Source of the DNA: a virus
Lineage: Duplodnaviria > Caudoviricetes
Reading direction: 5' to 3' (one strand)
IMG/VR virus record: IMGVR_UViG_3300032330_001252
Location: 1 to 64,000 of that record
Length of the DNA: 64,000 nucleotides
Shown here: positions 1-64,000 of the stretch, in pieces
Position numbering within the stretch: position 1 is the first letter of the stretch
Layout: every line of letters begins with the position of its first letter
The notes under the pieces: generated by a model
Database searches by the model: none
Told to the model about the DNA's origin: nothing
What the model saw: only the letters and a program-made list of their open reading frames with translations
Program-made: the position numbers and the translations under genes

Positions 1-192
1 GGAGTTTATGAGAAAAAAACTTATGTAAACAAGCGTGGCGAGCTGCCGGTGAAAAAATCCGAGCATATTGAACGCATTGCAGAGCTGTTGGACGTAAATT
101 CGGAAGTATTGGAAAGCTTGGAGAAGGTAAACAAGCAGGTACTTAAGTTAATTGAACTTAAATTGACCGAATCTGACCCTAAATCGGAATAA
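1..192 (+). CDS. A2-like DNA-binding protein, 3' part (5'-truncated by the window edge; not in the ORF track)
   Basis: Frame 1 reads GVYEKKTYVNKRGELPVKKSEHIERIAELLDVNSEVLESLEKVNKQVLKLIE...*. It aligns by eye with the C-terminal halves of the ORFs at 1089, 2134 and 6450 (VY..K..VKK...IA..L....SLEKAN). Confidence 0.8.
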   Translation, partial: GVYEKKTYVNKRGELPVKKSEHIERIAELLDVNSEVLESLEKVNKQVLKLIELKLTESDPKSE

Positions 193-220
193 TTTGACAT
201 AATTTCGCTTAAATAGACTT

Positions 221-255
221 AAGCCCCCTTAGTTTGACACTTTGGGGGCTTTTTT
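221..255 (+). terminator. Rho-independent terminator
   Basis: AAGCCCCC/GGGGGCTT stem followed by a T-run, just after the 1..192 ORF. Confidence 0.7.
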
Positions 256-305
256 GCGCGTGCGAACAATTGCTGCAGTTTAGGGTCAGAATCTAGAAAA
301 TCCAC

Positions 306-340
306 TTGACAAACTAGGTCCAGCACTGGTAAAATGGCGC
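306..340 (+). promoter_or_regulatory. sigma70-like promoter with 18-bp spacer (repeat module copy 1)
   Basis: TTGACA 306-311, TAAAAT 330-335, then GGCGC. Confidence 0.55.
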
Positions 341-375
341 AGGCACGTCCAAATTTTTCATGGTGATTCGCACAG

Positions 376-417
376 ACAAAACAAAGCCCCTGCGCACACA
401 TAGGTGGAGGGGCTTTG
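376..417 (-). terminator. Rho-independent terminator ending the leftward non-coding transcript
   Basis: CAAAGCCCCT/AGGGGCTTTG 10-bp stem, followed by UUUUGU on the minus strand. Confidence 0.7.
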
Positions 418-684
418 AACTGCGCTAGTTTTTTGCTCTAACAGGATTTATAGAACTACCAAACCTGACCCTAAACCGTCACAAGCCTTAGCCAGGTAGT
501 TAATCTGGAGTCTGCTATCGAGTAGGGGAGACTAATAGGTTGTCGCATTTGCTAGCGGTTTAATGCAGTTGTCTCTGGTTGGATATATTTTTTGCACCCT
601 CCGCAACTTAGGGTCATGTTCGTGGGGTATAGGCGTGACACGGTGCCTTGAACTAATATAGATACAACCGCCGTTGCATCGTGG

Positions 685-777
685 TCCAGACCTCCAGGTG
701 TTGCTAGTGGATATTAATCGAACACTAGCACCGCGCTCCTGGAAGTTTCGCCCAACTTGCATGGGCTCATCAGTGGA
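685..777 (-). ncRNA. Type I hammerhead ribozyme
   Basis: Minus strand reads UCCA-CUGAUGA-GCCCA(UGCAAGU)UGGGC-GAAA-CUUCCAGG...CCUGGAGG-UC/UGGA. All core nucleotides and stems I, II and III are present, with a GUC cleavage triplet and predicted cut between 689 and 688. Confidence 0.85.
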
Positions 778-860
778 ATAGGGAGGCGACCGCTAGAGAC
801 TTCCTCGGTCATTAAGATGCTATCCCTTAGGCGGGACTCATATCACCAATTTATATAATA

Positions 861-889
861 ATTATACACTAAAAGTGGACAATAATCAA
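861..889 (-). promoter_or_regulatory. sigma70 promoter driving the hammerhead-containing RNA
   Basis: TTGATT-17bp-TATAAT on the minus strand. Confidence 0.75.
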
Positions 890-892
890 GTA

Positions 893-1027
893 AATAAAAA
901 CAGTCGTTGCAACTAGACTACCTTACGAAATGGACTTCTGGTTTTTGTCAAGGGTTGAGTAAGTGTTCTTGTGCGTGCGGGCGGCAGCTTGCGCTGTCAT
1001 TCATTAAGCCCTTCCCGACTGTTTATA
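893..1027 (-). ncRNA. Putative structured small RNA (~130 nt)
   Basis: Begins at the predicted +1 of the 1033-1061 promoter. Its 5' and 3' ends pair (AAACAGUCG/CGACUGUUU), it contains an internal CAGC-GCAA-GCUG GNRA hairpin, and it has no ORF. Confidence 0.5.
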
Positions 1028-1032
1028 GAATA

Positions 1033-1061
1033 ATTATACATGAAAAAGGGTCAGTAATCAA
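1033..1061 (-). promoter_or_regulatory. sigma70 promoter
   Basis: TTGATT-17bp-TATAAT; the spacer contains the CTGACCCT repeat. Confidence 0.75.
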
Positions 1062-1088
1062 GTGAAAATTTTCTGACCCTAAGTTCGA

Positions 1089-1397
1089 TCAACCACGCAG
1101 GTGTTGCAACAACACTTCCAAGACTTCGTGATTGGCTTTTTCCAAGCTGTCAAAGGTTTCAGGAGCAACGCCAATGCGGTTGGCAATTGCATCCACCAGC
1201 TCGGCTTTCTTAACACGAGCCACAGTGGTTTTGCTCTTGGCTTGGTACACGCCCTCACGGCTCAATTTTGCCACGATGCTTCGAGTAGATTTGCCCAGCT
1301 GGGTGGCCAGTGCTTCTACAGTTGCGCCCGCTTGGTAGCCGGCAACGAGAGCTGCGGTTTGCTCGGGGGTGTAGTTGGTTTTCGTAGCTTCAGTCAT
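1089..1397 (-). CDS. A2: T5 A2-like DNA-binding protein, paralog
   Basis: NYTPEQT..V..YQ.G..VE.LA..LGKS.RSIVAKLSREGVY resembles the A2 SVRSKL...AY motif; AAGGA RBS precedes the ATG at 1397. Confidence 0.7.
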   Translation of the reverse strand: MTEATKTNYTPEQTAALVAGYQAGATVEALATQLGKSTRSIVAKLSREGVYQAKSKTTVARVKKAELVDAIANRIGVAPETFDSLEKANHEVLEVLLQHLRG

Positions 1398-1438
1398 CAT
1401 ATGTCCTTTCAATTGGTTTCTGCGCTGTTTAAAGAATA

Positions 1439-1467
1439 ATTATACTGTTAAAATGGAACATCGTCAA
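1439..1467 (-). promoter_or_regulatory. sigma70 promoter for the A2-like gene
   Basis: TTGACG-17bp-TATAAT. Confidence 0.75.
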
Positions 1468-1582
1468 ATTCAAAAATTTCGCGGTGTGCGTTGGTATCTG
1501 CCAAAATTTCTGATACTTCTGCGTCCACAAATTCCGTGTACCAGGCTTCCTGGTCCATGCGGAAAAAATCATTGTCTGTCAT
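1448..1582 (-). CDS. 44-aa acidic peptide ending EFDDVPF (not in the ORF track)
   Basis: MTDNDFFRMDQEAWYTEFVDAEVSEILADTNAHREIFEFDDVPF*; GAAGGA RBS and its own promoter at 1610-1638. Confidence 0.75.
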   Translation of the reverse strand: MTDNDFFRMDQEAWYTEFVDAEVSEILADTNAHREIFEFDDVPF

Positions 1583-1609
1583 GTGCCATTCCTTCTAATC
1601 AATAAATAA

Positions 1610-1638
1610 ATTATACAGAATTCAAAAAACTTTTTCAA
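1610..1638 (-). promoter_or_regulatory. sigma70 promoter
   Basis: TTGAAA-17bp-TATAAT. Confidence 0.7.
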
Positions 1639-1686
1639 ATCCAAAATTTTGAATTTGCACTTGGTCTCACGCCCAGAAAAATTCAC

Positions 1687-1722
1687 TTGACACATATTGC
1701 TTTCGCACTGTATAATGGGCGC
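1687..1722 (+). promoter_or_regulatory. Antisense sigma70-like promoter with 18-bp spacer (copy 2)
   Basis: TTGACA 1687-1692, TATAAT 1711-1716, then GGGCGC. Confidence 0.6.
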
Positions 1723-1806
1723 GGCGGAACCCCCAAGATTTTGCACTTGTCAAGGTTTTCCACTGGCGCAGCCAAAATGGATGCGTTTTTGGTATGGTGG
1801 CACGCA

Positions 1807-1853
1807 AATAAGAATCATTCGCATTTGGTAGCGTAATGAGAATCGTTCTCATT
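1807..1853. promoter_or_regulatory. Two Fur-box-like palindromes
   Basis: AATAAGAATCATTCGCATT (1807-1825) and AATGAGAATCGTTCTCATT (1835-1853) match AATGATAATnATTATCATT at 14/18 and 15/18 positions. Confidence 0.5.
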
Positions 1854-1858
1854 TGGAG

Positions 1859-1921
1859 TTGGCACGGAAGTTGCTAATAGCAAGAATCATGCCAGGTGCC
1901 GTGGCGCAAGAATCGTGCCAA
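1859..1921. promoter_or_regulatory. Three sigma54 (-24/-12) consensus sites
   Basis: TTGGCACGGAAGTTGCT (+, 1859-1875), TGGCATGATTCTTGCT (-, 1879-1894) and TTGGCACGATTCTTGCG (-, 1905-1921); all have GG-N10-GC spacing. Confidence 0.6.
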
Positions 1922-1961
1922 CCTAGGTGTTGTTTTTTGCCAACATCAGGGAAAGTACCTA

Positions 1962-2027
1962 TTGACACGCTCCCAAAATTTATGTTATAATTTTGGCGCC
2001 AATAACCCTACTGGCGGTAGGGTTATT
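1962..2027 (+). promoter_or_regulatory. Antisense promoter module copy 3, plus hairpin
   Basis: TTGACA-18-TATAAT inside a CCAAAATT/AATTTTGG dyad, then GGCGCC and an AATAACCCTAC/GTAGGGTTATT hairpin. Confidence 0.65.
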
Positions 2028-2032
2028 AAGCG

Positions 2033-2057
2033 AAAAAAATCGGGCTTGCGCCCGATT
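2033..2057 (-). terminator. Rho-independent terminator
   Basis: AATCGGGC-GCAA-GCCCGATT followed by a U-run on the minus strand. Confidence 0.75.
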
Positions 2058-2058
2058 A

Positions 2059-2131
2059 AAAATGCCACGGGGATTTTAACCCCGATTCCCGATTATGTAA
2101 TCGGATATTAAATATTATATGATGGCATTTT
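2059..2131 (-). other. tRNA-shaped cloverleaf in a 3' UTR (not a canonical tRNA)
   Basis: 9-bp closing stem; arms of 4bp/8nt, 5bp/6nt and 5bp/7nt; 4-nt variable linker. Confidence 0.4.
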
Positions 2132-2133
2132 AT

Positions 2134-2460
2134 TTAAATTGGCTTTGAATTTGCCAATGCTTCGAAAATAACCCGCAAAGCATTTTTATTTGCTTTAGTT
2201 AATGATTCAATATCATTTTCGGGCATTTTCAAAATCGCACCGATTGCATCGGCATGAGCGTCTTTTTTAATTACCGATTCGCCAGTTTTGGTTTTATATT
2301 CTTTTGCAATATAAACCTTTTCGCGTGACAATTTAGCCACAACAGAACGAACAGTTTTACCGAGATTATCGGCAATAGTTTCAACAGAAACACCCGATTG
2401 ATAATCGGAAACCATTTTGAGCGTTTGCTCTGGAGTATAATTTACAGTTTTGGAAGCCAT
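2134..2460 (-). CDS. A2: T5 A2-like DNA-binding protein, paralog
   Basis: Same motif set (NYTPEQT, LGKTVRSVVAKLSREKVY, SLTKANK). Confidence 0.7.
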   Translation of the reverse strand: MASKTVNYTPEQTLKMVSDYQSGVSVETIADNLGKTVRSVVAKLSREKVYIAKEYKTKTGESVIKKDAHADAIGAILKMPENDIESLTKANKNALRVIFEALANSKPI

Positions 2461-2638
2461 TTTCTAACCCTTTCAAGATTGTTTAAAAATTAAATTATAG
2501 CAGATTTTCCAGAATTGTCAATAACCTATTTTTTGTGGGGTTATTCCGTTTTCCGTTTTTTCCCTGCTAAGGCTACATTGTACCACAAAATTTTGTTGTT
2601 TTTTAAACACACACGAAAAATAAGTTATACGAAAAAAC

Positions 2639-2706
2639 TTGACACGGGCCAAAATTATATGATATAATTTTGGCGCAAAATTTGAATACCTGAGTATTCA
2701 AATTTT
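2639..2706 (+). promoter_or_regulatory. Antisense promoter module copy 4, plus hairpin
   Basis: TTGACA-18-TATAAT inside the perfect dyad GCCAAAATTATAT-G-ATATAATTTTGGC, then GGCGC and a 13-bp hairpin AAAATTTGAATAC/GTATTCAAATTTT. Confidence 0.7.
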
Positions 2707-2708
2707 AT

Positions 2709-2924
2709 TTAAACAAAAGCATTATAAATGCCGATTAAATTTGCGATAAAAAATGTACCATTTAAAACGCCCAAGGCTTTATCTTTGCGAATAATAGAAA
2801 CAAAAAGCCAAGAAACCGAACCAATTAGAAAACAAAGGTATCCAATTTTGAAGAATTGCATTGCAACAGCAAAAGAACCAAAAATACTAGTTGCAGTGCC
2901 AAGCCAAGAAACAAAAGTAATCAT
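2709..2924 (-). CDS. Small 3-TM membrane protein (SemiSWEET/PnuC-like half-transporter architecture)
   Basis: 71 aa with three hydrophobic segments; GGAG RBS; start overlaps the upstream stop (ATGA). Confidence 0.55.
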   Translation of the reverse strand: MITFVSWLGTATSIFGSFAVAMQFFKIGYLCFLIGSVSWLFVSIIRKDKALGVLNGTFFIANLIGIYNAFV

Positions 2925-3301
2925 TTTCTCAAAATCTCCATTGAGTGATATTTTTCGGGTTTAAGCCCATATTGTAGCATAAGATTTTGCCAATTTCTAC
3001 CATGCCCACAACTTTTTTCTGATTCTCCGAATAGGTCAAAATCGGCTTGGTGAATAATCTCATGAGGCAAAATTTGTGCAAACATTTGTTTGCGGTATTC
3101 TGCCGAATGTAAGAAAAATTTATAACCTAATTTTACAATGCGGGTTTCTTGGTGACACATTCCAGCCGAACGCCACAATCTAGCACACAAAGTAATTACA
3201 GGCGGATTAAATTTGCATAGTTTTGGTTGCAATTCGCAAAGCGAATCCCAAATCATAGCGGTTTCACGCTCTAGCAAGGTCTGAAGTGTTTTTCTATCCA
3301 T
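2921..3301 (-). CDS. SprT-like zinc metalloprotease
   Basis: HEIIH motif plus downstream HGxxW, and a SAG motif; probable start MDRK at 3301. Confidence 0.75.
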   Translation of the reverse strand: MDRKTLQTLLERETAMIWDSLCELQPKLCKFNPPVITLCARLWRSAGMCHQETRIVKLGYKFFLHSAEYRKQMFAQILPHEIIHQADFDLFGESEKSCGHGRNWQNLMLQYGLKPEKYHSMEILRK

Positions 3302-3379
3302 ACGCAAATTATACCCGAAAAAAGCCCAAAACAGTGTTGTTTTTTAAACACACACAAAAAATAAGTTATTCGAAAATGC

Positions 3380-3468
3380 TTGACACCGCCGCCAAAATTA
3401 TGATATAATTTTGGCGCCCCAAAAGTAATACTTTTGTTTTCAATTTTTTCTGAAAACCAAAGTATTAC
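3380..3468 (+). promoter_or_regulatory. Antisense promoter module copy 5, plus long hairpin
   Basis: TTGACA-18-TATAAT inside a CGCCAAAATTAT/ATAATTTTGGCG dyad, then GGCGCC; hairpin at 3425-3468. Confidence 0.7.
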
Positions 3469-3472
3469 AGTA

Positions 3473-3721
3473 TTATTTTTTCGGGAATAATTTAAAATAA
3501 ATAATAACCGATAAAAATATTATATTTGCCGAATAATTAATTAATAATGGCAAATCCATTTTGGGCAATATATAAATAAATGTGAATATCTCGCCCCAAA
3601 ACCATAAACCAATAAATCCCCAAGTTAATCCCTCAGATGATTTTGTTTTAAATGATTCTATGGCTTGCGGTAATCCGCATATTGCCAACATAATCGAACC
3701 AATATAACCTAGAGTTTCCAT
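3473..3721 (-). CDS. SemiSWEET / PQ-loop family membrane protein
   Basis: LGYIGSIMLAICGLPQAIESFKTKSSEGLT: the PQ motif after TM1 and an S.EG(L)S/T-type loop; 3 TM segments. Confidence 0.75.
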   Translation of the reverse strand: METLGYIGSIMLAICGLPQAIESFKTKSSEGLTWGFIGLWFWGEIFTFIYILPKMDLPLLINYSANIIFLSVIIYFKLFPKK

Positions 3722-3755
3722 TTTATTATAATCGGGGTTATTAGCCCCGATTATC

Positions 3756-4454
3756 TCATTTTGCAATAAAGTGATCTTTTACTTGAAAATCTTGCCAAGC
3801 ATAAGGCTTGATATTATCTCGCCAATTACGCTTTTTAATAATATGCGAGAGAATCGGCAATTCAAAATCTCGGGCATCTTCTAATGCGGTATGAGGTTCA
3901 ATAATAATATTATTATTAATAAAACCGCATACAATCTCGGCATTTGTTTTGAATGTCATATTACCATTTTTAGTGGTATTATTAAATGCGTGATTATCAA
4001 GGGCAAATTGTTTAAATGCTTTTTTATTGCAAATATTACCGATTGATGCTTGCCACAAACAAAAGCGATTATTAAAACCCGATAAATCAATACCAGTATT
4101 TGCACATTTTGACAAATCAAAAGCAAGATTATATGCAGTTAATGAGGGATTATATTTGCCAATGGCTTGATTAATCCATTTATTAATTGCATTTACTGAT
4201 GCAAGCATACGCACGCCAGATTCTAGCATTGCATTATAACCCGCTTTGCGTTTTTCCAAACCCGCATAACCCCAAATATCATTTGCGTTTTTATCGTGGA
4301 ATAATTCCATTGTGTTATAATGTCCAGCGACCAAAACCGCGCATTGATTATAAATGCGACCCTCACGATCACAAATCACAATGGCAAAATCTGCCACAGT
4401 GTCATTAATGGTTGTCTCAGTGTCGAGAATTGCAAAAAACTGTTTTTTAGCCAT
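3756..4454 (-). CDS. DEDDh 3'-5' exonuclease (DnaQ-like)
   Basis: ILDTETT (ExoI), AYNLAFD (ExoII), HTALEDA (ExoIII). Confidence 0.8.
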   Translation of the reverse strand: MAKKQFFAILDTETTINDTVADFAIVICDREGRIYNQCAVLVAGHYNTMELFHDKNANDIWGYAGLEKRKAGYNAMLESGVRMLASVNAINKWINQAIGKYNPSLTAYNLAFDLSKCANTGIDLSGFNNRFCLWQASIGNICNKKAFKQFALDNHAFNNTTKNGNMTFKTNAEIVCGFINNNIIIEPHTALEDARDFELPILSHIIKKRNWRDNIKPYAWQDFQVKDHFIAK

Positions 4455-4567
4455 TGTGTGCTTTGTGTGTTGTTGAAGTCTAGATTATACCCGAAAAAAT
4501 CGCCCCATGCACAAAAATTTTAAAAATATTTTTTTGTTGTATTTATGCAAATTAGGGGTTTTCCCTA

Positions 4568-4640
4568 TTGACACGCCCCAATTTTATATGATAAAATTGG
4601 CGCCTCAAATTGGAAACAAAAGTATTCATTTCCAATTTGA
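4568..4640 (+). promoter_or_regulatory. Antisense promoter module copy 6, plus hairpin
   Basis: TAGGG/CCCTA dyad, then TTGACA-18-TAAAAT inside a CCAATTTTAT/ATAAAATTGG dyad, GGCGCC, and a 12-bp hairpin TCAAATTGGAAA/TTTCCAATTTGA. Confidence 0.7.
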
Positions 4641-4651
4641 AAACAAAAGGC

Positions 4652-5128
4652 TTAATGCCCTTGTTTGCTTGGGACATATACGCCCCGAATATTAAAACGA
4701 TCACAAACCGCTTTCAAATAATTTACATTATCCTCATAAAATGTAAATTCAGCATCTTTGAAATTATTTAAATTAAAGAATTTAGTTAATCCATTAATTT
4801 TTAATGTACCGCCCGAAATAGAATCACCATCTTTGCGAGAAATAATATAATCGGGTTCGCCTAGAATATCATTAATAAATGTATAATCAGCGGTACGCAA
4901 AACACGGGCAGTAGCAATAATGACATAACAATTTTCATCTCGCAAATCTTTTTTATATTGTTCTGCAAGTGGCAATAATGAATCATCCATTGCCCTATAT
5001 TCATTTTCACGCCAATAACCCAAGTCGATACGCTCGCCATTGGAATCAATAATTGTGCGATAGCGATGCAAACTGCAAACGATTGTGCCGTCCATGTCAT
5101 AAATTGAAACCCTTGTAATTTTAGCCAT
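4652..5128 (-). CDS. HAD-superfamily phosphatase
   Basis: Motif I DMDGT, motif II ATAR, motif IV YEDN; AAGGAA RBS. Confidence 0.75.
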   Translation of the reverse strand: MAKITRVSIYDMDGTIVCSLHRYRTIIDSNGERIDLGYWRENEYRAMDDSLLPLAEQYKKDLRDENCYVIIATARVLRTADYTFINDILGEPDYIISRKDGDSISGGTLKINGLTKFFNLNNFKDAEFTFYEDNVNYLKAVCDRFNIRGVYVPSKQGH

Positions 5129-5243
5129 TTAGATCATTCCTTGTTGTCAATGATGTGATTATACACGAAAAAACGCCTATGCAACAAAAATTTTGCAAAT
5201 TTGCAAAAATACAACATTAGGGAAAACCCCTAGCAAAAAATCC

Positions 5244-5330
5244 TTGACACGCCCCAATTTTATGTGATAAAATTGGCGCCTCAAAAAGTAATACATTTGT
5301 TTTCAATTTTTTCTGAAAACAAAAGTATTA
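5244..5330 (+). promoter_or_regulatory. Antisense promoter module copy 7, plus hairpin
   Basis: TTGACA-18-TAAAAT inside a dyad, then GGCGCC; 5284-5330 matches 3421-3467 at 45 of 47 nt. Confidence 0.7.
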
Positions 5331-5333
5331 AAT

Positions 5334-5495
5334 TTAATCAACCTGAATATCTACAATTTTGCTATCACGCAAAATAAAATACATATCAACCAAACCCATG
5401 CTAACCCAAACGCAATTATTGCCATTTCGCATAGCGTAAGGCTTACCCGAATATTTAGTATCCATGTAATTTTTTACAATGTCAAAATCAGTCAT
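5334..5495 (-). CDS. Hypothetical protein, 53 aa (not in the ORF track)
   Basis: MTDFDIVKNYMDTKYSGKPYAMRNGNNCVWVSMGLVDMYFILRDSKIVDIQVD*; ATGA overlap with the upstream stop. Confidence 0.6.
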   Translation of the reverse strand: MTDFDIVKNYMDTKYSGKPYAMRNGNNCVWVSMGLVDMYFILRDSKIVDIQVD

Positions 5496-5575
5496 TTTGT
5501 AAACCATTTCAAAAGTGAAATTTTAGCATAAACAAACACAGCAAAAGCAATCGCCCAAAAAATAAATTCTAGCAT
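5492..5575 (-). CDS. 27-aa single-TM peptide (not in the ORF track)
   Basis: MLEFIFWAIAFAVFVYAKISLLKWFTK*; GAGGA RBS. Confidence 0.55.
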   Translation of the reverse strand: MLEFIFWAIAFAVFVYAKISLLKWFTK

Positions 5576-5577
5576 TT

Positions 5578-5802
5578 TTAATCCTCAATCATTGGCAAAT
5601 CAGAACCCCAACCCTCAGCAATTTTTTGCTCAGGTGTCATATTATCAATGAATTTGCATAAACTGTCAAATTCTTTTTGCAAAAATTCTCTAGAATCCCA
5701 TTCTTGTTGGGTGAAGTGTCGGGGACGCATCCCATGCACATCTTTGTAAAAATCCCAAATTGTGGATTGCATTTGTTGAATTGTTGTAAATTCGTTAAAC
5801 AT
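5578..5802 (-). CDS. Hypothetical phage protein with a DFYKDVHGMRPR motif
   Basis: GAGGAA RBS places the start at MFNEF (5802); the motif type is common in phage hypotheticals. Confidence 0.65.
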   Translation of the reverse strand: MFNEFTTIQQMQSTIWDFYKDVHGMRPRHFTQQEWDSREFLQKEFDSLCKFIDNMTPEQKIAEGWGSDLPMIED

Positions 5803-5803
5803 T

Positions 5804-5929
5804 TTATTCCTCAGAAAAGAATTGTTCCAATGCGCCCATGTATTCAGCCATGTTTGCAAATTGCAAACCATGACGATCACAGAAGCGATGAAATCGGCTA
5901 ATTTGTTGTTCAGTGTATTTTGTTTTCAT
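5804..5929 (-). CDS. Hypothetical 41-aa protein, probably leaderless
   Basis: MKTKYTEQQISRFHRFCDRHGLQFANMAEYMGALEQFFSEE*; the ATG lies 7 nt after TATAAT of TTGACT-18-TATAAT (5936-5965). Confidence 0.55.
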   Translation of the reverse strand: MKTKYTEQQISRFHRFCDRHGLQFANMAEYMGALEQFFSEE

Positions 5930-5999
5930 GTGTTTATTATATCAAATTTTCAGCAAAAAAGTCAAGTGTGTAAAAATACAACATAGGGATAAACACCTA

Positions 6000-6056
6000 T
6001 TGACACGCTCCCAATTATACAAGTATAATTGGCGCCTGTTGCGTTTTCGCAACAGT
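6000..6056 (+). promoter_or_regulatory. Antisense promoter module copy 8, plus hairpin
   Basis: TTGACA-18-TATAAT inside a CCAATTATAC/GTATAATTGG dyad, then GGCGCC and a CTGTTGCG/CGCAACAG hairpin. Confidence 0.7.
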
Positions 6057-6065
6057 CTTTTGTTT

Positions 6066-6398
6066 TCAATTTTTGTCAACGCCCTTGATATAAATATCCT
6101 GCAAATCAAAGTATTCATTCATTTTTATAGCCCATTTTTTAAAATGTTTTCCGTGAATTTCAGCTTTAGAATTTTCTTCTTGCCATGCGTGAATAAGCTC
6201 ATGCGCTAACAAGACCTCAAAAGACCTACCAGACTCCCGAGTGTAAATTGTAATCCTATGCTCTAGCAGTTTGCCAGTCTTATCGGAATAGTGGGGCAAA
6301 TAAAGCCCATCATAGTGTTTATTTTTGCGTGTGTTTATACGCACAACAACAGGCTTTTTCAAGCCCAAAAATTTAGTGAAATCATTTAGTGTTTGCAT
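6066..6398 (-). CDS. SprT-like zinc metallopeptidase, probably leaderless
   Basis: HELIH plus HGKHF; ATG 7 nt after an extended -10 (TGcTATAAT). Confidence 0.65.
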   Translation of the reverse strand: MQTLNDFTKFLGLKKPVVVRINTRKNKHYDGLYLPHYSDKTGKLLEHRITIYTRESGRSFEVLLAHELIHAWQEENSKAEIHGKHFKKWAIKMNEYFDLQDIYIKGVDKN

Positions 6399-6414
6399 GA
6401 GTGTATTATAGCAC

Positions 6415-6443
6415 AAAAAAGAGTAGGGGCATAAAGCCCCTAC
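6415..6443 (-). terminator. Rho-independent terminator
   Basis: GTAGGGGC/GCCCCTAC stem plus U-run after the A2-like gene. Confidence 0.75.
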
Positions 6444-6449
6444 AATCTA

Positions 6450-6773
6450 TCAGGCTTTTTCAGCCTTGATAAATTCTGCAATCTTAGCGAGTGCAGTCTT
6501 ATTCGCTTTGGTCAGCGAATCAGCATCAGCCTCAGTCAAGCCCAATGCTTGAGCGATGAAGTCTGCGAATTCATCCTTCTTCACAACAGCTTCACCAGTC
6601 TTAGTGGTGTAAGTCTTAGCTACATAAACTTTCTCACGCGAAAGTTTAGCAACAACAGAGCGAACAGATTTACCCAAAGCCTCAGCGATGGATTCAACAG
6701 TTCTGCCAGCTTGGTAGTCGGCAACCATGCGAGCAGTTTGCTCGGCAGTATAGTTTACAGTTTTTGCAGTCAT
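6450..6773 (-). CDS. A2: T5 A2-like DNA-binding protein, paralog
   Basis: Closely similar by eye to 2134..2460; AGGAG RBS. Confidence 0.7.
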   Translation of the reverse strand: MTAKTVNYTAEQTARMVADYQAGRTVESIAEALGKSVRSVVAKLSREKVYVAKTYTTKTGEAVVKKDEFADFIAQALGLTEADADSLTKANKTALAKIAEFIKAEKA

Positions 6774-6819
6774 TTAAAAATCTCCTGAAAGGTCAAGGGT
6801 TGAAAGAAAGGTTATTATA

Positions 6820-6915
6820 TCATGGTTTCATGTTGTAAAGATAAAACCACAATGGGGCAAAGGTTATTGCAACAAAGAGTGTAGCTTGTGCTAGGTCAAT
6901 CATTAGTTGTTTCAT
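6820..6915 (-). CDS. 31-aa single-TM peptide (not in the ORF track)
   Basis: MKQLMIDLAQATLFVAITFAPLWFYLYNMKP*; AAGGAA RBS. Confidence 0.5.
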   Translation of the reverse strand: MKQLMIDLAQATLFVAITFAPLWFYLYNMKP

Positions 6916-7205
6916 AGTGTTCCTTGTCATCATGTGTTCTATTATACACGCAAAACAAAAGAAAAACAAGTGTGTGCATAAATACAACATAGGGATAAAT
7001 ACCTATTGACACGGGGGCATCACCTATGCTAGGGGCGGTTATTAGACCATAGTTTTGCCACACGCTACTGGACCCACCCACAGGCGGCCTATATGGGATT
7101 TTTTGGAAAGAGCTTACGGTGCGTATGAAATCCACGCACAGCGTGACCCTAAATTGCCCCAAAACACCCCAATTGCCCAAACCTACCCCCGCATAAAATT
7201 TCAAC

Positions 7206-7235
7206 TTGCCACACCGCCCCTAACCAGTATATAAT
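7206..7235 (+). promoter_or_regulatory. Late promoter upstream of terS
   Basis: TTGCCA-18-TATAAT followed by an AAGGA RBS. Confidence 0.55.
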
Positions 7236-7254
7236 TACACAAAAGGATACCACC

Positions 7255-7728
7255 ATGACTCAAAACCTACCTGCCGAAACTGTTCGAATTGCCCCGGAAG
7301 CACTAGAAGTAGCCAATTGCTACCTACAATTAAATGACCCACGTGCTGTCGCATCGGAACTTGATCTTGATGTTGAAACGGTCACCGAATACCTAAAACG
7401 CCGTGAGGTCAAGGCATATATTGATAGTGTATTTTTTGATTCAGGCTACAACAACCGATTTTTAATGCGACGTGCCATGGACGCCCTTATCAAGCAAAAG
7501 TTTCAAGAACTTGAGGAAGCTGGAGCCGGGTCGCAAAAAGACATTGCTGAACTACTTGCACTATCGCATAAAATGTCAATGGACTTGCTGGACAAAGAAA
7601 TTCAGTTAGAAAAGATTCGTAGTGGCACTGGACCACAAAAGCAAGTAAATGTGCAAATCAATGAGGGTCTAGATGGGTCAAAGTATTCTAAGCTTGTACA
7701 GCAATTGATTACCGGAGAAGGCATATGA
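7255..7728 (+). CDS. terS: Terminase small subunit (T5-like)
   Basis: 157 aa with an N-terminal HTH-like segment; size and position before terL as in T5. Confidence 0.7.
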   Translation: MTQNLPAETVRIAPEALEVANCYLQLNDPRAVASELDLDVETVTEYLKRREVKAYIDSVFFDSGYNNRFLMRRAMDALIKQKFQELEEAGAGSQKDIAELLALSHKMSMDLLDKEIQLEKIRSGTGPQKQVNVQINEGLDGSKYSKLVQQLITGEGI

Positions 7729-8009
7729 AAAAATTCTTAGTGCTAGTACTGTTATTTGCTTGTGTGTCAGCCAATGCACAACATCGTGCATACTATCCGC
7801 ACGGCTACTATCGCCCATACCATGACCACTTACATTGGGTTTTGCCAGCAGTTGTAGGCGGTGTAGTTGTTTATGAAATGACAAAACCACCAGTTATAGT
7901 GCAGCAGCCCGTAGTTATTCAACCACCCCTAGAACTTAACTGCTCCCCTTGGCGTGAAATACAAACCCCCGATGGTAAAATTTACCGCGAAAGAACCTGT
8001 ACCCAATAA
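7725..8009 (+). CDS. Secreted Pro/Val-rich hypothetical protein
   Basis: Signal peptide (MKKFLVLVLLFACVSANA), a second hydrophobic segment and a C-terminal Cys pair. Confidence 0.6.
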   Translation: MKKFLVLVLLFACVSANAQHRAYYPHGYYRPYHDHLHWVLPAVVGGVVVYEMTKPPVIVQQPVVIQPPLELNCSPWREIQTPDGKIYRERTCTQ

Positions 8010-9295
8010 TGCTAACTATTTCTCGCCCAGAAGTTGAGTGTGATGCAATTGTGGAGTTTAAGCCCACTGAGCGTTTTATTAAACTACCAATCGTCAACTA
8101 CCTAAAATTACTGGACATTTATGATACCATAAATCGTCCACAGGTTGCCTTAATCAACGCAGTCAATGACCCCAAGTACCGCTTTATTTGTGCCGCGCTA
8201 GCGCGTCGTTTAGGCAAAACCTACATAGCCAATATTATTGGCCAATTAGTGACCCTTGTGCCTGGGTCAAATGTATTAATCATGTCGCCCAACTATAACC
8301 TATCGGGAATTTCGTTTGAACTGCAACGCAGATTGATCAAACATTTTGACTTAGAAGTTGCACGTGATAACCTAAAAGACAAGATTATTGAATTAGAAAA
8401 TGGATCAACCATTCGCATGGGTTCGATTTCAACAGTTGACTCTTGCGTTGGCCGATCATATGACCTAATCATCTTTGACGAAGCTGCACTTGGTGATGAC
8501 GGTGAAGCAGCCTTTAACGTTGCGCTACGTCCCACACTTGACAAGCCCAATTCAAAGGCTATTTTTATTTCAACACCTCGCGGTCGCAACAATTGGTTCT
8601 CCAGCTTTTACAACCGTGGGTTTGATGACAACTTTCCTGAATGGGTATCGCTACAAGCCGACTACACAGAAAACACTCGCATGGCTGAATCCGATGTAGC
8701 AGAAGCACGCCGTGCTATGTCAAAGGCCGAATTTGAACAAGAATATCTTGCATCATTCACAGTGTTTGAGGGTCAAATTTATGCACTATCGGAAGCATCG
8801 GTTGAAACCATGCCAGAGTCGGTTCGCGGCGAAGCCATTGCTGGTTGCGATCCTGGATACCGCGATGCAACCGCATTTGTGGTAATTGTCTACGACTTTG
8901 CTGCAGACGTTTTCTGGATTGTGGATGAATACTTGGAAGCTGAACGTACTACTGCCCAACACGCAGCCGAGTTTCAACAGCTTTGTTCTCGCTGGGGTGT
9001 TGAGGTTATTTTTATTGACTCGGCCGCAGCACAATTTGCCAGCGACCTGGCTTATCAGTATGATTTGTCAACCACCAAAGCCAAAAAAGATGTGTTACCC
9101 GGAATCGCCTATGTGCAAACACTGGTAGCGCAAGGAAGGTTGAAGATTGCCCCACATTGCCAAAACGTACTGGCCATGTTTGATCAGTATCGCTGGGATC
9201 AGCGTGAGGGACTACAACGGGAACGCCCACTGCACGATGAATATTCGCACATGGCCGATGCTGTTAGATACGCACTTTATACGTACACAGTCTAG
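8009..9295 (+). CDS. terL: Terminase large subunit (T5-like)
   Basis: Walker A ARRLGKT, Walker B IIFDEAA, STPRG motif III, nuclease GCDPG and DAVRY. Confidence 0.95.
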   Translation: MLTISRPEVECDAIVEFKPTERFIKLPIVNYLKLLDIYDTINRPQVALINAVNDPKYRFICAALARRLGKTYIANIIGQLVTLVPGSNVLIMSPNYNLSGISFELQRRLIKHFDLEVARDNLKDKIIELENGSTIRMGSISTVDSCVGRSYDLIIFDEAALGDDGEAAFNVALRPTLDKPNSKAIFISTPRGRNNWFSSFYNRGFDDNFPEWVSLQADYTENTRMAESDVAEARRAMSKAEFEQEYLASFTVFEGQIYALSEASVETMPESVRGEAIAGCDPGYRDATAFVVIVYDFAADVFWIVDEYLEAERTTAQHAAEFQQLCSRWGVEVIFIDSAAAQFASDLAYQYDLSTTKAKKDVLPGIAYVQTLVAQGRLKIAPHCQNVLAMFDQYRWDQREGLQRERPLHDEYSHMADAVRYALYTYTV

Positions 9296-9312
9296 GTAAG
9301 GAAAATATTACC

Positions 9313-9341
9313 TTGACATTTTTCTGCTATTAGAGTATAAT
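9313..9341 (+). promoter_or_regulatory. Consensus sigma70 promoter for dps
   Basis: TTGACA-17bp-TATAAT. Confidence 0.8.
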
Positions 9342-9395
9342 ACTAGTAATTGCAACAAGCATGCTTAGAAAAAGTTCTGGGTGCAAAGGATAACA

Positions 9396-9836
9396 ATGAC
9401 AAAAGACCAATACTCACAAATACTTAAAGTTGCATTTGCATCTGAATTCGCTTTTTACTTAAAGTCTGCTAATTTTCACTGGAATGTAGAAGGTTCAGAC
9501 TTTTACGAGTTTCACTTACTATTTGAAAGAATCTATACTGAAGTGTATGGATCTATTGACACGTTTGCTGAAGAACTACGTGCCGCTCAAATTTACGCAC
9601 CTGCAAGTTTAACTCAAATGAACGAACTAAGTGAAGTAAAAGATGAAACCAATCAGCCAGACGCTCGCGGCATGGCTCAAGAATTGTTAATGGATTCTGA
9701 TATGATGGCTGAAATGTTCCGTATGGCATTTGATGCAGCCGAAGCTATGGGTGACCATGGTTTATCAAACTTCTTGGCAGATCGTCAAGATGCTCACAAA
9801 GCCCATTCATGGATGTTGCGCTCAACATTAAAATAA
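9396..9836 (+). CDS. dps: Dps (DNA-binding ferritin-like) protein
   Basis: NFHWNVEG...FHLLFE...D.FAE ferroxidase signature and HxWML C-terminus; AAGGA RBS before the ATG at 9396. Confidence 0.9.
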   Translation: MTKDQYSQILKVAFASEFAFYLKSANFHWNVEGSDFYEFHLLFERIYTEVYGSIDTFAEELRAAQIYAPASLTQMNELSEVKDETNQPDARGMAQELLMDSDMMAEMFRMAFDAAEAMGDHGLSNFLADRQDAHKAHSWMLRSTLK

Positions 9837-10268
9837 ATGGCAAAGAACACAAACAAACGGATACCAGTAAAATGGGTACGTGATCGAGCTAAAGCAGCTT
9901 ACGAGAAACAAGACCACTGCTGTATCTGTGATACATCCAGCGATCTTGAACTACATCACTTACATTCCGTTACCATACTGTTGGAAAAATGGGCTGAACG
10001 CAAAGGCTATGACATTTCTACCGATGATGGTATTCTAGCTGTGCGAGACGAGTTTATCGCAGAGCATCACGACGAGCTGTATGTGCAGGTTTACACCCTT
10101 TGTAATCCTCACCACGTTGCGCTTCATGGTGTTTATGGTAAAGCTCCAAAACCTGGTAGTGAACCTAAACAGGCTCGATGGATCGAGATACAGCGTGAAA
10201 AACATTTAAATGGTGGGCGTGCTATACCCAAAACAAGTTCAGGTAGTTTTTTCTCAGAATTTATCTAA
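9837..10268 (+). CDS. HNH nicking endonuclease (T5-like)
   Basis: CCIC...LELHH...TLCNPHH; size and position between terL and portal as in T5. Confidence 0.8.
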   Translation: MAKNTNKRIPVKWVRDRAKAAYEKQDHCCICDTSSDLELHHLHSVTILLEKWAERKGYDISTDDGILAVRDEFIAEHHDELYVQVYTLCNPHHVALHGVYGKAPKPGSEPKQARWIEIQREKHLNGGRAIPKTSSGSFFSEFI

Positions 10269-10277
10269 AGGGAAACT

Positions 10278-11462
10278 ATGAACTGGATTCAAAAAAGCAC
10301 TAGCTGGGTACGCGAAAAATTAAACCCAGCACAAGAAAGAATTGCAAACTCTGAGGGTAGTCGGATTACAACTACTGCTAAGATTGGCTATCAAACAGCC
10401 TTTCAAAAGCTAGAATGTGTCAACCGCTCAGTTAACATGGTAGTATCCGCTTGCGCAAGCTTGGACTACGATGTAAAAGACAAAGTAAATGATGGAATTG
10501 TTGCTGGTATTCGCCAAAAGCAACTAAACACTTTATTAAACTTCAGACCTAACCCTTATCAGTCTGCCCAAGAATTTCGCATGGCGATTTTCCAAGACTT
10601 GATACTTGAAGGTAACGTATTCATACACTTTGACGGTGTATTTATGTATCACCTTCCTGCCATTAACGTACAAATTCAGCCAGATACTAAAACGTTTATC
10701 AAAGGCTACTTGTACCAAGGTTTGGTAGAGTTTAAAGAATCTGAAGTATTCCACTTTAAAGATATTAACTCTAAGTCTATCTATCGCGGTAGTTCTAGAC
10801 TTGAGTCTGCAGATCAGTCGATTAATCTACTGTATGCAATGAAAGACTTTCAAGACAACTTCTTTGATAATGGAGCCGTATTTGGACTAGTATTAACTAG
10901 CGATAATACTCTTTCACAAGTTGCCAAAGAAAAAACCATTCAATATTGGTTACAAAGATATAGTGCCAAAGGCGGCGGTAAGCGCCCAGTTATTTTAGAT
11001 AGCGGACTTAAGCCACACTCTATATCAAACACAAGTTTTAAAGACATGGATTTTGATCTTTCGATGAATACCCATGCTCAAACTATTATGCAAGCTATTG
11101 GCGTTCCACCAATCTTATTGGAAGGCGGAAACAATGCTAACATCAGCCCAAACTTAAGACTATTCTATTTAGAAACTGTAATGCCTATTGTTAGACGTTT
11201 TACGTCAGCACTAGAAAGATATTACGGTTACGATATAGAAGCAATCACAAGCTCAGTTTCCGCATTACAACCAGAATTAAAAGATATTGCTGCATACCAC
11301 TCAACACTAGTTAATGCAGGAATTATTACTGCAAACGAAGCACGACAAGAATTACGTTATCCTGTTATTTCAGGTCATGACGATTTAAGAATACCAGCTA
11401 ATATTGCTGGTTCGGCTGCTAACCCAGCTCAGGGAGGACGTCCCGCCTCCAATAAAGAATAA
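10278..11462 (+). CDS. Portal protein (HK97/T5 pb7-like)
   Basis: PNPYQSA..F, GN.F, GVPP.LL and TANEAR motifs; 394 aa. Confidence 0.9.
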   Translation: MNWIQKSTSWVREKLNPAQERIANSEGSRITTTAKIGYQTAFQKLECVNRSVNMVVSACASLDYDVKDKVNDGIVAGIRQKQLNTLLNFRPNPYQSAQEFRMAIFQDLILEGNVFIHFDGVFMYHLPAINVQIQPDTKTFIKGYLYQGLVEFKESEVFHFKDINSKSIYRGSSRLESADQSINLLYAMKDFQDNFFDNGAVFGLVLTSDNTLSQVAKEKTIQYWLQRYSAKGGGKRPVILDSGLKPHSISNTSFKDMDFDLSMNTHAQTIMQAIGVPPILLEGGNNANISPNLRLFYLETVMPIVRRFTSALERYYGYDIEAITSSVSALQPELKDIAAYHSTLVNAGIITANEARQELRYPVISGHDDLRIPANIAGSAANPAQGGRPASNKE

Positions 11463-11473
11463 CAAGGGGTAAT

Positions 11474-13420
11474 ATGGTAGATAAAAACAAGGTACTCACG
11501 CTTACGAGTACATTCACAAAAAGTAACGAACTACCTACCAAAAGCGATATTATTGAGTCAATCACTATCGAAGGGTACGCAAGTACTACTGATATTGACA
11601 GACACGGTGATGTTGTACCAGCCAGTGTTTGGGAAGCGGGTATGGAGAATTACTTGAAGAATCCAGTAATTCTAGCCTATCACGAACATTGCGAACCAAT
11701 CGGTAGGATGGTGGAACACAGAATTGACGAAAAGGGATTATGGATCAAAGCCAGAATCTCGGCAGCAGCAGAGGATGTGTTCAATCTTGTAAAAGACGGC
11801 GTATTAACTGCATTTAGCATTGGCTTCCGCATCGTTGATGCAGAATACAATTCAGCTGCAGAGCTGTTTGTAGTAAAAGAACTGGAATTGCACGAAATCT
11901 CTGTTGTGTCAGTGCCAGCAAATCAAAATACAATTTTCAGTCTTTCTAAAGCATTTAATACTGCTGAAGAATTTAAATCTTTCAAAATGCAATTTGCACC
12001 CAAAAGCGAATCAGCTAAAGGGCTAGAATCCTCTACGGAAGCAAAGAGCGATATTAATAAGGAATGGAACATCATGGATCCAAAAGAATTAGAACAAATG
12101 TTGGCTAAGGCTGCTGCTTCAGCTGCTGAGCAAACTGCAAAAGCAATTGCTGACCAACAAGCAAAATCTGCTGCTGAAGAAGCCGCAAAACAAAAAGCAC
12201 AAGCTGAATTTGACGAAAAAGTTAAAGCAGCTGTTATTAGCAGCGGTCAATCCGGTGCAGAAAAACTATTGGCTGAAGTTGAGAAGCGCCTAGCTGACCA
12301 ACAAGAGTCAAGCAAGACAGTATTAGCTGGTCTAGAAGCTGCTCTAAAAGAGAAAGCTGCTGAGATCGAAGCAATCACTAAGTCTAAAATGTCTTTCCAA
12401 GACAGCAAAGACGGTATGTCTTATGCTGACAAAGAGAAGGCTGTTATGTTATCTAAGATGGCCGGTAAGTCTATCGACGGTACAAAACTAGGTCGTGAAC
12501 TAGTACAAAAGTACGGTGCACACGTTCCTTCAGCCACATGGGAATTAGAAGTTTCTTTAAATCTAGAATCTGAAGTTCGTCGTCGTTTAGTTGTTGCTCC
12601 AATCTTCCGCAACATTGCTATGCAAACTAACGTAATGACAATTCCAGTAAATCCAGAAGCAGGTACTGCTACTTGGGTTACTAACGCTGACTTTGGCGCC
12701 GTTCCTGCTACTCTAGGTGCAGCTGGTGCTTCTGCTGGTAACACAGCTACTCACGCGCTAAAAGAGATTACTCTAAACGCATACAAACTAGCTACAAACG
12801 AGTACACAGCATACGAAGAAGAAGAAGATTCTTTAATTGCTTTAATGCCAATCATTCGTGATGGTATGATCCGTCGTGTTGCTCGCGCTGTTGACAAGGC
12901 ATTCTTGTTAGGTGCTGGTTCTGGTTCTGACCCTGTTAAAGGTCTTTCTAACTGGGCTACTAACACCACTGCTACAGGTAACACAGTTGCCGCAGGTATG
13001 ACAGTTGCTAAGATGCGTACTCTACGTCAAGGTCTTGGTGCATGGGGTCTAGATCCACAAGAAGTTATTTATATCGTTAACACCGATACATACTACCAAT
13101 TACTAGAAGACACAGTGTTCCAAACTATGAACCAAGTTGGTACACAAGCTACATTACTAACTGGCCAGATCGGTCAAATCGGTGGTAGCCCAGTTCTAGT
13201 ATCTGCAGAATTTGCTACTCCAGCTTCTGGCGTTGCAGGTGCAATCTGCTTGAACCCAGGTAACTTCATTGTTGGTAACCAACGCGGTCTACGCATTGAT
13301 ACACAAGAATTAGTTGAAACACAACGTCGTGTAATGGTAGCTAGCCTACGTACAGGTATGACACGTGTTACTACTAACCTAGGTAACGCTGTTACAGCAC
13401 ACAAGTACACAGCATCTTAA
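11474..13420 (+). CDS. Prohead protease fused in frame to an HK97-fold major capsid protein
   Basis: N-terminal IEGYAST..D, LAYH, FSIGF and EISVVSVPAN protease motifs, then a coiled-coil delta region and capsid body; internal AAGGA RBS before the ATG at 12074. Confidence 0.9.
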   Translation: MVDKNKVLTLTSTFTKSNELPTKSDIIESITIEGYASTTDIDRHGDVVPASVWEAGMENYLKNPVILAYHEHCEPIGRMVEHRIDEKGLWIKARISAAAEDVFNLVKDGVLTAFSIGFRIVDAEYNSAAELFVVKELELHEISVVSVPANQNTIFSLSKAFNTAEEFKSFKMQFAPKSESAKGLESSTEAKSDINKEWNIMDPKELEQMLAKAAASAAEQTAKAIADQQAKSAAEEAAKQKAQAEFDEKVKAAVISSGQSGAEKLLAEVEKRLADQQESSKTVLAGLEAALKEKAAEIEAITKSKMSFQDSKDGMSYADKEKAVMLSKMAGKSIDGTKLGRELVQKYGAHVPSATWELEVSLNLESEVRRRLVVAPIFRNIAMQTNVMTIPVNPEAGTATWVTNADFGAVPATLGAAGASAGNTATHALKEITLNAYKLATNEYTAYEEEEDSLIALMPIIRDGMIRRVARAVDKAFLLGAGSGSDPVKGLSNWATNTTATGNTVAAGMTVAKMRTLRQGLGAWGLDPQEVIYIVNTDTYYQLLEDTVFQTMNQVGTQATLLTGQIGQIGGSPVLVSAEFATPASGVAGAICLNPGNFIVGNQRGLRIDTQELVETQRRVMVASLRTGMTRVTTNLGNAVTAHKYTAS

Positions 13421-13440
13421 TTAATTAAGTTGTTGATATT

Positions 13441-13466
13441 GACAGGGCTTTCGAGCCCTGTCTTTT
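13441..13466 (+). terminator. Terminator after the capsid gene
   Basis: GACAGGGCT-TTCG-AGCCCTGTC-TTTT. Confidence 0.85.
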
Positions 13467-13509
13467 AAGTGGATTCATCGAGTCTACTTAAAAGACAAGA
13501 GAGGTAAAC

Positions 13510-14079
13510 ATGGGATTAAATCTTACAAGCAAAGCAGACTATAAAGCCTATGCTGGAATTAAAAGTACTAACGAAGACGCTGCTATTGATTTTATCATTC
13601 CCAAAGTTTCGGACTTAGTTAAAAATTATTGCGGCAGAACTTTTGTAGATCATTGGGAAACACCCAAAACTGAAATTTTCAATGGCGGAGTAAAGAAATT
13701 TATTCTAGCGGAAACACCAATCGTAAATATTACTAGCGTTCAAGGAAGCACAGACTTTGGTCAAACTTGGACTGATTTAGAACAATATAAAGAGTGGGTT
13801 AAAGAAGACGATACAGTATTAAGTTTAAATGCTACTGGCTATTTCCCTAAATGGATTAGAGGCTATAAAGTAGTTTATACCGCAGGATACAATGATGTAC
13901 CTGCAGATTTAGAAATGGCAGTTTTAGACTTAGTTACTTACTATCGTAGACATGATAGTGCAGTTCATAGTTCTAAGAACGTTGGTAGTAATACCGTACA
14001 GATTGAGTATATCTCAACTACTAGCCTACCAGCGCACATTCGACGTGTATTAGACTTATATAGAGCGGACTTTACATAA
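13510..14079 (+). CDS. Head completion / head-tail connector (T5 p144-like)
   Basis: YKAY, V.YTAGY..VP.DL.MA motifs; position. Confidence 0.75.
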   Translation: MGLNLTSKADYKAYAGIKSTNEDAAIDFIIPKVSDLVKNYCGRTFVDHWETPKTEIFNGGVKKFILAETPIVNITSVQGSTDFGQTWTDLEQYKEWVKEDDTVLSLNATGYFPKWIRGYKVVYTAGYNDVPADLEMAVLDLVTYYRRHDSAVHSSKNVGSNTVQIEYISTTSLPAHIRRVLDLYRADFT

Positions 14080-15569
14080 TGGCATTTTATACAGCAACTT
14101 GGTTTAAACAATTAATTAAAGAAGATCATGCTGCTGTACAAACTTACCTAAATAAAAAAGGTAACGATCTTCGAGGATATATAGATAGTACTCTACCATT
14201 TAGTTTATGGTTAGATATTGATACTATTAGAAAAAATATCTTACAGCCAAATGCTAAAGCCATAGAAGAACTATGCGCTTTATTAAATGTGCAAGACCCT
14301 AATGTTTTTATTAAAGAACTAGATAATGCATATCAAAAAACAATTACAGAATACATAGATACTTTCCCACATATAGATTCTAAAGAACTTGCTGCAAAAT
14401 TAGATACATTATCTGTAGCAATTGATCAGGGCGGTATTAAAGAAACTATACAAACATTGTTTAAACGAACAATGGTTGTAAAAGAACTTTCAAGAAAAAA
14501 TAAAAGTGTACTACTAATAGCTCCTAAATTTACAACTATACAAAGTGATTTTGGTAAACGAGTTAAATCTAATTTTAACTACGACGCATTTTCAGACTAC
14601 ATTGATGAACAGCTACAAGATAGCCCTAAAAATTTAGTTAGAAAATACTTAGAGAAAAACTTTGGAACATTACAGAACTTAGGGCATATTGAGGTTGATG
14701 TACTATCAGCAACCAAAGGTTCTTCAGAAGTTAAACGTGGACTAGTAAGTCCAAGACTTTTGCAAGCATTATTAGAGTGGCCTAATCAATCAAAACCTGA
14801 AACATTAGCTAGAAAATTTTCCAAAGAAACTGGACAGGCTGAGACTAGGGTAGTTATCCGCAAAAGATATACTAACAGTAAGTTAGTACTAGAGATGCTA
14901 GTAGAATCAGGATTAATGATTGGTTCTCTAGAAAGTCAACAAGAAAATTTAAAGAAAGCCGTTAAAGAACGTGCTTTTAAAATAGGTAGTGCTCTTAGTA
15001 GACGCCTAGTAGAAGACAAAAATTTATTACTAGACTTAGTAACTTCTAAGAGTATAAAACAATATACTGTAGATAGCGTACTAAATGGATTAAAAACAGG
15101 TAGACGTTCTGCTCGATATGAGAGTGAGACTGCAATAGTTCAAACTACTCCTGTCACTATTGAAAAATCTACAATAAATTTTGAAAAGAAAGATACTCCT
15201 TCTACCCAAGTACCCCAATTACAGACAGTTAAAGGAACTAAATACTCGCTAGTTAGTCTTAAAAATTTAATTAACAGTCAGCTACAGGATGTAATTAGTG
15301 CTAAGATGGGTGACGGCAGTAGTAAAAGTGTACTTAACTATAGAACTGGCAGATTTGCTGCTAGTGCTAAAGTAGAGGATATAACTTTAAGTAGAGATGG
15401 TATGATTACAGCATATTATAATTATATGCGCAATCCGTACGGTACATTTTCCACAGGCGGAAAACAAGAGATACCAAGATCACGAGACCCTAAACTACTA
15501 ATTTCCAGATCAATTCGAGAAATTGCTGCACAAAAGGTAGGAAATAGAATGAGAGCTGTATTGGTATGA
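14079..15569 (+). CDS. Tail completion protein (p143-like C-terminus) with a long N-terminal extension
   Basis: C-terminal RTGRF...Y.YM..PY...RDP motifs; position between p144-like and p142-like genes. Confidence 0.55.
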   Translation: MAFYTATWFKQLIKEDHAAVQTYLNKKGNDLRGYIDSTLPFSLWLDIDTIRKNILQPNAKAIEELCALLNVQDPNVFIKELDNAYQKTITEYIDTFPHIDSKELAAKLDTLSVAIDQGGIKETIQTLFKRTMVVKELSRKNKSVLLIAPKFTTIQSDFGKRVKSNFNYDAFSDYIDEQLQDSPKNLVRKYLEKNFGTLQNLGHIEVDVLSATKGSSEVKRGLVSPRLLQALLEWPNQSKPETLARKFSKETGQAETRVVIRKRYTNSKLVLEMLVESGLMIGSLESQQENLKKAVKERAFKIGSALSRRLVEDKNLLLDLVTSKSIKQYTVDSVLNGLKTGRRSARYESETAIVQTTPVTIEKSTINFEKKDTPSTQVPQLQTVKGTKYSLVSLKNLINSQLQDVISAKMGDGSSKSVLNYRTGRFAASAKVEDITLSRDGMITAYYNYMRNPYGTFSTGGKQEIPRSRDPKLLISRSIREIAAQKVGNRMRAVLV

Positions 15570-16003
15570 GTAGAAGAACTTCAATAGTAAAAGCTATTGC
15601 TGATAAGATTAAGTTAGTCAATGGTACTGGTATCTACAAAACTAATCTATTTCAGAATAGTTACGCAAAATTAAAATTTTGGGACGAAGTAAACGATTTC
15701 CCTTGTGTGTACGTTACTCCAGGCTCTGAACAAAGACAGTACCTTCCAGGTAATTTTACTTGGGGATTTTTAGGTATTTGCATAAAAGTCTACTGTAAGG
15801 GAGACGATGCGCAAGAGCAGTTAGAATTATTATTGGCCGATATAGAGCATGTAATTGATGCAAACCGTCAATTAGTGTATGATTCCACAAATAGTTACGA
15901 AACTACTGAAATTTTAATACAAGAGATCACTACTGATGAGGGACTATTAGCTCCTTATGCAATTGGTGAAATAAACTTACAAGTTCGATACGAACTCGTA
16001 TAA
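15566..16003 (+). CDS. Tail terminator (T5 p142-like)
   Basis: F.DEVNDFP, I.TDEGLL.PY motifs; position. Confidence 0.75.
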   Translation: MSRRTSIVKAIADKIKLVNGTGIYKTNLFQNSYAKLKFWDEVNDFPCVYVTPGSEQRQYLPGNFTWGFLGICIKVYCKGDDAQEQLELLLADIEHVIDANRQLVYDSTNSYETTEILIQEITTDEGLLAPYAIGEINLQVRYELV

Positions 16004-16076
16004 CCTCATAACGCAAACCCAAACGCAGATAATAGTCTTGCTAGTGGTCTAAGTTATAAAAAATAAAGGATATGCC

Positions 16077-17204
16077 ATGGCAGTTAATTTAATTCGTAAT
16101 AGTAAGGTATACTTTACTACTAGTTTAAACTCCGATGGTTCTGTTAACTTTGCAGCTTGTGATGCTACTAACACTCAGGAACTACAAGTTCTTGATGGTA
16201 TGAGTTTTTCACAAAACACAACAACAGAAACCGTTACCCTAAATGAAGCAGGTGCCGCACCTAGCCGCGGACAGCGTAGTTTTAATACTGCACTAAGTCC
16301 AGTTGATTTCTCATTTACAACATATATTCGCCCATACTACAATGAACTAGGTGCTAGCGATGCGCTAACAGCCGAAGAATCTGTACTATGGAACGCCTTA
16401 ATGGGTGTTAACCCTATTGGCTCTGGTGGTGCATGGACAGCAACTACAAGTGCTAGTGCTCCAACAGCAGTTGCAGCATACTCAAAAACAAACTCTAACG
16501 TTCACCAACTACAGAAGTTTGCCCTAATTATCAACGTTGACGGTTTACAGTACATTATTGAAAATGCTGTTTTAAATACCGCAACTATTGATTTTGGCTT
16601 AGACGCTATTGCTTCCATTCAGTGGGCAGGTCAAGCAACTAAACTAACACAAGATAGTAGTGCTACTACAATTGCAGCCTACAAAGCTAAAAATACTGCA
16701 GCTAAGTTTATTGCTAATAAACTATCAGTAGTTACACTATTTGCTGGTATTAATGCTACCACAGGTACAAGCTATACAATTCCACTAACTGGTGGTCAGA
16801 TTGTTCTAAGCAACAACGTTACATTCCTAACACCACAAAACTTGGGTATTGTTAACAAGCCAACCACATATTTCACTGGTACACGTGCTGTAAGTGGTAA
16901 TATGACTGCTTATCTACGTGCAGGCGGTGGTGCTGGTAACTACACAGCAGAATTGCTAGATACATTACTAACAGGTAGCTCAACAGCGGTTGATACTAAG
17001 TACACATTGACAATTAAGATCGGTGGTGCAACAGGTACACACGTTGACGTTAAACTACCAGCAGCTATGATCTCAATTCCAACAGTACAAACTGAACAGA
17101 TTGTTTCTACAACAATTAACTTCACTGGTCAAAGCTATACAAGTAGTGACTTCGATATTGAAGAAGCAAACGAAGTTTCTGTAACTTATAACGTAATTGC
17201 TTAA
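16077..17204 (+). CDS. Major tail tube protein (T5 pb6-like)
   Basis: LQVLDG.SFSQ.T..ET.TLNEAG..P.RGQRSFNTAL motif. Confidence 0.85.
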   Translation: MAVNLIRNSKVYFTTSLNSDGSVNFAACDATNTQELQVLDGMSFSQNTTTETVTLNEAGAAPSRGQRSFNTALSPVDFSFTTYIRPYYNELGASDALTAEESVLWNALMGVNPIGSGGAWTATTSASAPTAVAAYSKTNSNVHQLQKFALIINVDGLQYIIENAVLNTATIDFGLDAIASIQWAGQATKLTQDSSATTIAAYKAKNTAAKFIANKLSVVTLFAGINATTGTSYTIPLTGGQIVLSNNVTFLTPQNLGIVNKPTTYFTGTRAVSGNMTAYLRAGGGAGNYTAELLDTLLTGSSTAVDTKYTLTIKIGGATGTHVDVKLPAAMISIPTVQTEQIVSTTINFTGQSYTSSDFDIEEANEVSVTYNVIA

Positions 17205-17223
17205 TTAGCAATTACATTTCCAC

Positions 17224-17255
17224 AGAGACTGGGTTGATCTCCAGTCTCTCTTTTT
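17224..17255 (+). terminator. Terminator after the tail tube gene
   Basis: AGAGACTGG/CCAGTCTCT stem plus T-run. Confidence 0.7.
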
Positions 17256-17275
17256 CCTCAGAGTATAATTAAAAC

Positions 17276-17695
17276 ATGTCTACATTATCATTAAAATCCC
17301 TATTAGTTCCTTCTAAATCTGTAGAAGTTGAATATCCTGGTATGCCAGGCTTTGTAATCAGTTTGGCGTTTTTATCACGCGAAACATTACTTAATATTCG
17401 TAAAAAATCAACAAAAACTAGTTTCAAGAATCGTCAGCCTGTTGAAGAATTTAACGAAGATTTATTCTTACAACTTTATGTTGAAGCTTCCGTAAAAGGT
17501 TGGAAAGGTTTTAAACTAAGTTATTTAGAGCAACTTGCCCCAGTAGATTTAACTGGACAAGACCTAGATAATGAATTGGAATTTACACCAGAAAATGCAT
17601 TGTTCTTGATGAAGAATTCTAGTAACTTTGATGCTTTCGTAAGCGAGCAGGTAAGTGACTTGGGAAACTTTTCGAAGACCAGCTCGCAGAAGTAA
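17276..17695 (+). CDS. Tail assembly chaperone (gpG-like)
   Basis: Position before the tape measure gene; slippery site near its 3' end. Confidence 0.8.
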   Translation: MSTLSLKSLLVPSKSVEVEYPGMPGFVISLAFLSRETLLNIRKKSTKTSFKNRQPVEEFNEDLFLQLYVEASVKGWKGFKLSYLEQLAPVDLTGQDLDNELEFTPENALFLMKNSSNFDAFVSEQVSDLGNFSKTSSQK

Positions 17696-17709
17696 ATCGT
17701 CAGCTGGTC
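17662..17709 (+). other. Programmed -1 frameshift signal
   Basis: In-frame G_GGA_AAC at 17662-17668; GACCAGCT/AGCTGGTC stem-loop 8 nt downstream; the -1 frame is open into 17731..18054. Confidence 0.85.
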
Positions 17710-17730
17710 AACTATATACAAAATAGCGCT

Positions 17731-18054
17731 GTGTCTATGACACGAGAAGCTTACTTTGAGTTGTGTGAAGTTATGGGCAATCAGCCTGTAGAGGAAGAAA
17801 TTCCTGTTGAATTTGACGACTTTCCAATCGAAGTACAACAAGCTTTTGCAGTATATAGGATGCTACGTGATGAATGGGACACTATGAACGGCCTATACTT
17901 AGGTAAGACGTTGATAGGTATTAAAGATATTCTGGAAGCCACGGAAGTGGAACCAGACGAACAAAAGTTCATTATTGTGCTAGTTAGAATGATAGATCAA
18001 GTTAGATCTAACGAAATAAATAGTAAAAAAATATCAGAGAAGCCTGCTAGCTAA
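17731..18054 (+). CDS. Tail assembly chaperone frameshift extension (gpT-like)
   Basis: Continuous with the -1 frame from the slippery site. Confidence 0.75.
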   Translation: MSMTREAYFELCEVMGNQPVEEEIPVEFDDFPIEVQQAFAVYRMLRDEWDTMNGLYLGKTLIGIKDILEATEVEPDEQKFIIVLVRMIDQVRSNEINSKKISEKPAS

Positions 18055-18071
18055 CGTTAGCAGGCTTTTTT
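18040..18071 (+). terminator. Terminator
   Basis: AAGCCTGCTA/TAGCAGGCTT stem plus T-run. Confidence 0.7.
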
Positions 18072-18089
18072 GTCGTCAAAAAATTTAGT

Positions 18090-18118
18090 TTGACAAGCGT
18101 GTACCCTTATGATATAAT
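18090..18118 (+). promoter_or_regulatory. sigma70 promoter for the tape measure/tail tip operon
   Basis: TTGACA-17bp-TATAAT with extended -10 TG. Confidence 0.8.
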
Positions 18119-18176
18119 GGTAACAAAATTATTTTATAATTAGTCAAATTGGCCATCCACAAGAATTGGGGGATAC

Positions 18177-21100
18177 ATGGCAGGAAATACAGTAAATTTT
18201 ACGCTGAACTTAACCGATGAGGGCAGTATTGATGTTGTACAGGCAAAGGTAAGTAAGTTAAATAAAGACTTAACCATTACCGAAAGACTTGGTAAAACAG
18301 CAAGTGCAGCCTTTAAAGCTAGCGGTGAGAATCAAGCATATGGACAAGCCCGCGGAACTATGGGTGGAACAGGTGCAGGTGCAAGAGACTTTGCAAACGA
18401 GGCACAAGGCCTTGGTGGATTAGTTCGCCTATACGCTACTGTTGCAGCTAACATATTTGCAGCAAGTGCTGCATTTAATGCACTAAAAGATGCAATGGCT
18501 ACAACTAACATGATTGAGGGCTTAAACCAATTAGGTGCTCAAAGCGGTCAGTCACTAGGTACATTAGCCAAAAACTTTGCTGATGCTAGCGGTGGCGCTA
18601 TCAGTTTGCGTGATGCTATGCAAGCAACTGTTCAAGCTACAAGTGCAGGTTTATCAACCAAACAATTCTCACAATTAGGTGATGTAGCCAAGAAAGCTAG
18701 TTTAGCTCTTGGACGAGACATGGCAGATTCTGTTAGCCGTTTAACTCGTGGTATTACTAAACTAGAACCAGAACTATTAGATGAATTGGGTATCTTTACT
18801 AAAGTTGGTAAAGCTACTGAAGACTATGCAAGAAGCGTAGGTAAATCTGTTGACTCTTTAACAGATTTTGAAAAACGCCAAGCATTTGCTAATGCAGTAT
18901 TAAAAGAAGGTGCTGATAAATTTGGAAGCATTGACATTCCGGCTAATCCATACGATAAACTACTAGCTAGTTTAAAGAATTTAGCACAAACAGGCTTAGA
19001 AGTAGTTAATAATGTACTAGGTCCACTAATCGGTGCATTAAGTCAAAGCCCAGCAGCACTAACCACAGGTATTGCTGCACTAAGTGTTATGTTACTAAAA
19101 CAGGCACTACCAGCTATTGGCCAGTATCGCCAAGGATTAGTTGCTGCCGCTGAAACAGCTAAAAAAGCAGCAGAAATTCGTGCAGGTGAAGCAGGCAAAG
19201 CAGTTGAAGCAAGTGCTAGCGCACGTGAAGCCGCACTAGATAAAGCTGCAGAAGCAGAATTACGAACTGTTAAAGCCGCTGCACAAAAAATTGAAGAAGT
19301 AAGGACAAGTGGTTTTGGTAAGCAATCTAAAGCTGCAGAAATTCTTAAAAAGAATACTCAAGATGTTACGCAAGCTGAACTTGATTATCTAACTAAAGTA
19401 GGAGAAAGATATAAAAAGCAAGGCAAAGATGATATTGCAGACCGTTACTTTAATGCCGTAACAGCAATTAAATCAAGTGCCAAAGCTGAAGCAGAGTATC
19501 AAACTGTTGTAGATGCTACAACAAAGAAACTAACAACACAGCAAGGTGCTTGGACAGCCCTTGGTCAAGCTCAAGCTCAAGCTAAACGTACTGCAGATAT
19601 TGCTACTTCTAAGTCAATAACAAGTAATGCTGCAGAAAATACTGCTATTTTAGGCATGAGTGGTGCTTGGTCAGAAATGCGTAAACAAGTTGGTGAATCC
19701 CAGATGGGGCCAATTCGTAAAGCATTTACAACTGTGTCCAGCGCAATTAGTATTGCTTCAACAGCTCTTATGGGGTTTGTTGGTGCTTTACAAACTTATA
19801 TATTTATTATTGGTGCAGTTATTGCAGGTGCTAGACTACTAGACTCTTACTTAACTAAAAATGCAGAACAGTCAGAAGCATTTAAACTAGCATTAGATAA
19901 TTCAAATGAATCTGTAAAGAATTATGACAGAACATTAAAAGCTCTAAGTAAGATGGATTCTAGTGCTGTATTTAGTGCAGCAGGTGTAACTGCCCAAGCA
20001 AATGCTTTTAAAGAGCTAAGTGATAATCTTGGTACATTACGCGAAAAGTTTGAAGAATTAGATAAAGCAACCACAGGTTGGGATAGATTCTGGGATGGAA
20101 TTTTTAGTAAGAGTCAAGGACAAAAATTTGCGGAAGCAAGTGTGTCTAATATTACTAAGTTAATTGCTGGTATTGACAATCCAGATGTTCGTGCACAAAT
20201 GACTGCTAAAGTTGATGAAGTACTTGGTACAACAGGTGGTAGTCAACTACAATGGCTGGAAGCTCTTAAAAAGGGTGGACCAGAAGCTGCTGCTGCAGTA
20301 AAACAAATTGAAGATAAGATTAAACCGCTCGCCACAGGCATGAGTATAACTGCTAGCCGTAGTAAAGAGTTTGACGATCAACTTAAAAAATTAACGGATT
20401 CTTACAAAGAATTTGCATTTTCAGCTATTGATAAATCACCTATGAGTAAACTAGGTGATGATATGTTGTTATTTTCCACAAAAACAGTAGGAGCACTAGC
20501 AGATACAGAAGCCGGCCTTGGTAGTATGAATAAGTTACTACAAGATGCTACAAAACTTGGCATGTTCAGTCCAGATGTTTTTGCACAAATGCAAAAAATG
20601 AGAACTGAAGTAGAAGGACTAAACAAACAACACGGCGATACTGCTATTAAACTAAAAATAGCTAGACAAGAGGTTAGTTCATTAGAACTAGAGTACGAAA
20701 GATTAAACAAAGCTTACGGTGGTTTAAGTGAAGATCAAATTCAATCTTTACGAAATGAGGGTGCTGACACTTCTGGTATTGATCAGATGCAGGCAGCTCA
20801 AGAAAAACTTAATAGTAAGTTAGCTTACATATCTGAATTAAATCGCAAAGATACAGAAGAAAGACGAAAAATTGCTGAATTAATGGCTAGTCCAGTATTC
20901 AAAGAAATGGCTGTTGAGTCTTTTAAAATCGGTGCTGATCTAATTAGTAAAAGTATAGATTTTGCATTTCAAAAAGCTAGTATTGACCTAAAGCGAGGTA
21001 TTCTTGGTAATTTAAGTGATTTACCAGGTTCTGGTGCTTTACAGCGAGAAGTAGACAAACAAGATATAGGTATTCAACGTTCTCAATTAGAGATGCAAGC

Positions 21101-22958
21101 AAAAATGCTTCAAGCTCAGTACTTAATGATTGCTGCTCAGAACCAAACTACTGCCGCAGTAATGATGGATAAAGCAAAAGCTAGACTTGAAGGGCGTGAT
21201 GCAACTGGTGCATATCGTGGTGAAAGAAGTGATGCCGGAAATGCCTCAGTAAGTAATGCTCAAGGCATGATGGATATTACTGCACAGTTCAATGAATTTG
21301 TTACTAAAGGTGGTAAAGGTGCTCCTGCTATGGTTAATAGTTTAACCAAGGCAATGAAAGATTTTGGTAAAGAAAGCCCAGAAATGGCCGCCAGCTTACA
21401 ACAAATGTTAGCTGCTACTAAATCTTTTATGGAAGTGGATGCTACTAGAGCAGGTATTGACACTAAAGACAAACTGTCAAAAATGCAAATGGGCTTAAAG
21501 CTAATACAGGAACAAAAAACTGTTAATGAAGCTATTAATTCAGAAGAAAAATCTGCCATTGCCTTAAAACAAGCTCAACTAAATATTATTGGTCAACAAA
21601 ATGCTTTCCAAACAGAAGAACAAGTAGCTGCACAAAAACTTCTTTCTATAGAAGCAGCTAACCAAGAATATGCTCAGCAAGGAATATCTATTGCAGCAGA
21701 TAGAGCCAAATATGAATTACTTATTGCTGAAGCTAAAAAAGCAGGATTAAAAACAAGTGAGTTAGAAGATAGTAGTAAAAAGTTATTACTTATCAGAGAA
21801 ACTAATCGTGAAGCTGATAAAACAGTTAAAACAGCACAGGCAGAAGCAGCTGAAAGATTAAACCTAATTAAAGTCTTAGCAGAAGAAGAAATGCGCAGAC
21901 TTAATATTAGACAAATTATTGCAGATACAAACGCTATTAGAGCAACTACTACTAATGAATTAAATGATTTAGAACTACAATATCAAATTAATTCAGAAAA
22001 ATTCTCTGCTCAACAAATTGCTGATTCTAAGGCTATAATTGAAACTACTAAGATTCAAACAGAAGCAAGAGCTAAACTTGCAACTCTCGAAATTAATTAT
22101 TTAAGAGAGATAACTAAATTAGTAGAGGCATATCAAAAAGCAGCGCCAGGTGCTGCTGGAGAAGCCGTAAGAGCTGATATTAGAGCTCAAATGGAGGCTA
22201 TTGGTGAAAAGTATACTGCTGAAGTAACTGGCGTTAATGCTGTTGCAGCTGCTAAACAAAAATTAGTAGACTTAGACAAGAGCCTATCAGAGCGTCAAAA
22301 AGCTTATGGCGATGTATTTAAGAAAACTTTTGAAGGTATGGCAGATGCTATTGTAACATTTGTACAAACTGGCAAACTGGATTTCAAGGGTTTAATTGAC
22401 TCTATGTTGGCTGATTTGTTACGTTATGAATTACGCTTACAAGCATTAGCAATGTATCAAGCTATGCGCCCAGGACTACTAAACTTCTTTAACTTTGGCT
22501 CTAGCCCTGGTGGTGCACCAATAGTTGATAGTACTGCTAGTTCACTATTACCAACGCTTGCTGCAAAAGGTCGTGCTTACGACTACGGAATTGAAAAGTT
22601 TGCAATGGGTGGAACCTTTACTAATCAAATAGTAGATTCTCCTACATTGTTTAAATTTGCTCAAGGCACTGGTATGATGGGTGAGGCAGGCCCAGAAGCT
22701 ATTATGCCCCTAAAGCGTGATGCTAATGGAAATCTTGGTGTTCGTTCAGGTCAGCAACAACCTAATGTTGATGTTGTAATTAATAACTATAGTACGGCAC
22801 AGGCTACCACAGAAGAGACTACTGATTCTAAGGGCAATCGTAGAATTGAAGTTACTATTGGTGATATGACAGCCGGAGAGATGAGTAGAAGCGGTAGCGC
22901 TACACAAAGATCTATGAGAAATACTTACGGTATTCAGCCCCAACTAATTAGGAGATAA
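18177..22958 (+). CDS. Tape measure protein
   Basis: 1593 aa, Ala-rich and helical; T5 pb2-like N-terminus (KLEPELLDELGI); C-terminal GEAGPEAIMPL motif. Confidence 0.9.
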   Translation: MAGNTVNFTLNLTDEGSIDVVQAKVSKLNKDLTITERLGKTASAAFKASGENQAYGQARGTMGGTGAGARDFANEAQGLGGLVRLYATVAANIFAASAAFNALKDAMATTNMIEGLNQLGAQSGQSLGTLAKNFADASGGAISLRDAMQATVQATSAGLSTKQFSQLGDVAKKASLALGRDMADSVSRLTRGITKLEPELLDELGIFTKVGKATEDYARSVGKSVDSLTDFEKRQAFANAVLKEGADKFGSIDIPANPYDKLLASLKNLAQTGLEVVNNVLGPLIGALSQSPAALTTGIAALSVMLLKQALPAIGQYRQGLVAAAETAKKAAEIRAGEAGKAVEASASAREAALDKAAEAELRTVKAAAQKIEEVRTSGFGKQSKAAEILKKNTQDVTQAELDYLTKVGERYKKQGKDDIADRYFNAVTAIKSSAKAEAEYQTVVDATTKKLTTQQGAWTALGQAQAQAKRTADIATSKSITSNAAENTAILGMSGAWSEMRKQVGESQMGPIRKAFTTVSSAISIASTALMGFVGALQTYIFIIGAVIAGARLLDSYLTKNAEQSEAFKLALDNSNESVKNYDRTLKALSKMDSSAVFSAAGVTAQANAFKELSDNLGTLREKFEELDKATTGWDRFWDGIFSKSQGQKFAEASVSNITKLIAGIDNPDVRAQMTAKVDEVLGTTGGSQLQWLEALKKGGPEAAAAVKQIEDKIKPLATGMSITASRSKEFDDQLKKLTDSYKEFAFSAIDKSPMSKLGDDMLLFSTKTVGALADTEAGLGSMNKLLQDATKLGMFSPDVFAQMQKMRTEVEGLNKQHGDTAIKLKIARQEVSSLELEYERLNKAYGGLSEDQIQSLRNEGADTSGIDQMQAAQEKLNSKLAYISELNRKDTEERRKIAELMASPVFKEMAVESFKIGADLISKSIDFAFQKASIDLKRGILGNLSDLPGSGALQREVDKQDIGIQRSQLEMQAKMLQAQYLMIAAQNQTTAAVMMDKAKARLEGRDATGAYRGERSDAGNASVSNAQGMMDITAQFNEFVTKGGKGAPAMVNSLTKAMKDFGKESPEMAASLQQMLAATKSFMEVDATRAGIDTKDKLSKMQMGLKLIQEQKTVNEAINSEEKSAIALKQAQLNIIGQQNAFQTEEQVAAQKLLSIEAANQEYAQQGISIAADRAKYELLIAEAKKAGLKTSELEDSSKKLLLIRETNREADKTVKTAQAEAAERLNLIKVLAEEEMRRLNIRQIIADTNAIRATTTNELNDLELQYQINSEKFSAQQIADSKAIIETTKIQTEARAKLATLEINYLREITKLVEAYQKAAPGAAGEAVRADIRAQMEAIGEKYTAEVTGVNAVAAAKQKLVDLDKSLSERQKAYGDVFKKTFEGMADAIVTFVQTGKLDFKGLIDSMLADLLRYELRLQALAMYQAMRPGLLNFFNFGSSPGGAPIVDSTASSLLPTLAAKGRAYDYGIEKFAMGGTFTNQIVDSPTLFKFAQGTGMMGEAGPEAIMPLKRDANGNLGVRSGQQQPNVDVVINNYSTAQATTEETTDSKGNRRIEVTIGDMTAGEMSRSGSATQRSMRNTYGIQPQLIRR

Positions 22959-22960
22959 TA

Positions 22961-23335
22961 ATGGCATATAGTTATGTATGGCCAGCAACACTTCCTCAAG
23001 TGCCTCAAAAAGGGTATTCGGAAACTGGTGGAGCTAATATTTTAAGTACTAGTATGGATTCTGGTCCAGCTAAGCGTAGATATCGTGGTAAAAGACCACA
23101 AACATTATCTGTTAGTTTTCTAATGACTACAGCAGAAGTAACAGCTCTAGAGACATTTGTTCTAGGCCCTAATGCTATCAGAGGCGTTGCTAGATTTGGA
23201 TTCCCACATCCACGTACTGGACTAACAGTTGAAGTAAGAATTTTACCAGAAGGTAGTGATGGTAACTTATATAATGTGAGTTATACTGCCCCAGGCTACT
23301 ATAATGTAAGTATGAAGTTAGAAATATTACCATGA
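22961..23335 (+). CDS. Distal tail protein (Dit / gpM-like)
   Basis: WP.TLPQ...MDSGPAKRR motif; follows the TMP. Confidence 0.7.
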   Translation: MAYSYVWPATLPQVPQKGYSETGGANILSTSMDSGPAKRRYRGKRPQTLSVSFLMTTAEVTALETFVLGPNAIRGVARFGFPHPRTGLTVEVRILPEGSDGNLYNVSYTAPGYYNVSMKLEILP

Positions 23336-23865
23336 GTAGATTAACATCAATGAGCCCAGAAGCTATCCGTGCGGTTTTTTCGCCAGACATGGATAGTGAT
23401 CTAATATTTTTACTAACAATGTATGATCCTACCACAGGTGGTGTAGCTGCCCGTTTAGCCGATAACTTTACACAAAGACTTACAACAGCGCCTTATGCCG
23501 AAACACCTACTGAAGTATACTATGGTGTAGTAAGCAGAGGCGAACAGTTTTTATTCCTACCTATGGACCTAAGTCTGCCCAGTGAAGAAGAAGCACAAGC
23601 GCCTCGCTGCTCACTAACTTTACGAGATGTAACTAGGTATGTTACACCTATTATACGTAGTATTAGTGGGCCGCCAAAAGTAAAAATGGAGTTAGTGTTA
23701 TCAAAAACTCCAGATATTGTAGAAGCTAGTTTTGTAGGTTTTTATATTAATAGTTTTACATATAATGCTGATTCAGTGACTGCTGAATTATCTATGATTG
23801 ATTATGAGCGTGAACCATTTCCAATGCACGCATTTACAGCTCCATATTTTCCAGGATTATTCTAA
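23332..23865 (+). CDS. Tail tip protein (DUF1833 / gpL-like)
   Basis: F.FLP.DLSLP...APR..LT.; C-terminal EPFP...TA.YFPGLF. Confidence 0.7.
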   Translation: MSRLTSMSPEAIRAVFSPDMDSDLIFLLTMYDPTTGGVAARLADNFTQRLTTAPYAETPTEVYYGVVSRGEQFLFLPMDLSLPSEEEAQAPRCSLTLRDVTRYVTPIIRSISGPPKVKMELVLSKTPDIVEASFVGFYINSFTYNADSVTAELSMIDYEREPFPMHAFTAPYFPGLF

Positions 23866-26800
23866 TGTGGCATAATAAATACGTGGGTATTCCCTATAAA
23901 GAAAAAGGCAGAAATCTTGACGGCGTTGATTGCTGGGGATTGCTGCGTCTAGTATATTCTGAAGAATTCAAAATTAATTTACCAAGTTTTGTAACAGACT
24001 ATGCAGAAAATGATACTTTACGTATTCAAGAACTAATTGCACAATATAAAGAGGGTTGGACACAATTAGAAGAACCTGAAGAAGGGTGTACTGTACTATT
24101 TAAAGTACTTGGTACCGAATCTCACGTTGGTATTGCAGTTAGTAACACTCACTTCTTGCATGCGCGAGAAGGACAGTACTCGGCAATTGAAAGCTTCGAT
24201 TCCCGCGCTTGGAAAAATCGTATTGTTGGATATTTTAAATACACAGAAAAAAGTTCAGCAGTATTAAATCTAGTACCACATCCCTTACGCACACAAAGAT
24301 TTACTGTTGCAGTTGAGCCAGGTACTAAACTAGAAGAATTAGTACCTTGGGTTGCCAAAGAATATTCTATTCCTCAAGAGTTACGTTCACGAATTATAAT
24401 TGTACTTAATGGTCGAGTTACTGACCCTGGTGAGTGGTCTGTAACTACATTAAAAGATACTGATCAGATTGAGTATAGAGCCGTACCAGCAGGTGGCGGC
24501 GGTGGTATTTTTAGAATGATTGCAATGATTGCAATTGCAATTGCTGCTCCTTATGCTGTTGCATATATGGCTGGAGCAACGTCAGCAGCTATTGCAGCTA
24601 GTGGAGCACTAGTAGCTAGTGGGATGGGTGCAGTTGCCTTTACTGCCGCAACTATGGCAGTTAGTTTAGTTGGCTCAATGCTAATTAATGCTATTGCACC
24701 TATTCGTCCACCTTCAGCACCAAGTGATCCTGGTAGTAGTGAGCGCCAGTTGATGGTTACAGGTGCAGCCAATCAAGCTAATAAGTATGGAGCAATACCC
24801 GTTATTTTAGGGAAAGTAAAAATTACTCCTCCTCTTGGTGCTCAAAATTATATTAGTTATGAGAATGACCGTGATACATATTTAACTATGTTATTGGTAT
24901 GGGGCTATGGTCCTTTGGTAATAGACCCTGCAACTATTAAAATTGGAGAAGTTGCAATATCTAACTACACTCTATCAAAATTTACTGATGGAACAGATAA
25001 ACTAATAACACTAGATCATAGAACTACTCCTACTACAGCAGAACTAACAAAATTTAATTCTATTTATGGCAGCGACGTTTATCAAGTAAACAAGAATCTT
25101 ACACTAGTATGTGATGGTAATCCAGAAGGTTCAACAGTAACTACCTCAGCAGTGGATAGTGAAGATGTGCCAATTACAACAACTACATTCCCTACTCCTG
25201 GACCTTATTCTGAAGCGGCAAGTTCTACTGCTGTAGATAAGGTAACTGTAGCTATTCATTTTCCACAAGGATTAAGAAAAGTAAAAGCAAGAGGTGATGG
25301 TGCTGGTGATAGCTCAGCAACATCTGTTACACTTAATTATGAAGTTAAGGTTGGTAGTGGTGCTTGGACTCCTTGGAAAAGAGTTGTATATGGTACAGAT
25401 GCTGCTAAAAAAGATGCATTTACTATTACTGAAACTTATGACATAGGCAGTACTCAATTACTGCAAGTAAGAGTTAGACGAGAAACTGGAGATAACACAG
25501 AAGATAATCCAGATTGGAGATATGCTTTTGAAACAGTATTTTTAAGTGCTACATTTATTAGTAATACTAGTCCAGCTGTAGATCCTAAAAACTGTGCTAT
25601 TGCTAAGACAGCTATTCAGGTTAAAGCCAACGAACAACTAAGTAATAGTATTGAGGGTATAAATGCTATTGTTCAAACTTATGCTTTAAGTTGGAATGGT
25701 ACAGCTTGGGTAATGGCAGGTACAAGTAATCCAGCCGACTTATTTAGATATGTGTTACAACATCCAGGTAATCCACAAAGAATACTAGATAGTGAAGTTA
25801 GTGATAAAATTAATTTATTACAACTACAATACTGGCATGACTATTGTGTTACAAAAGGATTCACATTCAATCGTATTCAGTCAGAATCAAAAAGCGTCCT
25901 AGATACACTACGAGATATTTGTGCCGCAGGTAGAGCTAGTCCTGCATTAGTTGATGGAAAATGGACTGTTGTTATTGATGAACCAAAATCAAATATAGTA
26001 CAACATTTCAGTCAGCATAATAGTTGGGGATTTGAAGGAACTAGAGCCTTACCTAGATTACCTGATGCATTACGTGTTATATACTATGATGAAGATCAAG
26101 ATTACCAAGAGGCCGAAATAATTGTATATGCTTCAGAAAAGTCGCAAGCTAATGCAGAATTATTTGAAAGTATTCAGTTACCTGGAGTAACAAAAAGTAC
26201 TTTAGTAATAGATCATGCTAGATGGCATATGGCACAAGCTCAACTTCGTCGTGAAAGTTATACACTAAGTACAGATATTGAGTACATTGTTGCCAATCGA
26301 GGTGACAGAGTAAAAGTAACTCACGATGTACCAATGTGGGGTTTGGGTAGCGGTAGAATAAAAAATAAGCTAACTAGTACTATTTTTGAACTAGATGAGT
26401 TAGTTCCTATTGATGATGCCTCTAGTCATACAATAAGAATTAGAAGTAGTACTGGTGCTAGTACTGAAAGAACTATCAAACAACAGTTTATTATCAGCTC
26501 AGTAAACAGGGCTAATAATTTAGTTACAGTTACATTAAATGATGTACATCCATTAAGTATTGGCGACTCTGTGTATGTAACTACACCAGTACCAACTATT
26601 GGCAGTCCTACGGCTGTTGTTACAGCCGTAACAACCAATTCTTTTAGCTATATTTCAATCGGAGGTAGTGTAAGTACTACTTCTACTAGTGGAACAGTAG
26701 TATTAAATGATGGGTACTACAGTAAAGTTCAAGTAACTGTAAGTACTACTGCTAGTGAGGCTAATAGTGGCGATCTTTTCTTATTTGGAAAATATCAGCA

Positions 26801-27662
26801 AGAGTCTCAAGATTTAATTATTATGAATATTGAGCCTACGACTAATAAGACAGCCAGAATTACTTTAGTAGATTATGGCGTAACTAGTAGCTATAATATA
26901 TTTACTGGATATTTAAATTTAACTGCTGCAACTGTATTTGAAACAAATATTACAAAAGCGCCTGAGTTTTTACAAAATGCTTTCGCAGACACAGATGTAC
27001 CCGCAGTTACTAATATTCAAAGTGATGATTTAGTAGCGGAAATTATTAGTCCTGGTACTTACTCTTATAGAATACGAGTAAGTTATGCTAATAGTAGTCA
27101 ATTACCCCCAACTGTCCAAAGTGTAGAATGTCAATACGACCTATCTACTTCTACTAATTCAAGTAATTATAGAACAGTAGTAGTTCCTTTCTTATCTAAT
27201 ACTGTAAATATACCAAATGTATTAGTTGATGAGATTTATAAACTACGTTTGAGATACGTAAGTTCTGATGGTAGAGTTGGTGTCTGGAGTGCTTGGTACA
27301 CTCATAGTGTATCTGGCAAACAATTTAATTACAATAATGTAGATAGCGTTATTGTAAAAAGAGTTGGAAGATTTATTAGTGTTACTCCAAGCATGACCGT
27401 ATTACCAGAAGATTTCAAATTTTACGAAGTTAGAGTGTTTAAAGATGCTGGAACTGGTGATTTTTGGAATAGTACTGACACTAATATTATAAAAACCAAA
27501 ACAACAAGTACAGCTAATATTGATATTAAACAATTTCCTGTACATAGAATAAGTGCCGCAGGTGTTAAATATAGGGTAGCAGTACGTACAGTAAATACTG
27601 TAGGTAATTATTCTACTACTAGTTTGCTTGGCGAAATAACTTTAACAACCATAGCACCTTAA
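23865..27662 (+). CDS. Fused NlpC/P60 (gpK-like) + gpI-like + gpJ-like baseplate hub/central tail tip protein
   Basis: GVDCWGL...SHVGI catalytic Cys/His; GGGGG..R.IA linker; YG.IPVILG and NPA..RYVL J-type motifs; C-terminal FnIII-like segments. Confidence 0.8.
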   Translation: MWHNKYVGIPYKEKGRNLDGVDCWGLLRLVYSEEFKINLPSFVTDYAENDTLRIQELIAQYKEGWTQLEEPEEGCTVLFKVLGTESHVGIAVSNTHFLHAREGQYSAIESFDSRAWKNRIVGYFKYTEKSSAVLNLVPHPLRTQRFTVAVEPGTKLEELVPWVAKEYSIPQELRSRIIIVLNGRVTDPGEWSVTTLKDTDQIEYRAVPAGGGGGIFRMIAMIAIAIAAPYAVAYMAGATSAAIAASGALVASGMGAVAFTAATMAVSLVGSMLINAIAPIRPPSAPSDPGSSERQLMVTGAANQANKYGAIPVILGKVKITPPLGAQNYISYENDRDTYLTMLLVWGYGPLVIDPATIKIGEVAISNYTLSKFTDGTDKLITLDHRTTPTTAELTKFNSIYGSDVYQVNKNLTLVCDGNPEGSTVTTSAVDSEDVPITTTTFPTPGPYSEAASSTAVDKVTVAIHFPQGLRKVKARGDGAGDSSATSVTLNYEVKVGSGAWTPWKRVVYGTDAAKKDAFTITETYDIGSTQLLQVRVRRETGDNTEDNPDWRYAFETVFLSATFISNTSPAVDPKNCAIAKTAIQVKANEQLSNSIEGINAIVQTYALSWNGTAWVMAGTSNPADLFRYVLQHPGNPQRILDSEVSDKINLLQLQYWHDYCVTKGFTFNRIQSESKSVLDTLRDICAAGRASPALVDGKWTVVIDEPKSNIVQHFSQHNSWGFEGTRALPRLPDALRVIYYDEDQDYQEAEIIVYASEKSQANAELFESIQLPGVTKSTLVIDHARWHMAQAQLRRESYTLSTDIEYIVANRGDRVKVTHDVPMWGLGSGRIKNKLTSTIFELDELVPIDDASSHTIRIRSSTGASTERTIKQQFIISSVNRANNLVTVTLNDVHPLSIGDSVYVTTPVPTIGSPTAVVTAVTTNSFSYISIGGSVSTTSTSGTVVLNDGYYSKVQVTVSTTASEANSGDLFLFGKYQQESQDLIIMNIEPTTNKTARITLVDYGVTSSYNIFTGYLNLTAATVFETNITKAPEFLQNAFADTDVPAVTNIQSDDLVAEIISPGTYSYRIRVSYANSSQLPPTVQSVECQYDLSTSTNSSNYRTVVVPFLSNTVNIPNVLVDEIYKLRLRYVSSDGRVGVWSAWYTHSVSGKQFNYNNVDSVIVKRVGRFISVTPSMTVLPEDFKFYEVRVFKDAGTGDFWNSTDTNIIKTKTTSTANIDIKQFPVHRISAAGVKYRVAVRTVNTVGNYSTTSLLGEITLTTIAP

Positions 27663-27674
27663 TAGGATCCAAAT

Positions 27675-29534
27675 ATGTCAGCTTCTTTATCCCCAGGTAT
27701 TGATTCGTTAGTTTTATCCGTGGCTCGTCCATTGGACTCAGATGGGGTAACGCCACGCGACGACTTAATTGGTTTAAAAGTGTGGTACTCTACCACAAGT
27801 GGTTTTGACCCTAGCCAAGGGCAAGGAACATTAGTTTATGACGGTGCAGGGCTTATAGCTACTATTAGTGGCTTGACTGCCCGTGCCACATATTATGTAA
27901 AATACGCACTTATCAGTGAAATTGAGCCGGATTACTATACAATTAGTGATCAGCTAAGTGCTATACCTGCGTACGGCTCTACAACAGTAGATAATACACC
28001 ACCACCTACTCCAACTGGTGTTACAGTTAGTTCAGCAATTACAAGTGTATTTATTCAACACGATAGTCCAGTTTATTCGCAAGGACGTGGTCATAAAAAG
28101 ACTCATGTCTATGCAATGAAAACCACTGCATCAACGCCAGCAGCTAGTATTGTATTTGCTAATGCCACAAAAGTTGCTGAATTTACTGGTACAATTTTTA
28201 CCATGAGTTCCAACCCAGGTACTACATGGCATATATGGTTAAAGTGGGAAACTAATGACGGATACTTTAGTGCTGTAGCAAGTGGTGGTACAAGCGGCAA
28301 TGAGACCACAACTGGACAAGATGTAACTTCACTTTTAGGAGTATTAAATAAACAGTTAACTGCTAGCGAATTAGCTACTTCGCTTAGTACTCGTATTGAC
28401 TTAATTGATACAGCTAGTACTGGTTTGGTAGATAAAGTAACCGGATTAATTACTACTTATGGTGATACTGCTAACTCAGCAACTAATGCTGCTGCCGCAC
28501 TAGCTGCTAAAACAGCAGCCATTGCAGCTCAAACGGGTGCTGAAACAGCCGCTACTACTGCTACTACAAAAGCTACTAATGCTGCTACATCAGCAACAGC
28601 GGCTGCCACATCTGCTACTAATGCTGCTACATCTGAAACAAATGCAGGAACTAGTGCTGGAGCTGCAGCTACTTCTGCTACAACTGCTAGTACAAAAGCC
28701 GCAGAAGCTGGTACTAGCGCTACATCTGCCGCTACATCTGCAACTAATGCCGCCAGTAGCGAAAGCGCTGCCGCTACTTCAGCAACTACTGCAGCTACTT
28801 CTGCTACAACAGCTGGTGAAAAAGCAACTGCCGCATCTAATTCAGCTACTAGTGCGGCAACATCGGCAACTAATGCAGGTACTTCAGCTACTAGTGCGGC
28901 AACATCGGCAACTACTGCAACTACTAAAGCAGCAGCAGCTAGTGTAAGTGCAACTAATGCTGCTACATCAGAAACTAATGCAGCTGGCTCAGCTACAAGT
29001 GCTGCTAGTTCCTTAACTAGTGTACAAGCGGTAGCAACTGACTATAATGGTGCTGTACAAACACTTGCCCGAACAGTTGCTGGTTCAGATGGTGCTACTG
29101 CCCAATATACTGTTAAAGTTCAAACAGGTACAAATAATGCCAAGTATGTAGCAGGTTTCGGATTATCTAGTACAACTACGGCTGCTGGCGATTCTACAAG
29201 TAATTTTGCTATTGTAGCCGATAAATTTTCAATTGCTCCCGTAGCGTCAGGAATTAATGCTAATAGCGCTAGTCCATTTTTTGTACTAACACAAACTACC
29301 AAAATAGATGGTATAGATGTTCCAGCAGGTACTTACTTAAAAACAGCTTTTATTGCAGATGCAACTATTACTACTGCAAAAATTGCTGATGCAGCAATTA
29401 CTAGTGCTAAAATTGATAGTTTGAGTGCTAGTAAAATCACAGCTGGTACAATTAAAGTTGACCTTGCCATTAAGTCTCCAGATGAAAAGTTTATAGTAGA
29501 TTTTCAGAATAAATATATCTCCATTACGGTTTAG
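27675..29534 (+). CDS. Tail fibre/tip protein with an Ala/Ser/Thr repeat shaft and a J-type C-terminal (DUF1983-like) segment
   Basis: Stf-like SATSAATSATNA repeats; YTVKVQ...YVAGFGL...FAIVADKF; I.DA.ITSAKI motifs. Confidence 0.75.
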   Translation: MSASLSPGIDSLVLSVARPLDSDGVTPRDDLIGLKVWYSTTSGFDPSQGQGTLVYDGAGLIATISGLTARATYYVKYALISEIEPDYYTISDQLSAIPAYGSTTVDNTPPPTPTGVTVSSAITSVFIQHDSPVYSQGRGHKKTHVYAMKTTASTPAASIVFANATKVAEFTGTIFTMSSNPGTTWHIWLKWETNDGYFSAVASGGTSGNETTTGQDVTSLLGVLNKQLTASELATSLSTRIDLIDTASTGLVDKVTGLITTYGDTANSATNAAAALAAKTAAIAAQTGAETAATTATTKATNAATSATAAATSATNAATSETNAGTSAGAAATSATTASTKAAEAGTSATSAATSATNAASSESAAATSATTAATSATTAGEKATAASNSATSAATSATNAGTSATSAATSATTATTKAAAASVSATNAATSETNAAGSATSAASSLTSVQAVATDYNGAVQTLARTVAGSDGATAQYTVKVQTGTNNAKYVAGFGLSSTTTAAGDSTSNFAIVADKFSIAPVASGINANSASPFFVLTQTTKIDGIDVPAGTYLKTAFIADATITTAKIADAAITSAKIDSLSASKITAGTIKVDLAIKSPDEKFIVDFQNKYISITV

Positions 29535-29563
29535 TACAATTATTATTTGCCGCTAAACAAAAC

Positions 29564-29595
29564 AAAAATACCAGCCATAGGGCTGGTATTTTTTT
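29564..29595 (+). terminator. Terminator (possibly bidirectional)
   Basis: AAAAATACCAGCC/GGCTGGTATTTTT. Confidence 0.8.
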
Positions 29596-29598
29596 ATG

Positions 29599-29627
29599 TT
29601 GACATTAGCCTGCCCTTATGATATAAT
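29599..29627 (+). promoter_or_regulatory. sigma70 promoter
   Basis: TTGACA-17bp-TATAAT. Confidence 0.8.
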
Positions 29628-29752
29628 AATACAAAATGTCCACAGGTGTTTAAATTTTTTCTTGACAAGCGGAAAGCTAGTTTGAAACACCATAATATAA
29701 TAGAATTAGCTTAGTTATGCTAACTAGCCGCAATAAGCAAGGAGAATATCTA

Positions 29753-30100
29753 ATGCCGGAACTAGTCCCTGAAAATTTAATTCAAGCGTTTGGCGCGGTT
29801 GCTATGGCAGCTATCGTTGTAATGCTTGGAATTCAAAAAATCATAAAACATTGGCAAACCACAGACGCAGAAAATTCAATTATCAAAATTATGCATAATG
29901 AATTGGAACGTATGAGCCAACAGAATACAGCTCTTAGTGTAGAGCTAGGTAGATTACACAACGAAGTAATTGCATTAAATACACAACTACAAATGTTGAC
30001 TGTAGAAAATCAGCGATTACAAACAGAAGTTATTGCACTTACTAATGAAGTAAGTAGCTTTAAAGCATTAAGACAAGGCGGTGCATATGGCAAGATCTAG
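29753..30100 (+). CDS. Membrane-anchored coiled-coil protein
   Basis: One N-terminal TM, then heptad repeats; AAGGAG RBS places the start at 29753. Confidence 0.6.
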   Translation: MPELVPENLIQAFGAVAMAAIVVMLGIQKIIKHWQTTDAENSIIKIMHNELERMSQQNTALSVELGRLHNEVIALNTQLQMLTVENQRLQTEVIALTNEVSSFKALRQGGAYGKI

Positions 30101-30677
30101 ACTGTTAGACCCAGCTAATGACCTTATAACAGATGGCGGTGACGTACTTTGGAGTTTTGTAAGAGGCGAGCAATTAGAGTTTCCTATTACCTTAAACTTT
30201 GTAGAAAACGTAATGGCTGGCTACACATACGAAGCAGTAGTTGTAGAAGCCGATAATATTCCTGAACAAACTACTACTCCTACAACGGTTAAAGACGGCG
30301 GCATAACAAACGTCTTAGTTGTTAGAGTTCCAACAAATCGTGGTAACTGGGATTCAGCTCAGGCTTACAACAAAGAAGAAGTAGTTTATTATGGTGGCAA
30401 ATACTATAAACTAATAGCTGGCGTAGCCCTTACAAATACAGTAACACCAGACTTAGACCCTAATTGGTTAGAAACTACACTAAGTAAAGTATACTTACAG
30501 TTTCCAAAAACTTTAGGTTCTACATGGGGACAAGTACCAACAGTTACTACTCCAGTTTACGGATTCTTTGAGTTACGAGTAACTGAGCCACAAGACAATA
30601 TTTTTAGACGTACTTGGAAACCTATTCGAGGTATGGTAGAAATCCTATTCAGCCCTACTTACAGCGCTGACGATTAA
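30081..30677 (+). CDS. Virion structural protein with an inserted carbohydrate-binding-like (CBM5/12-type) motif
   Basis: WDSAQAYNKEEVVYYGGKYY matches the W....Y..G..V.Y.G..Y pattern. Confidence 0.5.
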   Translation: MHMARSRLLDPANDLITDGGDVLWSFVRGEQLEFPITLNFVENVMAGYTYEAVVVEADNIPEQTTTPTTVKDGGITNVLVVRVPTNRGNWDSAQAYNKEEVVYYGGKYYKLIAGVALTNTVTPDLDPNWLETTLSKVYLQFPKTLGSTWGQVPTVTTPVYGFFELRVTEPQDNIFRRTWKPIRGMVEILFSPTYSADD

Positions 30678-30685
30678 GGAACACT

Positions 30686-33637
30686 ATGACACTAGATACT
30701 AGACAAATTTTACTAACAGCTACAACGTATACTGGGCAGGTAGAAACTGCAAATATAGTAGGTAATGCACCAGCTACTAGTGAAATTGCTTCTGGTATTC
30801 CTGGTGCACTACCAGTAATAACACAATTAAATGATGTAGCGTTAAATTTTACAGCTACCAACATGGGCGAGGAAAATATTCCAGACCCACGATTATTTAA
30901 ATTTTTAAGTGATGAATTTAAATTAAACGAACAAGCAGTCAAACAAGTTTTTAAGAACTTAAGCGACTTATCTACCACAGACGAACAAGTACGCAAATTA
31001 CTACAAAAAGTTCTCCAAGACATTACAACTACATCGGACGTATTTGACAGAGTTTGGACTGCATACAGAACTTACACAGATTCTACAACTAATACCGAGC
31101 TGTTACAAAAAGACTTCCAAAAAGTACTTTTAGACTTATCAAACAGTAGTGATTTATTACGCACAGATGTAGGCAAGTATTTAGCAGATGTAACTGCACT
31201 AGCCAACCTAAGTTACGCAGTTATCTTAGTAGGCAAAGACCTACAAGATCAAACAATTGGATTCACAGATGTTTTAACTCGAATTGTAGATTTTAACAGA
31301 ACTTTTGAAGACACGGCATTTATGACCGATGACTTTTATGGTGCTGCTAATATTGATGATGACGAGTACGCAGATGTTTATAAAGTTGTTTTAGAGTGGA
31401 TACGCCCTGAAGAAACATTTTCGGTTGACATAGATAAACCAGATGTAGAAGATCAGGCCGCACTTGGCGAACAAGCTTACTTAGAGCCACAGATTCCTAA
31501 AACGGACCAAGTTGTAAATGCAGATTTACAGTTTGCTACCATAGCGCTTAGCAAATTAGATCAAACAACAAACAGTGAGCTACAGGTATTTGATATCACA
31601 AAGCCTGATCGTGAAGATACGGCTACTACCAGCGAACAACAAGCATTTGATGTTGTCAAACCAGATTTGGTTGACCAAGCTACAAATTCAGACCTACAAA
31701 CCCTGGATGTTGGTCAAACCAGCAGCGATAGTTTTACAGCTCAAACAGAAGAATACTACTTTGATGTTGATAAACCAGATATAGCAGATCAAGCAACAGC
31801 CACAGATCAAGCAGCCAAAGATTTTAGCAAACCAGCAGATGACGATCAAGTATCGATTGCTGAGTTATTGCTAACCAAACTAATTGGTTTAAATATCAAT
31901 GAGATTGACTACTTCTTAGAAGATTATGTATTTGACATAACAGATTATACATTCAAAGCTGTTCATGCCAGAGACCAAATTACTCAAATTGTAGTAACAA
32001 AACAATTCGAAGACCTAGTAGACTCCACAGATGACTTTTATGGCGAAGCAAACATCGATGATGATGAGTATGCTAGCATTGACAAAGTACTTGCCGATTA
32101 CAGCACATTCTCAGAGAACTTTGATCGAGTAGTACAGTATATTAGGTTGTTTTACGAAACAGCCACAATGTTGGAACAAGCGGAACTAGCTGCCACAAAA
32201 GTTGTTAGTGATCAGACCAGTAATAGTGAGTTAACTAACTCAGATGTTTACAAAGTCAACAACGATCAAACCACTACATCAGAAACAAAATCATTCGATG
32301 TCGAACAAACTAGTATAGATCAAGCTACTAGTTCAGAACAAGCAACCATTGCCACAAGCACTGTATACTCAGACCAAGCAACTACCACAGATGACTTTAG
32401 CAGATTCTACCAAGCAGTTAGAGTTTTTGCAGAACTAACACAAACAACCGAACGTATTGAACAACTTGTAGAGCGTGTTAGTTCTGACCAAGCTGTGTTT
32501 ACAGAATTGTTTACCAGAGCTGTTGAAAAATTCTCAAATGACCAAGCCGCAACAAGCGAACAGCAAACATTTGACTTTTATGGTGTTTACGAGGAGCTAG
32601 TAGATGCAACTGATGACTTTTATGGTGCTGCTAACATTGACGATGATCAAATTGCAACAGTTGACAAAGTACTTGCCGACTATGCAACTAATTCGGAAAC
32701 CATAACTACTGTTGCTGAATTTTACAGAACATTCTTAGAAACTGCAATCAGCGCAGATCAGGCAACATTTGATTTTGCTAAATCGCTGTTAGACACTGTA
32801 ACAACATCAGAAAGATTTCAAGTTGATTTTTCAACATCACGAACTGAAACTGCTACTATATCAGAAACAGTTCAACAAGCTTTTGAAACATCCAGAACTG
32901 AAACAGTTGCACAAATTGATTTATTCACGCAAAGCATTGAGCCGGCCAAATACGAAACGGTTGTTACAAGTGAAGCTACCGCATACGATACAAGCCTAGA
33001 CAAGCGTGAAACTGCAAACACTGCGGAAACAGTCGCTCAAGATTTTTCAACGCCACGCACTGATGTGGCAAGTATCTTAGAGTTATTTACCAGTGAATGG
33101 ACTGCGCTTAGAAGTTATAGTGATGGTATAGCGCAAACTGATACAGTTAGTCTAGACACTACCAAACCTGCAACTGAAACAACCACAACAAGTGATGCAC
33201 AAACACTTGATGTAATCAAACGACCGCTAGATACTACTACAACATCAGAGGTCGTTGGCAAAGATGCCACTACCGAGTTCTCAGAACTAGTAGATGCCAC
33301 AGACGACTTTTACGGTGCTGCAACTGTTGGCGACGATGAGTACGCTGCAATTGACAAAGTACTTGCTGATTATGCTACCAATTCGGACGTAGTCACAACA
33401 TTAACTACTTTCTTAAGATCAGTTAATGAATCCCAAATTTTATCTGAAGTATTCGCTGCTGCAACTGACAAAGCACTTTCAGATATTACTAACAGTAGCG
33501 ATACTGTGACCTTGCTTACTGCTCCAACAAAATTGGAGTCAGTATCAACATCTCAAACAATTTCACTTACTTTACAGAGCTATTTCTCTCAGGACTATGC
33601 ACAGTTAGGGTATACAGGTGAAACATATACTTATTAA
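30686..33637 (+). CDS. Large acidic Asp/Thr-rich repetitive virion-associated protein
   Basis: 983 aa; four copies of DDFYG.AN/T.DDDEYA..DKVLADY plus ~16-aa D/T repeats. Confidence 0.6.
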   Translation: MTLDTRQILLTATTYTGQVETANIVGNAPATSEIASGIPGALPVITQLNDVALNFTATNMGEENIPDPRLFKFLSDEFKLNEQAVKQVFKNLSDLSTTDEQVRKLLQKVLQDITTTSDVFDRVWTAYRTYTDSTTNTELLQKDFQKVLLDLSNSSDLLRTDVGKYLADVTALANLSYAVILVGKDLQDQTIGFTDVLTRIVDFNRTFEDTAFMTDDFYGAANIDDDEYADVYKVVLEWIRPEETFSVDIDKPDVEDQAALGEQAYLEPQIPKTDQVVNADLQFATIALSKLDQTTNSELQVFDITKPDREDTATTSEQQAFDVVKPDLVDQATNSDLQTLDVGQTSSDSFTAQTEEYYFDVDKPDIADQATATDQAAKDFSKPADDDQVSIAELLLTKLIGLNINEIDYFLEDYVFDITDYTFKAVHARDQITQIVVTKQFEDLVDSTDDFYGEANIDDDEYASIDKVLADYSTFSENFDRVVQYIRLFYETATMLEQAELAATKVVSDQTSNSELTNSDVYKVNNDQTTTSETKSFDVEQTSIDQATSSEQATIATSTVYSDQATTTDDFSRFYQAVRVFAELTQTTERIEQLVERVSSDQAVFTELFTRAVEKFSNDQAATSEQQTFDFYGVYEELVDATDDFYGAANIDDDQIATVDKVLADYATNSETITTVAEFYRTFLETAISADQATFDFAKSLLDTVTTSERFQVDFSTSRTETATISETVQQAFETSRTETVAQIDLFTQSIEPAKYETVVTSEATAYDTSLDKRETANTAETVAQDFSTPRTDVASILELFTSEWTALRSYSDGIAQTDTVSLDTTKPATETTTTSDAQTLDVIKRPLDTTTTSEVVGKDATTEFSELVDATDDFYGAATVGDDEYAAIDKVLADYATNSDVVTTLTTFLRSVNESQILSEVFAAATDKALSDITNSSDTVTLLTAPTKLESVSTSQTISLTLQSYFSQDYAQLGYTGETYTY

Positions 33638-33646
33638 GGATTTTAT

Positions 33647-34099
33647 ATGTTACAAGACAACATCAAAACTAAAGGTACGTTGACCCTAGTTCTAACGGAC
33701 GAAAACGGTAACGTAAAACAACAAGATGAGCATAACTTAGTAGTTTCTACAGGTTTAGCTTATATCGCTAGCCGCATGAAAGATGCCACAGCAACTGCAA
33801 TGAGCCACATGGCTGTTGGCGCTGGTGCTACTGCCGCTGCTGCTGCTAACAGTGCTCTTGGTAGCGAACTAGGCCGTGTTACACTAACTAGTACTACTAT
33901 TGTTACTACTTCGGTAACTAATGACGCAGTTCAATACGTTGCAACATTCCCAGCTGGTACAGGTACTGGTGCTATTACTGAAGCTGGTATTTTCAACAAC
34001 GTTAGTGCTGGTACAATGCTATGCCGTACAGTTTTCGCCGTGATTAACAAAGGTGCATTAGACACCCTAACAATCACTTGGAAAGTAACTGTAGCTTAA
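33647..34099 (+). CDS. Structural protein (fibre/collar associated)
   Basis: NLVVSTG...GTGAITEAGIFN...LTITWKV beta-rich pattern; late operon. Confidence 0.6.
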   Translation: MLQDNIKTKGTLTLVLTDENGNVKQQDEHNLVVSTGLAYIASRMKDATATAMSHMAVGAGATAAAAANSALGSELGRVTLTSTTIVTTSVTNDAVQYVATFPAGTGTGAITEAGIFNNVSAGTMLCRTVFAVINKGALDTLTITWKVTVA

Positions 34100-34117
34100 T
34101 TTTAACGGGGATTACCT

Positions 34118-34351
34118 ATGGCAACAATTATTACTCGTGTATTGGGTGCTACCGCCAAAGGTACTCCTCTTACAAATGAAGAAGTTGATAATAACTTTAT
34201 CAACTTAAACACAGAAGTCGGTTTAAAAATGGTCAAGTCTGCTAATCTAGGTGATCTAGCAGACTTGCCTACCGCAAGAACAAATTTACAAGTGTATAGC
34301 CAAACAGAATCACTGAACCAGTCGATTGCTATGGCTATTGCTCTAGGATAA
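34118..34351 (+). CDS. Small fibre-associated protein
   Basis: KGTPLT.EEVD.NF motif; ends AMAIALG. Confidence 0.55.
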   Translation: MATIITRVLGATAKGTPLTNEEVDNNFINLNTEVGLKMVKSANLGDLADLPTARTNLQVYSQTESLNQSIAMAIALG

Positions 34352-34360
34352 GGACAACAA

Positions 34361-34687
34361 ATGGCTTTCAAATCAAAAATAACAGCAAACATCGGAGTAG
34401 ACGCCAGTCCTAGTACCCTAACCCCTGTAATCACATCAGGACAAACAGCTACTCTTATTGGCTTATCTATTGCCAATACCACAGGTGCGACAATTAATGT
34501 GAGTGCCCGTGTTGTAAAAGCAGACGCAACGTCTGCATACTTAATTAAGAACGCCGCAGTCCTACCAGGCGGTGCACTGGCCATTGTTGGCGGTGATCAA
34601 AAAGTGGTTATTGAACAAGGCGACTCAATTACCGCCTCAGCAAGCGCAGCAAGTTCAGCAGACGCAGTAATTTCATACTTAGTTTAA
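34361..34687 (+). CDS. Small structural protein
   Basis: IG..IAN...GGDQKVV.E.GD pattern; AAGGA RBS. Confidence 0.55.
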   Translation: MAFKSKITANIGVDASPSTLTPVITSGQTATLIGLSIANTTGATINVSARVVKADATSAYLIKNAAVLPGGALAIVGGDQKVVIEQGDSITASASAASSADAVISYLV

Positions 34688-34697
34688 GGAGTAGTCT

Positions 34698-37487
34698 ATG
34701 TATATTGGAAATACTCCCTTCCAAGGTTTAGTTGGTGGCGGAAATATTCTAGACGCTTCGATTGAAGGCGTAGACCTAAGCACTAGTGCAATTGCAGCTA
34801 GACTTGGCTATACTCCTGTTGATCCAGGTGCAGCGGTATTCAGTGCCACAGTTGGTATTAGTTCTGGTAATTTAAATTTCAGCAGTACTGGTCAAAAGAT
34901 TACTGCTGATTTTAGTAATGGCACAGTAGCTAATCGCGCAGCTTTTCAAACAACCACAGCTAATTCAGCTACTCGTCTAACTGTGTTACCAAGTGGCACA
35001 GGAACAATTAGTGCTATTAACCTACACGGTGCTTCAGATCCCACAAATTCAAGTGTTGCTCAATTTAATATGGTTGACGGCACTAGTGCTCAAGTACAAT
35101 CAAATCGTTTTGGTACAGGTACTTATTACCCACTAACTTTCCACACAAGTAATACTGAACAAGTTCGTATTGATACCAGTGGTAACTTTAAACTAAATGG
35201 CGGATATATGTCATTTGGTGACAACGGATATATTCGCGCAGATTCAGAAGGTTGGTTACAACTACAAAGTGGTACTAGCGGTACCCGCATTATGAACTCT
35301 AGTAATGCAGCAGCATATGTAACTATAGACTCTAGTGGTAACTTTTTACTTGGCGTAACAGACACTAATCCGCCAACTAGCGCAAACGCATTTGCATTTG
35401 CAAAATCAGATAATACTTTACGTTTTAGCAATACAACAGCTGCTGGTAAAGTTTGGACTATAGGTACGGCTACACCAGGTATTGCAAGTCAAAGTGACTT
35501 CTTTAGTTTTGGTCGCTATAATGGTACTGCTTGGGCTGAATTAGCGCGTTTTGATAATGCTGGTCGCTTAATGATTGGAGTTACTTCAAATATTAATGCA
35601 ACCACAGCACTACAGGTGTATTGGTCAAATAATGCGCGTATTGGTATTGATAGTCCTGATAGCCAAGGATTTTATTTTACCAAAGCTGGTGCAAATAACG
35701 GTACTTTTAGAGTTGACACAAACGGTAACTACGAGTGGTACACAAAAACTGTTTCCCAAGCAATGATTTTAGCTGCTGGCGGTGATTTATTAATTAATGC
35801 TACTGCAAATTATACTGGTGCTAAACTATATGTAGAAAATAAAATTAATGTAAATTATAGTGGCGAAATTGCTATGCGCTATAATAATAGCAGTAGTACA
35901 GAAAATACTGGATACTGGAAAGGTATGACTGGTACTAGTCCTGCCTCTGGTGGTAGTGCTCGTGGATTACACCTATTTAATTATGACAAAGATAGTGATG
36001 AAGGTATTAACTTTTGGACAGGTATTCCAGGCTCTGCCACACGATTGGCGAGAATACTACCTAGTGGTAATGTTGGTATAGGTACAGATAGTCCAGCAGT
36101 AAAACTACATGTAACTGGAAATGGTGAAGTTTTAAGAGTTGCCACAACTACCAACGGTTATTTATCTTGGTATCGTGGAGCTACGTGGGCAGGGTATATT
36201 GATGCCGAATCTGGTGGAGATATGACTTATGCAAATGCCACTTCTACTGGTAATATAAAGTTTATTACTAACTCTGGTGAGCGTATGCGTATTACTGCCG
36301 GTGGTAGTGTTGGTATAGGAGAAACTAGTCCAGCTAATAGATTAAGTGTTACTAGTACAGGTTCAAGTAATACAGGTGTAATTGGTATTACTGCTACAGA
36401 TTCGTCAAGCTCATTTATTTGGGCATCTCAAGCTTTTGATTCAGTAATGCCAGCCGGTTCAACTTTCCTTCATATGATTGGAAAATCTGGATCTACAAGA
36501 AATGCTGGTTATATTGGGTATAGATGGAACAGTGATGCTGCATCAGGTAACTTACTAACATTTGGTCATTTTGGTGTTGACTACGCTATGAATCTCACGG
36601 GTGCAGGTAATGTTGGTATTGGTACTACGACCCCGCAAGGTACGCTAGAACTAAAAGGCAATTACGAAGCTGGATATAGTTTAGTTCTTTCAGGAACTTA
36701 TGGTACTGGTAGATCTTGGGGTTTTCGCACACACGGTGGAAATTCTGAAACATTTGCACTATACGATATAACAGGTACCCTTCGTAGAATGTATTTTAGT
36801 TCTACAGGTGAAACAGTATTTGAAAATGGAAGTGGTGTACAACGTTTATTTATTGATGCTAATGGTCAGGTTGGTATTGCCACAGCGCCAGGTTACAAAT
36901 TTCATGTTGAGGATAGTTCTGCATTAAGCTCTGGTTTCCGCAATCACTCTAGCTTTACTATGAGTAATATGACTGGGGGCGGTTTATCAGTTGGTATAGG
37001 TAAATCAGGTAGTACAAATAACTTAGCAAAAGTAGTATTTAACTATGCTGGTAGCGGAAGTACAAGTAACTCACTTGGTCTTGGTTTTTGGGATAACGAC
37101 AATAAGTGGAAATTATTTCCTACTGGTCGACTAGACATAAACGGTGTAAGCGTATTTTATACTGCTGGTAACTGTGGTGGCGTAGATAGTTTTTATGTTG
37201 ATATTCCTATTGCTAATGATAATACTGGTAGTGCTAATACATATCATATTCAAGCAAGTTTCTCACATGCAAGCTGGGGTGGTTACGGATGCTTACTAGA
37301 CACTTGGTATAATGCTAGAGGTGCTGGTAACTTTATTGAACAGTATGATACCAGAGCAGTAACTAGCAGTAACGGCGGTAGCTGGTCAGTTTCAAAACCT
37401 GCTGCAGGTACACTGCGCATTACTAAAAATGCTGGTACTTATAGTGGCGGTGGTCCTTATTGGATTCGAGTAACTTTTGCAGCATAA
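34698..37487 (+). CDS. Long tail fibre 1
   Basis: 929 aa, Gly/Ser/Thr-rich, with repeated ERMRI...GNVGIGT knobs. Confidence 0.75.
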   Translation: MYIGNTPFQGLVGGGNILDASIEGVDLSTSAIAARLGYTPVDPGAAVFSATVGISSGNLNFSSTGQKITADFSNGTVANRAAFQTTTANSATRLTVLPSGTGTISAINLHGASDPTNSSVAQFNMVDGTSAQVQSNRFGTGTYYPLTFHTSNTEQVRIDTSGNFKLNGGYMSFGDNGYIRADSEGWLQLQSGTSGTRIMNSSNAAAYVTIDSSGNFLLGVTDTNPPTSANAFAFAKSDNTLRFSNTTAAGKVWTIGTATPGIASQSDFFSFGRYNGTAWAELARFDNAGRLMIGVTSNINATTALQVYWSNNARIGIDSPDSQGFYFTKAGANNGTFRVDTNGNYEWYTKTVSQAMILAAGGDLLINATANYTGAKLYVENKINVNYSGEIAMRYNNSSSTENTGYWKGMTGTSPASGGSARGLHLFNYDKDSDEGINFWTGIPGSATRLARILPSGNVGIGTDSPAVKLHVTGNGEVLRVATTTNGYLSWYRGATWAGYIDAESGGDMTYANATSTGNIKFITNSGERMRITAGGSVGIGETSPANRLSVTSTGSSNTGVIGITATDSSSSFIWASQAFDSVMPAGSTFLHMIGKSGSTRNAGYIGYRWNSDAASGNLLTFGHFGVDYAMNLTGAGNVGIGTTTPQGTLELKGNYEAGYSLVLSGTYGTGRSWGFRTHGGNSETFALYDITGTLRRMYFSSTGETVFENGSGVQRLFIDANGQVGIATAPGYKFHVEDSSALSSGFRNHSSFTMSNMTGGGLSVGIGKSGSTNNLAKVVFNYAGSGSTSNSLGLGFWDNDNKWKLFPTGRLDINGVSVFYTAGNCGGVDSFYVDIPIANDNTGSANTYHIQASFSHASWGGYGCLLDTWYNARGAGNFIEQYDTRAVTSSNGGSWSVSKPAAGTLRITKNAGTYSGGGPYWIRVTFAA

Positions 37488-37499
37488 CAAGGACAAACA

Positions 37500-37865
37500 A
37501 TGATACTATTATTTAATACAGCAGGACAACACGTGTTTTCCTGCTTACATATACCAGATTCACATAAAACTAGTGAGTATACTGCTGCAAAATTACCTGA
37601 TACTGAAACTTTTGATATTAACCGCGTTTATACACTAGTAGAGGGTGAAATTGTTGTAGGTGAATTAAAGCCTGTTGATCAAGCAGAAATTGCACGAATT
37701 GAAACAGAACTTGCCGCAATGCAATATCAGCAAGAACGTAGACAAGCATACCCTTCTATAGAAGATCAACTAGATACATTGTATCACGGTGGATATGATG
37801 CTTGGAAAACAGAAATTGCTGTAATCAAAGCCCAATACCCTAAACCAACGGGAGGTAACGCATGA
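37500..37865 (+). CDS. Tail fibre assembly chaperone
   Basis: YQQERRQAYPSIEDQLD.LYH...IKAQYPKP; follows a fibre gene. Confidence 0.7.
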   Translation: MILLFNTAGQHVFSCLHIPDSHKTSEYTAAKLPDTETFDINRVYTLVEGEIVVGELKPVDQAEIARIETELAAMQYQQERRQAYPSIEDQLDTLYHGGYDAWKTEIAVIKAQYPKPTGGNA

Positions 37866-40800
37866 GTTACATAGGAAATAGTCCAGGAGTAGCGTCACAA
37901 CGTGTAACGACTACCTTAACGGCAACAGCTGGGCAAACTCAGTTTACTACCCAGTCAGGTTATGTTTTAGGTTACGTAGACGTATACTTAAACGGTGCTA
38001 AATTAGTAAATGGTTCGGACTTTGAAGCTATCACAGGTACTTATATCACCCTATTTGCCGGGGCTGCGGTTAATGATGTCATTGAATTGGTTAGCTATGT
38101 TCCACGCGGGTTATCGGATGGATACACCAAAGCCGAAGCAGATGCCAAGTTTCTTGACGTTGGTGGTGATACTGCTAGTGGAACAATTAATCTAGGTACT
38201 AACGGACTAACAGTTGGCACTAATCAATTAGTTGCTAACGGCGGTTTTGTTGGTATTGGTACAGCTAGTCCAACAAACAAATTAACAATTCAAGCCGATG
38301 CTACTGGTGTATCGTTTGCTGATAATGCAATAGCACAGCTTTTAATTGAAGGTTTAACCGATTATACAAAACGCCTTGGTTTGGGTATTGACACAACAAA
38401 CAATGTTGGCGTTATCCAAGCACAAAAATATGGAACAGGTAATTATCCATTAGCAATTAATCCCGCAGGTGGTAATGTTGGTATTGGTACAACTAGCCCT
38501 AGTTCAGCATTATATGTAAGACGCACTAGTGGTAATTCAGGAATTTATACTGACTATAATGGTACTAACATTGGTCGTATTGAAGCTGCCTCAAATGGCA
38601 ATTTATATATTGGTATTACAACTGGTAATGGCGATATTGCTATCGGCAACACTGCAAATACTTCTGTAATTAATATTCTATCCTCTGGCAATGTAGGTGT
38701 TGGTACAGCCAGTCCAAGCGGTAAATTTCACGTATCACAAACTTCTGGAAGCATGTACATAAACGTTGCTGGCGGTATTCCAAGAATGTATCTTGGTGGT
38801 GGCAACGGCTGGGGTTTCAACCGAATTACTGCAACCGAAGATATTTTCTTTGGTGAGCCAGGCGACACAGGAACTTGGAGAGTTCGTGGGTCGGGAACAA
38901 TTTCCCTAGGTGTAGGTAACACTGCTACATCAATGACCATTGTTGGTGATGGCGGTAACGTTGGTATTGGTACTTCATCACCAGCTTACCCTCTTGATAT
39001 TTTAAAAACGCAAGACGGAAGTACCATAGTTCAAGTAACTAATGCTTCTACAGGTACATCAGCCAGAACCAGACTACTATTTACAGGCGATGCATCAGCA
39101 GGCAGTTTAAGTGCTGGTATGCACAACAGCGCACATGCCAGCTATCCAAATCAAGCATGGATCTGGGCTAGTGGTTCAACAACTCCACTTGTATTAGGTA
39201 CGCAAGGTACTCCAAGATTAACTATTGATAGTTCGGGTAGTGTAGGCGTTGGATTAACTCCAAGTTCACAGTTTAGTGCGGGTAAAGCTATTGAAGTAGG
39301 CTCAGCGGGTAATGCTTTCTGGTCTAATGGTGCAAATGACGTTAGAATGTCTGCAAACGTAAAATACAATTTACATGCAGCAACAGGTTACGCTAGTACA
39401 TATGTACAAAGTGCTGGCGTACATACATGGAACACTTCTCCTTCTCAAGCAGCAGGTACTGCGGTAGCTTGGAATACCGGAATGACATTAAGTGCATCTG
39501 GTTACCTTGGTATTGGTACTGCTAGTCCAGCAGGCTATTTACACTCAGAAGGTAGTGCAGCAATAAATGCACTATTACGTAACCCATTAGCTAGTGGGTA
39601 TACTACTTTACGTTTATATAATGATATAAATAGTGCATATCGCGCTCTTGAAATTGACTATAATGGCTCTACCTACCCTGGAGGAGAGCTGGCTTGGATT
39701 GGCACTACGGGTGCATATCCAGTAGTTCTTGCTACAAATAATACCGAACGTATTCGTATTAATGGTTCAGGTTATTTTGGTATTGGAACTTCTAATCCAA
39801 TAACATTACTACACGCTAAAGCTACTTCTGCGGCAGATGTTACCTATAGACTTGAACCTTATACCAATGCTTATGCAAGTAAACTACTTATTAGTTCACA
39901 ATCTTCAGGTGATGGTGGTATTCAGTATGGTGCAGGCGGTGGTAATGATTTAAATGTTTTTGCATATGGAAATATAACATTTTTAAACGGTACAGGTTCA
40001 ATTAGTGGTGGTATTGGCACAGAACGTGTGCGTATTGACTCCAGTGGTAACGTTGGTATTAATACTACTAGTCCATTAACTGGTGGTGGTGGTGCTCGTT
40101 GGTTAACTATTGCTGGTAATACTGGAAATAGTTATAGTGGAGGTATTGCATTTAGTATTGGTACTACTAATCAGTGCTGGGTATATCAAGACACTGATAA
40201 CTACTTTTCAAATCAAGGTGCTGGTTCAAACGCAGGATTTAAGTGGGGATTTGGTGCCACTGACTATATGCGTTTAAATAGTACTGGCTTGGGTGTTGGT
40301 ACATCAAGTCCAAGCGCTAAACTTGAGGTTAGAGGTGCTACTAGTGATAATATTATAGCTGCTAATGCTATTTTTAAAGCTACTGGTTCTGGTGGTGACG
40401 GTATTGCAATAGGTGCAACAAATTCTTCACCTTGGGCCAATTGGATTCAATCTGGCTATTTAGGTAATGGATATAGCCCAGCATTTAATAGTGGGTATCA
40501 GTTATCCCTAAACCCAGTAGGCGGTATTGTTACTGTAGGTACTACTAGTACTGGTGATGGCGGTAGTAAATTGGTTGTTAATGGAGCTGCAACATTTGGA
40601 ATTCCAGGACGTTTTGTTCATGCCTGGTGGCAAGGAGTCTCTCAGGGTACTACCTATCTACATATTCGTACTAGTATGTGGGGTGGTGGCGCTACTTATG
40701 GTAACCGTGATTATATAATGGGTGGTTTCCGTATTATGGGATATCAGTATACTACTCCAGGCAACTGTGACCAATGGATTCAATTCCATAATTGGAGTGG

Positions 40801-41011
40801 AAGTACTAATAATGGGTACAACAAGTCAAATGCTGGAAATTGGGATGCTGACAACTATGCGTATGTAGATTCTACTGGATATGTTACTTTAAGATTAGCA
40901 ACTCCAAGTAATTATACTGCATATACTGTTGATTTACATCAAACTGCTATATATGCTGTAAGAACTATAACCGTAACTGCTGTAATAGCATCTAATAGTA
41001 CTACAATTTAA
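37862..41011 (+). CDS. Long tail fibre 2
   Basis: 1049 aa; N-terminal ATAGQT.F...VDVYLNG.KL; repeated GNVGIGT. Confidence 0.75.
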   Translation: MSYIGNSPGVASQRVTTTLTATAGQTQFTTQSGYVLGYVDVYLNGAKLVNGSDFEAITGTYITLFAGAAVNDVIELVSYVPRGLSDGYTKAEADAKFLDVGGDTASGTINLGTNGLTVGTNQLVANGGFVGIGTASPTNKLTIQADATGVSFADNAIAQLLIEGLTDYTKRLGLGIDTTNNVGVIQAQKYGTGNYPLAINPAGGNVGIGTTSPSSALYVRRTSGNSGIYTDYNGTNIGRIEAASNGNLYIGITTGNGDIAIGNTANTSVINILSSGNVGVGTASPSGKFHVSQTSGSMYINVAGGIPRMYLGGGNGWGFNRITATEDIFFGEPGDTGTWRVRGSGTISLGVGNTATSMTIVGDGGNVGIGTSSPAYPLDILKTQDGSTIVQVTNASTGTSARTRLLFTGDASAGSLSAGMHNSAHASYPNQAWIWASGSTTPLVLGTQGTPRLTIDSSGSVGVGLTPSSQFSAGKAIEVGSAGNAFWSNGANDVRMSANVKYNLHAATGYASTYVQSAGVHTWNTSPSQAAGTAVAWNTGMTLSASGYLGIGTASPAGYLHSEGSAAINALLRNPLASGYTTLRLYNDINSAYRALEIDYNGSTYPGGELAWIGTTGAYPVVLATNNTERIRINGSGYFGIGTSNPITLLHAKATSAADVTYRLEPYTNAYASKLLISSQSSGDGGIQYGAGGGNDLNVFAYGNITFLNGTGSISGGIGTERVRIDSSGNVGINTTSPLTGGGGARWLTIAGNTGNSYSGGIAFSIGTTNQCWVYQDTDNYFSNQGAGSNAGFKWGFGATDYMRLNSTGLGVGTSSPSAKLEVRGATSDNIIAANAIFKATGSGGDGIAIGATNSSPWANWIQSGYLGNGYSPAFNSGYQLSLNPVGGIVTVGTTSTGDGGSKLVVNGAATFGIPGRFVHAWWQGVSQGTTYLHIRTSMWGGGATYGNRDYIMGGFRIMGYQYTTPGNCDQWIQFHNWSGSTNNGYNKSNAGNWDADNYAYVDSTGYVTLRLATPSNYTAYTVDLHQTAIYAVRTITVTAVIASNSTTI

Positions 41012-41020
41012 GGAAACAAA

Positions 41021-41185
41021 ATGATAAAAAATGAAGCAATTCAAAAAATAAATGAAACTATGTTTCCTGCGGCCAAAAACGGTGATGATGTGCTATTTGA
41101 AGGTTACTGGTTTTTAATGACAAATGACAAGTGGGCTATAGATGATTCTAAAGCCCATCCTGCCGAGGAGGTAGCCGATGAGTAA
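41021..41185 (+). CDS. 54-aa hypothetical protein (not in the ORF track), possible fibre chaperone
   Basis: MIKNEAIQKINETMFPAAKNGDDVLFEGYWFLMTNDKWAIDDSKAHPAEEVADE*; AAGGA RBS. Confidence 0.55.
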   Translation: MIKNEAIQKINETMFPAAKNGDDVLFEGYWFLMTNDKWAIDDSKAHPAEEVADE

Positions 41186-44100
41186 AGCCCTAGAATTAGC
41201 CAAATTCGGTCGTGAGAGTGCTCCCACCGGTGCGGTTATTGGTGATACAGACACACAAACACTAAGCGCCAAGACTTTTTCAGATAGTCCGATTTTTAGT
41301 TCAGGAACTGCCAATGGTGTTCCTTACCTAAATGGCAGCAAAGTATTTACAACTGGTTCCGCACTAGTATTTGACGGCACTAACTTGGGCGTTGGAGTTG
41401 CCAGTCCAACAGCCAAACTACATGTTGGTGTAGTTGGCGATAACGAAACTGTTATCGCACGTTTTGGTACAACCAGTACAGGTAGTGTTCTTTCATCACT
41501 GAAAATATTATCAGACCCTAGTACAAGTACTGTTAAATTTGATGCCACAGGTGCAGTTGGAAATAATATAACATTTTTAACTGGTGGCACAGAACGTGTA
41601 CGTTTTGATAATAATGGTCAGGTTGCAGTGGGCAGTTCACCAAATGCAGGCTGGGTAGGCACTAAATCTATTATGTTAGGTCAAAGTGCCAGTTTTTATG
41701 GTGATGGTCAAACATACAACTGGCCAGCAGGTATTGCAACTAATGCGTATCGTACAAACGCTACAACTTGGAAATATCAAGCACCTACTGCAAGTTTATT
41801 AGCTAGCTGGAGATATGAACAAGGTAATGTTGTTGATGGTTGGGGTTGGTTTTATGCTGCCACAGGAGCAATAGATACTACTATTAGCTATAGTCAATTA
41901 ATGAAATTGACCAGTAGTGGTAACTTTGGCGTTGGCATAGACCCAAGCTATAAGTTGCATGTAAATGGTGATGCATATATAGTTGGTAATACGTATGTAC
42001 CAGGTAAACTAATACAAAGTAGTTTAACTAGTTATCCTCAACAGTCAATAAGTTTAAGCGTAGGTACAGCTACTTGGGTTAAAATGTTTACCATTACAAG
42101 TCCAGGTGGTTGTCGAGTTAGATATAATGCTGGAAGTAATAATTCTGAAGAACAAGGTGAATTTACTGTAAAAGGTACCTATGTAGCTTCTGGCACTCAG
42201 TTAACTTGGACTCGTCAAACTTACTACCATAATATAACAGAAATTCGTGTTACTGGTAGTAATAGTACTCCATATACTGTGTGGGCATTAGTAAGAACCA
42301 CAGAATTTGTTCCAAGTTTTAACTGGCAAGTTATTGAAGCATTAAATTCAGTAACCCTATACAATACCACAGGAGAAACACCCGGTACAGCTGTAGCAAG
42401 TATTAATAGTCCTGGTTATAATAGTACTAATTTTACAGGCGATAGTATTGTTAACGGTAACCAAGGTATTGGCACTTATACTCCGTATAAAAAGTCACAT
42501 ATAGTTGGTGGTGCTTTAGCCATTGACTCAAGTTCAGCAACAGCTAGTGGCGTTTCCGATGCTGGTCAAACAAATAATTTATTATATTTAAGAACACCTT
42601 ATTCTAGTAACGCTGGATCTGTTACCAATAATGGTATGAAATGGGGTATAAGATTTGTAGGCAGAGCAGGTGATAATGTTTGGGGCGAAGGTAAGGCTGC
42701 TTCTATTTATGCTGTAAGTGAAGAAGATACTGGTGCTGGATATAACCGAAAAGTTGGTTTAAGTTTTTGGACTTCTGGATTTGATCTTGATCAAGCAGAA
42801 CGTTTGCGTATTGATAATAATGGTCGCGTAATCATTAATCCAACACAAGCTACCAATTATACAGCAATGCTTGATATTTATGGTGGTGGTGGTGCTACAG
42901 CATTGGGCGCTATTCGTATTGGTGACGGTAATTATGCTAGTGGACATACCAACTACTGGGATATTGGTCGAGATAATAACGTTTCAGGTGATTTTACTTT
43001 TGCACTAAATACTAGTGAAAAGATGCGTATTAAAACTAATGGTAAAGTTGGTATTGGTACAACTGATCCACAGGAAATATTACATGTTCAAGGTAAAATG
43101 CGTTTATTTGATGGTGGATATCCCTATATTGACCTAGGTATTAGTACAAGTAATTATTGGAGAATCATCAATGATAATCCAAATGATGTACTAAAAATAG
43201 GTAAAAACGGTGCAGCATCATTTATGATTGATGCTACTGGTAACTCCTATGTTAATAGCTCAAATCCATCGACTGGTATTAATTTATATATTCGAAATAC
43301 CACTGATACTGGTGGCGATAATACTCGTTATGCTGGTATTCAGTTTCAAATTGGTAGTGATTTAGGTACTGCTGCAATTCAAGCATATAGAACTGCCAGT
43401 GCAAGCGATTATTCAACAGCCCTAGTATTTTTAACTAAAGGAACTGGAGCCCCAGCTACAAATCCTGTAGAACGTATGCGTTTAAATAGTTTAGGCTATT
43501 TAGGTATTGGTACTAATAATCCTGTAAGTGCGTTGCACGTTGTAGGAGCTGTTAATAATACCTCTACTAGTGCTGGTGTACATGCAGGCTTATATGCTGG
43601 TACTTATGGTGCAGTTGAATTAGTATCACTTGCCGGTGGATCAAGTTGGATTGACTTTCATGATACTGCTGGTGATGATTATATTGAACGTATTCGCGGC
43701 GGTGATGGTGCATTAAAATTTTATACAAATAAAAATAATACTCCAAGTGTAACTATTAGTAGTAGTGGAGCTGTATCTTTAACTGGAACTATAACCAATT
43801 CGCAAGGCGGCGGTACTGGTAGTACAAGTACTCACTATGCAGCAGCAACTATTTCACCTACTAGTGCAAGTAATGGTACAGCTATTTATGACATTTATTT
43901 ACCAAATTATTTTACTGTAACTGATGCCATGGATTTAGAACTATATGTTCATTCAAATCCAAATGGCGGTGGTAGTGGAAGTTATCGTCAAACAAAACAT
44001 ATTACAGCACATTGTTTGACTCAGTGGCATGGATCAGGATATACCCCATTTTTAGAATGGGATAGCGTCAATGATTATATGGGTTTAGGTTTTGATTGTG

Positions 44101-44279
44101 TAATATTCTTTCAACCAAGCGGACAAGAGTTTACTACTCAAGTAACAAGTACAGCTGCAAATAATAGTAGTTATTTTTGGAGCACTCCTGGAGTTTATTT
44201 ACGAGTTAAAGTAAGTGGATTTAACTCTAGTTACTCTGGTGTTCAATCACTTGGACTAATAGTAGGGCATAAATCATGA
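41178..44279 (+). CDS. Long tail fibre 3
   Basis: 1033 aa; repeated ERVRF/EKMRI...GIGT knobs. Confidence 0.75.
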   Translation: MSKALELAKFGRESAPTGAVIGDTDTQTLSAKTFSDSPIFSSGTANGVPYLNGSKVFTTGSALVFDGTNLGVGVASPTAKLHVGVVGDNETVIARFGTTSTGSVLSSLKILSDPSTSTVKFDATGAVGNNITFLTGGTERVRFDNNGQVAVGSSPNAGWVGTKSIMLGQSASFYGDGQTYNWPAGIATNAYRTNATTWKYQAPTASLLASWRYEQGNVVDGWGWFYAATGAIDTTISYSQLMKLTSSGNFGVGIDPSYKLHVNGDAYIVGNTYVPGKLIQSSLTSYPQQSISLSVGTATWVKMFTITSPGGCRVRYNAGSNNSEEQGEFTVKGTYVASGTQLTWTRQTYYHNITEIRVTGSNSTPYTVWALVRTTEFVPSFNWQVIEALNSVTLYNTTGETPGTAVASINSPGYNSTNFTGDSIVNGNQGIGTYTPYKKSHIVGGALAIDSSSATASGVSDAGQTNNLLYLRTPYSSNAGSVTNNGMKWGIRFVGRAGDNVWGEGKAASIYAVSEEDTGAGYNRKVGLSFWTSGFDLDQAERLRIDNNGRVIINPTQATNYTAMLDIYGGGGATALGAIRIGDGNYASGHTNYWDIGRDNNVSGDFTFALNTSEKMRIKTNGKVGIGTTDPQEILHVQGKMRLFDGGYPYIDLGISTSNYWRIINDNPNDVLKIGKNGAASFMIDATGNSYVNSSNPSTGINLYIRNTTDTGGDNTRYAGIQFQIGSDLGTAAIQAYRTASASDYSTALVFLTKGTGAPATNPVERMRLNSLGYLGIGTNNPVSALHVVGAVNNTSTSAGVHAGLYAGTYGAVELVSLAGGSSWIDFHDTAGDDYIERIRGGDGALKFYTNKNNTPSVTISSSGAVSLTGTITNSQGGGTGSTSTHYAAATISPTSASNGTAIYDIYLPNYFTVTDAMDLELYVHSNPNGGGSGSYRQTKHITAHCLTQWHGSGYTPFLEWDSVNDYMGLGFDCVIFFQPSGQEFTTQVTSTAANNSSYFWSTPGVYLRVKVSGFNSSYSGVQSLGLIVGHKS

Positions 44280-44605
44280 TTACAACAAAAATATATCAAT
44301 TAACAACTTTTGACGTAGAAGATTTAACTAACTGTGTACTTACAGTTAGTTGGTCTGTTACAGCACCTCTGGGCATTAACGGTCCAGATGGTGAACCAAT
44401 GACAGAATCTATTTTTTATAAATCTACTTTGGATTTACCACAAAATAGCACAAGCTTTATTAACTACTCTGATTTAACAGAACAACAAGTTATCGCTTGG
44501 ATTGAAACAAAGCCAGAGTATACCGAAACAATTAAAAAACTTGAACTTAAAGTCAAGACTACTCAATCCCCTCCACAAGTTCAACCGTTGCCATGGGCAC
44601 AATAA
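44276..44605 (+). CDS. Putative fibre chaperone
   Basis: FI.YSDLTEQQVIAWI...LPW motif; paralogous to 44621..44932. Confidence 0.55.
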   Translation: MITTKIYQLTTFDVEDLTNCVLTVSWSVTAPLGINGPDGEPMTESIFYKSTLDLPQNSTSFINYSDLTEQQVIAWIETKPEYTETIKKLELKVKTTQSPPQVQPLPWAQ

Positions 44606-44620
44606 TAAGGAAATTCTAAA

Positions 44621-44932
44621 ATGGAATTCAAAATCGTACAACTAGAGCGCCAACTACCAAGCGGCGGAATTACAGTAGCACACTGGACTGTGTCAAAAAC
44701 TGACGGGGACGTAACAGTCTCCAGTTATGGTGCACAAGGTTTTCAACCAGACCCTCAGGCAGAAGGATTTGTGGCATTTCCACAAGTAACTGAAGCACAA
44801 GTTATTGGTTGGATTCAGGACGCCATGGGCACCGAAGGTGTTGCAAGCTTAGAAGCATCACTAGACGCTCAAATCGCACAAATCAAAACACCAAGCACTG
44901 CTACTGGCATGCCTTGGTTCGTAGCGGAGTAA
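44621..44932 (+). CDS. Putative fibre chaperone
   Basis: FVAFPQVTEAQVIGWI...GMPW motif. Confidence 0.55.
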   Translation: MEFKIVQLERQLPSGGITVAHWTVSKTDGDVTVSSYGAQGFQPDPQAEGFVAFPQVTEAQVIGWIQDAMGTEGVASLEASLDAQIAQIKTPSTATGMPWFVAE

Positions 44933-44939
44933 TTGACTA

Positions 44940-45356
44940 GTGTGGTTCTTTAACTTTATACCAGGAACGTTGTTTTATTTACTATTTTTAGCATCAGGAA
45001 TAGGCTATGTAATTAGCCTATTTCTACCAGCTACAATCTTACAAAAACAAGTAAAAATTGCAAGCGTTGTGGCACTTGCAGTCTCCATCTACCTACTAGG
45101 TATGCTTTATGTAAACAACTGGTGGAAAGATAAAGCAGCCCAGTTAGAACAACAAGTAGCTGAACTATCGGTCAAGAGTGCCCAAACTAATACTGTAATT
45201 GAGAAAAAGTTAGTTACCCGAACCGAAATAGTCAAGGTACGTGGTGATGACATTGTTAAATACGTTGACCGTGAAGTTACAAAATACAATGATGGTTGTG
45301 TGATTCCACAAGAATTTATTACAGCGCATAATTTATCAGCGGAGCAACCCAAATGA
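44940..45356 (+). CDS. Inner-membrane spanin (Rz-like)
   Basis: N-terminal TMs, periplasmic coiled coil and C-terminal C.IP.EF...HN. Confidence 0.7.
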   Translation: MWFFNFIPGTLFYLLFLASGIGYVISLFLPATILQKQVKIASVVALAVSIYLLGMLYVNNWWKDKAAQLEQQVAELSVKSAQTNTVIEKKLVTRTEIVKVRGDDIVKYVDREVTKYNDGCVIPQEFITAHNLSAEQPK

Positions 45357-45622
45357 AAACTTTAGCAATCATACTAGCACTTGCTTTATCAGCCTGCTCC
45401 ACAGTGGTTCCAGTCACAGCCAAGTTTCCTGAGCCTCCTGGATTACAAGCTCAGCAACGTTGCCCTCAATTGCAAAAACTTGGCGATAATGCACAATTAA
45501 GTGATGTTGCCAAAACCGTTACTGTTAACTATACCGAGTACTATACTTGTGCAGTTAAAGTAGATGCTTGGACCGAATGGTATAGCAAGCAAAAAATCAT
45601 TTTTGAAAGTTTGGGAAAATGA
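45353..45622 (+). CDS. Outer-membrane spanin lipoprotein (Rz1-like)
   Basis: Lipobox LSAC; Pro-rich; adjacent to the i-spanin and endolysin. Confidence 0.75.
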   Translation: MKTLAIILALALSACSTVVPVTAKFPEPPGLQAQQRCPQLQKLGDNAQLSDVAKTVTVNYTEYYTCAVKVDAWTEWYSKQKIIFESLGK

Positions 45623-46242
45623 ACATAACTTTAACGCAGTTACAACAACTGCTGCCCAAAAATCCTTATGTTGTTCAATGGCATCACGCTCTTGAACAGC
45701 TGCTTCCAGATTACGAAATCAATACTGCTCAGCGTATTGCAGCGTTTGTTGCACAGTGTGCACACGAGTCGGCAGGATTTACGGCACTCAAAGAAAATTT
45801 AAATTATCGTGCGGCTACTCTACGCAAGATTTTTCCAAAATACTTTCCAGATGATGCGATTGCCAACGACTACGCTAGTCGTCCCAACAAGCAGGCCGCA
45901 ATTGCTAATAAGGTTTATGCTAATCGCATGGGCAATGGCCCTGAGGAAAGTGGAGATGGATACAGGTTTTGTGGCCGTGGATTAATTCAGCTTACAGGAC
46001 GCGACAACTATTCGTGGTTTGCCGCCAGCCTGGGTATATCGGTAGAAGAAGCTTCAGAGTATCTTCAAACATTTGAAGGTGCTGCACAATCGGCTTGCTG
46101 GTTTTGGGAAACCAACAAACTCAACACTTGGGCTGATGCTGGGGATATTTTGACCTTGACAAAACGAATCAATGGTGGTACAATTGGTTTGGAAGATAGA
46201 AAAAAACATTACGAACACGCCCTACACGTTTTAGGAGCTTAA
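45619..46242 (+). CDS. Endolysin, glycoside hydrolase family 19
   Basis: F.AQCAHES, GRGLIQLTGR.NY and TKRINGG motifs. Confidence 0.9.
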   Translation: MNITLTQLQQLLPKNPYVVQWHHALEQLLPDYEINTAQRIAAFVAQCAHESAGFTALKENLNYRAATLRKIFPKYFPDDAIANDYASRPNKQAAIANKVYANRMGNGPEESGDGYRFCGRGLIQLTGRDNYSWFAASLGISVEEASEYLQTFEGAAQSACWFWETNKLNTWADAGDILTLTKRINGGTIGLEDRKKHYEHALHVLGA

Positions 46243-46243
46243 T

Positions 46244-47425
46244 ATGCTTAAAAGAGCTTTAGTAGTTTTATTACTAACCACGGGTACTTTAAACGCCCAA
46301 ACTCTTATTAATCAAGGGACTTACGACTCTAAGTCCTTGGTTGATACCAATTCAACTAGTGTGTCGACTAGTACCGTTAACACAAATGCTAACAGTACAT
46401 CGACTAGCACAAATACTAATAACACTAATGTTACTAGTACTTCAACTAACACAAACAACAATGTACAAAGTGGCACAGTTACTAACAATAACGTAAACAC
46501 TGGTACAATGACTTATAATAACAACAATACTAGTACAGGTACACAGGTTAATACAAATAATAATGTTAATACTGGTACAATGACCTATAACAACGTCAAC
46601 AGTGGTACGATGACAAATGTCAATCAGAACACTAGCGCAGTTACAACAAACAATACTAATACAAATATTAATAGTGGCACAATGACCAATATTAATCAAA
46701 ACACAAATACGTCGACGTCGGTTAATACAAATAACAATATTAATTCAGGAACAATGACGTATAACAATAACAACGCAAATACGTCAACATCGACCAGCAA
46801 TAATACAAATACTAACATTAATTCAGGAACAATTACCAATAATAACAATAATGTTAATACTGGTACAATGACCAATAATAACAATAATGTTAATACTACA
46901 ACTGCAAATACAACTAGTACTAACACTAATGCTAATAACAATGTTAACCAAAACGTAAATACTGGTGACATGACAAACCGCAATATTAATACTACTGAAA
47001 TTACTCAACGAGTAATTCAACCTCCTCCAACAGCAATCGCACCTACAATGATGAGTGGTGGAAATGCTGACTTATGTTCAACAGGTACTTCTGGTTCAGT
47101 ACAAACACAGATTTTTGGTGTTAGTGGCGGCGGTACAGTACGAGATATGAACTGTGAGCGTTTAAAGTTATCAAAAACACTATACGATATGGGAATGAAA
47201 GTAGCAGCAGTTGCAACAATGTGTCAAGATCGTCGCGTATTTGATGCTATGCTAGCAGCAGGCACACCATGTCCTTATGAAGGCAAAATCGGTGAATCTG
47301 CAAAAGCTGCTTGGGAATCTAATCCAGACAAACTACCAAAGCTTGATGAGGAGAAAATAGATGACACTTACAAGAAAGTTGGTTTCGGTGCTTTGCTTGG
47401 TGCTCTTGTTTTCAAAGTATTCTAA
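46244..47425 (+). CDS. Secreted Asn/Thr-rich repeat protein with a Cys-containing C-terminal domain and terminal TM
   Basis: Signal peptide; ~230 aa of N/T repeats (NVNTGTMTYNN); four Cys in the C-terminal domain. Confidence 0.7.
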   Translation: MLKRALVVLLLTTGTLNAQTLINQGTYDSKSLVDTNSTSVSTSTVNTNANSTSTSTNTNNTNVTSTSTNTNNNVQSGTVTNNNVNTGTMTYNNNNTSTGTQVNTNNNVNTGTMTYNNVNSGTMTNVNQNTSAVTTNNTNTNINSGTMTNINQNTNTSTSVNTNNNINSGTMTYNNNNANTSTSTSNNTNTNINSGTITNNNNNVNTGTMTNNNNNVNTTTANTTSTNTNANNNVNQNVNTGDMTNRNINTTEITQRVIQPPPTAIAPTMMSGGNADLCSTGTSGSVQTQIFGVSGGGTVRDMNCERLKLSKTLYDMGMKVAAVATMCQDRRVFDAMLAAGTPCPYEGKIGESAKAAWESNPDKLPKLDEEKIDDTYKKVGFGALLGALVFKVF

Positions 47426-49097
47426 CGCACAGAATACCACAACCGATCTAACAACAGGTAACTTAATTGAAATGGGTAGTTGGATGGGTGTTCGTTATAC
47501 AGACAATGCTGGTGTTGGGGCTTGCTGTAGTGGTGGCCCTAATCCTGCTATGAATACAGATACCAACACACTACGCTTTAGTTATGGAATGATGGCAGCA
47601 GCCCAATCTATTGCACTAAGCAAAGTGTTTGACGCTATTGGTACTGGAATTAAAGTAACTGGATACAACTATAGTTGGCAAATTAATAATGAAGGTTATA
47701 CCAGCGGTCCACTATATGCCAATGTTAGTTTAGTTGGCAAAAATGGTAATGTCTTAGAAAGCTATAACTACGACTATAATCGTTATATTCCTGGCTTTGA
47801 AACTTTTTATGGTACTCAAAAGTTTAGTGTAGACTATGGAGCACCAAGCTTAGATTCATTAAATGTTAGTTTTACTGGCAAAGATAACCGATTTTGGGCG
47901 GGTTATTATGGCCCACGAGTTCGTGATGTTAATGTTTCACTAAACTATGCGTTTGATACTTCAAAATCTCCAGCACCTATTACGCTACCCACAGTTGTAA
48001 CAAATGTAGATACTATTACATCCAGTACCGCTAGTTCAGGTTTATTGGCTACAACAGAAGGGTTGCCGCAAGTAGTTCAGCAAGCTGCTAGTACTGGTTC
48101 CGTAGTAAATTTTGATGGAACCATTAACACCACTCCACAAACTCAACAACCGCAACAGCAACAACAGCAACAACAAACACAACAACAGCAACAAACACAA
48201 CAACCTGTACAACAAGCAGTACAACCTGCTGTACGAGTAGCAGCTGAACCGCAAAAAGAAACTAACATACGTTCTAGTGGCCCAAGTGCACTAGCTATGA
48301 GTGTGGTTTCTAAAGTTCAAGAGGCTGTAAAAACAGTTGAAAAAGAAGCTGTAGCAGCTGCTGCAATGCAAGCTGCTAATGATGTTAAAAATGCTGATCA
48401 GCAAACAGCCAGTGCTATGGCAATGGTTAATGCCCAAACTACTCAAGCACCACAACAGTCGTCTCAAAGTGCAGTTGGTTTACAACTACCGCAGCAACAG
48501 CAACAACAAAGCAGTGTGGCTGTTATGCAAGTAAAGAGCAATGAGCCTCAGGTATTGCAGTCGGCACAAGTACAACAACAGTCAACAAATGATGTTAGCC
48601 TATATAGTTTAGCGCCTGTGATTAGCGGTCGATCAAGCACTGGTATTAGTGTAACAATGCAAACATTGCCACAACAAGAAATACCCGTATATGTTCCACT
48701 AGCACCACAAACACAAACGTCACAGTTTGAAACTACGCAACAAGCATTTAAAACACAAGAAACTGTTGCAATTGCAATAGTTTCACCTGTACGTGGCAAT
48801 CCCCTAAATGACTTAATTGAGGGTAGAGCTACACTAGAAGCAATGGTACAAGAACAAAAAGTGGAAGAACTAAAGCGTGCTATTACTAGTAATGAGCTAG
48901 AAACAGGAATTACACTAACCACAATGGCAGTTGTGCCACAAGGTTACGCACTCTATGGCATAAGTTTAGCAGACGCTAAATTTTATGAATCCAAACCAAT
49001 TTACCAAAATCAAAGAGTAGTAGATAATGTTAGACTATTACGTGGATTAGGATCTGACCTAAAGCATCAGCAAATGGTTCAAGATCAATATAGATAA
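47361..49097 (+). CDS. Secreted protein with a beta-sandwich-like N-terminus and Gln-rich linker
   Basis: Signal peptide; YYGPRV motif; polyQ tracts. Confidence 0.6.
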   Translation: MTLTRKLVSVLCLVLLFSKYSNAQNTTTDLTTGNLIEMGSWMGVRYTDNAGVGACCSGGPNPAMNTDTNTLRFSYGMMAAAQSIALSKVFDAIGTGIKVTGYNYSWQINNEGYTSGPLYANVSLVGKNGNVLESYNYDYNRYIPGFETFYGTQKFSVDYGAPSLDSLNVSFTGKDNRFWAGYYGPRVRDVNVSLNYAFDTSKSPAPITLPTVVTNVDTITSSTASSGLLATTEGLPQVVQQAASTGSVVNFDGTINTTPQTQQPQQQQQQQQTQQQQQTQQPVQQAVQPAVRVAAEPQKETNIRSSGPSALAMSVVSKVQEAVKTVEKEAVAAAAMQAANDVKNADQQTASAMAMVNAQTTQAPQQSSQSAVGLQLPQQQQQQSSVAVMQVKSNEPQVLQSAQVQQQSTNDVSLYSLAPVISGRSSTGISVTMQTLPQQEIPVYVPLAPQTQTSQFETTQQAFKTQETVAIAIVSPVRGNPLNDLIEGRATLEAMVQEQKVEELKRAITSNELETGITLTTMAVVPQGYALYGISLADAKFYESKPIYQNQRVVDNVRLLRGLGSDLKHQQMVQDQYR

Positions 49098-49106
49098 GGA
49101 GCCACT

Positions 49107-49670
49107 ATGGCAGAAGAAATTAAAGATGTTAATGCTAAAGTTGATGAGCTAGAAGCTGCGGCTAAAAAATACGCAAGTAAAGATACTGTTATTAGTATTG
49201 GCGGATATGAATTTACTCCAGCAAAACTAATGGTTGCTTTTACCCTTGTAAGTTCTAGTTTAGGCGGATTATACGGCACATTTGAAATCTACAAAGATTA
49301 CATGGGCATGAAAAAGAAAATTGCTGAATATGTTACACCTGATCTATCAGAGTTTGATAAGCGACTAGCAGTAATTGAACAAAATAGTTCTAAAACTGCT
49401 GATTATACTCGTGATATTAAAACTGACCTAAAGAATGATATTCGACGTAATGAATCAGTTACTGAACAAATTGAGCGTAGTGTAAAACAAGCACAACGTG
49501 AAAGCGATCAAGATTTAAAAAATATGCAAAGTACATTGCGTAATCAATTAGATCGTACACGTGATGACATGGAAAAATTAAAACGCGATACCGATAATAA
49601 AATTGACAAGCTAAATAGCTCAGTTGATAGTAAGATTCAGAAAGCCATTGATAATCCATTAGCAAAATGA
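49107..49670 (+). CDS. Single-TM coiled-coil protein
   Basis: TM at about aa 40-60, then heptads; AAGGAG RBS. Confidence 0.6.
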   Translation: MAEEIKDVNAKVDELEAAAKKYASKDTVISIGGYEFTPAKLMVAFTLVSSSLGGLYGTFEIYKDYMGMKKKIAEYVTPDLSEFDKRLAVIEQNSSKTADYTRDIKTDLKNDIRRNESVTEQIERSVKQAQRESDQDLKNMQSTLRNQLDRTRDDMEKLKRDTDNKIDKLNSSVDSKIQKAIDNPLAK

Positions 49671-50047
49671 GAGCCTTAATTTTAGTACTAGCATTACTAT
49701 GTGGTAATGCTAGTGCAGGATGCTCAATGCTTAGCGAAGAAGATCAAAAGTGGTTTGTTGCATCCAATGTAGCCATATTTGCAGATTGGCAAACTACCCG
49801 AGATTTAGCAAGACGAACAAATGAAGGCTATCGAGAAGTTGGACCAATTGCTAAGCAACTTATAGGTTCACAACCTACTGTTGCCAGAGTCGATGCTTTT
49901 GTTGCAGCTAGATTTTTAATTAATTACTATTTAGCCTGCCAAGTAGAAAATAGTGAATTCAAACACACGTATTTAATTATAACTACTGCATCGCATGGAC
50001 TTGCAGCAGCAAGTAACTATAACATTGGCTTAAGAATACGCTTTTAA
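49667..50047 (+). CDS. Secreted/membrane hypothetical protein
   Basis: Signal peptide; ADWQTTR motif; ends in aromatic F. Confidence 0.55.
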   Translation: MRALILVLALLCGNASAGCSMLSEEDQKWFVASNVAIFADWQTTRDLARRTNEGYREVGPIAKQLIGSQPTVARVDAFVAARFLINYYLACQVENSEFKHTYLIITTASHGLAAASNYNIGLRIRF

Positions 50048-50056
50048 GGGGATGTT

Positions 50057-50191
50057 ATGGCAATGTTACTTAGTCTTGTACTAGCATATATACCCCCTGA
50101 ATGGACGTGTGTTAGATGGAGATGGACTGGAGACGTTTTCAATCGAAAGGTTATTTGTCTTGAATGGAAAAAACGAGACGATAAAAAGTAA
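50057..50191 (+). CDS. 44-aa secreted Cys/Trp peptide (not in the ORF track)
   Basis: MAMLLSLVLAYIPPEWTCVRWRWTGDVFNRKVICLEWKKRDDKK*; AAGGGG RBS. Confidence 0.55.
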   Translation: MAMLLSLVLAYIPPEWTCVRWRWTGDVFNRKVICLEWKKRDDKK

Positions 50192-50193
50192 GT

Positions 50194-50802
50194 ATGATTG
50201 ATCCCATAAGTATAGGGCTTGCATTTACTGCTGCACAAACTGCTGTAAGTCATATAAAACAAGCTATTGCTTTGGGTAAAGACGTTAATAGCTTGGTTGG
50301 TCAATTTAGTAAATTTTTTGAATCAGCCGATGCAGTACACAGAGCCAAAATTTTAAATAAAGCAAAAAGCGCTGGTAAAAGTGATTATGAACTAGGTAGA
50401 GAAGCTTTAGAAATAGCCATGCACAGCGATGCTTTACGAGAAGCAGAGCGACAGTTAAAAGATATGATTGTTTGGCAGTTAGGTAAGCCCCAAGTTTGGG
50501 AGCAAATGATAAAAGAACGTACTAGATTATTTAAAGAACGCGCTGAAGCAGAAACCAAACTTGCTGAATTAGATAGAAAACGTAAACAAAAAATAGCAGA
50601 TCAATTTATGTTTGCTATGTATTTTATAGGTTTTAGTATATTTTTATTTGCTTTTATTATGGGTGGCATTGGTATATACGGTGCTATTGAAGATAAGCGT
50701 ATATATGAAGAAAAAGTTGCTAAAGCTCACCTAGAACGAAATAGACGAGCTAAAGCAGAACAAGAACGCTCTAAACAAGAAGCTTTAGATGCGATCAAAT
50801 AA
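50194..50802 (+). CDS. Membrane protein with a C-terminal TM
   Basis: MIDPISIG-type start; helical; TM near aa 140-165. Confidence 0.6.
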   Translation: MIDPISIGLAFTAAQTAVSHIKQAIALGKDVNSLVGQFSKFFESADAVHRAKILNKAKSAGKSDYELGREALEIAMHSDALREAERQLKDMIVWQLGKPQVWEQMIKERTRLFKERAEAETKLAELDRKRKQKIADQFMFAMYFIGFSIFLFAFIMGGIGIYGAIEDKRIYEEKVAKAHLERNRRAKAEQERSKQEALDAIK

Positions 50803-50821
50803 TTAAAGGATCTTAACAAAG

Positions 50822-51106
50822 ATGCACAATGATTTAAAATTATTTAAATGGGCAATAATCTTATTGCTATTCCCTGTAGCACTAGCATTTTTTGGTAAAG
50901 ATACTTTTAGGTATCCTTGTCAAGACCCACAAAATTGGGACAAAGACTTTTGTAAGATGCCTGTTTGTGATGTTACCAGAACTTGCCCAGAACACATTTT
51001 CAAAGGCCAACGTGATCCTAGACTTGGGCCTCCAGAAACAAGGATAGAACCTATGGCAAAAGCACAATGTACAACACCAACACAAGGAGCTAATTGTGGA
51101 AAATAA
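50822..51106 (+). CDS. Small membrane-anchored Cys-rich protein
   Basis: N-terminal TM; YPCQDP.NW...C..P.C...CP pattern. Confidence 0.55.
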   Translation: MHNDLKLFKWAIILLLFPVALAFFGKDTFRYPCQDPQNWDKDFCKMPVCDVTRTCPEHIFKGQRDPRLGPPETRIEPMAKAQCTTPTQGANCGK

Positions 51107-51551
51107 TACAATTATCTATACCGAAGACCAGCTAATGGCCCGTCTTAAATTTTTTATCGGTATCTGCTTAGCACTTACTTTAACTGGTATTGTATTTGTT
51201 GTTTTATACTCAATTATTTTCATTACTCAACCACTAAACGCAATCAGTCCAATTGACCAAAAGTTTTTTGAAATGATTATTCCAATTGCTACTTTTTTAA
51301 CTGGTACGCTAAGTGGAATTATGTTAGCTGGCGGTAGTAAAGAAGAAATGGAAATGAAACGCGATATGATCAAGCAGGCACAAGAAAATTCAAATACTTA
51401 TGCCAAAGCTAATCCACTAAAAATTGAACCAGCTTTTACACCAGGTATATCAACAACTGCTGGATTTAATGGGACTTCAGCTGCACCTGCTACTGTGGTT
51501 TATATCAATGGTAAACCAGCCCCCGTACAACCACCACAGCCGGAAATTTAA
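51096..51551 (+). CDS. 2-TM membrane protein (holin candidate)
   Basis: Two TM segments; F...IIPIATFLTG.LSG. Confidence 0.5.
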   Translation: MENNTIIYTEDQLMARLKFFIGICLALTLTGIVFVVLYSIIFITQPLNAISPIDQKFFEMIIPIATFLTGTLSGIMLAGGSKEEMEMKRDMIKQAQENSNTYAKANPLKIEPAFTPGISTTAGFNGTSAAPATVVYINGKPAPVQPPQPEI

Positions 51552-51769
51552 TGACTAATTTAAAAAGTATGTTATCTCAAGACCCTGCGGTTAGCAGTAA
51601 ACGAGTAATTACTTTTCTTGCATTTTTACTATGTGCTGCTGCTTTTATAGCAATGATATGTGGACATACAATAGATCAAAAACTATTTGATTCTATGATG
51701 TATATTGTAATTGCAGGATTAGGATTTACTGCAAGCGAAAAGTTTGCACCAACCAAGGAAACTAAATGA
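51551..51769 (+). CDS. Small 2-TM protein (holin candidate)
   Basis: 72 aa; SSKRV.TF.AF plus a second TM. Confidence 0.5.
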   Translation: MTNLKSMLSQDPAVSSKRVITFLAFLLCAAAFIAMICGHTIDQKLFDSMMYIVIAGLGFTASEKFAPTKETK

Positions 51770-51963
51770 AAAGTTTATTTTATTCACTATGTGTAGTACT
51801 AGGAGCAACACTCTTAGCCTACAATAATCCAGCATTTGCTGAACCAGAAACTAAAAAAGTCTGTGTTGAGCAAAAAGATGCTAAGGGTAACCCAAAGCAA
51901 GTTTGCAAAGAAGTCAAACAGCATAAAAAACTAGAAGGTACTAAAGTTCCAGACAAGAAGTAA
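51766..51963 (+). CDS. Small secreted basic protein
   Basis: Signal peptide; Cys pair; Lys-rich. Confidence 0.5.
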   Translation: MKSLFYSLCVVLGATLLAYNNPAFAEPETKKVCVEQKDAKGNPKQVCKEVKQHKKLEGTKVPDKK

Positions 51964-52025
51964 TCTAACTAAGTGGCTAGCCACTATAGTGTGGTTAGCC
52001 GTTCACTAACCAACCAAGGTCAGTT

Positions 52026-52712
52026 ATGGCAAGTTCATCAGGAAAAAAAGCTCGCAGAGCACAAACTCAACCACTAAATCCAATTGAATATGGATTTAAA
52101 GATGTTAAACCCCTAAATTTTATTCAGGGCGAGTACTTAGAAGCAATCAAATATAATGATATTATTTTTGGTATAGGTTCAGCAGGTACTGGAAAAACAT
52201 TTGTGGCAGCATCGTATGCAGCTGGAGAGCTATTCCACAGACGAATTAATAAAATTATTTTAACAAGACCTAATGTAGAAACAGGAAGAGGTTTAGGCTT
52301 CTTGCCTGGAGAATTAGAGGAGAAATACGCTCCTTACTTAGATCCATTTGACCAAGTTTTCAAACGCACGCTTGGCGCAGGTTTCTACGAATATGCTCTT
52401 AAATCAAAAACTATTGAACCAAAGCCGCTGGGATTTATGCGAGGTGCCTCATTTGAGAACTCAATCATTCTAGTAGACGAAGTTCAAAATATGACCAAAA
52501 CCGAGTTCAAGATGTTATTATCACGAATCGGTAAAAACTGTAAAGTAATTTTATCAGGAGACCCAGACCAAACAGATATTGAAGATAGTGGCCTAGAAGA
52601 TGCAGTACATCGTCTAGAAGGTATCCCAGGTATTGAAATGGTTAGATTCTTAGACGAAGACATTGTTCGTAGTAAGATGTGTAAACAAATTATTATGGCA
52701 TATAGAAATTAA
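52026..52712 (+). CDS. phoH: PhoH-family ATPase
   Basis: GSAGTGKT Walker A; FMRGASF; DEVQN; GDPDQTD. Confidence 0.95.
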   Translation: MASSSGKKARRAQTQPLNPIEYGFKDVKPLNFIQGEYLEAIKYNDIIFGIGSAGTGKTFVAASYAAGELFHRRINKIILTRPNVETGRGLGFLPGELEEKYAPYLDPFDQVFKRTLGAGFYEYALKSKTIEPKPLGFMRGASFENSIILVDEVQNMTKTEFKMLLSRIGKNCKVILSGDPDQTDIEDSGLEDAVHRLEGIPGIEMVRFLDEDIVRSKMCKQIIMAYRN

Positions 52713-52721
52713 AAGGTAATT

Positions 52722-53102
52722 ATGGCAGAAATGTATAAACCTACAGAAGGCATGGCCAGTGCCGCACGACGTGCATTAAAATGGCATGAAGAAGGTAATC
52801 CAGGTGGCACAATGGTTGGTTTAGCACGAGCCAACCAATTAAAAGACCGCAGTGAGTTATCCGCTAGTACTGTACTAAGAATGTATTCATTCTTTAGTCG
52901 TCATGAAGTAGATAAAAAAGCTACTGGTTTTAACAGTGGTGAAGAAGGTTTTCCAAGTAAAGGTCGAGTAGCTTGGGATTTATGGGGCGGCGATGGTGGT
53001 TTTAGTTGGAGCAAAGAAAAACGTGATCATATTATGAACACCCGCAAAGACTATGACACAATACAATTTGCAGCCACATTTTTAGCAAGTTCAGATGACT
53101 AA
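52722..53102 (+). CDS. Conserved phage hypothetical protein
   Basis: YKPTEGM...A.RAL.W...GGT.VG.ARANQL...MYSFFSRH...AW.LWGG. Confidence 0.65.
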   Translation: MAEMYKPTEGMASAARRALKWHEEGNPGGTMVGLARANQLKDRSELSASTVLRMYSFFSRHEVDKKATGFNSGEEGFPSKGRVAWDLWGGDGGFSWSKEKRDHIMNTRKDYDTIQFAATFLASSDD

Positions 53103-53105
53103 AAG

Positions 53106-53141
53106 AAAAGCCCCTAAGTATTGCTACTTAGGGGCTTTTTT
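53106..53141. terminator. Bidirectional terminator
   Basis: AAAAGCCCCTAAGTA/TACTTAGGGGCTTTT between convergent genes. Confidence 0.85.
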
Positions 53142-53142
53142 G

Positions 53143-53610
53143 TTAACCAATAATATTCCAGCGTGTGCCGTCAAATACCACAAATAAACTTTGTTCAGTG
53201 CCAAGAGTTTTGTCTCCTGAACTGTCTAGGTTTTGACTAGTGCCTTTGACTTTTATGTTGCCTTCTACTTGATTTTTTACTATGTATACTTTACCAATTA
53301 CGCCTAGTGGTAGGGTAATAGTAATGTCTTTTTTAATAGCACCAATGTAATAATCGGTTGCTAATGCAGTATAATTTATTGCTGTTAATTTTACATTTAT
53401 TAAGCCACTTCCACCAAGAGTACTCAGTACTCCTAGGGGTGTAATAGACAAACCACTACCAACTTGAATAACACCAAGACTGGTAGTAGTAGCTTCTTCA
53501 CATTCTATTGTAACTGGAACTATTCCAGGTGGTGTAGTTATATTTACTGGTGGATTTTGTGTTAATCCTTTACCAGCAAATATAACATTGGGTTGTCTAA
53601 CATAAGCCAT
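53143..53610 (-). CDS. Beta-sandwich protein, paralog 1 of the cassette
   Basis: C-terminal DYY...ITLP.G..GKVYIVK...VFDG.RW shared with the next two ORFs. Confidence 0.6.
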   Translation of the reverse strand: MAYVRQPNVIFAGKGLTQNPPVNITTPPGIVPVTIECEEATTTSLGVIQVGSGLSITPLGVLSTLGGSGLINVKLTAINYTALATDYYIGAIKKDITITLPLGVIGKVYIVKNQVEGNIKVKGTSQNLDSSGDKTLGTEQSLFVVFDGTRWNIIG

Positions 53611-53616
53611 AATAAC

Positions 53617-54015
53617 TTAAGTTAACAACCACTGAACACCATCATAAATAAGTGTTAGTGCACCATAAGGTGTATTAATTACTGCATTTACAGCACCATC
53701 AATAGTGCCTGCAGTTGGAACAATAGTAATAGGTGTTGCAACACTTGCTAAACCTAAACCATCTTTGATAATAAAAGTTTGCCCTGTTACGCCAGCAGGT
53801 AGATTTACTGCTACTGCGACTGGTCCAGGTACTTGTACACTAATAGCAGCATCTGCACTTAGTACTGCTACGGGCGATACTACTGCAATTCTGATTGCAG
53901 TAATTACTACACCACCAGCACTAATAGTAATTCGGTTTGCGCCTGTACCTGTGGTAGGTGTAATTACAATACCAGTGCCTGCTAAGATACTGGTGGGATT
54001 ATTTGTATAAGACAT
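53617..54015 (-). CDS. Beta-sandwich protein, paralog 2
   Basis: VNLPAGVTGQTFIIKDGLG.A...ITI...YGALTLIYDG.QW. Confidence 0.6.
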   Translation of the reverse strand: MSYTNNPTSILAGTGIVITPTTGTGANRITISAGGVVITAIRIAVVSPVAVLSADAAISVQVPGPVAVAVNLPAGVTGQTFIIKDGLGLASVATPITIVPTAGTIDGAVNAVINTPYGALTLIYDGVQWLLT

Positions 54016-54029
54016 ATGTGTCCTTTAAA

Positions 54030-54485
54030 TTAAGTTATGCTCCAATTAGAGCCGTTAAATACTACTGTAATACTACCAAATGGTACATCAATAGTAGCGG
54101 TGCCGATATCGACATTTTGTGCTGTTCCTTGTACTGTAATAGGTGCATTATTTGCATTTCCACTACAATCTTTAATTACGTATACTGTGCCTAGTATGCC
54201 CACAGGCAGTGTAATTGTTACTGGTGCTACGGTTAACACGCATAAAAAATAGTCTGTAGCTAAAACCGTATAATCATCAATAACATCAGTAACTGGTACT
54301 ATGCCAGGTGTACCTGGTGGTCCAGGCGGTCCTGGCGGTCCAGGTGGACCAGGAGGTGCAACAATTGTACGATTACTAATAAATAGGTCATCATCAGTTG
54401 CTGGATAACACGCTGGATATACTGGTGGTAAAAACGGAACCATAGGCCAACCAAAAGGCATGCCTTGTTGTTGCTGCTGTATCAT
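54030..54485 (-). CDS. Collagen-like (GPP repeat) protein with the same C-terminal domain, paralog 3
   Basis: PPGPPGPPGPPGPPGTPG; ITLPVG..G.VYVIKD...FGSITVVFNG.NW. Confidence 0.65.
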   Translation of the reverse strand: MIQQQQQGMPFGWPMVPFLPPVYPACYPATDDDLFISNRTIVAPPGPPGPPGPPGPPGTPGIVPVTDVIDDYTVLATDYFLCVLTVAPVTITLPVGILGTVYVIKDCSGNANNAPITVQGTAQNVDIGTATIDVPFGSITVVFNGSNWSIT

Positions 54486-54499
54486 AAATACCTTTCATT

Positions 54500-54532
54500 A
54501 AAAAAGCCCCCACAACTTGTGGTTGAGGGGGC
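54500..54532 (-). terminator. Terminator between the Gly-rich gene and the collagen-like genes
   Basis: GCCCCC...GGGGGC stem plus U-run on the minus strand. Confidence 0.55.
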
Positions 54533-54540
54533 CTACAATA

Positions 54541-55464
54541 TTAACGAATGTTAGTATTTGTATTAGTTGGGTTAGCAGTTAGTGTGCCGCTTCCAACATT
54601 AATAGCTTCATTTGTAGAACGAATTTGCTGGCCTAATCCGTAGATCATGCTAGCTAATTGGCCATACTGTTGCTGTTGTTGAGTTTGTTGTTGCATTTGG
54701 TTGATGTTATTAGTTGTAGTAACATTAATACCATTTGTAGCATCTTGTAGTCTACGATCGCCACGTAGCTCAATGATTTCTGCATTAGCATCAGTCAATT
54801 GACGTGTTAGATTTTGTTCATACTGAGCTACAATCAATGCACGAGTAGTAGTACCATCTGCAACAATAGCACGTTCTGTATTATTGAATCCAGTTAACAT
54901 ATTTGTATTAACTTGATTTAATTGTTGTGATAACAACATTGCCGTTGCATTAGTAGCTTCTTTGGCAGCATCAATACGTGCAGCTAAACTACTTGTAACA
55001 TTATTAAATTGATTGGTAAGACCTAAGCTTTGTTGAGCTTGTGAAGCCTCAAAACTTGCAGCATTAACTGCTACAGATTTATCTACTGCACCAATTGATT
55101 GCATTAATTGCATATTAGCTGTAGCTTGACCAGTTACAGCAGCTGCTCCACCACCGTCTTGACCGCCAAATAAACCGCCATTACCTTGACGTAGTAGGCT
55201 ACCCAAGATCAATCCACCGATCAATCCACCGCCACCACCACCGCCAAATAAACCATCACCACCACCGCTCATCATCATACCACTTGGGTTTAATACTTCT
55301 GCCATTTTTGTATCCTTTAATTTTGTGATCTGACCCATGACTTTTTTATAGTAGTCATTAGCCTGATCGAGTTTGTCTTGAAGCGCACCCATTGTAAATG
55401 CAACTTGTTCCTGAGTTGGAACAGGCACACTACCGGGAGCGCTAATCTCATCAGCCATAATCAT
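54541..55464 (-). CDS. Gly-rich hydrophobic segment plus Gln/Asn-rich coiled-coil protein, function unknown
   Basis: GLFGGGGGGGLIGGLILGSLL followed by a long helical region; two in-frame RBS+ATG starts (55458 and 55305). Confidence 0.65.
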   Translation of the reverse strand: MIMADEISAPGSVPVPTQEQVAFTMGALQDKLDQANDYYKKVMGQITKLKDTKMAEVLNPSGMMMSGGGDGLFGGGGGGGLIGGLILGSLLRQGNGGLFGGQDGGGAAAVTGQATANMQLMQSIGAVDKSVAVNAASFEASQAQQSLGLTNQFNNVTSSLAARIDAAKEATNATAMLLSQQLNQVNTNMLTGFNNTERAIVADGTTTRALIVAQYEQNLTRQLTDANAEIIELRGDRRLQDATNGINVTTTNNINQMQQQTQQQQQYGQLASMIYGLGQQIRSTNEAINVGSGTLTANPTNTNTNIR

Positions 55465-55608
55465 TTTTCCTGAGTTGATTTTTAAAACGCTTCATGCGCA
55501 GTTCACAAAATTTTATGAACTAAGTTTATTATACACTATTTTTAACAAAACACAACCACATTTAGATCCTTCCAGCAAAACTAAATGACGCTGAAATAAG
55601 CAGAAAAC

Positions 55609-55645
55609 AAAAAAGCCCTCTAGTATTTCTACTAGAGGGCTTTTT
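55609..55645 (-). terminator. Terminator after the RNR operon
   Basis: AAAAAGCCCTCTAGTA/TACTAGAGGGCTTTTT. Confidence 0.85.
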
Positions 55646-55659
55646 ACATTGCGGTTTAA

Positions 55660-55839
55660 TTACTGTGGGGCAACTTCTGCAGGGGCAGCTTCTTGCTTGG
55701 GTAATTGTGCTTCAGCTTGTTCACGAATCTTTTGTGACAATGGATTTGCGATTTTTGCTGGCAATTCTTGTAAGCCAGCTAAAATGCAATTAACTTCATC
55801 AACAGAAAGGTCGTTTAGGGTGAATTTAATATCGTTCAT
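55660..55839 (-). CDS. 59-aa hypothetical protein (not in the ORF track)
   Basis: MNDIKFTLNDLSVDEVNCILAGLQELPAKIANPLSQKIREQAEAQLPKQEAAPAEVAPQ*. Confidence 0.6.
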   Translation of the reverse strand: MNDIKFTLNDLSVDEVNCILAGLQELPAKIANPLSQKIREQAEAQLPKQEAAPAEVAPQ

Positions 55840-55857
55840 ATTTATATAAAAAGTGGG

Positions 55858-57822
55858 TTATTTAATTGGGCAAGCGCCCGTTGCACACTCAGCATCCAGA
55901 ATCTCATCGAAGCTGTTGGTGTTATTTAAGTCGACTTCAACTAATGTTTTTACATATTCGGTGTAGTCTTCTTCGGTTACAACTTCTTGTGGAAGGTATA
56001 AGTAACCTAAATCTTTTGCAGTTTTGGTTGGGTCTGTACGATAGATGAAACTAACACCTACATAACAATCCCAGTTATCCAATAACCAGCTAATAATATC
56101 TTCTACTTCGCTAGGGTCATAGCTAATAGTTACGGATGTATTTTGTTGATTCCAACTAGTTTGTAGCAACTTATATCGTTCTAACTGTAATACAGCAGAT
56201 TCGATATTAACTTCTTTGCCAGCAACTTTGTCAAATACTACGCCGTCCCACATTACCGGAAACGTAACAAGAACTCCAGAATCATCAACAGGATGATTAA
56301 TAACACGATAATTCGCTTGACGTAGCTTTTCAACCACCGGGTCATGTTTCGAGAATTGAACATTGTTGAAAATATACTTTCCTAGTGGCTTGTGTACACC
56401 TTCGGTAGTATCCATAATCTTGGATAGGGTTCCTGAAGGCTTAATACAAGTAACATTTTTAGGAGCTGGTAAGCCTAATTCATGAGCCATACCAATAGCA
56501 GCACCAGTAGCGGTACGTTTTAGGTACTCATAGTCATAACCAGTCATATCAGGACGTTTAGCGATACCGGTGAGGCCGACTCCACAAAGACGCAAGAAGT
56601 AGTTGTTGAGGTGCCAGGATTCTTGCAAAATACCATCTTGTAAGTTAACACAAGTTTGTCTGTAGTTTGCACGAGCCGCCAATCTGATGGCTGCATGGAG
56701 TCCAGCTGTGTCACCCTTGAACTTGGCGATATCTGTTTCCGTGAGGTTACAGAAACTTTTATTTCCGAGCAAGATCTCGACACATGGGTTTGCGCCCTTA
56801 AACCAAGGGGCTCTGCGTAATGCTTCAACTTCGTTGATAAAACCTGGTTCACTTCCGCCTGCCTCCAACATTAATTGGAAAATCTTTTCTAGATCACTAC
56901 GCAATGGTTTTTCTTTGAATACCAAGCTGTTATTAGATTGTGTGCGGTGTGCATTGTTATGCAACCACCAATCTTTTTTGGCTACAGCAAACTCTTCCCA
57001 CTCTGGTTGACCGTAATCGAAAAGCGCGATCTCAGCACTGCGACGACTGGATAAAATAGTGCCAAGATGGTTAACAATGTCAAGAATATCCATCCTAGTA
57101 AGTAAACTGTCAGCACGACCATTAAGTATATTGGCGATAGCAACATAAGCAACACTAATTGCGCTATCACCTGAACTAATCCAGCCATATCCTTTTAACC
57201 TTTCACCAGCAGGTCGAAGCTGACTAAAGTCCAGAACCAGAGTATCAGCAGGATACTTCCCAGCCAATAGTTTTCCGATTGATTTAGCCCACGCTTCTGC
57301 GGAGTCTCCAACTTGGATAGTCCAAGTTTTAGTTTCTGCATCCCATTTTTCCACATTGTGTTCATTTCCACCCTTCTCAGTACGCTCACTACGAACTACT
57401 CGAATATTCTTAATTGGGTTTGAAAACCCGTTTAGTGTACCTACAATGGGCTTAAATCCAACTCCACAACCTTGTAGTAACAACCATAGAACGTCAACTA
57501 CGTCATAAATGGTCTCAACGTGTGTAAAACTACAATTAAATTGTGATGCCTCACGGCTTTTAGCTACGTTAGTTCCGCCTAGCCAAAGTGTGCGTCCGCT
57601 CATTGATACTTTACGATCTAGCATTAATTGCTCAAGATCATATAATTCTGCGTATTCTTGGTCATTTAAATCACGACCTGCTGCTCGTTCCCATAACCAT
57701 TGTTGATGGTCAATAACGCGGGCAACTGTTTCTTGCCAAGTTTCAAATTGTTTTCCGTCGTCTGAAGTTGGTCTATTATATGTACGACGTGTAATTACTT
57801 GTGCTCTTGTACTTGGGTTCAT
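55858..57822 (-). CDS. nrdJ: Class II (adenosylcobalamin-dependent) monomeric ribonucleotide reductase
   Basis: GRTLW.GG, SQFNC, ANPCVEI..., FCNLTE, TCIKPSGT; C-terminal ECATGACPIK; no NrdB nearby. Confidence 0.9.
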   Translation of the reverse strand: MNPSTRAQVITRRTYNRPTSDDGKQFETWQETVARVIDHQQWLWERAAGRDLNDQEYAELYDLEQLMLDRKVSMSGRTLWLGGTNVAKSREASQFNCSFTHVETIYDVVDVLWLLLQGCGVGFKPIVGTLNGFSNPIKNIRVVRSERTEKGGNEHNVEKWDAETKTWTIQVGDSAEAWAKSIGKLLAGKYPADTLVLDFSQLRPAGERLKGYGWISSGDSAISVAYVAIANILNGRADSLLTRMDILDIVNHLGTILSSRRSAEIALFDYGQPEWEEFAVAKKDWWLHNNAHRTQSNNSLVFKEKPLRSDLEKIFQLMLEAGGSEPGFINEVEALRRAPWFKGANPCVEILLGNKSFCNLTETDIAKFKGDTAGLHAAIRLAARANYRQTCVNLQDGILQESWHLNNYFLRLCGVGLTGIAKRPDMTGYDYEYLKRTATGAAIGMAHELGLPAPKNVTCIKPSGTLSKIMDTTEGVHKPLGKYIFNNVQFSKHDPVVEKLRQANYRVINHPVDDSGVLVTFPVMWDGVVFDKVAGKEVNIESAVLQLERYKLLQTSWNQQNTSVTISYDPSEVEDIISWLLDNWDCYVGVSFIYRTDPTKTAKDLGYLYLPQEVVTEEDYTEYVKTLVEVDLNNTNSFDEILDAECATGACPIK

Positions 57823-57829
57823 GCTATCC

Positions 57830-58303
57830 TTATGTGCCAGTACTGCCGAATCCGCCAGTACCGCGTTGTGTGTCGTTCCAAATATCTGTAAATTCTGGTA
57901 GCAAAACTGGCATAATAACTAGTTGAGCAATTCTGTCACCACGCTGAATTTTATATGGGTCTTCTGAAATATTTTTTAACAGGACTTTGATTTCCCCACG
58001 GTAATCCGCGTCAATAACGCCTACGCTGTGAGGGATAGTAATTCCCTTTTTTCCTTGAGAGCTTCTGTTAAAAACAAAGCCTGCGTAGCCCTCTGGAATT
58101 TTTGTCGCTACTCCTGTACCAACAAGTTTTTGTTCGCCAGGATAGATTTCCAAATCTTCAATGCTCATTAAATCTGCACCAGCATCGGTGGGATTAGCAC
58201 GTTTTGGAAGAAACTGTTTGTCTTCGACTAGACAAGGAATTTGTTGTTTGATTGATACTCCACGACTGTGATCGTAGGTTTGGTTAATGTTTAAAAAGCT
58301 CAT
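57830..58303 (-). CDS. dut: Trimeric dUTPase
   Basis: AGADL, RSS, GVIDADYRGE, RIAQL and RGTGGFGSTG motifs. Confidence 0.95.
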   Translation of the reverse strand: MSFLNINQTYDHSRGVSIKQQIPCLVEDKQFLPKRANPTDAGADLMSIEDLEIYPGEQKLVGTGVATKIPEGYAGFVFNRSSQGKKGITIPHSVGVIDADYRGEIKVLLKNISEDPYKIQRGDRIAQLVIMPVLLPEFTDIWNDTQRGTGGFGSTGT

Positions 58304-59145
58304 TTTAAATAGATTTCTAGGGTTTCGTCAATTTGTTTGCAGTTTTCAACACCAATGGCATCTTCACTATAAGTGACCAAATCCATTAGCTGATAGTTTA
58401 GCATTAATTGATCTTTACATTGATTTAGTTCTTGGATGTATTTATATTTACCACTAATTGGAATACTTGCAATAATATCGTAAGTACTGCCATATTCATT
58501 AACAAGTCCCACGGCTCGTTTAGGCCCAATACCAGGCACCCCAGCAACATTATCACCACTATCGCCTGTAAGACACTTAATACTAATGTAGTCTTCGGGC
58601 TCAAAATCATAGTGGTCATTCCAGTTATCAACTGTGACTTCTTTTCGTGTAACATAGCTAAATCTTGAAATATCTGGTTGTACAAGCAAATCCCAATCTC
58701 GGTCTGAACTAATCAGCCAAATCTGATCAACGGGTAGTTTGGATTTTTGTTTTACGATATATGCGGCAATATCGTCAGCCTCTACGCCCTGAAACTTAAT
58801 AACAGGATAATCTGTATTATCTTGTATATATTCTAGTGTCTTTTGGAATTCTTCAAAGAACAATTCAAAGGCGGCTTTTTCAGCATCAGTTTGAGTCTCA
58901 AACTTGTCTTTACGATTTTGTTTGTATTCTGGGTAGATTGCTTTGCGATAGCTAGACGAACCTTGGTCACAAGCAAGAATAACTTTCTTGGCTTTGTAAC
59001 TTTTCTTGAGGCTGTCAACTGTGCGTAAGTAGTCTACTGCAAAATCAGTAGCTCCACTATGTTTATATCGAAATGCGAGGTTGAGCGCATCTACTACCAT
59101 TAAGGTATTATCAGGCTCAGATACTTGTTGAAAACTTTTGCTCAT
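58300..59145 (-). CDS. D15: 5'-3' exonuclease / flap endonuclease (T5 D15-like)
   Basis: VDALNL, EADD, SSDRD, GDSGDNVAGVPGIGPKRA. Confidence 0.9.
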   Translation of the reverse strand: MSKSFQQVSEPDNTLMVVDALNLAFRYKHSGATDFAVDYLRTVDSLKKSYKAKKVILACDQGSSSYRKAIYPEYKQNRKDKFETQTDAEKAAFELFFEEFQKTLEYIQDNTDYPVIKFQGVEADDIAAYIVKQKSKLPVDQIWLISSDRDWDLLVQPDISRFSYVTRKEVTVDNWNDHYDFEPEDYISIKCLTGDSGDNVAGVPGIGPKRAVGLVNEYGSTYDIIASIPISGKYKYIQELNQCKDQLMLNYQLMDLVTYSEDAIGVENCKQIDETLEIYLK

Positions 59146-59175
59146 TTTTAGTAATATTGTGTGGTTTAAGTATAT

Positions 59176-59204
59176 ATTATACCCTAAATTGCAATCTAAG
59201 TCAA
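59176..59204 (-). promoter_or_regulatory. sigma70 promoter
   Basis: TTGACT-17bp-TATAAT. Confidence 0.75.
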
Positions 59205-59653
59205 GTTACAAATTTGGGTTGCTCGTTTACTAACCAGTCTTCTAGTAGTGCTACATAGAACTCATGTTCGTCTATGGAAACGAATAGGTATCTATAGTTG
59301 GCTGTGGGCATGTCTAAAAATGCAACAAATATCTTTGATCGGTCAAATTTAAATGCTAATAGCGGTTTTTTATTTACTTGTTGGCCTTGACGCACTGATT
59401 GTTTCCAAAACTCAATTAACTGTGGATTTTTACCAGTTAATAGCGCGCTGGATATATGGTCTTCCGCATAACCTTTTACTTCTACTGCATATAAGTTAGT
59501 TCGCCCAGGCACATATAAGTCTGCCTTTAGCTGATGTTTAGGGTCAAGGGCACCTGATCCAGGAACCCTCTCCCAACCTAATCCTGTATGCTTTTTAAGA
59601 GCATCACGTACTACAGTTTCAGTGCGAGCACCTTTTGCTCTGCTATCGACCAT
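59201..59653 (-). CDS. D14: T5 D14-like PD-(D/E)XK nuclease / Holliday junction resolvase
   Basis: SRAKGAR.E...ERVPGSGA...KAD...VEVKG. Confidence 0.8.
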   Translation of the reverse strand: MVDSRAKGARTETVVRDALKKHTGLGWERVPGSGALDPKHQLKADLYVPGRTNLYAVEVKGYAEDHISSALLTGKNPQLIEFWKQSVRQGQQVNKKPLLAFKFDRSKIFVAFLDMPTANYRYLFVSIDEHEFYVALLEDWLVNEQPKFVT

Positions 59654-59971
59654 TTAGGTTTTTGCTTTTGGATTTACAATAACTGGAGCTTCTGTAGCGG
59701 CTACTGTATCTTCTACAACTACTTCTTGTGTTACTGGAATAGCTTCTGGAACAGGAGTAACTACAGCTTCGGCTTCAGTAGCAATTTCTGTGCCACGAAA
59801 TTCAAGTGTGCAATTAGGGTCAACGCGAACTGTAACAGTACCACTACCAACAACAGTTAAACTTGAACGCTCATGATCGCTAAAGTAGTCACCTACTTTT
59901 AGCTCATACATACTGCCAGTTTCACGAACAATAGTAGCTACTACTGAACCGTTAATTTCTTCTAAAATCAT
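59654..59971 (-). CDS. Hypothetical protein
   Basis: GAGG RBS; fills the gap between D13 and D14. Confidence 0.55.
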   Translation of the reverse strand: MILEEINGSVVATIVRETGSMYELKVGDYFSDHERSSLTVVGSGTVTVRVDPNCTLEFRGTEIATEAEAVVTPVPEAIPVTQEVVVEDTVAATEAPVIVNPKAKT

Positions 59972-59972
59972 A

Positions 59973-61811
59973 TTATACCTCTATTTGTGAGATGTTATTA
60001 CGTTTCGACACATTTACTTTTTCCAGTAATGGATGAGTAAATCCATGTGAAACAAGGAAAGTATTCAAATGCTCTTCACGCAATAATACTTCTACTAGTT
60101 TTTCTTTACCGTCAACATCTAATGTTTCGACAGTTTCATCTAGTATCAATAGATTAATTCTTGAACTAGACAACGTTTGCATTAGCTTTCGTATAGCTAA
60201 TAGTGTTGCCACATTAACACGAGCTTTTTCACCACCTGATAATGCTAAAATTTCAATATCTTTGCCATTATCAGTAATAACCACATTTAATTTATCACTA
60301 GCACTGACTTTAAATCCTATTTGGAATCTGCCGTCAGATAAGTCAATTAAATATTTGTTAGTAATTTCTTCTAGATCTTTTACTAAACACTCGATTTTGT
60401 AAGCAACTAAACCTGTAGTAGAAAACGTTTTAGTTAGTACGTTTACTACTGACATTTTTTCACTTAGTTCATGTAATTTAGAACTATATGTTTCTAGTTC
60501 TGCGTTCATTTCCGTTAATTGACTACTAATAGTATCAACTTTGGAATTATGAGTACTAGCTGCTACATTTTGTTTCTCAGCTTGTGCTATTGCAGTTTTA
60601 AGATTAGTTAGTGCAACTTGAAGTGCCGTAAATTTAGACTCAAGTTCGTTTTTATCTAATAAATCTTCTTGTAACTCAGTATTAATTAACTGATGATACT
60701 TTTCCCATTCATCGCGAGCTTTGTTAGCCGATTCCCATGCTGTAGATTTAGTAGTAAATTCTTGTTTAATTAACTCTATTTCTTTTAATCTAGTATTAAT
60801 TATAGCTATTTTTGAACTAGCTTCTTGCTGTATAGCTTGTTGTTCTGCTATAAGCGCCGATATTTTTGCTTCGTCAATAGACTGTAAACAAGTAGGGCAT
60901 GTTCCATGTAGTGCACCTATTTTTTTAATAAATGCATCTGAGTCTTTTACAGATTTACTTAATTCAATAGAACTAGTATTAAGTTGTTTAACTTCTGGAG
61001 TTAATACACTAACTGTATCTACTGGAGTTTCTGGTACAGGAAATAATTTAATTCTAGACTGTATTTGTTTATAGGTGTTATTCTGAGTAATCTTTTTATT
61101 TGTGGATTCTAGTCCACGAATTTTAGAATCTAATTCTGCTACTTCTGCAACTAAACTATCTTCTATTACTGGAACTTCACAGTATTCTTTGTGAGATAAA
61201 TCCATTTTAGAATACTTATCTAACCAACTATTTACAGTGTTTACTTGAGACTGTACTGCTGTAATATCCTTAGATAATTCTTGACTTACTTCTTTGAAAA
61301 TTTCTTGCGCTCTAGTGTACTTGCCTAAATTTAAAATTTCAATAAGAAACTTTTTACGGGCAGTATCAGCTGCAGTTAAAAATTCTAAACTACTAGCGTT
61401 GGATTGATAAACAATTTGACTAAATGTCTTATGATCAAATCCTAAAATATCTTCAATCATTTTGTAAGTGGCTGTGGCTGTGTGAGCACTAATGTCCATA
61501 CCACTTTTAAACAACTTAACAGTTTGACTAGTACCACGACTAGTTTTAATTTGATACTCAGTACCATCTCGTTCAAAGTCAAGTTCAATACTGTAGTTTT
61601 TATCTTTTACATAGCGGTTTAAAATATCCGCTTTTTTGATTGATTTGGAGTTTTTGTTGAACAAAACTTCTTCAAGAATAAGGGCTATGGAACTTTTTCC
61701 ATGCCCGTTCTTTCCTACAAGTTGCGTCAGTGGCGCAGCAACAAAATTTATGGTGTTATCTTTTCCATAACTAAACGCATTACTCCAACTTAGCCTTTTG
61801 ATTGTTATCAT
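59973..61811 (-). CDS. D13: SbcC/Rad50-like recombination exonuclease ATPase subunit (T5 D13)
   Basis: GKNGHGKSS Walker A, CPTC zinc hook, LSGGE signature, LILDE Walker B. Confidence 0.9.
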   Translation of the reverse strand: MITIKRLSWSNAFSYGKDNTINFVAAPLTQLVGKNGHGKSSIALILEEVLFNKNSKSIKKADILNRYVKDKNYSIELDFERDGTEYQIKTSRGTSQTVKLFKSGMDISAHTATATYKMIEDILGFDHKTFSQIVYQSNASSLEFLTAADTARKKFLIEILNLGKYTRAQEIFKEVSQELSKDITAVQSQVNTVNSWLDKYSKMDLSHKEYCEVPVIEDSLVAEVAELDSKIRGLESTNKKITQNNTYKQIQSRIKLFPVPETPVDTVSVLTPEVKQLNTSSIELSKSVKDSDAFIKKIGALHGTCPTCLQSIDEAKISALIAEQQAIQQEASSKIAIINTRLKEIELIKQEFTTKSTAWESANKARDEWEKYHQLINTELQEDLLDKNELESKFTALQVALTNLKTAIAQAEKQNVAASTHNSKVDTISSQLTEMNAELETYSSKLHELSEKMSVVNVLTKTFSTTGLVAYKIECLVKDLEEITNKYLIDLSDGRFQIGFKVSASDKLNVVITDNGKDIEILALSGGEKARVNVATLLAIRKLMQTLSSSRINLLILDETVETLDVDGKEKLVEVLLREEHLNTFLVSHGFTHPLLEKVNVSKRNNISQIEV

Positions 61812-62058
61812 GTTCTAGTAATCTTTTCTTTAATTCGTGTAATCCGCCAATTAATTCTCCATCTAAGAAGATTTGCGGTACACTGCGTGCGTTTGGAACT
61901 TTAGAGATTAAGTCTTTTTTACTATAACCATTAACGCCAAGCATACATTCAGTATAACTAATTGACCTTTGTTCTAGTAATCTTTTTGCTTCTGAGCAGG
62001 CAGGGCAATTTGTTTGTGACCAAACTTCTGCTTTAAGATGATTCAATTTTTTCTGCAT
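61780..62058 (-). CDS. Glutaredoxin
   Basis: CPAC active site; SVPQIF; IGG. Confidence 0.85.
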   Translation of the reverse strand: MQKKLNHLKAEVWSQTNCPACSEAKRLLEQRSISYTECMLGVNGYSKKDLISKVPNARSVPQIFLDGELIGGLHELKKRLLEHDNNQKAKLE

Positions 62059-62989
62059 AATTTTGCATTTCCTTTAAAACAGCTTCTACAGTATTGTCTG
62101 GTAACTCTAAGATATAGGTTAAATATTCTTTGACTTCTTCGGTTAGACTCATTTCAGGGTCTAACATTAGTGCACTATCTGTATCTCGCTTGATGACTTT
62201 ACGATCAATTAACTCACTGTCTTCTAGCTCTCCCAGTTCGTGCATATCACCTTCCACTTGGTAAATGGTATGGTCATAATCTGTCGCTGGTTTAGGGTCA
62301 GCAACTCCAACGGTTTTTCTGATAAGCTGAGGTAAGCTGAATTTGAGCCATACGTGATCCAAAGTACTAGAATCAAGCAAAATAGCTCCAGTGTCCACGG
62401 AACTCCTGTGAAAACTAGTGGTATAAGGGCTGCCTGGATACAGAATATTAAGTTGCGAATTTTCATAACTATGTAAGTCTCCTGCTAACACAATATCCCA
62501 GCGTTTAAATAATTCTAGATCAACTTCTGGTTTAACGTGCGGTGGGATTTCGCCACGAACATGGGTACAACAAATTTTGCCATGTGTTAAATGCGGAGCT
62601 TTTTCAAATTCTTTTAGTTTATTGTAAGGAATAATATCTATACCATTTTGGCTATAGAAATCATCAATAACTTCTACTAGTGGATTTAGTCGATTAGTAG
62701 ATTTTTTAAGATTTGTTAAGAAAGTTGTATCTTTCTTAAGCATTTCGTGATTACCTGGATAAATAATTGTTGGCTTATTAAAACTAGCCACAAAGTCAAA
62801 ATACAACTCTACTTCATCCATTGTTGGTAATCTGTCAAAAACATCACCACCAATAATTACTAAATCAGCTTGTTCTTGCATTTGTTGAAATTGCTCAACA
62901 AATAAACGAAAACGATTTTTTGCCCACTCAATAGGTACGTTTTTTTGACCTAATTTTATATGTACATCAGCTGTGAATAGTATTTTCAT
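62033..62989 (-). CDS. D12: SbcD/Mre11-like metallophosphoesterase nuclease (T5 D12)
   Basis: ADVH, GGDVFD, PGNHE, GDLH, YPGSP. Confidence 0.9.
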   Translation of the reverse strand: MKILFTADVHIKLGQKNVPIEWAKNRFRLFVEQFQQMQEQADLVIIGGDVFDRLPTMDEVELYFDFVASFNKPTIIYPGNHEMLKKDTTFLTNLKKSTNRLNPLVEVIDDFYSQNGIDIIPYNKLKEFEKAPHLTHGKICCTHVRGEIPPHVKPEVDLELFKRWDIVLAGDLHSYENSQLNILYPGSPYTTSFHRSSVDTGAILLDSSTLDHVWLKFSLPQLIRKTVGVADPKPATDYDHTIYQVEGDMHELGELEDSELIDRKVIKRDTDSALMLDPEMSLTEEVKEYLTYILELPDNTVEAVLKEMQNYAEKIESS

Positions 62990-63000
62990 ATTTTATAGAC

Positions 63001-63036
63001 AAAATAGCCCGCAAAGTGTTTAATTTTGCGGGCTAT
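63001..63036 (-). terminator. Terminator after D11
   Basis: ATAGCCCGCAAA/TTTGCGGGCTAT stem plus U-run. Confidence 0.7.
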
Positions 63037-63040
63037 AGTT

Positions 63041-63688
63041 TTAACCTAAGTCTTTAACGGCTTCACGCTCTGCTTCAGAGGTACCGTCTTCGCTTTCATC
63101 ATCACTGTTTGTGGTGATTTTTGTTAATAGAGCCAACACTTCATCTTCTGTTGGGCGAGTGTATTTTTCATCAATTGATTTAGATGCGTTAACTAATTCA
63201 CGTTCTGCATCTGAAAGTGCACGAGTTTTGCAACGCAACACTTGCAACTGGTACTCAACATTATAAGCCAATGGGCCTGTCTTTACTCGTTTGAAAACAA
63301 TATCCCAACCTGTATCGAAATCTGTAGGATCACCTAAGTCTTCGGCTGCTGTCAAAATTTGTTCAAAGAGTTTTTTCTTTAAGTTAAGGGCTTTAACCTT
63401 ACCATCTTTAGGGTCAATACAATTAACTGTGTATGACCAGCTGCATTTTAGATCTGGAAAAAAGTCAGGCACATGATCTTTTTGTAGATTGTCAAACTTT
63501 TCTTTGTCGCGGCTAAATGCCAAGCACTCTACTGGAATGTCCTTGTTGTTAGAACCTTTCAACCAGTAAATATAGCGGGGAAGAACTCCACCAACTAAAC
63601 GTACTACATTCTCACCATCTTTGTATTCATAAGACTCGACTTTGTTTGATTGTGCTTTGCCTTTTGTGTTCTTGAAGCTAATTGCCAT
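63041..63688 (-). CDS. D11: T5 D11-like ssDNA-binding protein
   Basis: G.N.VRLVGGVLPRY.YW; DP.D.DTGWDI.F.R.KTGP...VEY; acidic tail. Confidence 0.8.
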   Translation of the reverse strand: MAISFKNTKGKAQSNKVESYEYKDGENVVRLVGGVLPRYIYWLKGSNNKDIPVECLAFSRDKEKFDNLQKDHVPDFFPDLKCSWSYTVNCIDPKDGKVKALNLKKKLFEQILTAAEDLGDPTDFDTGWDIVFKRVKTGPLAYNVEYQLQVLRCKTRALSDAERELVNASKSIDEKYTRPTEDEVLALLTKITTNSDDESEDGTSEAEREAVKDLG

Positions 63689-63690
63689 TT

Positions 63691-64000
63691 TTAATTTTCC
63701 TCGTACTTGAAGTATATTTTGTTTTGTGTTATAGTGATTAGTGGGTTTGTTTTTATGTTATCTAGATCAATATCTTTAAAGTATGATAGGTCTAAGTATT
63801 TTACGTTGAATAGTTTGTATAAACTATAGTCGCGTCTACCCGCTAACTGTATATATTGTGATTTATAAATTATATCCGTTATATTATCAGCAAAAAACCC
63901 ATCAGGGTTAATTAGATAACTATTACCAATTAAATTACGAATAGGTTTTACTTTTGAATAACTATTTTTAGGTATTTGTTTTTTAGTATAAAACAAGCGA
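63691..64000 (-). CDS. Hypothetical protein, probably 5'-truncated by the window edge
   Basis: Frame is open to the window end; position upstream of D11. Confidence 0.55.
   Translation of the reverse strand, partial: RLFYTKKQIPKNSYSKVKPIRNLIGNSYLINPDGFFADNITDIIYKSQYIQLAGRRDYSLYKLFNVKYLDLSYFKDIDLDNIKTNPLITITQNKIYFKYEEN

Follow-up and report, generated by a model that had tools for sequence, protein, structure and literature searches.

Hammerheads are the best-known small ribozymes, with thousands catalogued and many of them in phages, and to our knowledge the biological roles of the phage examples are still mostly unknown. Both the class and its occurrence in phages are established (PMC3088659), and hammerheads have already been reported from phage early regions, the reported prophage examples mostly flanking protein genes, often as pairs or triplets (Perreault et al. 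2011, PMC3088659). Ribozymes of another class, the HDV-like theta ribozymes, lie beside phage tRNAs and, according to one proposal, cut the 3' trailer off the tRNA (Kienbeck et al. 2024, PMC10879173). The T5 terminal repeat contains a conserved 1.6-kb untranslated region that is rich in repeats (Davison, bioRxiv 10.1101/866236). Here we describe a hammerhead subfamily that is missed by Rfam and lies inside an uncatalogued non-coding RNA of an uncultured phage.

The window, i.e. the whole stretch of DNA analysed, covers positions 1 to 64,000 of an IMG/VR phage contig of 82 kb, a record estimated to be 78% complete. An initial annotation, made from the sequence alone, had placed a complete type I hammerhead at 685-777, and upon re-reading of the minus strand each of its coordinates and stems turned out to be exact. 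The elements are as follows, read from the sequence unless another basis is given:

685-777, minus strand: type I hammerhead ribozyme, based on sequence, covariation, core invariance and a score of 84.7 bits with covariance model R1
777-774 / 688-685, minus strand: stem I, U777-A774 with U688-A685 (UCCA/UGGA), 4 bp
773-767, minus strand: core CUGAUGA
766-762 / 754-750, minus strand: stem II, G766-A762 with U754-C750 (GCCCA/UGGGC)
761-755, minus strand: loop II, UGCAAGU
749-746, minus strand: GAAA
746-738 / 698-690, minus strand: stem III, A746-U690 and C745-G738 with C698-G691, strands CUUCCAGG / CCUGGAGG
730-723 / 709-702, minus strand: inner hairpin UGCUAGUG...CACUAGCA of the 39-nt stem III insert
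690-689, minus strand: UC preceding the 3' strand of stem I
689/688, minus strand: predicted self-cleavage site, 3' of C689 (C17 of GUC), from the hammerhead consensus

The order is that of type I: the 5' strand of stem I leads into the core, the hairpins of stems II and III come next with GAAA between them, and UC joins the latter to the 3' strand of stem I. Stem I is open and carries the 5' and 3' ends, with stems II and III being closed by loops, which is the type I topology. The window contains CUGANGA, GAAA and a nucleotide other than G (H) at the cleavage position, and the core-adjacent pairs are all standard, namely G766-C750 (10.1-11.1), U688-A774 (1.1-2.1) and A746-U690 (15.1-16.1). 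The hammerhead consensus fixes the position of cleavage (Perreault 2011, PMC3088659), and as C17 corresponds to C689 the cut is predicted at 689/688, the position given by the initial annotation; the respective column reads GUC or GUA in all full-length relatives. The part of stem I that adjoins the core is short, with 4 bp here and 3-5 bp in the related ribozymes. Among relatives loop II keeps the pattern U-G-N-A-A-K-U, suggesting a tertiary contact with stem I, and inspection by eye of the 16 nt flanking stem I revealed no covarying partner of the loop. Two further helices were considered and rejected: a distal extension of stem I (GUCGCC/GGCGGU), spotted by eye in the window, lacks conservation and competes with a covarying upstream hairpin, Pb (see below), and no covariation backs a closing helix in which the 5' GGGU would pair with the ACCC of stem I.

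Related loci, designated by L numbers, were fetched via homologues of the neighbouring 102-aa protein (1089-1397), which resembles A2 of phage T5 (see below). A simple motif scan detected the same ribozyme in about 45 loci of the fetched sets. The covariance model built in this analysis, R1, was run on 80 related phage loci and identified one ribozyme copy in 64 of them. In every case the ribozyme lies downstream of the A2-like gene and shares its strand, and in all but four loci it starts some 300-1000 nt past the end of that gene; the 82-kb record of the window likewise holds a single copy. Alignment of 33 distinct hand-picked copies gave 89.6% paired cells and changes on both sides in 13 of 18 stem pairs, and 56 distinct model-aligned sequences gave 89.8% and 14 of 18. 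None of 500 shuffles matched the observed covariation in either alignment, and slid pairing registers were only 22-46% paired (24-46% in the 33-copy alignment alone). Compensatory changes affect all three helices (stem I, 4 of 4 pairs; stem II, 3-4 of 5; stem III, 6 of 9). Stem II occurs as GCCCA, GCACA, GCUGA, GCCUA, GCCGA, GCAUA, GCUAG, GCCAG, GCUGG and GCUC, each with its complement, and stem I varies from CCU/AGG to CCA/UGG and CUAU/AUAG. The core CUGA[U/C]GA...GAAA is near-invariant across distinct relatives, with the sequence of stem II being free to vary, and one stem III pair is U-G in 11 of the 33 sequences; such G-U pairs fit only the minus strand as RNA. The strong covariation, together with one conserved copy in 64 of 80 loci, excludes a chance match, and the covariation in related phages that the initial annotation had named as a check is present. 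The motif is a real and probably active hammerhead and forms a new subfamily of the known class.

No viral contig matched an exact-core pattern containing the window's own stem II and start of stem III, and a looser pattern of the subfamily matched 42 stretches in viral contigs, nearly all on contigs of the fetched locus set. The looser pattern also gave four matches in genome contigs, two being short phage fragments binned into MAGs and the other two chance occurrences within high-GC coding sequence, so that they provide no clue to the host. A nucleotide search of cultured phages with window positions 300-1000 gave no match, and neither T5 nor two Vibrio Demerecviridae were matched by R1.

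Next, we consider the curated hammerhead models of Rfam (RF00163, RF00008, RF02275-7 and RF03152). The initial annotation had looked to them for confirmation, which they did not provide: at gathering thresholds the whole 64-kb window contains no hammerhead match, and in a permissive search of 350-950 two matches appeared, both below threshold. RF03152 (RAGATH-1 hammerhead) matches exactly 685-777 with 17.1 bits (gathering 56.3; E 3.8), and RF00008 (Hammerhead_3) matches 740-805 with 31.9 bits, the best value obtained (gathering 48.5; E 6e-5 in a 601-nt search). The relatives gave no Rfam hammerhead match even at E 5. The ribozyme is missed because of a stem III insert of 39-55 nt, and the miss is a failure of the database models on this long insert, not of the class definition. 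The low score of RF03152 and the unmatched 5' half of its model show that the ribozyme is not a member of RAGATH-1. Taken at face value, the RF00008 match would describe a type III hammerhead at 805-740 that cuts at 798/797, in which GGAAGU (804-799) is able to pair with ACUUCC (746-741). This register reuses the same core and pairs GAAACUUCC with the upstream GGAAGUC. Its score lies under the gathering threshold, its stem I would consist of the single pair U797-A774 followed by C-C, violating the rule of Perreault 2011 (PMC3088659), the upstream GGAAGUC is not conserved (GGAAUGC in L105) and belongs to the loop of hairpin Pb, which covaries, and the sequences of stem III are not the same. The one-pair stem I and the unconserved upstream segment within the loop of a conserved hairpin identify the match as an artefact, and we regard the type III reading as scarcely credible.

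The type I hammerhead lies within a putative transcription unit, the elements of which are:

861-889, minus strand: sigma-70-type promoter TTGATT-17-TATAAT with a TG-extended -10, from a promoter scan
782-846, minus strand: 5' module, consisting of hairpin Pa (837-822), linker CUUAAU, hairpin Pb (810-788, GACCG/CGGUC) and GCC
466-616, minus strand: 3' domain, some 150 nt long, with a predicted long-range helix of 13 bp (616-604 / 478-466) closing it
372-416, minus strand: intrinsic terminator, a 9-bp stem (416-408/391-383) followed by UUUGUUUUGU

The promoter scan recovered the promoter proposed by the initial annotation, and relatives have the same promoter block ahead of their ribozymes. The promoter belongs to a 45-nt repeat family of early promoters, with a further copy at 1022-1066. 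Transcription would start near position 853. The terminator has a large loop of 16 nt, which is why the terminator scan did not call it; stem and U-tract are visible, as proposed before, and their position corresponds to that of the clear terminators of relatives, most of which have a GC-rich hairpin with a U-run 100-750 nt after the ribozyme. Most relatives also have a promoter upstream, located about 80-460 nt before the modelled ribozyme stretch. The resulting unit of about 480 nt and the predicted products of 165 nt and about 313 nt agree with the sizes given in the initial annotation.

Further transcription signals surround this unit. A near-duplicate promoter at 1061-1033 on the minus strand, just upstream of the promoter of the ribozyme RNA, would drive a short unit (893-1061, minus strand) with an 18-codon ORF and a weak hairpin/U-run, which is conserved in L083. 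Perfect promoters (TTGACA-18-TATAAT) are present on the plus strand, opposite the leftward early genes, at 306-335 (with TAAAAT), 1687, 1962, 2639 and 3380. From the one at 306-335, transcription would run into the ribozyme RNA's terminator and give rise to an antisense RNA, and the arrangement of a plus-strand promoter after the terminator is conserved in relatives.

Outside the ribozyme Rfam recognised no family in the RNA, and the full RNAs of two relatives yielded weak terminator-like noise only. Hairpins Pa and Pb show compensatory changes in 10 of 14 predicted pairs (RNAalifold, 18 relatives) and also appear in the single-sequence fold of the window RNA. The long-range helix is part of both the minimum-free-energy and the centroid fold and is formed by one GACCCUAA copy and one UUAGGGUC copy of a local repeat; in relatives the C and S copies of this repeat are complementary over 10-16 nt, with an A-U to G-C exchange. 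Inside the 3' domain conserved blocks (about 615-535) contain small hairpins, and one block is 90% identical to that of a distant relative, L130, over 81 nt. Thus, there is conservation and there are covarying helices outside the ribozyme, in line with the functional RNA that had been postulated. For the isolated 5' piece an alternative pairing is predicted between the 5' end of the RNA and CACUGAU (the end of stem I and the core CUGAU), which could slow down folding of the ribozyme.

No conserved ORF was found when a 76-aa ORF (532-762) and four smaller ORFs were tested across the RNA, as the initial annotation had stated, and no protein family matched these ORFs. The 76-aa ORF, which overlaps the motif and starts inside loop II, gave only fragmentary matches that are alike on both strands and mirror the conserved nucleotide blocks. 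A coding reading of the region was consequently rejected on the basis of these both-strand matches and the lack of a family match.

The RNA family is modular, with relatives gaining and losing blocks, their RNAs measuring about 0.4 to 1 kb and the ribozyme being the constant element. A strictly conserved 20-nt block, AAAUACAGCUAUCAUCUAAC, is present in the 3' domain of many related RNAs (L083, L085, L122, L128; for example 5843-5862 of L083) and is missing from the shorter RNA of the window. Loci L138-L147 (about 5638-5790) have a short stem II, GCUC/GAGC, and a terminator hairpin directly after the hammerhead, and cleavage would merely take the terminator off a longer upstream RNA there. The position of the ribozyme within the RNA thus differs by clade, so that there is no single functional piece common to all relatives.

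We consider it likely, with a probability of roughly 80%, that the window encodes a functional self-cleaving hammerhead which splits a dedicated non-coding RNA into pieces of 165 nt and about 313 nt. According to this model, positions 853-372 of the minus strand are the gene for a structured RNA of about 480 nt of an uncultured T5-like siphovirus, which host RNA polymerase would transcribe from the sigma-70-type promoter to the intrinsic terminator. Upon folding of stems I-III the 2'-OH of C689 would attack the adjacent phosphate, cutting the transcript in two. The 165-nt 5' piece would contain the Pa/Pb module and the ribozyme body and end in a 2',3'-cyclic phosphate, and the 3' piece of about 313 nt would start with a 5'-OH and contain the long-range-helix domain and the terminator. 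The RNA would be made early, with cleavage being constitutive and in cis, and the cut would serve maturation by separating two functional RNA domains. The new ends may be handled poorly by the host's 5'-monophosphate-dependent RNase E and 3' exonucleases, and we prefer domain separation together with nuclease-resistant ends as the purpose of cleavage. The initial annotation had also suggested self-cleavage at injection and a role as RNA ligase substrate or as decoy for a host defence protein, and none of these ideas gained support. RtcB was not found in the 82-kb record, 78% complete by estimate, nor was a convincing RNA ligase, the candidate being a 318-aa ORF with an RNA_ligase score of 16.6 bits, below the cut-off (72918-73199 of the record), and a neighbouring gene that had appeared to be PNK-like is Dmp-like.

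This neighbour, encoded at 4652-5128 on the minus strand, is a protein of 158 aa with 38% identity to the N-terminal part of T5 Dmp over 85 aa (E 2e-15), which explains it better than its PHROGs label as polynucleotide kinase (phrog_415). Dmp is the pre-early deoxynucleoside-5'-monophosphatase of T5. The 102-aa neighbour and its paralogues match phrog_323 and phrog_1725, which are D5-like regulator / DNA-binding-protein families:

1089-1397, 2134-2460 and 6450-6773, minus strand: A2-like small HTH paralogues (phrog_1725 / phrog_323)
1-192, plus strand: A2-like small HTH paralogue (phrog_1725 / phrog_323)

The paralogues align weakly, end to end, with T5 A2, and a protein search of cultured phages with the A2-like protein gave no match. 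The closest relative, L083, also has four A2-like copies. The Dmp-like and A2-like neighbours place the locus among homologues of T5 pre-early genes: dmp and A2 homologues adjoin it, and the TerL of the phage is about 50% identical to that of Demerecviridae (T5-like) vibriophages. Early expression of the RNA is therefore plausible, given its host-type promoter and these neighbouring genes. In one relative, the 100-kb contig IMGVR_UViG_3300043436_004120, the RNA locus is present at both ends (L205, 1-1557, and L190, 85419-100412), the two copies being 90% identical over 698 nt and 100% identical over 127 nt, and many related contigs stop close to the RNA locus, too. Both observations suggest that the locus is part of a terminal repeat or borders on one.

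One might go further and view the ribozyme-cut RNA as a pre-early effector of T5-like infection, which would be among the first products of the first-transferred DNA and whose pieces, with protected ends and arms made of the 16-nt repeat that pervades the untranslated zone around it (see below), would act together with the A2-like DNA-binding proteins or against a host RNA-sensing defence. We hold this to be quite improbable; if true, it would tie a catalytic RNA to the unexplained untranslated region of the 'injection-stop' type in T5-like phages.

Some relatives carry a tRNA next to the ribozyme. In 11 related loci tRNA-Glu(UUC) ends 6-10 nt before the ribozyme, and in two more the distance is 83-101 nt (L114, L122). 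The tRNA-Glu(UUC) directly upstream of the hammerhead has an encoded CCA in L109, L111-L113, L116, L129, L131, L136 and L137. In L116 the T-loop of this tRNA is unusual (AUCGUUA); ARAGORN calls the tRNA, but the Rfam tRNA model is silent at E 0.1 and 5. The ribozyme could accordingly be a processing device of a tRNA or RNA operon that ancestrally severed a tRNA-Glu precursor from a downstream RNA, the phage of the window having lost the tRNA and kept the ribozyme. The ribozymes of the tRNA-bearing loci are highly diverse, scoring between 41 and 111 bits, and ribozyme-assisted 3' processing of phage tRNAs has been postulated for theta ribozymes (PMC10879173), both of which agree with such a role. 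However, no tRNA is present anywhere in the window, most relatives lack a tRNA near the ribozyme, and the tRNA-less loci hold a different conserved covarying module, Pa/Pb, at the same place. Moreover, a type I hammerhead cuts some 90 nt beyond the 3' end of the tRNA and hence cannot make the mature CCA end. As the main role of the ribozyme we thus find tRNA processing unlikely; the tRNA-linked relatives do suggest precursor processing as a role of the cut, in place of or in addition to the separation of domains.

The non-coding left end of the window also contains a repeat family:

166-194, 268-293, 458-479, 604-616, 1047-1082 and 7145-7152, both orientations: copies of tGCAGTTTAGGGTCAGg or its complement, a repeat about 16 nt long

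The non-coding copies are clustered around the RNA, in the window as in relatives (L083-L138, around 5300-8900). The promoter at 1061-1033 has one inverted pair on either side of its -35, and the terminator of the rightward gene ending at 192 lies between the two copies of another pair, 287-280 / 182-175. The motif TTAGGGTC has 13 copies in the window compared with 1.2 expected. Copies of GACCCTAA lie in ORFs at 14295, 15486, 30456, 59545, 62299 and 63415, on the sense strand and in frame (Asp-Pro-Asn/Lys); as all six copies inside listed ORFs read GAC CCT AAx, the coding enrichment is a codon or peptide effect and not a nucleic-acid signal.

In most relatives the substrate strand of the ribozyme is itself a copy of the repeat, UUAGGGUC/AGG with the cut in between, and a second copy, usually followed by AGG, is located near the 3' end of the same RNA. 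Together with the excess of TTAGGGTC, this arrangement would fit a guide-like hammerhead that also cuts other copies of the 16-nt repeat (..GCAGUUUAGGGUCAGG..), in trans or at an alternative site of the same RNA, or an on/off switch in which GACCCUAA segments compete for the substrate strand. In the window and in L083, however, both arms have changed (CUUCCAGG/CCUGGAGG and UCCA/UGGA) and the distal copy is still UUUAGGGUCAGG, showing that the ribozyme arms do not track the repeat, and the arms of L105 mismatch their distal copy at two positions. Elsewhere in the window, targets of the window's own arms occur at chance level (8 matches with up to 3 mismatches, 6.7 expected), most other copies of the repeat lack the AGG needed for stem I, and the six ORF-internal copies are explained by codons. 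As arms and repeats do not covary, cleavage in trans or at several TTAGGGTC repeats was rejected, and we rate this reading, including the switch, as highly unlikely. A likelier role of the repeat is to provide arms for helices (stem III and the long-range helix), protein sites on the DNA, or both.

A further reading is that the locus acts mainly as DNA, either as a repeat zone resembling the T5 injection-stop region or as a set of operators for A2-like proteins, with the hammerhead fold being unused as RNA or catalytically dead. The repeats occur in both orientations and bracket a -35 element or flank terminators, the T5 terminal repeat has a conserved untranslated region of 1.6 kb that is rich in repeats (bioRxiv 10.1101/866236), and the locus at both ends of one relative's contig is what a terminal repeat would give. 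Selection on RNA is nevertheless indicated by compensatory changes that preserve the helices while their sequence varies, by G-U pairs that fit one strand only, by the invariance of the catalytic core and by a promoter and a terminator that match each other; DNA repeats and an RNA gene can coexist. A function at the DNA level in place of the RNA is very unlikely in our view.

The reading that we prefer is a probable self-cleaving RNA gene. It adds a subfamily that is invisible to curated models owing to its long stem III insert, and it places a hammerhead in a dedicated non-coding RNA that runs from promoter to terminator, not between protein genes. In this uncultured T5-like clade the ribozyme is the most conserved element of an RNA locus beside dmp and A2 homologues, hinting that in some lineages RNAs may be encoded by the puzzling untranslated zones at the termini of T5-like genomes. 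Being short, with a host-type promoter and a single predicted cut, the RNA offers a simple system in which to study the purpose of ribozyme processing in a phage RNA; if it is merely processed and stable, without a phenotype, it will be an ordinary new example of a hammerhead.

Among the known systems the iss region of T5 shares the setting, as it is likewise conserved, repeat-rich, free of ORFs and located beside the pre-early genes dmp and A2, and the accessible part of its description mentions no RNA product (bioRxiv 10.1101/866236). Gene order and orientation differ between T5 and the window, and T5 has no match to the ribozyme model. Theta ribozymes resemble the arrangement in 11 relatives in that a small self-cleaving ribozyme lies directly 3' of a phage tRNA; they differ in belonging to another ribozyme class, the hammerhead cuts about 90 nt further on, and the window has no tRNA. 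With the RAGATH-1 hammerhead (RF03152) the ribozyme has in common the stem assignment over 685-777, an open stem I and a long stem III, whereas the 5' half of that model is unmatched and the score is far below gathering. The type I hammerheads (RF00163, clan CL00010) and the set of PMC3088659 have the identical core C3 U4 G5 A6 N7 G8 A9 and G12 A13 A14, the same A15.1-U16.1, C17 and G10.1-C11.1 pair, and likewise a three-way junction with stem I open. Compared with these, the present subfamily stands out by a stem III insert of 39-55 nt with a hairpin of its own, and unlike the prophage hammerheads of PMC3088659 the ribozyme of the window is single and situated inside a dedicated non-coding RNA.

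Follow-up and report, generated by a model that had tools for sequence, protein, structure and literature searches.

A conserved 44-residue acidic micro-protein with an SSB-like C-terminal tip in the pre-early region of a T5-type siphovirus, a possible stand-alone mimic of the SSB C-terminus

The stretch of DNA analysed here, referred to as the window, comprises the first 64 kb of an 82.4-kb IMG/VR record that is estimated to be 78% complete, and it belongs to a siphovirus with a T5-type layout, whose large terminase is about 50% identical to the terminases of T5-like Vibrio phages. A near-identical contig of 100.9 kb carries Pfam calls for the T5 small terminase, the T5 nicking endonuclease, the T5 dNMPase and, weakly, T5 A2, and the replication module is composed of a T5 D5-like regulator, a D11-type SSB, a polymerase, a primase, a DnaB-like helicase and a split NAD ligase. 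In a leftward cluster near the genome end, among T5-type dNMPase and A2-like genes, is found the coding sequence of a 44-aa acidic micro-protein (1448..1582, minus strand), which starts with ATG, is closed by a TAA stop at 1448-1450 and ends in EFDDVPF. This peptide has 13 acidic and 2 basic residues, with a computed pI of about 4 and a net charge of about −11, in agreement with an earlier note on this DNA that had pointed to an acidic 44-aa product with this very ending. The ribosome-binding site described in that note was also recovered, since AAGGAA (1589..1594, minus strand), as read from the sequence, is located 6 nt 5′ of the peptide ATG and a purine-rich equivalent precedes the ATG in 23 of 23 related loci. 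The note had additionally credited the gene with its own consensus promoter; a promoter is indeed predicted, of the sigma-70 type TTGAAA-17-TATAAT (1610..1638, minus strand), but with 11 of 12 consensus matches it is near-consensus and not perfect. Similarly, the gene had been called unannotated, which is true in the sense that it is unnamed, yet it is already called 'hypothetical protein' in public metagenome gene sets.

In the IMG/VR relatives, the ORF keeps its ATG start and its 44 codons at 23 of 23 loci, and each of the 23 also presents a TTGnnn −35 box and a TATAAT −10 box (TACAAT in L025) in front of the gene. Across the 23 distinct sequences, the peptide frame is the only one that is open in all of them, the other five being interrupted by stops in most, and the variation is concentrated in third codon positions, with a pN/pS of 0.49. 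The peptide ORF is a real, conserved gene. That the stretch could instead be a non-translated leader was ruled out by the conserved ATG and RBS, the fixed length and the single open frame.

Downstream of the peptide gene lies an A2-like gene for an HTH DNA-binding protein of 103 aa, counted from an ATGATG start (1089..1400, minus strand), the assignment of which is based on a weak match of its orthologs to Pfam Phage_T5_A2 together with HTH and D5-like matches. The A2-like gene starts 39-54 nt past the peptide stop at every locus long enough to show it, and the pairing of the two genes holds even in the most divergent members, while neighbouring genes change order. The A2-like gene has a predicted promoter of its own, TTGACG-17-TATAAT (1439..1467, minus strand), whose −35 box and upstream A/T tract lie inside peptide codons 35-41. 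The last 10 peptide codons share DNA with the conserved promoter of the next gene, an overlap that the earlier note had missed. The boxes of this embedded promoter are near-invariant across the 23 loci (TACAAT in one), and the A/T-rich upstream tract is also kept. Past the embedded promoter and ahead of the A2-like start codon, nearly all related loci keep a leader motif of 16 nt, AACAGCGCAGAAACCA (1414..1429, minus strand), which is not repeated exactly elsewhere in the window, has no predicted RNA structure and might serve as an operator or as a site of translational control. The A2-like HTH gene at 1089-1400 is one of several paralogs within 7 kb, the others being placed at 2134-2460 and at about 6450-6773 on the same minus strand and at 1-192 on the plus strand, and related loci carry an extra convergent A2-like copy downstream of the peptide/A2-like pair.

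The earlier note had placed the peptide among the pre-early genes, and such a T5-type pre-early location fits the synteny with Phage_T5_dNMPase and, weakly, Phage_T5_A2, as well as the predicted sigma-70 promoters. Expression of the peptide would therefore be expected at the pre-early stage, at which the T5 genes are reported to change host functions ahead of the entry of the remaining DNA. The likeness to the T5 pre-early region (dmp, A1, A2, T5.005-T5.017) consists of a leftward cluster near the genome end in which a dNMPase gene and an A2-type DNA-binding gene are found behind strong sigma-70 promoters. However, T5 has neither a homolog nor an analog of the peptide: the ORF upstream of T5 A2 (T5.007) encodes an unrelated protein of 83 aa, and the T5 ORFs T5.007-T5.009 upstream of A2 are all unrelated to the peptide. 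Moreover, the clade of phages carrying the peptide possesses several A2-like paralogs, whereas T5 has a single A2 gene, and no ORF of the size of A1 (556 aa in T5) was seen in the pre-early region of the peptide phage.

AlphaFold2, with an alignment of 28 sequences, predicted a single amphipathic, aromatic-rich alpha-helix spanning residues 3-30 (1493..1576, minus strand), with mean pLDDT values of 92 for residues 1-10, 97 for residues 11-20 and 88 for residues 21-30. The acidic tail formed by residues 31-44 reached a pLDDT of about 60, and in the model the tip is carried on this flexible acidic segment. Within the helix, F6 is invariant and E17, F18 and E22 are found in at least 90% of the sequences, and an aromatic face made up of F6, F7, W/Y14, Y/F15 and F18 is conserved. 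The net charge of the family ranges from −7 to −13 over the 44 residues. An OB fold or any other ssDNA-binding domain is absent from the peptide, as the earlier note had proposed, considering that neither Pfam nor PHROGs gave a domain match, that a single helix is predicted and that the net charge is negative. The peptide is not an SSB, and its net charge of about −11 implies that it cannot bind ssDNA.

A profile search assigned about 280 clusters at 90% identity to the peptide family, all of them metagenomic. The family is abundant in metagenomes, and the few JGI sample numbers seen are presumably those of freshwater lakes. The exact length of 44 aa was kept in 109 of the 144 family clusters examined. 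A word-indexed search retrieved 11 close homologs, and an exhaustive HMMER search over 1.84 billion representatives retrieved 25 clusters at 50% identity, with lengths of 40-101 aa. Forms fused to other domains were considered and discarded, since this exhaustive search returned only products of 40-101 aa and the longer ones are upstream-extended ORF calls; two 'cluster members' of 664 aa and 770 aa were likewise discarded for having no real similarity to the peptide. The peptide matched nothing in Pfam or PHROGs and nothing among 50,697 GenBank phages (tblastn, E up to 10), blastn of the peptide region gave a single 50-nt match at chance level, and a feature search of the ESM Atlas gave nothing usable. 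Against PDB sequences, the peptide profile produced chance-level matches only (Piwi PAZ, E 0.04), among which there was no SSB.

The most conserved region of this fast-evolving family is its C-terminal tip, which reads E-F-D-D-V-P-F-COOH in the window (1451..1471, minus strand) and is conserved at the family level. The earlier note had proposed conservation of the terminal Pro-Phe as a check on its idea of SSB mimicry, and the family comparison bore this conservation out: 128 of the 144 clusters examined end in D-[V/I]-P-[F/Y/L/W] with the stop codon immediately after. Among these 128, position −4 is always Asp and position −2 always Pro, position −3 is Val in 121 and Ile in 7, and the terminal position is Phe in 109, Tyr in 12, Leu in 5 and Trp in 2. 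Position −5 is Asp or Glu in 124 of the 128, and position −6 is Phe, not Asp. The stop codon comes directly after the last tip residue in the window and in 23 of 23 IMG/VR loci. A non-aromatic end or a lost stop was seen in about 10% of the clusters, and the non-canonical ends include Gln or His in 6 clusters (about 4% of the 144). The stop has been replaced by Gln or Trp in about 8 clusters (about 6%), P0049, P0065, P0066, P0086, P0134, P0011 and P0032 among them, and in these members a 13-aa extension is encoded by the −10 box and the leader of the next gene. Such an extension would bury the tip, and inactive alleles or errors of sequencing are possible explanations for the stop-loss members.

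The C-terminal tip of bacterial SSB, D-D-D-I-P-F-COOH, is known to recruit partner enzymes, and for the free SSB-Ct peptide a Kd of 136 nM has been given for the complex with ExoI (PMC8341153, PMC5872125). Six of the last seven residues of the phage peptide fit the SSB-Ct pattern, at the extreme C-terminus. Pro, Phe and a free carboxylate on a flexible segment are shared with the E. coli tip (...DFDDDIPF-COOH). The acidic run and the aliphatic residue ahead of them correspond in part, the phage tip having two Asp where that of E. coli has three, and Val in place of the Ile or Leu usual in SSBs. Tips of the sequence FDDDVPF were found on phage ssDNA-binding-type proteins in IMG/VR, for which reason Val at position −3 can be regarded as a natural variant of the tip. 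The OB fold, the tetramer core and the long Gly/Pro/Gln linker of bacterial SSB are all lacking in the peptide, in which the tip is carried by a 44-aa single-helix protein. It should also be considered that the likeness is confined to a linear motif of 6-7 residues, which is too short to gain statistical support from profile searches, and the searches of Pfam, PHROGs and PDB sequences returned no SSB.

Since the tip is encoded partly within the promoter of the A2-like gene, conservation at the DNA level had to be separated from conservation at the protein level. Codons 35-41 are nearly frozen at synonymous sites because the promoter overlaps them, with GAA, TTT, GAC and GAT present in 20-21 of 21 sequences, and the conservation of E-F-D-D is consequently in part a DNA-level effect. 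By contrast with these codons, Pro43 is encoded by CCA, CCC, CCT and CCG and Phe44 by TTT and TTC, and TAA, TAG and TGA all occur as the stop, the position of which never moves. Divergent members that end in F-L-D-V-P-F or A-L-D-V-P-F have their −35 box (TTGATG) at a distance from the C-terminus that differs by 3 nt, and D-V-P-F-stop is nevertheless kept. The synonymous variation at Pro43 and Phe44, the use of three stops and the 3-nt shift of the −35 box together show that the last tip residues are under protein-level selection despite the overlapping promoter, and they rule out that the tip is a mere by-product of that promoter. The conservation of the tip is, in addition, unbiased by the way in which the members were collected, because the last residues lay outside the search patterns.

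The phage encodes its own SSB, a T5 D11-type ssDNA-binding protein (phrog_1607; 63041-63688, minus strand), the acidic tail of which ends in KDLG. Homologs of D11 in E. coli T5-like phages (Tequintavirus) and in Vibrio phages end in DLDD, and the D11-type tail is a separate, phage-specific tail code. Neither this contig nor a 100% complete relative of 99.7 kb contains a member of the Pfam SSB family (PF00436). Given that the D11-type SSB has another tail, the host-type tip is not needed for phage replication, and the idea that the tip is required by the phage's own SSB was rejected on the same ground; the host-type tip sits on a separate pre-early micro-protein and not on the phage SSB.

Mobile elements have been described to copy the host SSB tip in order to engage host DNA-processing factors (bioRxiv 10.64898/2026.04.29.721553, 10.64898/2026.10.27.754916, PMC13687109). 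Bas52_0087 and Bas48_0087 (FDDDIPF or DDIPF) and prophage DUF669 proteins (DDDIPF) are, like the peptide, copies of the host tip. However, these proteins possess OB-fold or DUF669 ssDNA-binding domains and act on ssDNA, whereas the peptide has no such domain and is encoded in the pre-early region instead of the replication module. Other small tip-bearing proteins were observed in passing. The 99.7-kb relative (G001) encodes an 88-aa protein with a weak ExoX-like_C match that ends in ...ESKDVPF (L030:1501-1767, minus strand), which is found neither in this genome nor in two other relatives and which adds a second phage protein bearing this tip. Further IMG/VR sequences (L056:2983-3201, minus strand; also L093, L118, L114 and L055) encode proteins of 73-111 aa that end in FDDD[I/L]PF and have no Pfam match. 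SSB tips thus seem to be attached to domains beyond the recognised SSB folds in other phages too.

Taken together, the pattern and conservation of the tip, the protein-level selection acting on it and an architecture of helix plus tail without an OB core suggest that the peptide could be a stand-alone mimic of the SSB tip that fills SSB-tip pockets on host genome-maintenance proteins. This is the reading that we favour, tentatively and with somewhat less than even confidence. It is also consistent with a context of host takeover, in which a strong promoter and RBS, T5-type dNMPase and A2-like neighbours and a position near the genome end are combined, with a phage that possesses its own polymerase, primase, DnaB-like helicase, ligase and D11-type SSB, and with the finding that small-molecule SSB-Ct mimics affect several SSB partners and inhibit bacterial growth (PMC8341153). 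According to this mechanism, the peptide would be made from its strong sigma-70 promoter once the first DNA is in the cell, and the side chain of its terminal Phe and its alpha-carboxylate would enter the hydrophobic pocket and basic lip of SSB-interacting proteins, with the preceding Asp/Glu residues touching the basic ridge beside the pocket. The candidate targets are exonuclease I, RecQ, RecJ, PriA, RecO, the chi subunit, Ung and RNase HI; we infer both the pocket binding and the identity of these targets. Having no ssDNA-binding domain, the peptide would fill the pockets unproductively, and host repair, recombination and nucleases would be uncoupled from SSB-coated DNA during delivery of the nicked T5-type genome. 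In this way, the incoming nicked genome might be protected and host repair disabled in the first minutes of infection, and the phage replisome would be spared, as its D11-type SSB has a different tail.

Some considerations speak against a mimic of this kind. To compete with the host SSB tails, a monovalent peptide would need to be comparably concentrated. The conserved face of the helix is very hydrophobic, which implies a second partner or self-association, neither of which is needed by a simple decoy. Furthermore, the tip lacks the third Asp of E. coli SSB and shows Val at a position that is mostly Ile or Leu in SSBs, the conservation of E-F-D-D is partly promoter-driven, and the usual end is replaced by Gln or His in about 4% of the clusters and read through, owing to a lost stop, in about 6%.

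Synthetic SSB-Ct peptides and small-molecule mimetics occupy the SSB-Ct pockets on ExoI, PriA and DnaG (PMC8341153, PMC5872125), which is the same principle as that of the proposed decoy. These mimetics are, however, man-made, whereas the peptide would be natural and genetically encoded, with a helix added. Small acidic inhibitors that are expressed early by phages and act by mimicry include Ugi, phi29 p56 (both acting against Ung), T7 Ocr and T7 gp5.9. The peptide resembles them in being small, very acidic and among the first products expected, and in the proposed neutralisation of host proteins of DNA metabolism or defence, but in Ugi, p56, Ocr and gp5.9 a folded domain mimics the shape and charge of DNA, whereas the peptide would mimic a short linear protein motif.

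The main alternative, raised by the invariant pairing with the A2-like gene and not considered in the earlier note, is that the peptide is an adaptor, whose aromatic face binds a phage protein (most likely the A2-like protein, less so the D11-type SSB) and whose tip recruits one host SSB-interacting enzyme to phage DNA, be it a helicase, a translocase, a nuclease or a primase, for example for completion of DNA entry or for processing of host DNA. In favour of such an adaptor, the conserved aromatic residues F6, F7, W/Y14, Y/F15 and F18 must be buried somewhere. The peptide and A2-like genes are adjacent, 39-54 nt apart, at every locus long enough, including the most divergent ones, when other genes of the region change order, and the peptide mRNA necessarily runs on into the A2-like gene. 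It is also in line with the occurrence of phage SSB tips on varied non-canonical domains, such as the DUF669 proteins (PMC13687109), and on small proteins without a Pfam match, such as the one of 73 aa, or with the 88-aa ExoX-like_C protein of the relative, which ends in KDVPF. However, the adjacency may be due to no more than the presence of a promoter within the 3′ part of the peptide gene, the A2-like gene has its own promoter and is consequently also made without the peptide, and other A2-like paralogs have no such peptide alongside. We hold the adaptor to be rather unlikely, although docking of the tip in an SSB-type pocket in any role, decoy and adaptor taken together, appears probable, if not strongly so. 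In a more elaborate version, the peptide would be one half, the tail, of a split 'SSB for double-stranded DNA' without an OB fold, in which the helix oligomerises and/or clamps the A2-like protein; the hub so formed would present host-type tips on phage DNA and engage a motor or nuclease of the host that depends on SSB (e.g. PriA, RecQ, RecG or ExoI) for second-step genome transfer or for destruction of host DNA, in a T5-like clade whose pre-early region showed no gene as large as A1. This arrangement we regard as improbable.

The likeness to SSB may, alternatively, be coincidental, with D-V-P-F-COOH docking on RNA polymerase, on the DNA-entry machinery or on a protease, or acting as a C-terminal degron that limits the lifetime of a pre-early regulator. 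The shortness of the motif, which leaves it without statistical support from profile searches, and the members ending in Gln or His are compatible with this view, as is the presence on the phage of a tmRNA and a ClpP-like protease gene, owing to which C-terminal signals could matter; an early T5 protein, gpT5.026, is reported to bind host RNA polymerase (PMC7472727). Nevertheless, the invariant Asp at −4 and Pro at −2, the aliphatic residue at −3, the terminal aromatic residue and the strictly free carboxylate are precisely the residues and groups known to matter in SSB-Ct, and a generic hydrophobic degron would not require Asp and Pro; a coincidence is judged unlikely. Still less can be said for the peptide being an inhibitor of host SSB itself, in which the acidic chain would bind the ssDNA surface of the OB fold as an ssDNA mimic and weaken host SSB, the phage using its D11-type SSB instead. 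A net charge of −7 to −13 over 44 residues and the separate SSB encoded by the phage would suit such a role, and the C-peptide of SSB is reported to bind its own OB domain intramolecularly (PMC3936761). Yet strict conservation of Pro-Phe-COOH fits the pockets of partner proteins better than it fits an electrostatic mimic of DNA. In addition, the cis contact of the SSB tip with the OB fold is weak, and direct inhibition of host SSB is seen as very improbable. The earlier note had also suggested a bait for SSB-sensing defences, and this suggestion has lost ground: for both DRT4 and DRT10 the trigger supplied by the phage is an SSB-like protein with an OB fold, and that of DRT4 acts by binding ssDNA made by the system (bioRxiv 10.64898/2026.04.29.721553, 10.64898/2026.10.27.754916), whereas the peptide cannot bind ssDNA. 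Because host ExoI restrains DRT10, blocking the docking of ExoI might nevertheless provoke DRT10-type systems.

The SSB C-terminal tip is a hub that links more than 12 bacterial enzymes of replication, repair and recombination to ssDNA, and it is a pursued antibiotic target. Copying of this tip by phage and plasmid ssDNA-binding proteins is already known, but the literature searched contained no description of such a tip standing alone on a 44-aa helix that lacks a DNA-binding domain. Should the mimicry favoured here be true, the peptide would be, within that literature, the first known natural inhibitor or hijacker of the SSB interactome and a case of short-linear-motif mimicry from a bacterial virus. 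It would also provide a compact in vivo probe of the contacts between SSB and its partners, and the pre-early programme of T5-like phages, which is poorly understood, would gain a new function in host takeover.

Other elements were observed in the same region and elsewhere in the genome. Eight TTGACA-18-TATAAT promoters, perfect or nearly so, occur between 306 and 6056 on the plus strand, which is not the strand of the leftward genes, with hexamers starting at 306, 1687, 1962, 2639, 3380, 4568, 5244 and 6000. They share a repeat of about 42 nt, in which the spacer and the −10 box form an inverted repeat that is followed by GGCGC, and most of them aim into the 3′ ends of leftward genes; antisense control and titration of RNA polymerase are possibilities for these repeats. 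At 740-805 (minus strand), in an ORF-free stretch between promoter-like sites, Rfam Hammerhead_3 gave a full-model match of 31.9 bits (E 8e-4), which is below the gathering score of 48.5. Beyond the window, at 77301-81712 of the genome (L159), 14 tRNA genes are found together with a circularly permuted two-piece tmRNA, which adjoins the ClpP-like protease gene and encodes the tag ANDSVYALAA. The permuted tmRNA with this tag suggests that the host is a proteobacterium and, presumably, one of the Betaproteobacteria, to which we take a two-piece tmRNA with a tag of the ANDSVYALAA type to point.

Follow-up and report, generated by a model that had tools for sequence, protein, structure and literature searches.

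Why should a gene-free part of a phage's early region carry what look like binding sites for two global regulators of its bacterial host? Positions 1807-1921 of the window, by which we mean the whole 64-kb stretch of DNA that was analysed, contain two 19-bp palindromes of the Fur type and three exact sigma-54 -24/-12 elements (Table 1). An earlier note on this DNA had described two Fur-like palindromes with starts 28 bp apart and three sigma-54 sites, the first two facing each other with 3 bp between their -12 elements, and each of these features was present as described. The palindromes AATAAGAATCATTCGCATT and AATGAGAATCGTTCTCATT are direct repeats of one another, and the facing sites meet in the sequence TTGCT-AAT-AGCAA.

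Table 1. Features of the array, of its surroundings in the window and of comparable regions in Vibrio phages
Feature	Position	Strand	Remarks
Fur-type palindrome 1, AATAAGAATCATTCGCATT	1807-1825	none	1 mismatch to AATGMGAATNATTCKCATT, 4 mismatches to canonical AATGATAATNATTATCATT
Fur-type palindrome 2, AATGAGAATCGTTCTCATT	1835-1853	none	1 mismatch to AATGMGAATNATTCKCATT, 3 mismatches to AATGATAATNATTATCATT
Sigma-54 site 1, TGGCACGGAAGTTGC	1860-1874	+	7 bp past Fur box 2; faces site 2
Sigma-54 site 2, TGGCATGATTCTTGC	1880-1894	-	Exact; in about half of the relatives having site 3
Sigma-54 site 3, TGGCACGATTCTTGC, then GCC	1906-1920	-	Exact; most conserved element of the array
Orphan -24-like TGGCACG	1797-1803	+	Without a -12 partner; seen in the sequence
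Sigma-70 consensus promoter, TTGACA-18-TATAAT	1687-1716	+	12/12 match; start at about 1723, reads into the array
Element GCGCCAGTGG...CAAGTGCAAAA	1735-1770	-	Conserved, 1-3 copies in relatives
Extended -10 consensus sigma-70 promoter	1962-1991	+	Dyad over the -10
44-aa ORF	1448-1582	-	Downstream of sigma-54 sites 2 and 3; own sigma-70 promoter at 1638-1610
HTH DNA-binding protein, 107 aa, D5-like	1089-1412	-	Paralogues at 2134-2460 and 6450-6773
dmp-like gene	4652-5128	-	tblastn with Vibrio phage X1 dmp, 27.5% identity, E 7e-8; PHROG HAD/kinase-like match
Repeat region, Vibrio phage KIT04 (LC487410.1)	5954-6814		Demerecviridae; such regions also in VCPH and D239
Repeat region, Vibrio phage vB_ValS_X1 (MT442039.1)	84751-86198		Demerecviridae

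The sites do not occur at random. When the window was searched with the pattern TGGCAYG-N4-TTGC, the three sites of the array were the only matches with zero mismatches, where base composition predicts 0.03 in 64 kb, and on the same basis the probability of finding three exact sites within 100 bp is about 3e-11. Two one-mismatch matches lie elsewhere in the window; that at 25833 falls in the listed ORF 23865-27662, and that at 59781, inside an ORF, was set aside as uninformative. Against the longer form TGGCAYG-N4-TTGCW, the sites have T or C before each and T after two of the three, and their footprints overlap one another. Palindrome 2 is the sole match to the canonical Fur 19-mer AATGATAATNATTATCATT at three or fewer mismatches in the window, against an expected 0.13.

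The identity of the palindromes is best judged from bacteria, where AATGMGAATNATTCKCATT precedes iron-uptake genes. The exact palindrome pattern was present at no fewer than 120 bacterial loci, and 60 of the 80 examined lie outside any ORF of at least 90 aa. TonB-dependent receptors stood next to it in nine of ten picked cases, and feoB and genes for ZnuA-type and Fe3+-type binding proteins were also found there. A related pattern, AATGAKAATNATTMTCATT, has only 11 matches on the Escherichia coli K-12 chromosome, and the five that were checked are the gpmA, sufA, ryhB, fecI and fhuF promoters, whose Fur boxes are of the same 19-bp palindrome type as those of the array, one pattern detecting both. 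Judged by the genes that it precedes, this palindrome is a working type of Fur box in bacteria. Unlike the boxes of bacterial iron promoters, those of the array overlap no sigma-70 -10 or -35 element and stand in tandem beside sigma-54 elements. The strict Fur-box pattern occurred mainly in Betaproteobacteria among the matches listed, and a Sigma54_DBD domain is encoded in each of five betaproteobacterial genomes bearing the variant. This hint of a betaproteobacterial host is weak because E. coli phages carry similar boxes, and the phage ribonucleotide reductase had no match in five candidate host genomes.

For the sigma-54 elements, the evidence comes from a sample of 190 distinct in-array sites in unrelated viral contigs. 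Letters left free by the search followed the published sigma-54 consensus, with T before TGG in 106 of the 190 and A or T after TTGC in 165, while the four spacer positions were much less constrained, no letter exceeding about half at any of them. Imperfections were concentrated at positions 7 and 12. G+C content in the 35 loci that bear arrays runs from 36 to 66%, and no protein family is common to them beyond one phage group of 10 to 12 members. The earlier note had offered the alternative that all elements are copies of a single phage-protein motif, AGAATCRT, and had allowed that homologues might conserve only AGAATC. The motif does occur four times in the array, but as an explanation it fails, because in unrelated phages every spacer position varies, the ATTC spacer included, while the -24/-12 letters and their spacing stay.

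The two motifs are also linked to each other. Of the 30 Fur-type boxes in 792 kb of loci, 23 had an exact sigma-54 site no more than 300 bp away; when the count began with Fur boxes, this was true of 11 of 137, compared with 1.5% of the DNA. The L010-group loci and L031 are examples in which Fur-type boxes adjoin sigma-54 sites. The proposal that the elements are predicted sites of host Fur and sigma-54, already made in the earlier note, is thus supported by sequence and by comparison across phages and bacteria.

The phage itself is, by its proteins and gene order, a distant relative of T5. Its capsid/protease protein is 35% identical to those of Vibrio and Aeromonas Demerecviridae, its record has a tRNA cluster, and a small terminase subunit gene lies in synteny with the dmp-like gene beside the array. 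Because dmp is a pre-early marker in T5, the block of small genes adjoining the array is pre-early-like. No gene for an AAA+ activator (PF00158), Fur or sigma-54 was found in the 82-kb record, which is 78% complete, nor was a homologue of A1 or A2 when the record was queried with the A1 and A2-like proteins of Vibrio phage X1. Scans of the 64-kb window found no Rfam families or tRNAs, DnaA boxes (TTWTNCACA) were absent from positions 1-2100 and LexA boxes from the whole record, and TGCGCCA was not enriched. Against isolate phages, the region 1400-2200 gave a trivial 50-bp match only and the HTH protein gave none by tblastn. The contig is a linear fragment in which no end repeats were found; at least 20 related contigs end within 2.5 kb of the HTH gene, but they do so at unrelated sequences, which suggests assembly breaks rather than a genome terminus. 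The statement that the phage encodes Dps goes back to a truncated C-terminal fragment of 63 aa at 1-192, whose weak match to Ferritin (E 5e-4) falls below the Pfam cut-off.

Among the relatives of this phage, an exact site at the position and in the orientation of site 3, toward the downstream genes, is kept in 25 of 56 related loci, and site 3 forms an island of conservation among 26 distinct sequences. The 18-mer of this site, with its spacer, does not vary at all in the phage's own family, so the family data alone cannot separate sigma-54 from another binder. Genomes of the family hold one to three sigma-54 sites and none to three Fur boxes. Their control regions are otherwise changeable, with TTTGTGACT iterons, hairpins and GCGCCAGTGG elements swapping in and out at the position of the array. 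The sigma-70 promoter at 1687 is kept in relatives in reverse orientation, and that at 1962-1991 is one of a set of related promoters facing backward where cassettes meet. Fur boxes followed by a plus-strand sigma-54 site recur in that order in L246, L263, L286, L038 and L028 and in the Vibrio phages KIT04, VCPH and X1, but the placement of the Fur box relative to the sigma-54 sites varies by lineage, from 7-56 bp upstream to 2-100 bp downstream.

The two-step injection of T5 DNA has been known for more than 50 years, and the closest known system to the array is the T5 Repeat Region 3, or injection stop signal (iss), in the left terminal repeat (AY587007.1, 9194-10409). Eleven Demerecviridae records were sampled with consensus patterns for this comparison. 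In T5, Fur 19-mers with at most two mismatches occur in the terminal repeats only and form an array at 9473-9630, at the boundary marked by the shear point of first-step transfer, which has been estimated at about 9618. The elements known as "direct repeat C" and palindromes E, G and I within this interval are Fur-type palindromes like those described here, and palindrome 2 has the half-site type of E, G and I. Tandem AATGAGAATCATT-type palindromes, represented in T5 by "direct repeat C" and palindromes E-I, are present in our array, and both regions consist of non-coding, repeat-rich DNA just past the small genes of the first-entering block, which here is pre-early-like. The differences are also clear. 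T5 lacks a sigma-54 site and the array has three; T5 has DnaA boxes, the LexA-like palindrome D and nine DRD repeats, none of which occurs in the window, and the pairs of DnaA boxes spaced 3 bp apart in large inverted repeats are likewise missing. T5 has long terminal repeats and two-step transfer, whereas this phage is known here from a linear contig without end repeats. The BF23 paper gives no consensus for the T5 nicks. The predicted Fur identity of the T5 palindromes is proposed here and does not appear in the papers searched, and we found no publication tying Fur or sigma-54 to the T5 stop region.

Among the cultured, enterobacterial relatives of T5, HildyBeyeler, Eos and RCIP0070 have Fur-type arrays, often with a 35-bp period. 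Exact sigma-54 sites number three to five in each of the Vibrio phages X1, VCPH, KIT04 and D239 and are confined to the pre-early end. In KIT04 and X1 they occupy the gap that comes after the rightward pre-early genes, intermingled there with Fur boxes, with paired DnaA boxes and with LexA-like palindromes. Like the array, the Vibrio repeat regions show one or more Fur boxes followed by an exact sigma-54 site, face-to-face sigma-54 pairs and a nearby dmp, and KIT04 has a 15-mer identical to sigma-54 site 3. The Vibrio phages add paired DnaA boxes, LexA-like palindromes and A1/A2; this phage instead has three HTH paralogues. In kind and in position, the array thus resembles the repeat regions of T5, KIT04 and X1.

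The best explanation, to which we give slightly less than even credence, is that the array serves host proteins as a landing pad at the level of DNA, on which they would form a non-transcribing barrier or gate. The 115 bp may be this phage's version of the T5-type non-coding repeat region, acting as DNA rather than as a gene or an RNA and offering two Fur boxes and three -24/-12 elements to host Fur and to sigma-54 or sigma-54 RNA polymerase. Because the phage encodes no recognised activator and the footprints overlap, bound polymerase is expected to persist as a stable closed complex without transcription. Fur and polymerase would then form a blocking protein-DNA complex where the first-expressed, pre-early-like genes have their inner edge. 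It could hinder or gate DNA transfer, or transcription reading through from the strong promoter at 1687, or the two together, and its occupancy would follow the state of the host, for example its iron supply through Fur. We infer both the binding of Fur and sigma-54 and the barrier action of their complex from the sites and their setting. The idea of protein anchors for the injection pause, one of those raised in the earlier note, gains real comparative support, since the stop region of T5 and the homologous regions of cultured relatives have these boxes as well. Another of the note's ideas, a sensor of iron or nitrogen state, is a candidate function too. Several points weigh against the landing pad: a cytoplasmic protein complex would have to stop DNA entry, the conserved sites have a fixed orientation toward the downstream genes, and the window lacks the DnaA pairs and LexA-like palindromes of T5, KIT04 and X1, with no A1/A2 homologue found in the 78%-complete record.

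That fixed orientation is what the main rival would explain. The sites may be working, enhancer-dependent sigma-54 promoters gated by Fur, a reading we consider somewhat unlikely, in which a host activator would fire sites 2 and 3 leftward and Fur bound at +16 to +62 would repress them in iron-replete cells. The transcript would oppose that of the 1687 promoter, by interference or as antisense, or would run toward the 44-aa ORF and the HTH regulator, so that early regulation would sense the iron and nutrient state of the host. Phages can use host sigma-54, as reported for a promoter of the Pseudomonas phage YuA (PMC10914365), and bacterial RpoN promoters have the same TGGCAYG-N4-TTGC core with consensus flanks. 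One of the KIT04 sigma-54 sites is in the gap upstream of A2-A1-dmp. Five related loci (L057 and L062-L065) have a Fur box that begins 9-10 bp past the GC of the -12 element, over the expected start, and L239 has two of this kind; the arrangement has classical promoter-operator geometry and favours this rival. The array differs from bacterial RpoN promoters and from YuA, however, in its three overlapping sites, in its facing pair, with one site opposing another 5 bp away, a layout not found in 401 bacterial genomes of the order sampled, and in having no activator or enhancer and no gene directly downstream. A host activator is conceivable, but the sequence upstream of sites 2 and 3 shows no recognisable enhancer, its sole conserved parts being the backward sigma-70 promoter and a terminator hairpin. 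The earlier note held that no ORF depends on the sites, which is right only in part. Sites 2 and 3 do point at the 44-aa ORF and the HTH gene, yet these lie 290-480 bp away, behind a head-on consensus promoter, and each has its own consensus sigma-70 promoter; no conserved ORF was found within 290 nt downstream of the sigma-54 sites. The wide variation of Fur box position between lineages also speaks against this rival, and the clustering of DnaA and LexA-type boxes with these sites in relatives is not what the logic of a single promoter would give.

A decoy, which the earlier note had proposed as a means of titrating Fur and sigma-54, would sponge up Fur and the limited supply of sigma-54, so that iron uptake would be de-repressed and host responses that depend on sigma-54 would be silenced. 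Perfect-consensus sites packed too densely for productive promoters are what such a sponge would need, viral-contig arrays reach about eight sigma-54 sites, and the face-to-face layout was not found in 406 betaproteobacterial genomes. We nevertheless regard the decoy as quite improbable. At the pre-early stage the cell holds a single copy of the phage DNA, with the few sites per genome counted above for the family, and the sites are confined to first-entering repeat regions, neither spread nor amplified. T5-type phages degrade host DNA within minutes, and by the time copy number is high few host genes remain to be de-repressed. It is the single early copy together with the early destruction of host DNA that disfavours a sponge.

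We see an equally slender chance that the elements are sites of phage DNA-binding proteins, whether the three HTH paralogues, an A2-like protein or an initiator at origin iterons, their likeness to host sites being convergent or mimicry. The array does lie between gene cassettes, in a control region filled with repeats that relatives exchange, site 3 is invariant together with its spacer, and in T5 the A2 protein, which binds DNA as a dimer, is required for transfer to resume (Davison preprint). Against such a protein, both motifs recur in unrelated contigs that share no nearby protein, and the HTH family occurs in loci without Fur boxes while no homologue was found, by tblastn with the window's ORFs, in the L010-group loci and L031 that bear them. 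The motifs follow the host consensus even at positions that the searches did not force, and they are working host motifs in bacteria. At the centre of facing half-sites the spacing varies between 3 and 8 bp, which speaks against a rigid dimer.

Highly improbable, and rejected here, is the reading of the palindromes as hairpins of a small RNA made from the 1687 promoter or the sigma-54 sites: a consensus promoter reads into the region and on the minus strand 1790-1945 folds much more stably than shuffled sequences do (z = -5.5), but DNA palindromes explain that stability, the full plus-strand transcript is ordinary (z = -1.1), there is no Rfam match, spacer complementarity in 75 distinct face-to-face pairs is at the chance level of 25% with the Y position differing between halves in 49 of them and no covariation in pairs, most relatives lack a facing partner so that the hairpin is not conserved, and the Fur palindromes have a 1-nt centre, as fits a dimeric protein but not the loop of an RNA.

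If the array is a landing pad for host proteins, the T5-type injection stop signal in general might be a clamp made of them, an extension that we regard as fairly unlikely. Fur would load on its consensus boxes during entry of the repeat region, joined by sigma-54 RNA polymerase, DnaA and LexA according to lineage, and transfer would pause at the Fur-box array until the pre-early proteins A1 and A2 release it. DnaA boxes have already been proposed as a host-protein anchor in the T5 repeat region (Davison preprint 10.1101/866236). The pause site in T5 would be the Fur-box array beside the 7.9% boundary, the HTH paralogues of this phage would perhaps act as release proteins, and the pause would be tunable by the iron, damage and nutrient state of the host.

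The predicted Fur-box arrays of T5, Bas33 (HildyBeyeler), Eos and a Klebsiella relative match the best E. coli chromosomal boxes in quality, and in the Vibrio relatives and this uncultured phage perfect sigma-54 sites join the Fur-type boxes. Sigma-54 site arrays in other uncultured phages consist of near-perfect sites, most of them facing one another, in early-region DNA free of genes and with no activator encoded. The present array is small, with three sites; its tie to Fur boxes and its place in the T5 family give such arrays a first connection with phages in culture and with a locus defined by experiment, and the site clusters offer a testable lead on how T5-type phages pause the entry of their DNA. 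Together these observations suggest that phages furnish the first DNA to enter the cell with binding sites for the host's global regulators.

The segment 1687-1991 contains no genes and lies between two rightward consensus sigma-70 promoters. Within it, the two palindromes and three sigma-54 sites that the earlier note had placed at 1807-1921 are present as claimed. The number of sigma-54 sites is not random: base composition predicts 0.03 exact sigma-54 matches in the window, the chance of three inside 100 bp is about 3e-11, and beyond these three no exact TGGCAYG-N4-TTGC exists in the 64 kb. Sites 1 and 2 stand face to face, with TTGCT and AGCAA 3 bp apart.

Features of the gene-free segment carrying the array (window coordinates)
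Feature	Position	Strand	Remark
Consensus sigma-70 promoter	1687-1716	+	fires rightward
Conserved element	1735-1770		between the two sigma-70 promoters
Orphan TGGCACG	1797		between the 1735-1770 element and the palindromes
19-bp palindrome 1	1807-1825		also a direct repeat of palindrome 2
19-bp palindrome 2	1835-1853		also a direct repeat of palindrome 1; offset 28 bp
Sigma-54 site 1	1860	+	exact TGGCAYG-N4-TTGC
Sigma-54 site 2	1880	-	exact TGGCAYG-N4-TTGC
Sigma-54 site 3	1906	-	exact TGGCAYG-N4-TTGC
Consensus sigma-70 promoter	1962-1991	+	fires rightward

Both promoters belong to a plus-strand family (306, 1687, 1962, 2639, 3380, ~4568, ~6000 and ~6996) with consensus sigma-70 elements, an 18-bp spacer, a dyad across the -10 and a GGCGC tail. 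Its members face backward into the leftward gene cassettes, at their 3' ends or terminator hairpins, and several have GTTGTTTTT just before them; in Vibrio phage X1, similar backward positions at gene junctions are taken by sigma-54 sites. TGACCCTAA is repeated in both orientations in non-coding DNA left of the HTH gene (174, 280, 466, 608, 1074, 7144 and five more), and GGGACCCTAA is found also beside the sigma-54 arrays of the unrelated L010 contig group.

By sequence, the window palindromes are Fur boxes. Within the window, only palindrome 2 matches the canonical Fur 19-mer at up to three mismatches. The exact pattern AATGMGAATNATTCKCATT matched at least 120 bacterial loci; among the matches listed, it fell outside any ORF of 90 aa or more in 60 of 80 loci, about half of the 80 being betaproteobacterial. 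Ten large ORFs picked next to matches encoded a TonB-dependent receptor (9/10) or were feoB (1/10), and a less selective ten comprised a ZnuA-type binding protein, an Fe3+-type binding protein, two DUF6662 proteins, a BON-domain protein, a porin and four without a Pfam match. The related pattern AATGAKAATNATTMTCATT, at up to two mismatches, has 11 matches in the 4.64-Mb E. coli K-12 chromosome, and the five that were checked fall immediately before gpmA, sufA, ryhB, fecI and fhuF, all of them with textbook Fur promoters. Strong over-representation of AATGMGAATNATTCKCATT in Betaproteobacteria (Massilia, Janthinobacterium, Ralstonia, Undibacterium, Methylophilaceae and others) among the matches listed (L098-L177) is a weak hint of the host group. 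Exact Fur boxes are also common in viral DNA (at least 120 contigs, L218-L336); L255 and L286 hold three to four copies, and L254 and L286 unite Fur, sigma-54 and DnaA boxes.

The identity of the sigma-54 sites was addressed through a viral survey. Two cores facing each other with -12 elements 5 bp apart were matched in 34 viral contigs of 36 to 66% G+C, frequently as tandem arrays, where we estimate a chance expectation of ~0.003 for a collection taken as ~1e11 bases. Outside one group of 10-12 related phages, no nearby protein family was common to these contigs. Across 190 distinct in-array sites the spacer positions vary, the base preceding the core is T in 106 and the base following TTGC is A or T in 165; both positions lay outside the search pattern, and both preferences belong to the published sigma-54 consensus. 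Imperfect sites deviate mostly at positions 7 and 12. Both an RNA or DNA hairpin and a rigid dimeric binder are disfavored by the properties of 75 distinct facing pairs, in which spacer complementarity is at the chance level (25% of positions), the C/T position is unlike between halves in 49, and the centre spacing ranges from 3 to 8 bp. The facing sites fit independent half-sites that a universal host factor would recognise. A search of 406 betaproteobacterial genomes did not find this layout. A 335-kb jumbo-phage contig (L039, IMGVR_UViG_3300025121_000011) carries ~13 face-to-face pairs across 8.9 kb, one every 450-900 bp, as though one per gene boundary.

The two motifs are linked. An exact sigma-54 site lies within 300 bp of 23 of 30 Fur-type boxes, typically at 24-60 bp, in 792 kb of fetched loci, many of them mutually related. 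Of 137 Fur boxes from 119 viral contigs picked irrespective of sigma-54, 11 have a sigma-54 neighbour, compared with 1.5% of DNA. The geometry is not constant: Fur boxes lie either 7-56 bp upstream of a plus-strand site (the window, L246, L263, L286, L038, L028) or 9-10 bp past the -12 element (L057, L062-L065, L239).

Conservation was assessed in 56 loci retrieved via the 107-aa HTH gene adjoining the array. An exact sigma-54 site occupies the place and orientation of site 3 in 25 of them, directed toward the HTH gene from ~480 bp upstream; site 2 is also present in about half of the 25, and a few have the facing site 1. Site 3 forms a conservation island whose spacer is invariant as well, so that conservation within the family does not by itself tell which protein binds. 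On the downstream side of site 3 the relatives carry swappable repeat cassettes (Fur-type palindromes, TTTGTGACT repeats or hairpins), followed by the conserved 1735-1770 element and a head-on promoter. At least 20 of these 56 contigs (L041-L096) stop less than 2.5 kb past the HTH gene on its downstream side, as does the window contig, at 1088 bp; because the end sequences are unrelated, these ends suggest hypervariable DNA that assembles poorly and not a genome terminus.

The 82-kb IMG/VR contig, of which the window covers the first 64 kb, has siphovirus-like structural genes and a fused protease/capsid protein 35% identical to its counterpart in Vibrio, Aeromonas, Klebsiella and Escherichia Demerecviridae. 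In the rest of the contig, close-packed tRNA-gene-like stretches, judged by eye and read as a tRNA cluster, lie on the minus strand among small ORFs at 15400-17700 of locus L097 (contig 79400-81700); one of these ORFs encodes a 74-aa protein shared with L010-group sigma-54-array contigs at 35-41% identity. The pre-early setting proposed in the earlier note is reasonable because a homologue of the T5 pre-early gene dmp is found among the leftward small genes adjoining the array and the small and large terminase subunits come next, in the same order as in X1; A1 and A2 homologues were not found in the 82-kb record, and no terminal repeats are visible in the window contig, a genome fragment. Three HTH paralogues of 107-108 aa (1089-1412, 2134-2460 and 6450-6773, all minus strand) belong to the PHROG 'transcriptional regulator, D5-like', with 45-56% identity to each other's relatives. 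The 82-kb record encodes neither a Fur gene nor a sigma-54 activator gene.

Phage T5 (AY587007.1, L337) has Fur-type 19-mers at up to two mismatches in its terminal repeats only, at 231 (231-249), 9473, 9577, 9612 and the right-repeat copies; a reversed-pattern control gave 0 matches. Those at 9473, 9577 and 9612, together with weaker copies at 9508 and 9531, make up an array (9473-9630) that is the record's annotated 'direct repeat C' plus palindromes E, G and I of Repeat Region 3, the region of the injection stop signal. By sequence, these repeats and palindromes are Fur boxes close to the E. coli consensus. First-step-transfer DNA has an estimated shear point at ~9618. A 2020 preprint on the stop region (10.1101/866236) proposed DnaA boxes as a membrane anchor, stated that no function could be guessed for these palindromes, and makes no mention of Fur, iron, LexA or sigma; a 2026 preprint describes the signal merely as repeats and palindromes. 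No literature pairing 'phage T5' with 'Fur box' was found in a search that did not reach older subscription papers.

Eleven records of cultured Demerecviridae were sampled, with a chance expectation of ~0.1 exact sigma-54 sites per genome.

Fur-type 19-mers (up to two mismatches) and exact sigma-54 sites in sampled Demerecviridae
Phage	Host	Fur-type	Sigma-54
T5	E. coli	4 per terminal repeat (one at 231, three in 9473-9630)	0
HildyBeyeler (Bas33)	E. coli	6, 5 perfect and inside 570 bp	0
Eos		6, 4 clustered 20233-20373	0
RCIP0070	Klebsiella	5, 3 at 35-bp period	0
vB_ValS_X1	Vibrio	7	5
VCPH	Vibrio	1	5
KIT04	Vibrio	2	3
D239		1	5
Akh-2	Aeromonas	2	1
JSF10	Vibrio	1	1
TS3	Aeromonas	0	0

Four Vibrio phages have three to five sigma-54 sites, every one of them in the pre-early genome end. 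KIT04 has a T5-like gene order, with dmp, A1 and A2 leftward, small rightward genes and a non-coding gap (5954-6814). This gap starts with a Fur box, 22 bp, a plus-strand sigma-54 site and a LexA-like palindrome, and continues with two DnaA boxes 3 bp apart, a further DnaA box, a minus-strand sigma-54 site and tandem repeats. The equivalent gap in X1 holds four Fur-type boxes (three at up to two mismatches, with a 35-bp period), two sigma-54 sites, a DnaA pair and a LexA-like palindrome, and a second gap holds a face-to-face sigma-54 pair, a DnaA box and Fur boxes. Palindromes resembling LexA (SOS) boxes (ACTGTAT-N4-ATACAGT) occur within the T5 repeat regions at 6136 and 9331 (palindrome D), and in X1 (85942), KIT04 (6240), HildyBeyeler (98525, 101996) and VCPH (117339, 119953), where they are confined to the terminal genome part bearing Fur and sigma-54 sites; one in VCPH abuts a sigma-54 -24 element. 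Given these Fur, sigma-54, DnaA and LexA-like boxes, T5-type repeat regions seem to gather consensus sites for DNA-binding proteins that act globally in the host. Read as such a region, the 115-bp array in the window is a compact member with Fur and sigma-54 sites only; unlike T5, KIT04 and X1, it has no DnaA or LexA boxes.

We tentatively favor, at slightly under an even chance, a barrier or gate made by Fur and a sigma-54 complex. While DNA enters, the array would be bound by host Fur and by sigma-54, either on its own or within the holoenzyme, and the sigma-54 complex should remain closed and silent because no activator is encoded and the three footprints overlap. Staying closed without an activator is established sigma-54 behavior. 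Together they would form a stable block separating the promoter at 1687 from the next cassette, between which no strong intrinsic terminator was detected; in T5-type terms the block would sit at the inner edge of the first-entering segment. We prefer the barrier because the mix of host factors at this locus differs from lineage to lineage, the sites are loosely arranged, and in T5 the array falls at the transfer boundary.

Its main rival, a Fur-gated, activator-dependent leftward promoter, draws support from the fixed site orientation and from Fur boxes placed like operators in five related loci (L057, L062-L065) and in L239; we judge it rather unlikely. The decoy suggested in the earlier note, titrating host Fur and sigma-54, is disfavored and improbable because a single copy cannot titrate and T5-type phages destroy host DNA early. 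Sites for a phage protein, or an origin, are also doubtful at best: the HTH proteins are disfavored as Fur-box binders because boxes stand beside sigma-54 sites in L010-group and L031 loci, where tblastn with the window ORFs found no HTH-gene homologue, and many HTH-bearing relatives have no Fur-type box. That the array acts as RNA is very improbable.

What appears to be new here is that putative sigma-54 arrays are tied to Fur boxes, can be placed in Demerecviridae and are present in cultured phages, and that this type of array coincides with the T5 stop region.
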